Part shown: positions 1 through 24,000 of the stretch, piece by piece
Position numbering within the stretch: position 1 is the stretch's first letter
Layout: every line of letters starts with the position of its first letter
Origin: Clostridia bacterium
GTDB lineage: Bacteria > Bacillota > Clostridia > UBA1381
NCBI GenBank assembly: GCA_045580145.1
Contig: JAZNNI010000117.1
Span: 1 to 24,000 of the forward strand
Length of the DNA: 24,000 bases
Direction: 5' to 3'
The notes under the pieces: generated by a model
The model's input: the letters and a program-made list of their open reading frames with translations, nothing else
What the model was told of the DNA's origin: nothing
Databases searched by the model: none
Translations under genes and position numbers: made by a program

Positions 1-792
1 CTCCTAAACGAATATTACAGAAACCTATATGTAGAAGAACGGATACACAAGAATCCCATGGACAATGTGGAGATGATGAAAAAGGCAAACTTCCTGTCAG
101 CACAAGGAAAGGAAGACCTGCCGGAATGCGAAACCATCGAAGTCTTCACAGATGAGGAGCTTGAAAAATTCAAAGCCGAAGCCTTCAGAACACACTCTAC
201 GGGCAACAGAGTATATCAGCAGGCAGGAGCCTACATCCTGATGCTCAACACAGGACTGCGAGCAGGTGAACTCATGGGGCTTCTAAACAGCGATATAGAC
301 TTAGAGAACAAAACAATAACCATAAGACAAGCGGTGAAATTAGTCGACCAAAGAGACGGAACAAAGCTCATAGGCGGTAAGGTAAAAAAAGTAGGCAAAC
401 CAAAAACCACCACAAGCAAACGAGTCGTACCGCTAAACAGTACGGCTATAGAAATGATACACGACTTGCGAAAAGAATACTACTTCGGCGAAGACACTCC
501 GCTAGTGTGCGATGCCAACGGTGACTATGCAAACCCAACTAACCTACGAAAACGACTATATAGAATAGAAGATGCTGCAGGAATAGAAACAAAAGGACTC
601 CATGCATTCAGACACACCTTCGCCACCAAGCTAATCAACGGAACAAAGTGTGCTGACGGAAGCATAAAAACACTAAACATAAAAGCGATAGCCGACATCC
701 TCGGACATACCACTACCGAGATAACCGAGAGGTACTATGTAAAGAAGGACACCTCAAGGCTAACCGGAATCACAGACGGATTCGAGATATGA
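1..792 (+). CDS. Tyrosine recombinase/integrase, C-terminal catalytic part (5' end lies left of the window)
   Basis: Frame 1 is open from base 1 (LLNEYYRNLYVEERIHKNP precedes the ATG at 58), so the gene is cut by the window edge. Phage-integrase catalytic signature is readable: LRAGELMGL (Arg), HAFRHTFATKLI (His-x-x-Arg), LGHTTTEITERYY (His...Tyr). Confidence 0.85.
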   Translation, partial: LLNEYYRNLYVEERIHKNPMDNVEMMKKANFLSAQGKEDLPECETIEVFTDEELEKFKAEAFRTHSTGNRVYQQAGAYILMLNTGLRAGELMGLLNSDIDLENKTITIRQAVKLVDQRDGTKLIGGKVKKVGKPKTTTSKRVVPLNSTAIEMIHDLRKEYYFGEDTPLVCDANGDYANPTNLRKRLYRIEDAAGIETKGLHAFRHTFATKLINGTKCADGSIKTLNIKAIADILGHTTTEITERYYVKKDTSRLTGITDGFEI

Positions 793-812
793 TAGAATCG
801 CAGAATAGAATA

Positions 813-845
813 CCCCTGAGAATGAAATTAAATCACTCTCAGGGG
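813..845 (+). terminator. Hairpin after the integrase gene (possible terminator)
   Basis: Stem CCCCTGAGA (813-821) / TCTCAGGGG (837-845) with a 15-nt loop, 20 nt after the stop codon. The downstream sequence TATCAAAATTT is not a clean U-tract. Confidence 0.4.
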
Positions 846-949
846 TATCAAAATTTGATACGCATAAACAAAGAAAAGAGATTTTTATTTTGGGCAAAAA
901 AATAATCTGTGAGAATTAAAAAATATTCTCGCAGAATTATTCTCTACAG

Positions 950-1137
950 GCGAAATTGATAGAATTAACAAAATCAAGTGATGCTAAAATGATGATGTAG
1001 CAGACGGAATCGTTAGAAACGGATGCGACCGTATGCGAAATTGATGCTCATTTCAGGCATAATTATTTGAAACACAAGACCATGCACCGTCATCAGAAAT
1101 ATAATCTAAAATTACTAAAAATTGCTATTGATGCTCA
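950..1137. repeat. Spaced direct repeats between integrase and tRNA-Trp (candidate arm-type integrase sites of the left element)
   Basis: GCGAAATTGAT occurs at 950-960 and 1035-1045. ATTGATGCTCA occurs at 1040-1050 and 1127-1137. Spacing is about 85-87 bp in non-coding DNA next to the inferred att junction. Confidence 0.35.
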
Positions 1138-1171
1138 AAAAAGTGAAGATTGCCGCTCTCGAATTTTGACA

Positions 1172-1203
1172 ATAAAAAATGGCTCAAACCCAGTGTTTGA
1201 GCC
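1172..1203 (-). terminator. Rho-independent terminator of tRNA-Trp
   Basis: The minus strand reads GGCTCAAAC-ACTGG-GTTTGAGCC followed by ATTTTTTATT, starting 8 nt after the tRNA CCA end. Confidence 0.7.
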
Positions 1204-1211
1204 AAATATAT

Positions 1212-1285
1212 TGGCAGGGGTAGAAGGACTCGAACCCTCAAGAACGGTTTTGGAGACCGGCATGTTACCATTACATCATACCCCT
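1212..1285 (-). tRNA. tRNA-Trp (anticodon CCA), 74 nt with encoded CCA
   Basis: Minus strand: AGGGGTA-TG-ATGT-AATGGTA-ACAT-G-CCGGT-CTCCAAA-ACCGT-TCTT-GAGGG-TTCGAGT-CCTTC-TACCCCT-G-CCA. It has a 7-bp acceptor stem, a T-loop TTCGAGT and anticodon loop CU-CCA-AA. There is one C/T mismatch at the top of the anticodon stem. Confidence 0.85.
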
Positions 1286-1330
1286 AAAGAGCGCCATATT
1301 AAGTTGTTTTTGTATTATAATACTGTCATA

Positions 1331-1378
1331 GGGACACGGCTTTGGAGACCGTTGCTCTACCAACTGAGCTACACCCCT
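1331..1378 (-). pseudogene. Truncated tRNA-Trp (5' 48 nt only: acceptor 5' strand, D-arm, anticodon arm, variable loop; T-arm and 3' acceptor missing)
   Basis: Minus strand: AGGGGTG-TA-GCTC-AGTTGGTA-GAGC-A-ACGGT-CTCCAAA-GCCGT-GTCCC, then TATGACAGTATTATAATAC. That continuation has no GGTTCGA-type T-arm and nothing complementary to AGGGGTG. Confidence 0.65.
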
Positions 1379-1560
1379 AAATTTTTGATTACCAGAATAT
1401 ATTACCACAAAAATAATTACTTGTCAACATTTTTTTTGCAGTTTATAAATAAAGTTTTCATATATCAGGAATAACAAATTATTGACACCAAAATATCGCA
1501 AAAAACTGATGCAAAAAATTTACAAACAATAAAAAATAATACTGAATACACAAAAAATCC

Positions 1561-1589
1561 TTGACAAATATTTTTTTTTGTAGTATAAT
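1561..1589 (+). promoter_or_regulatory. Consensus sigma-A promoter of tRNA-Leu
   Basis: TTGACA (1561-1566), exactly 17 nt spacer, TATAAT (1584-1589). The tRNA starts at 1611. Confidence 0.75.
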
Positions 1590-1610
1590 CTTTAATGTTG
1601 TATAAGAGAT

Positions 1611-1699
1611 GCCCAAGTGGCGGAATTGGCAGACGCCCAGGACTTAAAATCCTGTGGGACTAATATCCCGTGCCGGTTCGACCCCGGCCTTGGGCACCA
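1611..1699 (+). tRNA. tRNA-Leu (anticodon UAA), class II with long variable arm, encoded CCA
   Basis: Sequence: GCCCAAG...CAGGA-CTTAAAA-TCCTG-(variable arm TGGGACTAATATCCCGT)-GCCGG-TTCGACC-CCGGC-CTTGGGC-A-CCA. The acceptor stem GCCCAAG/CTTGGGC is perfect. Confidence 0.9.
1642..1699. repeat. attL: 58-bp direct repeat (anticodon loop to CCA of tRNA-Leu)
   Basis: ACTTAAAATCCTGTGGGACTAATATCCCGTGCCGGTTCGACCCCGGCCTTGGGCACCA matches 11927-11984 at every base (compared by eye). Flanking bases differ on both sides. Confidence 0.9.
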
Positions 1700-1700
1700 G

Positions 1701-1747
1701 AAAGTGGCTTAAAACCTTGTGTTTCGAGCCACTTTTCTTTTTTTCCT
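1701..1747 (+). terminator. Element-borne terminator replacing the native tRNA-Leu terminator
   Basis: AAAGTGGCT (1701-1709) pairs with AGCCACTTT (1727-1735), with an inner AAAC/GTTT pairing. It is followed by TCTTTTTTTCC. Confidence 0.6.
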
Positions 1748-1773
1748 ATTTACTCTCTTTCCGCTCCGATTCA

Positions 1774-1807
1774 ATTTTTCCACCAATTTCCACCAAATTT
1801 CCACCAA
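1774..1807. repeat. Three tandem copies of (A)ATTTCCACC(AA): candidate arm-type Int/Xis binding sites, attL side
   Basis: AATTTTTCCACC-AATTTCCACC-AAATTTCCACC-AA abuts the integrase stop codon (1808-1810). The same motif occurs twice, in the same orientation, at 11751-11772 near attR. Confidence 0.55.
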
Positions 1808-2959
1808 TTACATAGCAGCCCTTAAAAGTCCACTCATGACATTCGTAGCTTTTTTCTTTTGATTTATACTTGGATGCAGGTAAAAATTTGCTGTAGTAGT
1901 CATTGTAGAATGACCTAAATACTCCTGTATAATTTTCAGGTCTATGTCATTATCCAAAAGACTTGTGGCTACACTATGACGGATATCATGAAATCGTATA
2001 AGGGGAAGATTATTCTTTTTCAATAGGTCAGTAAATGCATGAGATACATAGCTTACTGCAAGAGGTTTTCCATCATCCCACCTACACACAAAGTCACTAT
2101 CAATATATCCCCCTCCAAGAAACAGCTTATCATTAGCCTGTATACTCCTCAGTTTGCAGAGATATCCATACATTTCGTCATCTATCGGAAGCTCTCGTGT
2201 ACTGCTTTCATTTTTTGTACTTTCCTGATACAGTTCCTTGTTAGCTGTTGTCCTTGTATTTCTGATATGAATTATTCTTCCATCGAGGTCTATGTCTGAC
2301 CATTTAAGTCCACATATCTCCCCTCGCCTTAATGCATAATGCGAACATAGGACTATCACACTTTCAAGTGCTGTACCCTTTGAAACAGATATAAGTTTTT
2401 TAAGTTGTTCTTCATTGTAAATATTAGGCTCATACTTTTTAATTTGTGGAAGAACAGTTCTGTCAGCCATATTGTAAGGAATAGCATTTTGCCTTAATGC
2501 TTCCTGCAATGCTTTTCTGATATTGGCATGATGCTTTTTCACTGTTGAAGCACTTAGTCCTCTATCAAGTAATGCATCATAATATGACTGAATGTGCTGA
2601 GGAAGTAACTCTGATAAGAGTATTTTCTGAGGCTTGAAATATGGAACAATATGATTATTTATAACATTACAGTAGTTATAATATGTTGTCGGCTTTAAAT
2701 TTTTCTCTATACGGTGGAGCCAGTTTTCCATATATTCATCAAATGTCATTTTCTGAAAAGGAACGATTTTCTGAACCTCAATCTTATTTTCATACTCCTT
2801 TCTGATTTCTTCCATTCGTTGTTCTGCTTTGCGTTTATTATTACCTTTAATAGGAACATCTGTAGAAATTTCCTTAGACCTTTTCTTCCCGCCTTCATCC
2901 CATTTCAAGATGCAATAATAACACTTTGCATTTTGTTTTTTTCTTAAATATGCTTTCAT
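1808..2959 (-). CDS. int: Tyrosine integrase (Tn916/phage-type, with N-terminal arm-binding-like domain and SAM-like core-binding domain)
   Basis: Catalytic motifs are ALRRGEICGLKWSDID (Arg), RFHDIRHSVATSLL (H-x-x-R) and LGHSTMTTTANFYLH (His...Tyr). The start was moved to ATG 2959 (MKAYLRKK) because AGAGAGG lies 7 nt upstream; the track start at 2989 is a GTG without an SD. Confidence 0.9.
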   Translation of the reverse strand: MKAYLRKKQNAKCYYCILKWDEGGKKRSKEISTDVPIKGNNKRKAEQRMEEIRKEYENKIEVQKIVPFQKMTFDEYMENWLHRIEKNLKPTTYYNYCNVINNHIVPYFKPQKILLSELLPQHIQSYYDALLDRGLSASTVKKHHANIRKALQEALRQNAIPYNMADRTVLPQIKKYEPNIYNEEQLKKLISVSKGTALESVIVLCSHYALRRGEICGLKWSDIDLDGRIIHIRNTRTTANKELYQESTKNESSTRELPIDDEMYGYLCKLRSIQANDKLFLGGGYIDSDFVCRWDDGKPLAVSYVSHAFTDLLKKNNLPLIRFHDIRHSVATSLLDNDIDLKIIQEYLGHSTMTTTANFYLHPSINQKKKATNVMSGLLRAAM

Positions 2960-3022
2960 CTTGTAACCTCTCTTTTCAATGATTGTCACTCAATGATTGC
3001 ACTATGTTGTATAGATTTATCA

Positions 3023-3220
3023 TCAAGCACTCTGCATGGCTATTTTTCTCAGGTAACTTTGTAATCCTGCTTTGGGAATAATATATTTACTTCTGACTTT
3101 TTTATTCGGAATTTCACCTGATTGCAAATACATATATGCTGTGCTTCTGCCTATATGAAGAATATTCATTAGGTCTTTTACAGAAAGAACATCACTATAA
3201 TTTTCCAGTATAATTACCAC
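3023..3220 (-). CDS. Excisionase-family / MerR-like winged-HTH DNA-binding protein (putative Xis)
   Basis: LSVKDLMNILHIGRSTAYMYLQSGEIPNKKVRSKYIIPKAGLQSYL matches the pattern of excisionase-type HTH_17 domains (L-T-V-x-E-x-A-x-x-L-x-V-S-x-x-T-V-Y-x-x...G-x-x-P...I-P). It lies directly upstream of int. The exact start is uncertain: the GTG at 3220 abuts the GAGG. Confidence 0.6.
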   Translation of the reverse strand: MVIILENYSDVLSVKDLMNILHIGRSTAYMYLQSGEIPNKKVRSKYIIPKAGLQSYLRKIAMQSA

Positions 3221-3260
3221 CTCTTTTCTCTTTTATTGTTGTTACAATTATCCGCTCCGA

Positions 3261-4343
3261 TTAAGCACTATTTTGTAACTTAGTCTTATTTTCTTCTCTT
3301 AAAGTAAGTCCTTGCAGATTATTATCCGATATTTTTCTCTTAATAAGTTTTATTGGGTTATCAAGTTTATCTATTCCCCATTTAGAAGGTATGAACATAT
3401 AAGGACAAATACCAAGCTTCATCAGTTTCTGATCAAAATGTCTGCTACTTACCTTATTATTTTTTGATTTAGCTAAGACGTACTCTCTAAATTCTTTTGT
3501 AGACTTCATTGTATTGAGCAGCTTTTTTACATAGCTGTAAGAGTAAAAGTCATACCTTGTAAAAAATTGTTCAATCTTATTACACACTGCATATTCAGCA
3601 ATTTTAATATCAATGAAGTCAACAAATTTTCTCTTTTCAAAATCAACATCAAATTTTTTACATATACTCTTTAGATAGACATAATGTGATTGAACCTCAA
3701 GTCTTAATATACCTTTACTTTCCTCTATTTCCTCTGTCTTAACAAAGCTCTTATTCAGCTTTTCCAACTGCTCATTTTGACGATAACTTAATTGATTTTC
3801 CTTATCATAGAAATTTATAGTAAAGTTTTGATTTTGATTGTGTTTCATTTGTCCTGTTGTTTTAAGATAAAAACTGGTATCAGGTTCAATATCTCTTATC
3901 TCATTAAAGGTTGAATAATTTGAAAAACGATTATCTTTATTATAGGTGTAAAAAAGATGAAAGAATTTAATGTACTCTTTGACATAATCAGTTTTGATAT
4001 TAAAGCAGAAATCAATTCTTGTTGACTTATTAGTAAGAATGTCAATTTTCTTACCCTTTATGTATTTATTAATTTTACTATTAAAGTCCTCAAAGAATTT
4101 TTCTAACTCTATCCTTGAATTAAAAATATCATCAAGGTTTCTAACATTCCCATAATTATCTATCCCTGTTATTTTTCCACCTATTAACAAGTTTTCTGAT
4201 GAAGGATAATAGGCTATTCTGATTTTTCTAATAAAGATAAAATAGTAAGTTTGTAAACAATTATTATCAACTACTACTTTCCAAGAAGAAACATCAATAT
4301 CTTTTTCTTTAACAGGGATAATGATTCTAATATTATCAATCAT
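3261..4343 (-). CDS. Rolling-circle replication initiator, Rep_trans / filamentous-phage gene II (CRI)-like
   Basis: The ordered motifs are typical of this superfamily. The N-terminus MIDNIRIIIP resembles the MIDxLxLRxP of phage gpII. TRIDFCFNI resembles SRIDATF/RIDxAxD. INFYDKENQ resembles RIYDK. GILRLEVQSHYVYLKS resembles GLVRFEARIKTRYLKS. Recognition is from memory of f1 gpII and pT181-type Reps, not from a search. Confidence 0.55.
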   Translation of the reverse strand: MIDNIRIIIPVKEKDIDVSSWKVVVDNNCLQTYYFIFIRKIRIAYYPSSENLLIGGKITGIDNYGNVRNLDDIFNSRIELEKFFEDFNSKINKYIKGKKIDILTNKSTRIDFCFNIKTDYVKEYIKFFHLFYTYNKDNRFSNYSTFNEIRDIEPDTSFYLKTTGQMKHNQNQNFTINFYDKENQLSYRQNEQLEKLNKSFVKTEEIEESKGILRLEVQSHYVYLKSICKKFDVDFEKRKFVDFIDIKIAEYAVCNKIEQFFTRYDFYSYSYVKKLLNTMKSTKEFREYVLAKSKNNKVSSRHFDQKLMKLGICPYMFIPSKWGIDKLDNPIKLIKRKISDNNLQGLTLREENKTKLQNSA

Positions 4344-4463
4344 TATTTACCCTATATAGTGATTTAAGCTAAATAAAATAACTTTTTTCACTATCCTTTG
4401 TTACAGTATTTGTTAATGAATTATATAACTCATTCTTGTAACTTTTCTAATATTAGATTAAAG

Positions 4464-4806
4464 GGTTAGCTAACCTTGTCACATATATAATTTTATCAAA
4501 CAAAAATGGAAAAGTCAATAATTTAACAATTTCGTAACACCTTTTTCGTGGCTATGAATAAGTTTGTGCATTCGCTCTACGGAAACATGCACAAAAAACT
4601 TATTTTTATTTTATTTAGTTTTAAGCATGCACAAAACATCAAGTTTTTTTTGTTAATTGTCCACAACAGTTGTTACAAAGTTATTACAGTTTTAGGAGTT
4701 TTATTTTCAGAAGTCGACTTCTACCAAGTATGAATATATCCGAAAAGGAAAATTGACTCAAATATGTAAAGTCAAGTTTTATGAAGGGGTGGTAAAATTT
4801 ACTACC
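4464..4806. promoter_or_regulatory. Divergent control region / candidate origin: cluster of palindromes and repeated ATGCACAAA boxes
   Basis: - GGTTAGCTAACC: 12-bp perfect palindrome, 4464-4475.
- TTTGTGCAT (4563-4571) inverted with ATGCACAAA (4587-4595), plus a third ATGCACAAAA at 4627-4636.
- ACAACAGTTGT at 4663-4673.
- AGAAGTCGACTTCT: 14-bp perfect palindrome, 4709-4722.
- TTGACT/AGTCAA at 4753-4758 and 4770-4775.
- GGTGGTAAAATTTACTACC: 19-bp near-palindrome, 4788-4806, abutting the SD at 4811. Confidence 0.4.
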
Positions 4807-4819
4807 AGTTAAGGAGGTG

Positions 4820-6004
4820 ATGCTCAGCATTAATATTTTTCCCAAGCAGGTACAAAAGTACCTGTTATTTTTTTACCCAAATTTCAGAAAGGATGAATTA
4901 AAAATGAAAGAAACAAAAAGAATTTGCAAGAGTTGTGGTTGTATCTGCACGAATGCAGCCATCTTAGTAAACCAAGGATTTGAGGATGAAGGATATGTTT
5001 GTCCCGACTGTATTTCATCAGGCTATTTTAAGTGCAGTCATTGTGGTGGGTATTACTCACAGCATTATCACTGGGCATCCGACAGTGACCTTACTATATG
5101 CAGTCATTGTTCCGCTCTTTACGAAATATGTGAAGACTGCTCAGAGATTGTCTTTAACACAGAAGTTCACTATCACAATGGCTATTACTATTGTCATAAC
5201 TGTTATGATGATATTGTCCGCGACAGCTTAGGTAATCTCATTGAGGATTACAGTTACAAGCCTGTTCCTGTTTTCTTAGGAGAGACCTCTGATAATCTCT
5301 ATCTTGGTGTAGAGCTTGAAGTCGACTCAGGTAACTCATACGAATCCGCAATCAGTATCTCGAATAAGTTCTCTGATGTGTACCTAAAGCGAGACGGAAG
5401 TTTAGAGACAGGATTTGAGATTGTATCTCATCCCGCGACACTTCATTATCACAAGTACGGATTAGGTTGGGAGTACATAATGAACATCTGCACCGATAAC
5501 AATATGAAAAGTCATGATACCTCAACCTGTGGCTTACACTGTCATGTCTCACGGCTGTTTTTCGGAGATACTCTAGATGAGCAGGACTTACATATTGCGA
5601 AGTTGATTTTACTTGTAAATAAGTTCTGGGATAATTACATCGTTCCATTCTCCAGAAGAAACATCACGCAACTTGACAGATGGGCAGCAAAGCCTAATGT
5701 AACTATACTCGACACCGACACAGAGGCAGAAATAATCGACAAGGTTAAAGGCACAAGATACAAAGGAAGATATCAGGGTATCAATCTTGAAAACAGCTAT
5801 ACAATAGAGTTTCGTATCTTTAGAGGAACATTAAAACTTAATACCTTTATAGCAACACTCCAGTTCGTGGACTGTATATGCAGATTTGCAAAATCAATGA
5901 AACTATCTGACATATACACTGTGAACTGTAGTGATTTGTTTTCAGGAAAAGGAAAAGATTATCCTGAGCTTATTGAATACTTGAAATCAAAAAATCTTAT
6001 GTAG
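4820..6004 (+). CDS. Zn-ribbon-repeat protein fused to an Amidoligase_2-type (glutamine synthetase/GCS2-like COOH-NH2 ligase) domain
   Basis: The N-terminal ~100 aa carry six CxxC pairs (CKSC, CPDC, CSHC, CSHC, CEDC, CHNC). These are followed by GVELEVDSG, YLKRDGSLETGFEIVSHP, CGLHCHVS and YTIEFRIFRGTL, the motif series I associate with Pfam Amidoligase_2. The start is ambiguous: ATG 4820 is only 2 nt after the strong SD AAGGAGG (4811-4817), while ATG 4904 (MKETKRICKSCG) has AAAGGA 10 nt upstream. Confidence 0.75.
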   Translation: MLSINIFPKQVQKYLLFFYPNFRKDELKMKETKRICKSCGCICTNAAILVNQGFEDEGYVCPDCISSGYFKCSHCGGYYSQHYHWASDSDLTICSHCSALYEICEDCSEIVFNTEVHYHNGYYYCHNCYDDIVRDSLGNLIEDYSYKPVPVFLGETSDNLYLGVELEVDSGNSYESAISISNKFSDVYLKRDGSLETGFEIVSHPATLHYHKYGLGWEYIMNICTDNNMKSHDTSTCGLHCHVSRLFFGDTLDEQDLHIAKLILLVNKFWDNYIVPFSRRNITQLDRWAAKPNVTILDTDTEAEIIDKVKGTRYKGRYQGINLENSYTIEFRIFRGTLKLNTFIATLQFVDCICRFAKSMKLSDIYTVNCSDLFSGKGKDYPELIEYLKSKNLM

Positions 6005-6016
6005 GAGGAATTTATT

Positions 6017-6883
6017 ATGTGTATAATAGCAATTAAGAATAAGGGAATTAACTTGCCTAGCGAGGAAACACTCGAAACAATGTTTAAGAACAATGCAGAT
6101 GGTGCTGGATTTATGTATGCGGCTAATAATAAGGTTATAATCAACAAAGGCTTTATGACTTTCCGCTCCTTTAAATCTGCTCTTGATAAGCTGTCTGAGA
6201 AGCATGACATAACTGACCTTCCTCTTGTAATGCATTTCCGCATAGCAACATCAGGACAGGTTGACGGTGGAACTACACATCCTTTTCCGCTGTCGGGTAA
6301 GAGAAAGAACCTAAAGAAGCAGTATATTGAAACTGACATTGGTATTGTCCATAATGGAATTATACCAATCAAAGCACCGCATAATATGTCGGATACAATG
6401 CAGTACATATCAAAGCAACTGACAGTCTACAAACGAATACAGTCAGACTTTTATAGCAGTGAACATTGGAGAAGAAAAATTGAAAAGGAAATTCAAAGTA
6501 AAATGGTGTTCTTGGATAACTCGGGTGAGATTTATATGATAGGAGATTTTGTGACGGATAATGGGATGATTTACAGCAATCATTCTTACGAGGAACGTTC
6601 TTTCTTGCTTGGATATGATAGATTCTTAGACTATCACTCAAAGAGTAAGCTCTGTCCGATTGATGGGTACATCACTACTGATTGCGGTGAACTCATAGAC
6701 TGCGAGGATGGACTGTATCTCATCAGTAAATACGGACAGGTGTATGAATATGACTTCTCCTTTGATGTTGCTGTTCCAATAGATGCATCAGCATATACCT
6801 ATGAGAATGTACCATTTTTTTATAACGAATCACAAGCATTGTACTTTGATGTGTCAGAATATCATTCTGTATTGATAGAATAG
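6017..6883 (+). CDS. Class II (Ntn-type) glutamine amidotransferase-like protein with an unassigned ~120-aa C-terminal domain
   Basis: The protein begins MCIIAIK (Cys2 as N-terminal nucleophile) and has VMHFRIATSG and GIVHNGII, as in PurF/GlmS-type GATase II domains. The SD TAGGAGG (6002-6008) overlaps the stop codon of the upstream gene, which indicates translational coupling. Confidence 0.7.
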   Translation: MCIIAIKNKGINLPSEETLETMFKNNADGAGFMYAANNKVIINKGFMTFRSFKSALDKLSEKHDITDLPLVMHFRIATSGQVDGGTTHPFPLSGKRKNLKKQYIETDIGIVHNGIIPIKAPHNMSDTMQYISKQLTVYKRIQSDFYSSEHWRRKIEKEIQSKMVFLDNSGEIYMIGDFVTDNGMIYSNHSYEERSFLLGYDRFLDYHSKSKLCPIDGYITTDCGELIDCEDGLYLISKYGQVYEYDFSFDVAVPIDASAYTYENVPFFYNESQALYFDVSEYHSVLIE

Positions 6884-7228
6884 TCTATTTTTGAAACAAA
6901 ACATACTTGGGGTATGTCAGGATATTACTAACCAAGACTGGTATCAAGATTATTTGTTTAAATCAATTATTTTCAACCGAGAATTCATTTTTGGGTGCTG
7001 GGTATGTAATCCATATGCCTGACATCAAATTTGGCTTACAGGAAAAATAAAGTCATTTTCCCCGAGAAAGGAGTGGTGCCTATGCTTGTCTAAAAAAGTG
7101 TACTTTATTAGATATAAATATTTCAGGTTTTAAGGACTTATTTTGTGTCCGACAAAGCCTGTTTTTGTTTATGAACATATCTACAAAGTGCAGACACATT
7201 TTCAAACAAATTGAAAGGATATTTTACT

Positions 7229-7831
7229 ATGGATAATAGACAGTTTGGATACGTCAGAGTATCATCAAAAGACCAGAACGAAGCAAGACAGATTTCGGCA
7301 CTACTTGACTTTGGAATATCTGAAAGAGACATTTACATCGACAAACAAAGCGGAAAAGATTTTAACCGCACACAATATCAGGTACTTCTCAATAACATTC
7401 GTTCGGGTGATTTGGTTGTGTTTTTATCACTTGATAGAATGGGCAGGAATTACACCGAGATACAAGAGCAGTGGAAGTATATCACAACCACTCTCGGAGC
7501 AGACATAAAGATACTGGATATGCCGCTCCTCGATACCCGAGAAGAAGGAAATAGCCTTGACCGCAGATTTATGTGCGACCTGATATTGCAAATCCTTGCC
7601 TATGTTGCTGAAAAAGAACGAGCTAACATCCGCTCTAGGCAGGCACAAGGAATTGCAACAGCTAAGGCTAATAACGTAAAGTTCGGCAGACCTGAAACTG
7701 TCCGTCCTGAAAATTGGGATGAAATCTGCAGCCTATGGCAGTCAGGGCAAATCACTGCAACTACTGCTATGAAACAGCTTGGACTAAAACGTTCCACATT
7801 CTACAATATGGTACGAAAGGAGAAACACTAA
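7229..7831 (+). CDS. Small serine recombinase (resolvase/invertase family) with C-terminal HTH
   Basis: FGYVRVSSKDQNEARQ contains the catalytic Ser. Other family motifs are DRMGRN, LDMPLLDT and AEKERANIRSRQAQGIATAK, with a C-terminal HTH (ITATTAMKQLGLKRSTFYNM). The start is set at ATG 7229, with AAAGGA 9 nt upstream; the track start 7211 is a TTG. Confidence 0.9.
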   Translation: MDNRQFGYVRVSSKDQNEARQISALLDFGISERDIYIDKQSGKDFNRTQYQVLLNNIRSGDLVVFLSLDRMGRNYTEIQEQWKYITTTLGADIKILDMPLLDTREEGNSLDRRFMCDLILQILAYVAEKERANIRSRQAQGIATAKANNVKFGRPETVRPENWDEICSLWQSGQITATTAMKQLGLKRSTFYNMVRKEKH

Positions 7832-7832
7832 T

Positions 7833-8087
7833 ATGAAAGAGGATATTTTTGCAAAACTTTTTTCCTCGAATTTTCTGGAGGAATATATGCAGTATGAGGA
7901 GGATGAGGAACTGGTAGCCTTATCCTCTAAACAACTGGAACTCGACCACCGCGTTCAATCTATGCCGCAAGAGATACAGGATTTTCTTACCGAATACATA
8001 TCAACTCAAAATCAAATCAATAGACATCTAAACTGCACATACTTTAAGACAGGCATAAAACTCTGTATTGCACTTATAAAAGGATAG
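7833..8087 (+). CDS. Hypothetical 84-aa acidic protein coupled to the serine recombinase
   Basis: The ATG lies 1 nt after the recombinase stop (TAATATG). The layout (acidic helical N-terminus, hydrophobic C-terminus FKTGIKLCIALI) resembles small proteins I recall next to recombinases on Clostridia mobile elements. I cannot name the family with confidence. Confidence 0.55.
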   Translation: MKEDIFAKLFSSNFLEEYMQYEEDEELVALSSKQLELDHRVQSMPQEIQDFLTEYISTQNQINRHLNCTYFKTGIKLCIALIKG

Positions 8088-8088
8088 T

Positions 8089-8120
8089 AAAAGAGAGTGC
8101 AATAGCACTCTCTTTATTTG
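8089..8120. terminator. Bidirectional terminator between convergent cargo modules
   Basis: AAGAGAGTGC (8091-8100), loop AATA, GCACTCTCTT (8105-8114). T-rich sequence follows on both strands. Confidence 0.7.
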
Positions 8121-8132
8121 CAGTAATACTAT

Positions 8133-8678
8133 TTAGCACCCTAGTATTCTTCTTACAATGTTTGTAACTCTTTCAAGCCAATCCATTTCTGAAGTTATTG
8201 TTAAGTCCAAATCATCAAGAGTCTTAATCTCTATATTCTTCTGAATAAATATAGCATCATCAAGTACTGTAGCCGAAATTTCTTTGAAAGTATACATAGC
8301 AATACTTCTTGTTTCCTCTATTTTATCGGGCGTAAGCACTCTAGAAGCATACTGTTCGGAGAGGTATTTGCCTTGTTTTAAATCAGATACAACATCTAAC
8401 ACTCTTGAATAGGGTACAATGTTACTTTCTTGGTATCGATAACTAGGCGATATAGCTGTCCTAAGTGTTTGGTGTGTGCCATTATTATCGATATCAAGAA
8501 AATGATAATATTTCCTCGGAGATAGATAACCATAAGAACAATTTGTGTTTGGATTATTAAAACAGATAATATCCAAACACTTTTCACTCCCATCATAGTT
8601 CAGAACTGTTTGTGGTATTGCACCTACAACATCTAATGTTGTATTATCTAATATTTCTTGTGTTTTTCTAAAATGCAT
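8133..8678 (-). CDS. Hypothetical protein (181 aa), third gene of the LRR operon
   Basis: Long ORF with SD TTGAGGGA 8 nt upstream of the ATG and consistent AT-rich codon usage. No signal peptide, TM segment or recognisable catalytic motif. Confidence 0.6.
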   Translation of the reverse strand: MHFRKTQEILDNTTLDVVGAIPQTVLNYDGSEKCLDIICFNNPNTNCSYGYLSPRKYYHFLDIDNNGTHQTLRTAISPSYRYQESNIVPYSRVLDVVSDLKQGKYLSEQYASRVLTPDKIEETRSIAMYTFKEISATVLDDAIFIQKNIEIKTLDDLDLTITSEMDWLERVTNIVRRILGC

Positions 8679-8725
8679 TATAAATCCCTCAACTTTCTTC
8701 AGGTGTAATTATTATTTACTCACAA

Positions 8726-10123
8726 TCAATGGTCTTCTAACCATTCCAAATATTCTTCTCTACAACCAAAGTCTGACTCTGTGTACCCACCTCGAACATC
8801 ATCGTCGTAATATTCGCCAAAATAATGCTCTACTTCATAAAAATCAATTAAAGCTGGTTTGTCAGCATAAACATGCTCAAATTGTTTCGCGCCCATAGCA
8901 CAGTCACCAGCAATTTCCACATTATCAACATTGTTCACTATTATTTGTTTTAATTTTTCACATCCACTAAACGCCATTGACTCCACTTTTTTAACGCTAC
9001 TTGGTATCACTATTTTTTCCACAATATCATTTTTTCCAAATGCATTATATGCCACAATAGTAATGCCGTCAGGAATTTTTTGCGTAGATGAATAATTACC
9101 TCTTACTTTATTCAAAGTTGTCTTGTATATATCCATTTCATCCAATGTGTATTCAAACCCATAAGAAGTATGTACTTTCTTTCCCTTAATTGCTGGACAT
9201 TTTGGTTCGTATCCAAATGCACATCTAGAAATTATATCAATTTTGTCTGGAATATTAATGCTTTCTAATAAGTCGCATTCCTCAAATGCAAAGTCACAAA
9301 TACTCTTTATTGTGTTTGGCAATACTACAGTACGCAAGTTTTTACATCCTTTAAACGCAGAACTAGGTATGTAAGTAATTTTTGCCAAAATTATTACTGA
9401 GGTCAAATTCTCACAGTAATTAAAAAGACCATGGTTAATAGAAGAACGTAGATGCTCTTCATAATTTTCTATCTCTACAAAAGATTTTGGTGCTACTGTT
9501 ACAACACTTTCGGGAATAACAATATTAAGAATACTTTTACACCCCCAAAAACATTTATCTCCTATGCTTATTACACTATTCGGGATTGAAATATTTAGAA
9601 GGTTTTCGCAGTGTGCAAATGCACCATCGCCAATACTCATAACACTATTCGGTATCGAAATGCTATGTAAACCTTTACACATACAAAAAGCCGACTCATC
9701 AATTTGAGTAATTCCATTTTCTATTGCAATACTTATTGGAAATTTGATATTTTCAAATGCGTACTCTTCAATGCGCATAACATTAGATGTAATTATATAG
9801 CGACTTGCTTTTCTTGCTGCAGGATAACGAATTAATGTTGATTTATCTTTACTAAATAAGACTCCTTCAACAGAAGAGAAATAAATATTTTCTTCACTAA
9901 CGTCAATTCTTTCAAGTTCTTTTAATTTTCCAAAATTAATTAAAATCTCTCTTACCGTGCTTGGTATATAAATACTTTTTATATTCTCATCACCATCACT
10001 GTATCGCGATATTAGTTCCTCGACCTTTGTAACACCTTCAGGGATTACAATATTTCCTTCATTTCCCATATACGAAATAAGTGTGGTTCCTTCAATTTTA
10101 AAAAGTTCTTGATTATATTCCAT
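8726..10123 (-). CDS. BspA-type leucine-rich repeat (LRR_5-like) protein, no signal peptide
   Basis: The protein contains many copies of the ~23-25-aa unit I-P-x-S-V-x-S-I-G-x-x-A-F-x-x-C-x-x-L-x-x-I, for example SISIPNSVMSIGDGAFAHCENLLNISIPNSVISIGDKCFWGCKSILNIVIPESV. The N-terminus MEYNQELFKIEG is not hydrophobic. The C-terminus is acidic, with no LPXTG or anchor. SD TAGGAG is present. Confidence 0.85.
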   Translation of the reverse strand: MEYNQELFKIEGTTLISYMGNEGNIVIPEGVTKVEELISRYSDGDENIKSIYIPSTVREILINFGKLKELERIDVSEENIYFSSVEGVLFSKDKSTLIRYPAARKASRYIITSNVMRIEEYAFENIKFPISIAIENGITQIDESAFCMCKGLHSISIPNSVMSIGDGAFAHCENLLNISIPNSVISIGDKCFWGCKSILNIVIPESVVTVAPKSFVEIENYEEHLRSSINHGLFNYCENLTSVIILAKITYIPSSAFKGCKNLRTVVLPNTIKSICDFAFEECDLLESINIPDKIDIISRCAFGYEPKCPAIKGKKVHTSYGFEYTLDEMDIYKTTLNKVRGNYSSTQKIPDGITIVAYNAFGKNDIVEKIVIPSSVKKVESMAFSGCEKLKQIIVNNVDNVEIAGDCAMGAKQFEHVYADKPALIDFYEVEHYFGEYYDDDVRGGYTESDFGCREEYLEWLEDH

Positions 10124-10134
10124 AATGTATACTC

Positions 10135-10425
10135 CTACTTTAATTTAAATTCAATTTTTCCGTCCCATATAATATTCTCGAGTTTATAACTTTTTTCCTC
10201 TTTAAATCCATATTCATTTGAAATGGATACTATCTGCTTTGTTACCTCATTGAATTTATCCCCTTCTATCGCAATAGAATATGAAACCGACAGTTCGTTG
10301 TTTTCGCTACTATCCACAAAGCAAAACACATTACCATTAGCAACATAAGACCTATCTTCAACCAATCCAATTCCTCTCAATAGGTTTCTTATATCAGTCT
10401 TTAACTGTTCTTTTTTATTATCCAT
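10135..10425 (-). CDS. Hypothetical protein (96 aa from ATG 10425), first gene of the LRR operon
   Basis: The ORF ends 11 nt before the LRR gene start. ATG 10425 (MDNKKEQ) is preferred over the TTG at 10461. No recognisable domain. Confidence 0.55.
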   Translation of the reverse strand: MDNKKEQLKTDIRNLLRGIGLVEDRSYVANGNVFCFVDSSENNELSVSYSIAIEGDKFNEVTKQIVSISNEYGFKEEKSYKLENIIWDGKIEFKLK

Positions 10426-10442
10426 AATTCCGTCCCTTTCTT

Positions 10443-10523
10443 TCACTAATTGTATCACCAATTATCGCTTATGTCAATATTTATTTTCACCAATAGTGTA
10501 ATATTTAATTATAAAATGTAATA
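10443..10523. promoter_or_regulatory. Divergent promoter/operator region between the XRE gene and the LRR operon
   Basis: TCAC(T/C)AAT boxes occur at 10443-10450, 10455-10462 and 10487-10494. TGTAATA direct repeats occur at 10496-10502 and 10517-10523. The interval is AT-rich with several TATAAA/TAAAAT -10-like hexamers. Confidence 0.3.
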
Positions 10524-10545
10524 AAATATACAAAGGAGACCAACT

Positions 10546-10830
10546 ATGAAAAGTGAGTTATCAGAGAATATAAAAAAGCTAAGACATCAAAAGAACCTAA
10601 CCCAAACACAGCTTGCACAAAGGCTCGGAGTTGCCTTATCAACCATTGCATCATACGAAAACCAAGACCGCATGCCGTCAATACCTATGCTTGTCAAACT
10701 GTCATACGAATTTAATGTGACTATTGAATATCTACTTGGAGTGAACAAGAACAAAACACTTGATGTCTCAGACTTATCCGATGAACAAATCCTTGCACTT
10801 AACAGTGTAATAGAACAATTCAGGAAATGA
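10546..10830 (+). CDS. XRE-family HTH transcriptional regulator
   Basis: IKKLRHQKNLTQTQLAQRLGVALSTIASYENQDRMPSIPMLVKLSYEFNVTIEYLLG is a canonical HTH_3/Cro-C1 domain. SD AAAGGAG is present. Confidence 0.85.
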   Translation: MKSELSENIKKLRHQKNLTQTQLAQRLGVALSTIASYENQDRMPSIPMLVKLSYEFNVTIEYLLGVNKNKTLDVSDLSDEQILALNSVIEQFRK

Positions 10831-10833
10831 TGA

Positions 10834-10870
10834 CGAAAAAAAGAACAACCCAAAAGGTTGCTCTTTCTGT
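10834..10870. terminator. Bidirectional terminator (XRE gene on +, candidate sRNA/PBECR transcript on -)
   Basis: AAGAACAACCC (10841-10851), loop AAAA, GGTTGCTCTT (10856-10865). On the minus strand the stem (one G-U pair) is followed by TTTTTTT (10835-10841). On the plus strand it is followed by TCTGTTT. Confidence 0.65.
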
Positions 10871-10969
10871 TTACAAACTAAATGGCAGGGTGGCACTCCT
10901 GCATCTCTTTAAGACCATAAAGGCGTGATAGCTGCCCGTTCTATCCTCATTCAGTTTGTCTTTTATTGT
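10835..10969 (-). ncRNA. Candidate ~135-nt small RNA defined by its own promoter and terminator
   Basis: The interval runs from the predicted TSS (~7 nt after the -10 at 10976-10981) to the terminator U-tract. It contains a locally GC-rich core with the hairpin GCAGG-N8-CCTGC. There is no SD-preceded ORF; only 8-13-codon ATG frames are present. Confidence 0.3.
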
Positions 10970-10975
10970 ATTTAC

Positions 10976-11004
10976 ATTATACCATAATTATACACACAAG
11001 TCAA
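10976..11004 (-). promoter_or_regulatory. Near-consensus sigma-A promoter immediately downstream of the PBECR-like gene
   Basis: Minus strand: TTGACT (11004-10999), 17 nt spacer, TATAAT (10981-10976). Confidence 0.55.
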
Positions 11005-11012
11005 CAAAAATT

Positions 11013-11441
11013 TTAGTCTTTATTAAATTTCCATATTCTATTTTTCTTTTCATAATCAGCAAGTTGACTGTCTGTTATAGGGTACATCGTTCTAAATGAT
11101 AGCTTTCCATCAGTAGAAACCCTGACTGCTATAAGGACATTATCATTATAACACTTAATAAACTGTATGCTCAAATCATGTGGTGGAACACCTATATAAT
11201 CAGGCTCTTTTATAATCTTTGGAATATCCTCAATGTACTTTTCAAAATCACCATATGAGAAATTGCTTCTGTGTTTCTCTATGTGTTCTAATCTGTTTGA
11301 CCACATCAAGATATTATTAGTCTTTAAAACATCCTCTAAATCAGGTCTGTTCTGTATAATTAAATCAATTTGTTCTTTACTTAGTTTCCCTACAGAGATA
11401 CATTTGCAATCATCGTTAAATCTGTCTATGTCTAATTTCAA
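11013..11441 (-). CDS. Putative Barnase/EndoU/ColicinE5-D/RelE-like (PBECR-type) nuclease domain protein, 142 aa
   Basis: TTG start with GAGGT 7 nt upstream. The segment LMWSNRLEHIEKHRSNFSYGDFEKYIEDIPKIIKEPDYIGVPPHDLSIQFIKCYNDNVLIAVRVSTDGKLSFRTMYPIT matches a pattern I recall for stand-alone PBECR proteins of Firmicutes phages and ICEs (xRIxHIxxRH...YxxYIxxIPxIIxxPDYI...V(A)VR). The family assignment is from memory only. Confidence 0.6.
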   Translation of the reverse strand: MKLDIDRFNDDCKCISVGKLSKEQIDLIIQNRPDLEDVLKTNNILMWSNRLEHIEKHRSNFSYGDFEKYIEDIPKIIKEPDYIGVPPHDLSIQFIKCYNDNVLIAVRVSTDGKLSFRTMYPITDSQLADYEKKNRIWKFNKD

Positions 11442-11470
11442 TACACTTACCTCATCATTTGTTTTCTATG

Positions 11471-11499
11471 ATTATACTACAAATATTTTAAATAATCAA
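11471..11499 (-). promoter_or_regulatory. Promoter of the PBECR-like gene
   Basis: Minus strand: TTGATT (11499-11494), 17 nt spacer, TATAAT (11476-11471). The TTG start is at 11441. Confidence 0.5.
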
Positions 11500-11750
11500 G
11501 TCCCCAAAACCACCACACTATAAAAACACACTTTTATCTCATATCATATCAAAGTGGTTTCAGGCAAATAATATTTGACTTTGGGGAAGATTTCTCCTTC
11601 TATTCACAAATTATTTCATACGAAGAAGGAGAGGTGTTTAGACTTATGAAAGGCTTATTTTTTTATGACAAATTTTCCCTTCCTTTCCCCACAGCACTTT
11701 TAGGTGGCAAAGCAGCACGAAGTAATAATCCTATTGGGTTTTCACTTTTA

Positions 11751-11772
11751 AAATTTCCACCAAATTTCCACC
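11751..11772. repeat. Two tandem AAATTTCCACC repeats: candidate arm-type sites, attR side
   Basis: AAATTTCCACC-AAATTTCCACC lies 155 bp inside attR. It has the same motif and orientation as the three copies at 1774-1807. Confidence 0.5.
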
Positions 11773-11926
11773 AAATTTTAAATGAAATCAAAAACCAATA
11801 AAATATTAAGAAAATAAAATTAATTGTTGAAAAAGTCTAATAAATGGCATAAGTAAGCCAATATTAAAGAACACAAAAGAGAGTAAAAAATCACTTAACA
11901 ACATAGTACAATCACCCTAAATACCC

Positions 11927-11984
11927 ACTTAAAATCCTGTGGGACTAATATCCCGTGCCGGTTCGACCCCGGCCTTGGGCACCA
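11927..11984. repeat. attR: second copy of the 58-bp tRNA-Leu 3' half
   Basis: Identical to 1642-1699. It lacks the 5' 31 nt of the tRNA, so it is a fragment and not a gene. Confidence 0.9.
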
Positions 11985-11987
11985 CGT

Positions 11988-12018
11988 CGGAGTAAGCTTA
12001 GCTTACTCCGATTTTTTT
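11988..12018 (+). terminator. Native tRNA-Leu terminator, displaced 10.3 kb from the gene by the insertion
   Basis: CGGAGTAAGC (11988-11997), loop TTA, GCTTACTCCG (12001-12010), then ATTTTTTT. Confidence 0.85.
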
Positions 12019-12240
12019 ATGCAAAAAATCTCCGTATGCCCCGCTACTCCTCATTTTCCCCCAAAAGCTACAGCTTTTCGGGGTACCCCTTTTGCCTTGT
12101 GTTTTGACAGCTACTTTTATTTTTCCCCTAATTATTTATCATCCAATTTTAATTTTTTACCCCACTTTTACCCCCAGCTCGTGCATTACTTATGAGGTTG
12201 CCAACAGCATTGCTGGCTTTTATTTTTCCTGCATATCAGG

Positions 12241-12417
12241 ATGAATGTATTTTATTGTCAAAACCTTTTAATCAATAATCAAGAAGAATATAATGTCTTA
12301 ATTACAATTTATAATTGTATGGGAAATACCATTTATAATGAAAAAGCATCATTGCACAAAGGATATAATGCCTTTGAAGTTCCTCCATCAGGAGTATTGC
12401 AGATAACCAAAAACTAA
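12241..12417 (+). CDS. Orphan 58-aa ORF (possibly the C-terminal remnant of a larger gene)
   Basis: MNVFYCQNLLINNQEEYNVLITIYNCMGNTIYNEKASLHKGYNAFEVPPSGVLQITKN. It falls just below the ORF-track cut-off, has no convincing SD and ends at a strong terminator. The beta-strand-like C-terminus resembles the tail of a larger secreted protein. Confidence 0.25.
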   Translation: MNVFYCQNLLINNQEEYNVLITIYNCMGNTIYNEKASLHKGYNAFEVPPSGVLQITKN

Positions 12418-12456
12418 AAAATGCCATCAGGCTGATAACCTGATGGCATCTTTTTT
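12416..12456. terminator. Bidirectional terminator (end of GH42 operon)
   Basis: AAAAA-ATGCCATCAGG (12421-12431), loop CTGATAA, CCTGATGGCAT (12439-12449), then C-TTTTTT. Confidence 0.8.
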
Positions 12457-14578
12457 AATTACATCTGCAAACTGCCAGACTTTCCCAAGCCTCCAGCTTG
12501 AACTTTACTTCGGTATGCGTATCCTTGTTCAAAATTTCATACCTATATGCTTCTTCAACCAATACATATTCACCCTTTGGCAAAATAAGTGTATCCTCAA
12601 CTTCATCATAGCAGGAATTTGTTACAGTAACAACTGAAACATCATTTGTCTTTTTATCATACATAACAGTAGTAATAAGGCTTGTCTGCGACATCAAATC
12701 ACCATTTTTGAGTGAAATATCTGCGGTAACATTACAGTTCTTTAATATGTTTTCTATTTTGTCACGCATTTCTTTAGATGGATTTTCGCTATATCCCGAA
12801 AAGAACTGACTTGTAAAATAAACAGCATTTCCCTTGCCGTATTTATTCTTCGTTATAAGCGGATTTTCTTCGTCATATTTCTCCACAACCTCTGCATCTG
12901 TTACTGAAACAAGCTCGATAAAGCTTTGGAGCCTTGCACCTGCTGTGTTTTCCTTTAACAATGACGGATGCTCTATATATAAAACATCATCTCTGTCAAT
13001 ACCAAAAACCTTATCAAGTCCACCTCCCGGCAGATCCATATAGCATATGCCTCCAGGTCTTTTTTCTGCAAGAATAAAGTCAGCAATTACAGTACCGCCA
13101 TTTCTTACGAATGCTTCTATTTTCTCTGCACATTCCTCCGACAATATATATGAGCAAGGTAATACAAGCACTTTATATTTACTGAGACTTCCCTTAATTA
13201 TTTCCTTCTCACATATAAAATCGCTATTTATATGTAGGTCACTCAATATATAGTTAGCACCGATAACTGCACCAAGGTAATTTTCATTCATAAGTTCGGT
13301 ATCCATCAAGTGATTTATATGCTGCGATGTGAATACTGCAACCTCCGCTTTTCTCTCAGATGAATTGTAAACCTCAAATGCGTCATTTAATTTCTCTGAA
13401 AGAACACCTACTTCAACAGCCTTCTTCAAAATCTTCCCATTTGGCTTCACAAGACCAAAGTCATTACCTTCAGTATCGCTCAGTCTTGGCCTCCAGCACC
13501 AATACATAAGTCCCTTTGTACCATAACCTGCTCTTTGCAAAAGCGCTGACTTAAGCTGATTTACAGAAGGTGTTTTAGGAGCACCAACTCCGGATTTTAC
13601 AGAGCCGCCTGCAGCTTCAACTACAAATGTCGGTTTGTTATACGCCTTTGCCATACTATCCGACATACACATATATAAGGCAGTCATTCGTGTAGGCTTG
13701 TCAAAGCAGCTTATACCGATAATATCAGTGCATTCTGATAATTTCCACGAATCAATGCCGTTGTTTATTCCGGTAAGCATTTCCGTAATTGTTGGTTGCA
13801 TCGCACCATTCTCTTTAAATATACAGTCTGCCGCTTTTATGTGGTCAGAAAGATTTGTTTCCATAAAGCTTCGCCAGTCCTCCCACGACACAAATCCACC
13901 AAGCTGTCTTGAATTGTCTGACGGTGGAAGCACCTGACAAAAATCGATATAATCTGATGGGCCTTCTGTTCCCCACGCCTCATTTAAATTAGCTATATCC
14001 TTATACTTTTCTTTAAGCCATACTCTGAATTTTGCAATAGTATGTTCACAATAGCATATCGCAGCATTTCCGCTGCCCGGACGAAACAGAGTAGGTTCTC
14101 CCCACAGAACATATCCACCAATTCTATCATCATTTGCAAAATGCTGTGCAACAGCTTTCAAAAAACGCTGAGCATATGCCTGATAGATTGGGTCATCAAT
14201 GCAAGGTACATTAAATTGCCCTTGCATCATATGCTGACCGTTTTTATCTATAAATCCTTTACCCGTACCGCGATATTCTTCCATAAGCCATCTGGGGGAG
14301 TAAAACCCAACGCTGTTCTGCGTCGCAACATTGATTATAGGCATTATATTATGTTTTACTGCGCACTCCACCATATGATCTATCAAGGTAAAATCAATTC
14401 TGCCTTTTTCATACTCTATATCATGCCATTCAGCAAAGCCATGAACACAGTTATATCCTAATTCTGCCATATTTTTAAGGTCATTATCCCACTCCTCAAT
14501 CGGAGCAGGTTTGGTTCTGCAAAAAGGTGCATACATAGCTCCCGTTAAAAACTTTTTGCTTTGTGTAATAAGTCCCAT
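12455..14578 (-). CDS. Glycoside hydrolase family 42-like beta-galactosidase
   Basis: The 707-aa protein has an N-terminal TIM-barrel region (WDNDLKNMAELGYNCVHGFAEWHDIEYEKGRIDFTLIDHMVE). It also has a GH42 middle/trimerisation-type segment (KAEVAVFTSQ...YKVLVLPCSYILSEECAEKIEAFVRNGGTVIADF). The expected acid/base N-E reads G-E (LWGEPT), so the substrate may be atypical. SD GGAGGG is present. Confidence 0.85.
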   Translation of the reverse strand: MGLITQSKKFLTGAMYAPFCRTKPAPIEEWDNDLKNMAELGYNCVHGFAEWHDIEYEKGRIDFTLIDHMVECAVKHNIMPIINVATQNSVGFYSPRWLMEEYRGTGKGFIDKNGQHMMQGQFNVPCIDDPIYQAYAQRFLKAVAQHFANDDRIGGYVLWGEPTLFRPGSGNAAICYCEHTIAKFRVWLKEKYKDIANLNEAWGTEGPSDYIDFCQVLPPSDNSRQLGGFVSWEDWRSFMETNLSDHIKAADCIFKENGAMQPTITEMLTGINNGIDSWKLSECTDIIGISCFDKPTRMTALYMCMSDSMAKAYNKPTFVVEAAGGSVKSGVGAPKTPSVNQLKSALLQRAGYGTKGLMYWCWRPRLSDTEGNDFGLVKPNGKILKKAVEVGVLSEKLNDAFEVYNSSERKAEVAVFTSQHINHLMDTELMNENYLGAVIGANYILSDLHINSDFICEKEIIKGSLSKYKVLVLPCSYILSEECAEKIEAFVRNGGTVIADFILAEKRPGGICYMDLPGGGLDKVFGIDRDDVLYIEHPSLLKENTAGARLQSFIELVSVTDAEVVEKYDEENPLITKNKYGKGNAVYFTSQFFSGYSENPSKEMRDKIENILKNCNVTADISLKNGDLMSQTSLITTVMYDKKTNDVSVVTVTNSCYDEVEDTLILPKGEYVLVEEAYRYEILNKDTHTEVKFKLEAWESLAVCRCN

Positions 14579-14599
14579 AAATATTCCCTCCGTAAAACT

Positions 14600-21888: not shown

Positions 21889-23106
21889 TTACTTTAATAC
21901 AACTCTGTGGAATACCTTTTTACCCTTACGGATAATCATTCCCACCTCACCGATTAAATCGTTTGAAAGAGTCATAGCTACATCTGTAACCTTTTCGTCG
22001 TTTATGGCAACTCCGCCCTGTTGAACAAGACGTCTTCCCTCAGCCTTTGACGGAACAAGCTTTGTTTCGCACAAAAGGTCGAGGATGCCTTTTCCGTCGA
22101 TTGTATCAACCTCTGTTGTAGGCATATTTTCACTCACACCGCCGCCTGCAAAGACAGCCTCGGCAGCTGATTGCACCTGATTTGCAACTTCCTCGCCGTG
22201 AACAAGCTTTGTAACCTCATATGCAAGGCGCTTTTTAGCCTTATTAAGCTCTGCACCTTCCCATTTTTCCATCTCACGAATTTCGTCCATCGGCACAAAT
22301 GTCACAAGCTTTAAGCACTTGATAACGTCAGCGTCAGAAACATTTACCCAATACTGATAGAAGTCATAAGGCTTGCACTTTTCAGGGTCAAGCCACAAAG
22401 CACCCTTTGCAGTCTTACCCATCTTCTTACCCTCTGATGTTGTAAGAAGTGTAAATGTCATACCATAAGTCTGTTTCTGGTCTTTACGACGGCAAAGTTC
22501 AATTCCGCCTAAGATATTTGACCACTGGTCGTCACCGCCAAGCTCGATTTTACAATCGTACTTACGATTTAACATCAAAAAGTCATAGCTCTGCATAAGC
22601 ATATAGTTAAACTCAAGGAAGGAAAGTCCCTTTTCAAGTCTCTGCTTAAAGCATTCCGCTGTGAGCATCTTGTTTACTGAGAAGCAAGCACCGATGTCAC
22701 GTAAAAACTCTACATAATTTAAATCTAAAAGCCAGTCGGCATTATTTACCATAAGTGCCTTATCATCCGAAAAATCAACAAGGCAGGAAAGCTGTTTTTT
22801 GAAGCATTCGCTGTTATGGTCGATAATTTCCTTTGTCATCATCTGGCGCATATCGGTTCTTCCCGATGGGTCGCCGATATGTGCAGTACCGCCGCCGATT
22901 AAGGCAATCGGTCTATGACCGTGGTCCTGCATATGCTTCATAACAACCATCTGCAAAAAGTGTCCTACGTGAAGGCTGTCTGCAGTCGGGTCAAAGCCGA
23001 TATAAAAAGTTACTTTTTCTTTTCCCAAAAGCTCGCGGATTTCGTCCTCGTGTGTTGTCTGTGCGATAAGTCCACGTTCCTTTAAGACGTCAAAAACATT
23101 TTCCAT
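21889..23106 (-). CDS. tyrS: Tyrosine--tRNA ligase
   Basis: Class I HIGH motif ([11 protein letters not shown]), KMSKS motif (KKMGKT) and a C-terminal S4-like domain ([17 protein letters not shown]). SD AAGGAG is present. Confidence 0.95.
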
Positions 23107-23118
23107 TTTAAAATCTCC

Positions 23119-24000
23119 TTATGAAAGGTCCTGAACAAATATTTCACGCACGCCGTCAGCCGCAGTCTTTGGTGCTTCTGATTTAGGTGCTTCAACCTTT
23201 CCGTCTCTTATATCAAAGAACTTCTTTGCAACCTGTGGGAAGAGTGCATAGCTTAAAACATCTTCTTCAGACTTCGCAAAATCCTTTGTTTCCTCTTTAT
23301 ACTTCACAAGCTCAGGGTCTAAAAGGTCGGCAGGACGGCAAGTAATAACCTCATCGTCACCAATAGCGAGCTTTCTTACTTCTTCATTAACTTCGCCAGG
23401 AAGCTGACCATATTCGCCTCTTAAAAGTCCCTTTGATTCTTTTGAAATCATCTTATATCTGCCCATAAGCACATTTAAAACTGCCTGCGTACCGACAATC
23501 TGGCTTGTTGGAGTTACAAGCGGAGGATAGCCGAAGTCCTTTCTTACTCTCGGAACTTCTGCCAAAACCTCGTAGTATCTATCTTCTGCATTCTGCTGTT
23601 TGAGCTGTGAAATAAGGTTTGAAAGCATACCGCCAGGTACCTGATACAAAAGTGCGTTAGGGTCAACGTTTAACACCTTCGGGTCAAGTGTTCCTTCCTT
23701 CTTCATCTTGTCTGCAATGCCCCTAAAGTGTGCAGCAGCCTCTGAAAGCTTTGTAAGGTCAAGACCTGTATCGCGGTCTGTTCCTTTCATTGTTGCAACC
23801 ATAGCCTCTGTTGATGGGTTTGCTGTACCATTTGCAAGAGGCGAAAGCGCACAGTCTACAATATCAACACCAGCCTGCGCTGCCATAAGGTTTGTCATAT
23901 CGCCTGTTCCTGCAGTATTATGTGTATGCAGATGAATAGGCACACCAACGTTTTCCTTGAGCTTTTTAACAAGCTCGTATGCTGTGTAAGGAAGAAGAAG
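23119..24000 (-). CDS. Oxaloacetate decarboxylase alpha / pyruvate carboxylase subunit B-type carboxyltransferase, C-terminal part (5' end right of the window); no biotinyl domain at the C-terminus
   Basis: The frame is open to base 24000 (LLLPYTAYELVKKLKENVG precedes the GTG shown as M in the track). PIHLHTHNTAGTGDMTNLMAAQAGVDIVDCALSPLANGTANPSTEAMV is the HMGL-like/PYC_OADA signature. Confidence 0.9.
   Translation of the reverse strand, partial: LLLPYTAYELVKKLKENVGVPIHLHTHNTAGTGDMTNLMAAQAGVDIVDCALSPLANGTANPSTEAMVATMKGTDRDTGLDLTKLSEAAAHFRGIADKMKKEGTLDPKVLNVDPNALLYQVPGGMLSNLISQLKQQNAEDRYYEVLAEVPRVRKDFGYPPLVTPTSQIVGTQAVLNVLMGRYKMISKESKGLLRGEYGQLPGEVNEEVRKLAIGDDEVITCRPADLLDPELVKYKEETKDFAKSEEDVLSYALFPQVAKKFFDIRDGKVEAPKSEAPKTAADGVREIFVQDLS

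Follow-up and report, generated by a model that had tools for sequence, protein, structure and literature searches.

The 24,000-nt stretch of DNA analyzed here (contig JAZNNI010000117.1 of a Clostridia bacterium, referred to below as the window) carries an integrative element of 10.3 kb with defined ends (about positions 1700-11984). As a preliminary description of this DNA had proposed, the element is integrated at a tRNA gene: a perfect 58-nt direct repeat (1642-1699 and 11927-11984) reproduces the 3′ part of tRNA-Leu(taa). The backbone has the order integrase, excisionase (Xis), rolling-circle Rep-like protein, leader, ligase, glutamine amidotransferase (GAT) and serine recombinase (Table 1). 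The ligase and the GAT are encoded by gene 1 and gene 2, respectively, and this pair of genes is the subject of our analysis.

Table 1. Features of the integrative element, with positions in the window
Feature	Position	Strand	Description and basis
tRNA-Leu(taa)	1611..1699	+	ARAGORN, Rfam tRNA; 3′ 58 nt (1642-1699) = attL
Tyrosine integrase	1808..2989	-	Phage_integrase E 1.8e-26 and SAM-like N-domain
Excisionase-like HTH_17 protein, 65 aa	3023..3220	-	PF12728, 37.2 bits, cut-off 27
360-aa backbone protein, probably rolling-circle replication initiator	3261..4343	-	Pfam matches of relatives
Inverted-repeat (IR)-rich, AT-rich intergenic stretch, candidate origin/operators/promoters	4344..4697	.	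GC 0.28; IR enrichment versus shuffles
Conserved operon leader	4698..4903	+	TTGACT box, variable hairpin, invariant AAGGAGGTGATG with vestigial mini-ORF, terminator
Gene 1	4904..6004	+	Three Cys4 LIM-like acidic Zn modules (residues 1-110) and GS-fold Amidoligase_2 domain (120-366)
Gene 2	6017..6883	+	Ntn (Cys2) class II GAT domain (residues 1-190) and family-specific beta domain (207-283)
Small serine recombinase (resolvase/invertase type)	7211..7831	+	Resolvase E 7e-26 and HTH_7; PHROG 125 DNA invertase E 2e-48
attR, perfect 58-nt copy of tRNA-Leu 3′ end	11927..11984	+	Direct repeat

The same backbone, the ligase-GAT pair included, is common to the window element and the related elements L166, L167 and L174. 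The window integrase is 60% identical to that of L166, an HTH_17 gene occupies the equivalent position in all three relatives, and the 360-aa protein is 41% identical to a 358-aa protein at the equivalent position of L166. The 360-aa protein of the window has no Pfam match itself; among its 21 aligned relatives five match Phage_CRI (G2P N-terminal, best E 7e-6) and one matches Rep_trans, and the element probably replicates by rolling circle. The serine recombinase is 94% identical in L160 and 76% identical in L166; of 115 loci with the pair, 26 have such a gene on the same strand and no more than 2.5 kb downstream of it. Since the pair is shared with the backbones of L166, L167 and L174, it is not variable cargo. 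The initial view of the pair as the lead cargo of the island has thus to be replaced: it is part of the backbone of a small integrative-element family, and the variable cargo lies 3′ of the serine recombinase.

The reading frame of gene 1 is open from GTG 4817 and ATG 4820 and ends with TAG at 6002-6004. A start at 4820, as originally assigned, is probably 84 nt too early, since the database protein P0001 (366 aa), identical to the gene 1 product, starts at ATG 4904, as does every close homologue, and this ATG has its own Shine-Dalgarno (SD) sequence, AGAAAGGATGAA-N6-ATG, and is situated downstream of a terminator-like hairpin (4845-4866).

Assignment of gene 1 to the Amidoligase_2 family of glutamine synthetase (GS)/GCS2-like ligases, made at first from the letters of the sequence, was confirmed by family-wide profile matches and by GS-type fold matches. 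The gene 1 protein alone scores 20.3-20.5 bits (E 5e-4) against PF12224, slightly under the Pfam cut-off of 22, while each of the 26 homologues in the alignment matches at E <= 0.01 (6e-10 for the best), the homologues P0081 and P0114 reach 36-38 bits, and the domain is present in most of the best 120 database relatives; membership therefore rests on the whole family. The AF2 model (pLDDT 87.7) matched in Foldseek GS III (3o6x, E 7e-4), GS I (8tfc, probability 1.00) and, with probabilities of 0.9-0.96, GmaS (9qur) and PafA/Dop. TM-scores to the GS-fold matches were low (0.3-0.38), owing to differences in protein size. In the 26 aligned homologues the motifs GVELEVD, KxDGSL, GFEIVSHP, CGLHxHxxR and TIEFRxF are invariant or nearly so, and residues E137, E139, D141, E172, H212, H214, R217, R251, R252, E302 and R304 are invariant; these acidic, His and Arg positions are candidates for binding metal, ATP and the acyl-phosphate. 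A PDB sequence search gave no match for the catalytic domain of either gene 1 or gene 2. From sequence and model, the gene 1 product is predicted to be a ligase that forms amides at the expense of ATP and has a zinc-finger arm for targeting.

The six CxxC pairs (about three zinc units) noticed earlier in this arm stand: the 12 Cys residues (C8/11, 33/36, 44/47, 66/69, 76/79 and 97/100, in 366-aa numbering) are invariant in the 26 aligned homologues. The zinc module has a profile match to the paxillin LIM domain (E 4e-5), Pfam LIM is matched in three of the 26 ligase relatives, and fold matches found by Foldseek include LMO2 and CRP1. Strong acidity of the module is common to all 118 homologues that were checked (median charge, -15 per 100 aa). 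Strong acidity and likeness to LIM make it unlikely that the arm binds nucleic acid; of the ‘nucleic-acid/protein-binding’ function suggested in the preliminary description, the protein part is favoured and the nucleic-acid part disfavoured, so that protein binding is the more likely of the two predictions. The arm resembles eukaryotic LIM domains (paxillin, PINCH, LMO2, CRP) as a tandem of Cys-rich double zinc fingers with similar spacing. In contrast to LIM domains, all ligands are Cys in CxxC pairs, with no His or Asp ligand, and the array is encoded by bacteria and phages, varies in number and is fused to an enzyme. The likeness may be due to homology or to convergence.

Among homologues the arm contains from 4 to 35 Cys, module copy number varying widely, and some ligases have additional C-terminal repeat domains. 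We considered homologues of 510-680 aa as possible ligase-GAT fusions, which would have been evidence for a complex; their additional length consists of extra zinc modules and C-terminal ‘VGDRVIIR.W.DM’ repeats (no Pfam assignment), and there is no GAT in them.

The gene 2 product (288 aa) has the N-terminus MCIIAI. In 44 homologues M1-C2, R75, T78, H88-P91, H112-N113-G114 and S125-D126-T127 are invariant. We take C2, R75, T78, N113-G114 and D126 to correspond to Cys1, Arg73, Thr76, Asn-Gly and Asp of PurF/GlmS, i.e. to the nucleophile and to residues of the glutamine pocket and oxyanion hole, and hhalign places R75/T78, N113-G114 and D126 on the HTR..T.G, HNG and TDS motifs of the canonical partner family. 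The AF2 model (pLDDT 87.9), with a predicted Ntn four-layer alpha-beta-beta-alpha fold, matched in Foldseek the glutaminase domains of GFAT-1/GlmS (E 6e-6 to 4e-4, probability 1.00), then PurF and proteasome subunits; phage Gn_AT_II proteins were matched at E 2e-19, and a phage ‘YafJ’ is among the structural matches. Gene 2 scores 18.9 bits against Pfam GATase_4 (cut-off 23), a family matched at E <= 0.01 by 22 of the 44 relatives. An HMM of the canonical partner family did not detect gene 2; profile-profile comparison of the gene 2 family with this GATase_6-positive family gave a probability of 93% (E 3e-7). The fold matches, the profile-profile match and the invariant C2 together uphold the original reading of gene 2 as a class II GAT with a Cys2 nucleophile. 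Its C-terminal domain, thought to comprise ∼120 aa, has about 80 aa instead (Table 1) and no Pfam match. An exhaustive phmmer search with this domain against 1.8 billion representatives produced only 17 matches, mostly to the same GAT family; the remaining ones are short beta-hairpin likenesses in unrelated large proteins, e.g. PQQ propellers. Weak CBM_5_12 matches were seen in two of the 44 gene 2 relatives.

The stop codon of gene 1 sits within TAGGAGG, the SD sequence of gene 2, 9 nt before ATG 6017, so that translational coupling of the two genes is as first described. We counted as a partner any gene that starts in the interval from -60 to +300 nt relative to the ligase stop. By this measure, 128 of 141 related loci have a Cys-N-terminal GAT-II gene directly 3′ of the ligase; the two genes are thus co-localised in other genomes too. 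Canonical GATs that begin MCGLFG and pass the GATase_6 cut-off make up 82 of the 128 partners, and the type B partners likewise begin MC. No third gene is consistently linked to the pair across the loci compared: downstream neighbours vary (59/60-aa ORFs, DUF2958 or none), and we found no conserved small ORF that could encode a Pup-like tag protein ending in Gln/Glu. In L161 and L171 the compact pair stands alone between host genes. The pair also occurs in phages, in lytic and temperate genomes, next to replication genes (PMC3890496). The pairing is specific to mobile elements and phages and does not belong to housekeeping metabolism. The module accounts for more than 2,000 protein clusters, which is a lower bound, and in the collection scans about 590 cases were confirmed among the 600 pattern matches listed per collection, again a lower bound. 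The amidoligase + GAT-II pair is a widespread module of phages and mobile elements.

Pairs of Amidoligase_2 and GAT-II-like genes in phages and plasmids were predicted by Iyer, Abhiman, Burroughs and Aravind in 2009 (PMID 20023723, as relayed in PMC10580990); examples are found in phiEco32, LUZ24-like phages, mycobacteriophage Marvin (gp105/gp106) and OM43 phages (MEP401/402). The window pair belongs to this kind, with a GS-fold ligase followed by a Cys-N-terminal class II GAT-like gene on mobile DNA, and its sequence relatives include Marvin and MEP401/402. It differs in that the Clostridia branch adds an N-terminal array of Cys4 LIM-like zinc modules, the GAT is divergent (found only by profile-profile and fold comparison) and has its own C-terminal beta domain, a conserved terminator-bearing leader precedes the pair, and the pair resides in a small integrative-element backbone and not in a phage early region. 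The preliminary description gave this pairing as predicted only computationally; in the literature we likewise found no experimental characterisation of an amidoligase + GAT-II pair, and no substrate 17 years after the 2009 prediction.

The palindrome-rich ‘control region’ noted upstream of the pair is indeed rich in inverted repeats, but it is not a single region. The upstream intergenic region contains 18 reverse-complement 9-mer pairs versus 4.6 +/- 3.0 in dinucleotide shuffles (0 of 300 reach 18); for 4344-4697 the count is 15 versus 2.9 +/- 2.4 (0 of 300 shuffles reach 15). This IR-rich stretch beside the Rep-like gene is probably an origin with operators. The second, separate part is a conserved leader with an intrinsic terminator, made of the hairpin mentioned above and a T-run; the terminator stem is kept among relatives with one- and two-sided changes. 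Matches to the leader were detected by nhmmer with E 1e-45 to 1e-67 in L001, L160-162 and L170-173, and partially in L174. Mean column identity of the leader is 79%, although identity of the ligases encoded in L001 and L161 amounts to only about 66-69%. An exact pattern scan of metagenome and viral collections gave no further copies of the leader.

Three ideas on this region were discarded. A 22-nt inverted repeat (4360-4381/4606-4627) near a recombinase of DNA-invertase type could delimit an invertible promoter, but relatives with the same recombinase have no comparable repeat. The leader does not belong to a known RNA family, as judged by the lack of an Rfam match at the gathering threshold or at E <= 10. 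Finally, a Gln-rich leader peptide (MQQHQ/MKQHQ) could be an attenuation sensor; however, L160 has lost the mini-ORF (ATG-TAA) and the window has a frame-shift in it, so that no peptide is conserved.

We tentatively propose, with a probability of roughly 0.4, that the ligase and the GAT form a two-subunit glutamine-dependent amide-forming enzyme that amidates a carboxylate on a recruited target. The gene 2 product would shed its initiator Met and use Cys1 as an N-terminal nucleophile to hydrolyse glutamine; the ammonia set free would pass to the gene 1 product, which would phosphorylate the carboxylate with ATP and turn the acyl-phosphate into an amide. The carboxylate would belong to a macromolecule that the acidic LIM-like triple zinc-finger arm recruits; a protein or an envelope precursor is the likeliest target. 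The operon would be transcribed through the conserved leader, whose intrinsic terminator suggests conditional expression. The role would be a selfish one that serves the element or phage in establishment, host takeover or superinfection exclusion, and not host housekeeping.

Translational coupling and pairing in 128 of 141 loci argue for a stoichiometric partnership, and the canonical partners in 82 loci are of the kind that donates ammonia in known amidotransferases. GS-fold enzymes natively take ammonia as a nucleophile and, since no third gene is consistently linked, a self-contained reaction of carboxylate, ATP and Gln is the most economical reading. Several considerations count against amidation. 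We know of no amidotransferase that pairs a GAT with a GS-fold synthetase, and the window proteins themselves are under the Pfam gathering cut-offs. The GAT pocket residues, which EgtC and YafJ-type enzymes have as well, cannot separate glutamine from a gamma-glutamyl amide. To our knowledge, characterised GS-fold carboxylate-amine ligases (GS, GshA/GCS2, PuuA, GmaS and PafA) all act on the gamma-carboxylate of glutamate, an activation that fits equally well a cycle of gamma-glutamyl (or other amino-acyl) tagging.

Such tagging, the main rival of amidation, appears possible though doubtful. The ligase would activate the gamma-carboxylate of a glutamate, free or at a peptide C-terminus, and couple it with an amine of whatever target the zinc arm recruits. 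No ammonia would come from the GAT-II-like protein, whose task would be to remove, edit or prime the tag as the matching gamma-glutamyl amidohydrolase, deamidase or transferase. GS-like ligases and GAT-like hydrolases act in the same pathway in EgtA/EgtC, PuuA/PuuD and GmaS with the GAT-II-like subunit of N-methylglutamate synthase, and PafA/Dop is a pair of ligase and deamidase. GmaS and PafA/Dop are among the fold matches of gene 1, the weak GATase_4 matches of the gene 2 family and the phage ‘YafJ’ structural match point to YafJ/EgtC-type enzymes, and a LIM-like protein-binding arm suits a protein-tagging ligase. Furthermore, in other branches of Amidoligase_2 the place of the GAT is taken by a gamma-glutamyl cyclotransferase (Pfam description; PMC11318856). 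Such an enzyme could not stand in for an ammonia donor, which counts against amidation; it also cleaves gamma-glutamyl-amine bonds. On the other hand, a writer coupled to an eraser with no intervening step would be a futile cycle unless the two act at different times or on different substrates, and 82 of the 128 partners are of the canonical GATase_6 type, not the YafJ/EgtC type. Neither a conserved gene for a small tag protein accompanies the pair, nor is the C-terminal residue of gene 2 and neighbouring proteins conserved as Glu/Gln.

As to the target, we regard it as unlikely that the ligase is specifically a protein-modifying enzyme, with the variable LIM-like array docking on a particular host protein and the pair amidating or glutamylating an acidic or lysine residue. 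Quite unlikely is a small-molecule route, in which the pair would make or destroy a soluble metabolite (a gamma-glutamyl amine, an amidated nucleotide or cofactor, a signal) and the zinc arm would serve only oligomerisation or regulation. Novel metabolites are among the products predicted by Iyer et al. (PMID 20023723, as relayed in PMC10580990), phage papers class the pair as auxiliary metabolic genes, and GS-fold enzymes mostly work on small molecules. The variable zinc copy number (4 to 35 Cys) and the extra C-terminal repeats, however, look like adaptable target recognition, for which a fixed small-molecule substrate has no need, and no transporter or further biosynthetic gene is linked.

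The preliminary description saw in the pair a candidate conflict system (defence, anti-defence or macromolecule modification); nothing we found demonstrates a part in defence or anti-defence. A host-beneficial anti-phage cargo would sense infection, modify a phage or host component by amidation or tagging, and abort the infection. Neighbours of the relatives do include AbiL-like AAA_21 and RloB (L160), ToxN (L170), DUF4062 (L161) and SocA_Panacea/VbhA (L163), and the window element encodes a PBECR3 nuclease. Yet PADLOC-DB v2.0.0 has no family matching either protein at E <= 1, the pair is as common in lytic and temperate phage genomes beside replication genes (PMC3890496), and it is fixed in the element backbone while the defence-like genes occupy variable slots. 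Occurrence in phages and a fixed backbone place fit a function serving the invading DNA, and we consider defence very unlikely.

Hypermodification of DNA bases, with the pair decorating a modified pyrimidine or purine in the element DNA and so evading restriction, is the most improbable of the readings, and extremely so. It is suggested by viral contigs in which Lee et al. (PMC8989533) found an amidoligase and a glutamine amidotransferase beside thymidine-hypermodification genes (5-HMUDK and aGPT-Pplase). The window element, though, has no gene for dUMP hydroxymethylase, 5-HMUDK, aGPT-Pplase, TET/JBP or DNA polymerase, and the host copies it as part of the chromosome. The strong acidity of the zinc arm also counts against this reading, as does the occurrence of the compact pair by itself between host genes in L161 and L171.

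Characterised systems offer partial parallels to the amidation that we prefer. MurT/GatD, which amidates iso-glutamate of peptidoglycan (PMC3267633), and AsnB/LtsA share with the window pair a glutaminase joined with an ATP-dependent enzyme converting carboxylate to amide (activities that are predicted here), and co-transcription of two genes. MurT, however, has a Mur-ligase fold and GatD is a class I (triad) GAT, whereas the window has a GS fold and a separate class II GAT; AsnB/LtsA adenylate the substrate in a PP-loop domain fused to the GAT, while the window GAT is a separate polypeptide. We found no relationship to MurT/GatD at the sequence level. EgtA/EgtC, PuuA/PuuD, GmaS/N-methylglutamate synthase and PafA/Dop have ligases of the same fold class as gene 1, and the EgtC hydrolase is of the class II Ntn GAT kind, like gene 2 with its weak GATase_4 matches. 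These are chromosomal pathways of metabolism or proteostasis with intervening enzymes or a dedicated tag protein, for which the window pair has no linked gene; they have no zinc-finger arm, unlike gene 1, and their sequence similarity to the window pair is undetectable.

Few ‘known unknowns’ in the genomes of phages and mobile elements are as widespread as the amidoligase + GAT-II module. The window instance is a compact test bed: an operon of 2 kb with its own regulatory leader in an element of 10.3 kb with defined ends, where the zinc arm could be used as bait for the target. With the pair in the backbone and not in the cargo, the question moves from the benefit to the host to the need of the element for the pair. 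A target that proves to be a host protein or an envelope precursor would make the pair a new kind of enzymatic strategy by which mobile elements and hosts contend. Should the ligase modify proteins, phages and small integrative elements of gut Clostridia would have in it a novel post-translational tool with which host machinery could be disarmed or retooled, in effect a weapon that is the bacterial counterpart of pupylation or polyglutamylation.

Gene 1, the ligase gene, has, as described earlier, an open frame reaching from 4817/4820 to its TAG stop at 6002–6004, but the start then proposed, 4820, is probably too early by 84 nt: we place it at ATG 4904, the start Met of every close homologue (the identical database protein P0001, of 366 aa, also begins there), which is preceded by a ribosome-binding site of its own and, farther upstream, by a terminator-like hairpin. 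The protein scores 20.3 bits against Amidoligase_2, just below the Pfam cut-off of 22. Still, its proposed membership of this family is borne out, as PF12224 is matched by all 26 aligned ligase sequences and the AF2 model (pLDDT 87.7) has fold matches to type III and type I glutamine synthetases (GS), gamma-glutamylmethylamide synthetase and PafA/Dop. The protein also matches PHROG 16683 (E 3e-72). Its relatives in the database number over 2,000, and most of the best 120 carry PF12224.

Residues 1–110 of the ligase contain six CxxC pairs, whose 12 Cys are all invariant and make up three Cys4 modules. These pairs, like the other motifs pointed out in the preliminary description of both proteins, are real and invariant or nearly so in homologues. 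The profile of the zinc module matches paxillin and PINCH LIM domains in PDB (E 4e-5), three of the 26 aligned relatives match Pfam LIM, and LMO2 and CRP1 are among the fold-search matches of the model. The module is acidic in 118 of the 118 homologues checked (median −15 net charges per 100 residues), and its Cys count ranges from 4 to 35. Charge and variable size together argue for a modular protein-binding arm and against the nucleic-acid binding that had also been suggested. Seven longer ligases (P0049, P0055, P0081, P0086, P0098, P0101 and P0114) carry at the C- or N-terminus one to three extra repeats of ∼60 aa (consensus VGDRVIIR.W.DM...G....ITTDMI) that have no Pfam match and are possibly another target-binding module.

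Gene 2 scores 18.9 bits against GATase_4 (cut-off 23). That it encodes a class II glutamine amidotransferase (GAT) is nevertheless supported: its model (pLDDT 87.9) matches the GFAT-1 and GlmS glutaminase domains (E 6e-6, probability 1.00), and 44 homologues, with identities as low as 38%, show no variation at M1-C2, R75, T78, H88-P-F-P91, H112-N-G114 and S125-D-T127. Phage ‘Gn_AT_II’ proteins match the model as well (E 2e-19). The C-terminal domain noticed earlier is present, though smaller than the ∼120 aa proposed; residues 207–283 fold into an all-beta domain of their own, kept across the family, to which no known family could be assigned with Pfam or with phmmer against 1.8 billion representatives.

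Both genes are present as first described, with the gene 1 stop inside TAGGAGG, 9 nt ahead of the gene 2 ATG. Conservation of the pair was assessed in 159 related loci among the matches listed, by calling ORFs and searching them with HMMs built for this analysis. Viral contigs of IMG/VR contributed 79 of the loci; the other 80 come from genomes, all of them of gut or rumen Clostridia and most of them MAGs. In 141 of the 159 the sequence extends at least 900 nt downstream past the ligase, and 128 of these (91%) have a GAT-II-like ORF with an N-terminal Cys starting −60 to +300 nt from the ligase stop, in agreement with the co-localisation expected earlier; six more have one within 3.4 kb. The partner is of the window type in 46 of the 128, including all closest relatives (gaps of 0–13 nt). 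In the other 82 it is a canonical GAT (MCGLFG...GHTR..TQG...NNHPF...AHNG...ETDS) that scores above the GATase_6 cut-off and has a different C-terminal tail. No similarity between the two types was detected at the HMM-to-sequence level, whereas they align by profile–profile comparison (93%, E 3e-7). The two genes overlap in phages MEP401/402, beside primase, helicase and polymerase genes, are adjacent in mycobacteriophage Marvin (gp105/gp106), and lie a short distance apart in LUZ24-like phages (PMC3890496). We saw no ligase–GAT fusion among the longer ligase homologues; such a fusion would not be expected, as the N-terminal Cys of the GAT must be free.

A third gene constantly accompanying the pair was not found in the related loci compared. 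In the Ruminococcus/Oscillospiraceae clade the gene immediately before the ligase is often that of a 94-aa DUF960 protein (PF06124, E 1e-26), as in L012, L026, L052, L068, L078 and many other loci with the canonical GAT, and a DUF2958 gene follows the GAT in L171 and L174; in some lineages both may belong to the module as well.

The palindrome-rich control region of the preliminary description is in fact two regions. Its AT-rich, Rep-proximal part has significantly more inverted repeats than shuffled sequences; it is a plausible candidate origin and operator region, and could be the origin of the 360-aa Rep-like protein. The separate 206-nt leader, directly ahead of gene 1, has 79% column identity, while the ligases of L001 and L161 are ∼66–69% identical; in the loci compared it is better conserved than the coding sequence. 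Recovered in nine loci by nhmmer, with no family match in Rfam, it contains a TTGACT box, a hairpin of variable sequence with kept pairing, an invariant AAGGAGGTGATG (SD-ATG) with a vestigial mini-ORF, Gln-rich and reading MQQHQ/MKQHQ in two loci, and an intrinsic-terminator hairpin with a T-run after it; the stem of this hairpin persists despite one- and two-sided changes. In the more distant loci L166 and L163 the ligase is likewise preceded by a hairpin and then a T-run. Given the terminator, expression of the pair seems to depend on read-through, and the leader is a candidate new cis-regulatory attenuator.

Features of the element (genes in order), its surroundings and related loci
Feature	Position	Strand	Remark
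Second Phage_integrase-family ORF	58–792	+	244 aa, E 4.5e-20; just outside attL
tRNA-Trp	1212–1285	−	just outside attL
tRNA-Leu(taa) 3′-end repeat	1642–1699, 11927–11984		perfect, 58 nt
TTTCCACCAAATTTCCACCAAATTT motif	1770–1800, 11748–11778		copies 81% identical
Tyrosine integrase			first gene of element
HTH_17 excisionase-like gene	3023–3220
Rep-like protein	3261–4343	−	360 aa
Intergenic region			560 nt, between Rep-like gene and pair
Inverted-repeat region	4344–4697
Leader	4698–4903	+	206 nt
Terminator-like hairpin	4845–4866
Ligase (gene 1)	4904–6004	+
GAT (gene 2)	6017–6883	+
Serine recombinase	7211–7831	+	small, resolvase/invertase-type; then 84-aa ORF
Variable genes			BspA-type LRR protein, two unknowns, skipping-rope RNA, PBECR3 nuclease
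Skipping-rope RNA	10877–10955	−	RF02924, full-length
PBECR3/PBECR2 nuclease ORF	11013–11441	−
Leader copy, L001	7793–8010
Leader copy, L160	7156–7368
Leader copy, L161	1626–1842
Leader copy, L170	214–425
Leader copy, L171	1948–2154
AAA_21 + RloB genes, L160	9406–11401	−	between GAT and recombinase

Integration into a tRNA gene, as proposed earlier, is supported by the tRNA-Leu(taa) repeat at both ends, which encloses a 10.3-kb element. The Rep-like protein has no Pfam match itself, but six of its 21 relatives match the Phage_CRI/G2P or Rep_trans rolling-circle initiators, so it is probably a divergent initiator of this kind. The TTTCCACCAAATTTCCACCAAATTT copies, just inside both element ends, could be candidate arm-type integrase binding sites. 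The second, shorter integrase ORF and the tRNA-Trp beside attL suggest that the tRNA cluster is a hotspot for repeated integration. The skipping-rope RNA (68 bits, gathering score 36.7, E 1e-14) is found just downstream of the nuclease ORF, which encodes a barnase/EndoU-like enzyme; we know of no function for this RNA motif.

The L166/L167 elements share the gene order of the window (integrase 60%, Rep-like protein 41%, ligase 53%, GAT 37% and recombinase 76% identical), and L174 has a similar arrangement. In L160, the closest relative of the element (recombinase 94% identical), the AAA_21 and RloB genes, which we take to be AbiL-like by domain content, are inserted between GAT and recombinase, marking this gap as a cargo slot. 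A resolvase homologue lies on the same strand within 2.5 kb downstream in 26 of the 115 pair-bearing loci among the matches listed. Judging by the order and recombinase common to these and other loci, the pair belongs to the element backbone and is not, as first thought, its lead cargo. This position, with the lack of any PADLOC match for the pair, makes the defence system serving the host that had been considered a less likely reading. Recombinases 60–1500 nt downstream of the pair occur with both GAT types (e.g. L016, L034, L049, L074, L090, L160, L166 and L174) and might resolve replicated element multimers or mobilise the module. Elsewhere the pair stands alone among host genes, or beside DUF4062, ToxN, DUF2958 or SocA/VbhA genes.

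Fold and conserved residues lead us to predict that gene 1 encodes a GS-fold ATP-dependent carboxylate–amine ligase with a recruitment arm, and that the product of gene 2 is an Ntn amidohydrolase whose glutamine/gamma-glutamyl pocket is intact. From the coupling of the genes, the two proteins would be made in fixed proportion. Our preferred reading, to which we give a probability of roughly 40%, is a glutamine-dependent amidation system: the ligase would form an acyl-phosphate on a target carboxylate and the GAT would supply the ammonia. It is preferred because it is the only self-contained two-enzyme reaction, because the commoner partner type is a canonical amidotransferase and because ammonia is the native nucleophile of GS chemistry. 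The main rival, which we find rather doubtful, is a cycle of gamma-glutamyl ligation and hydrolysis. To our knowledge every characterised GS-fold ligase acts on a glutamate gamma-carboxylate; GS-like and GAT-like enzymes are paired in the ergothioneine, putrescine and methylamine pathways, and PafA/Dop form a similar pair. Other Amidoligase_2 branches are paired with gamma-glutamyl cyclotransferase (PMC11318856). Association of amidoligase and GAT with DNA hypermodification has been noted in viral contigs (PMC8989533), but the genes required are all absent from the element, and this reading is less likely than either of the two above, as is a purely small-molecule product.

A computational study of 2009 (PMID 20023723, as cited in PMC10580990 and PMC11318856) predicted the amidoligase–GAT-II pairing, which is already embedded in Pfam and phage annotations; we found no experimental work on it in the literature, consistent with the earlier statement that it had been predicted by computation only. 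The window pair is of this kind. Compared with the 2009 pairs, its branch is marked by an acidic, LIM-like array of zinc modules, a GAT that is divergent and has a beta domain of its own, a leader carrying a terminator, and a place in the backbone of a small RCR-type integrative element, features that refine the picture of the known pairing and leave its category unchanged. The identity of the pair is unsurprising, while its function is a long-standing question, to which the compact operon and bait-like zinc arm offer a practical entry point.
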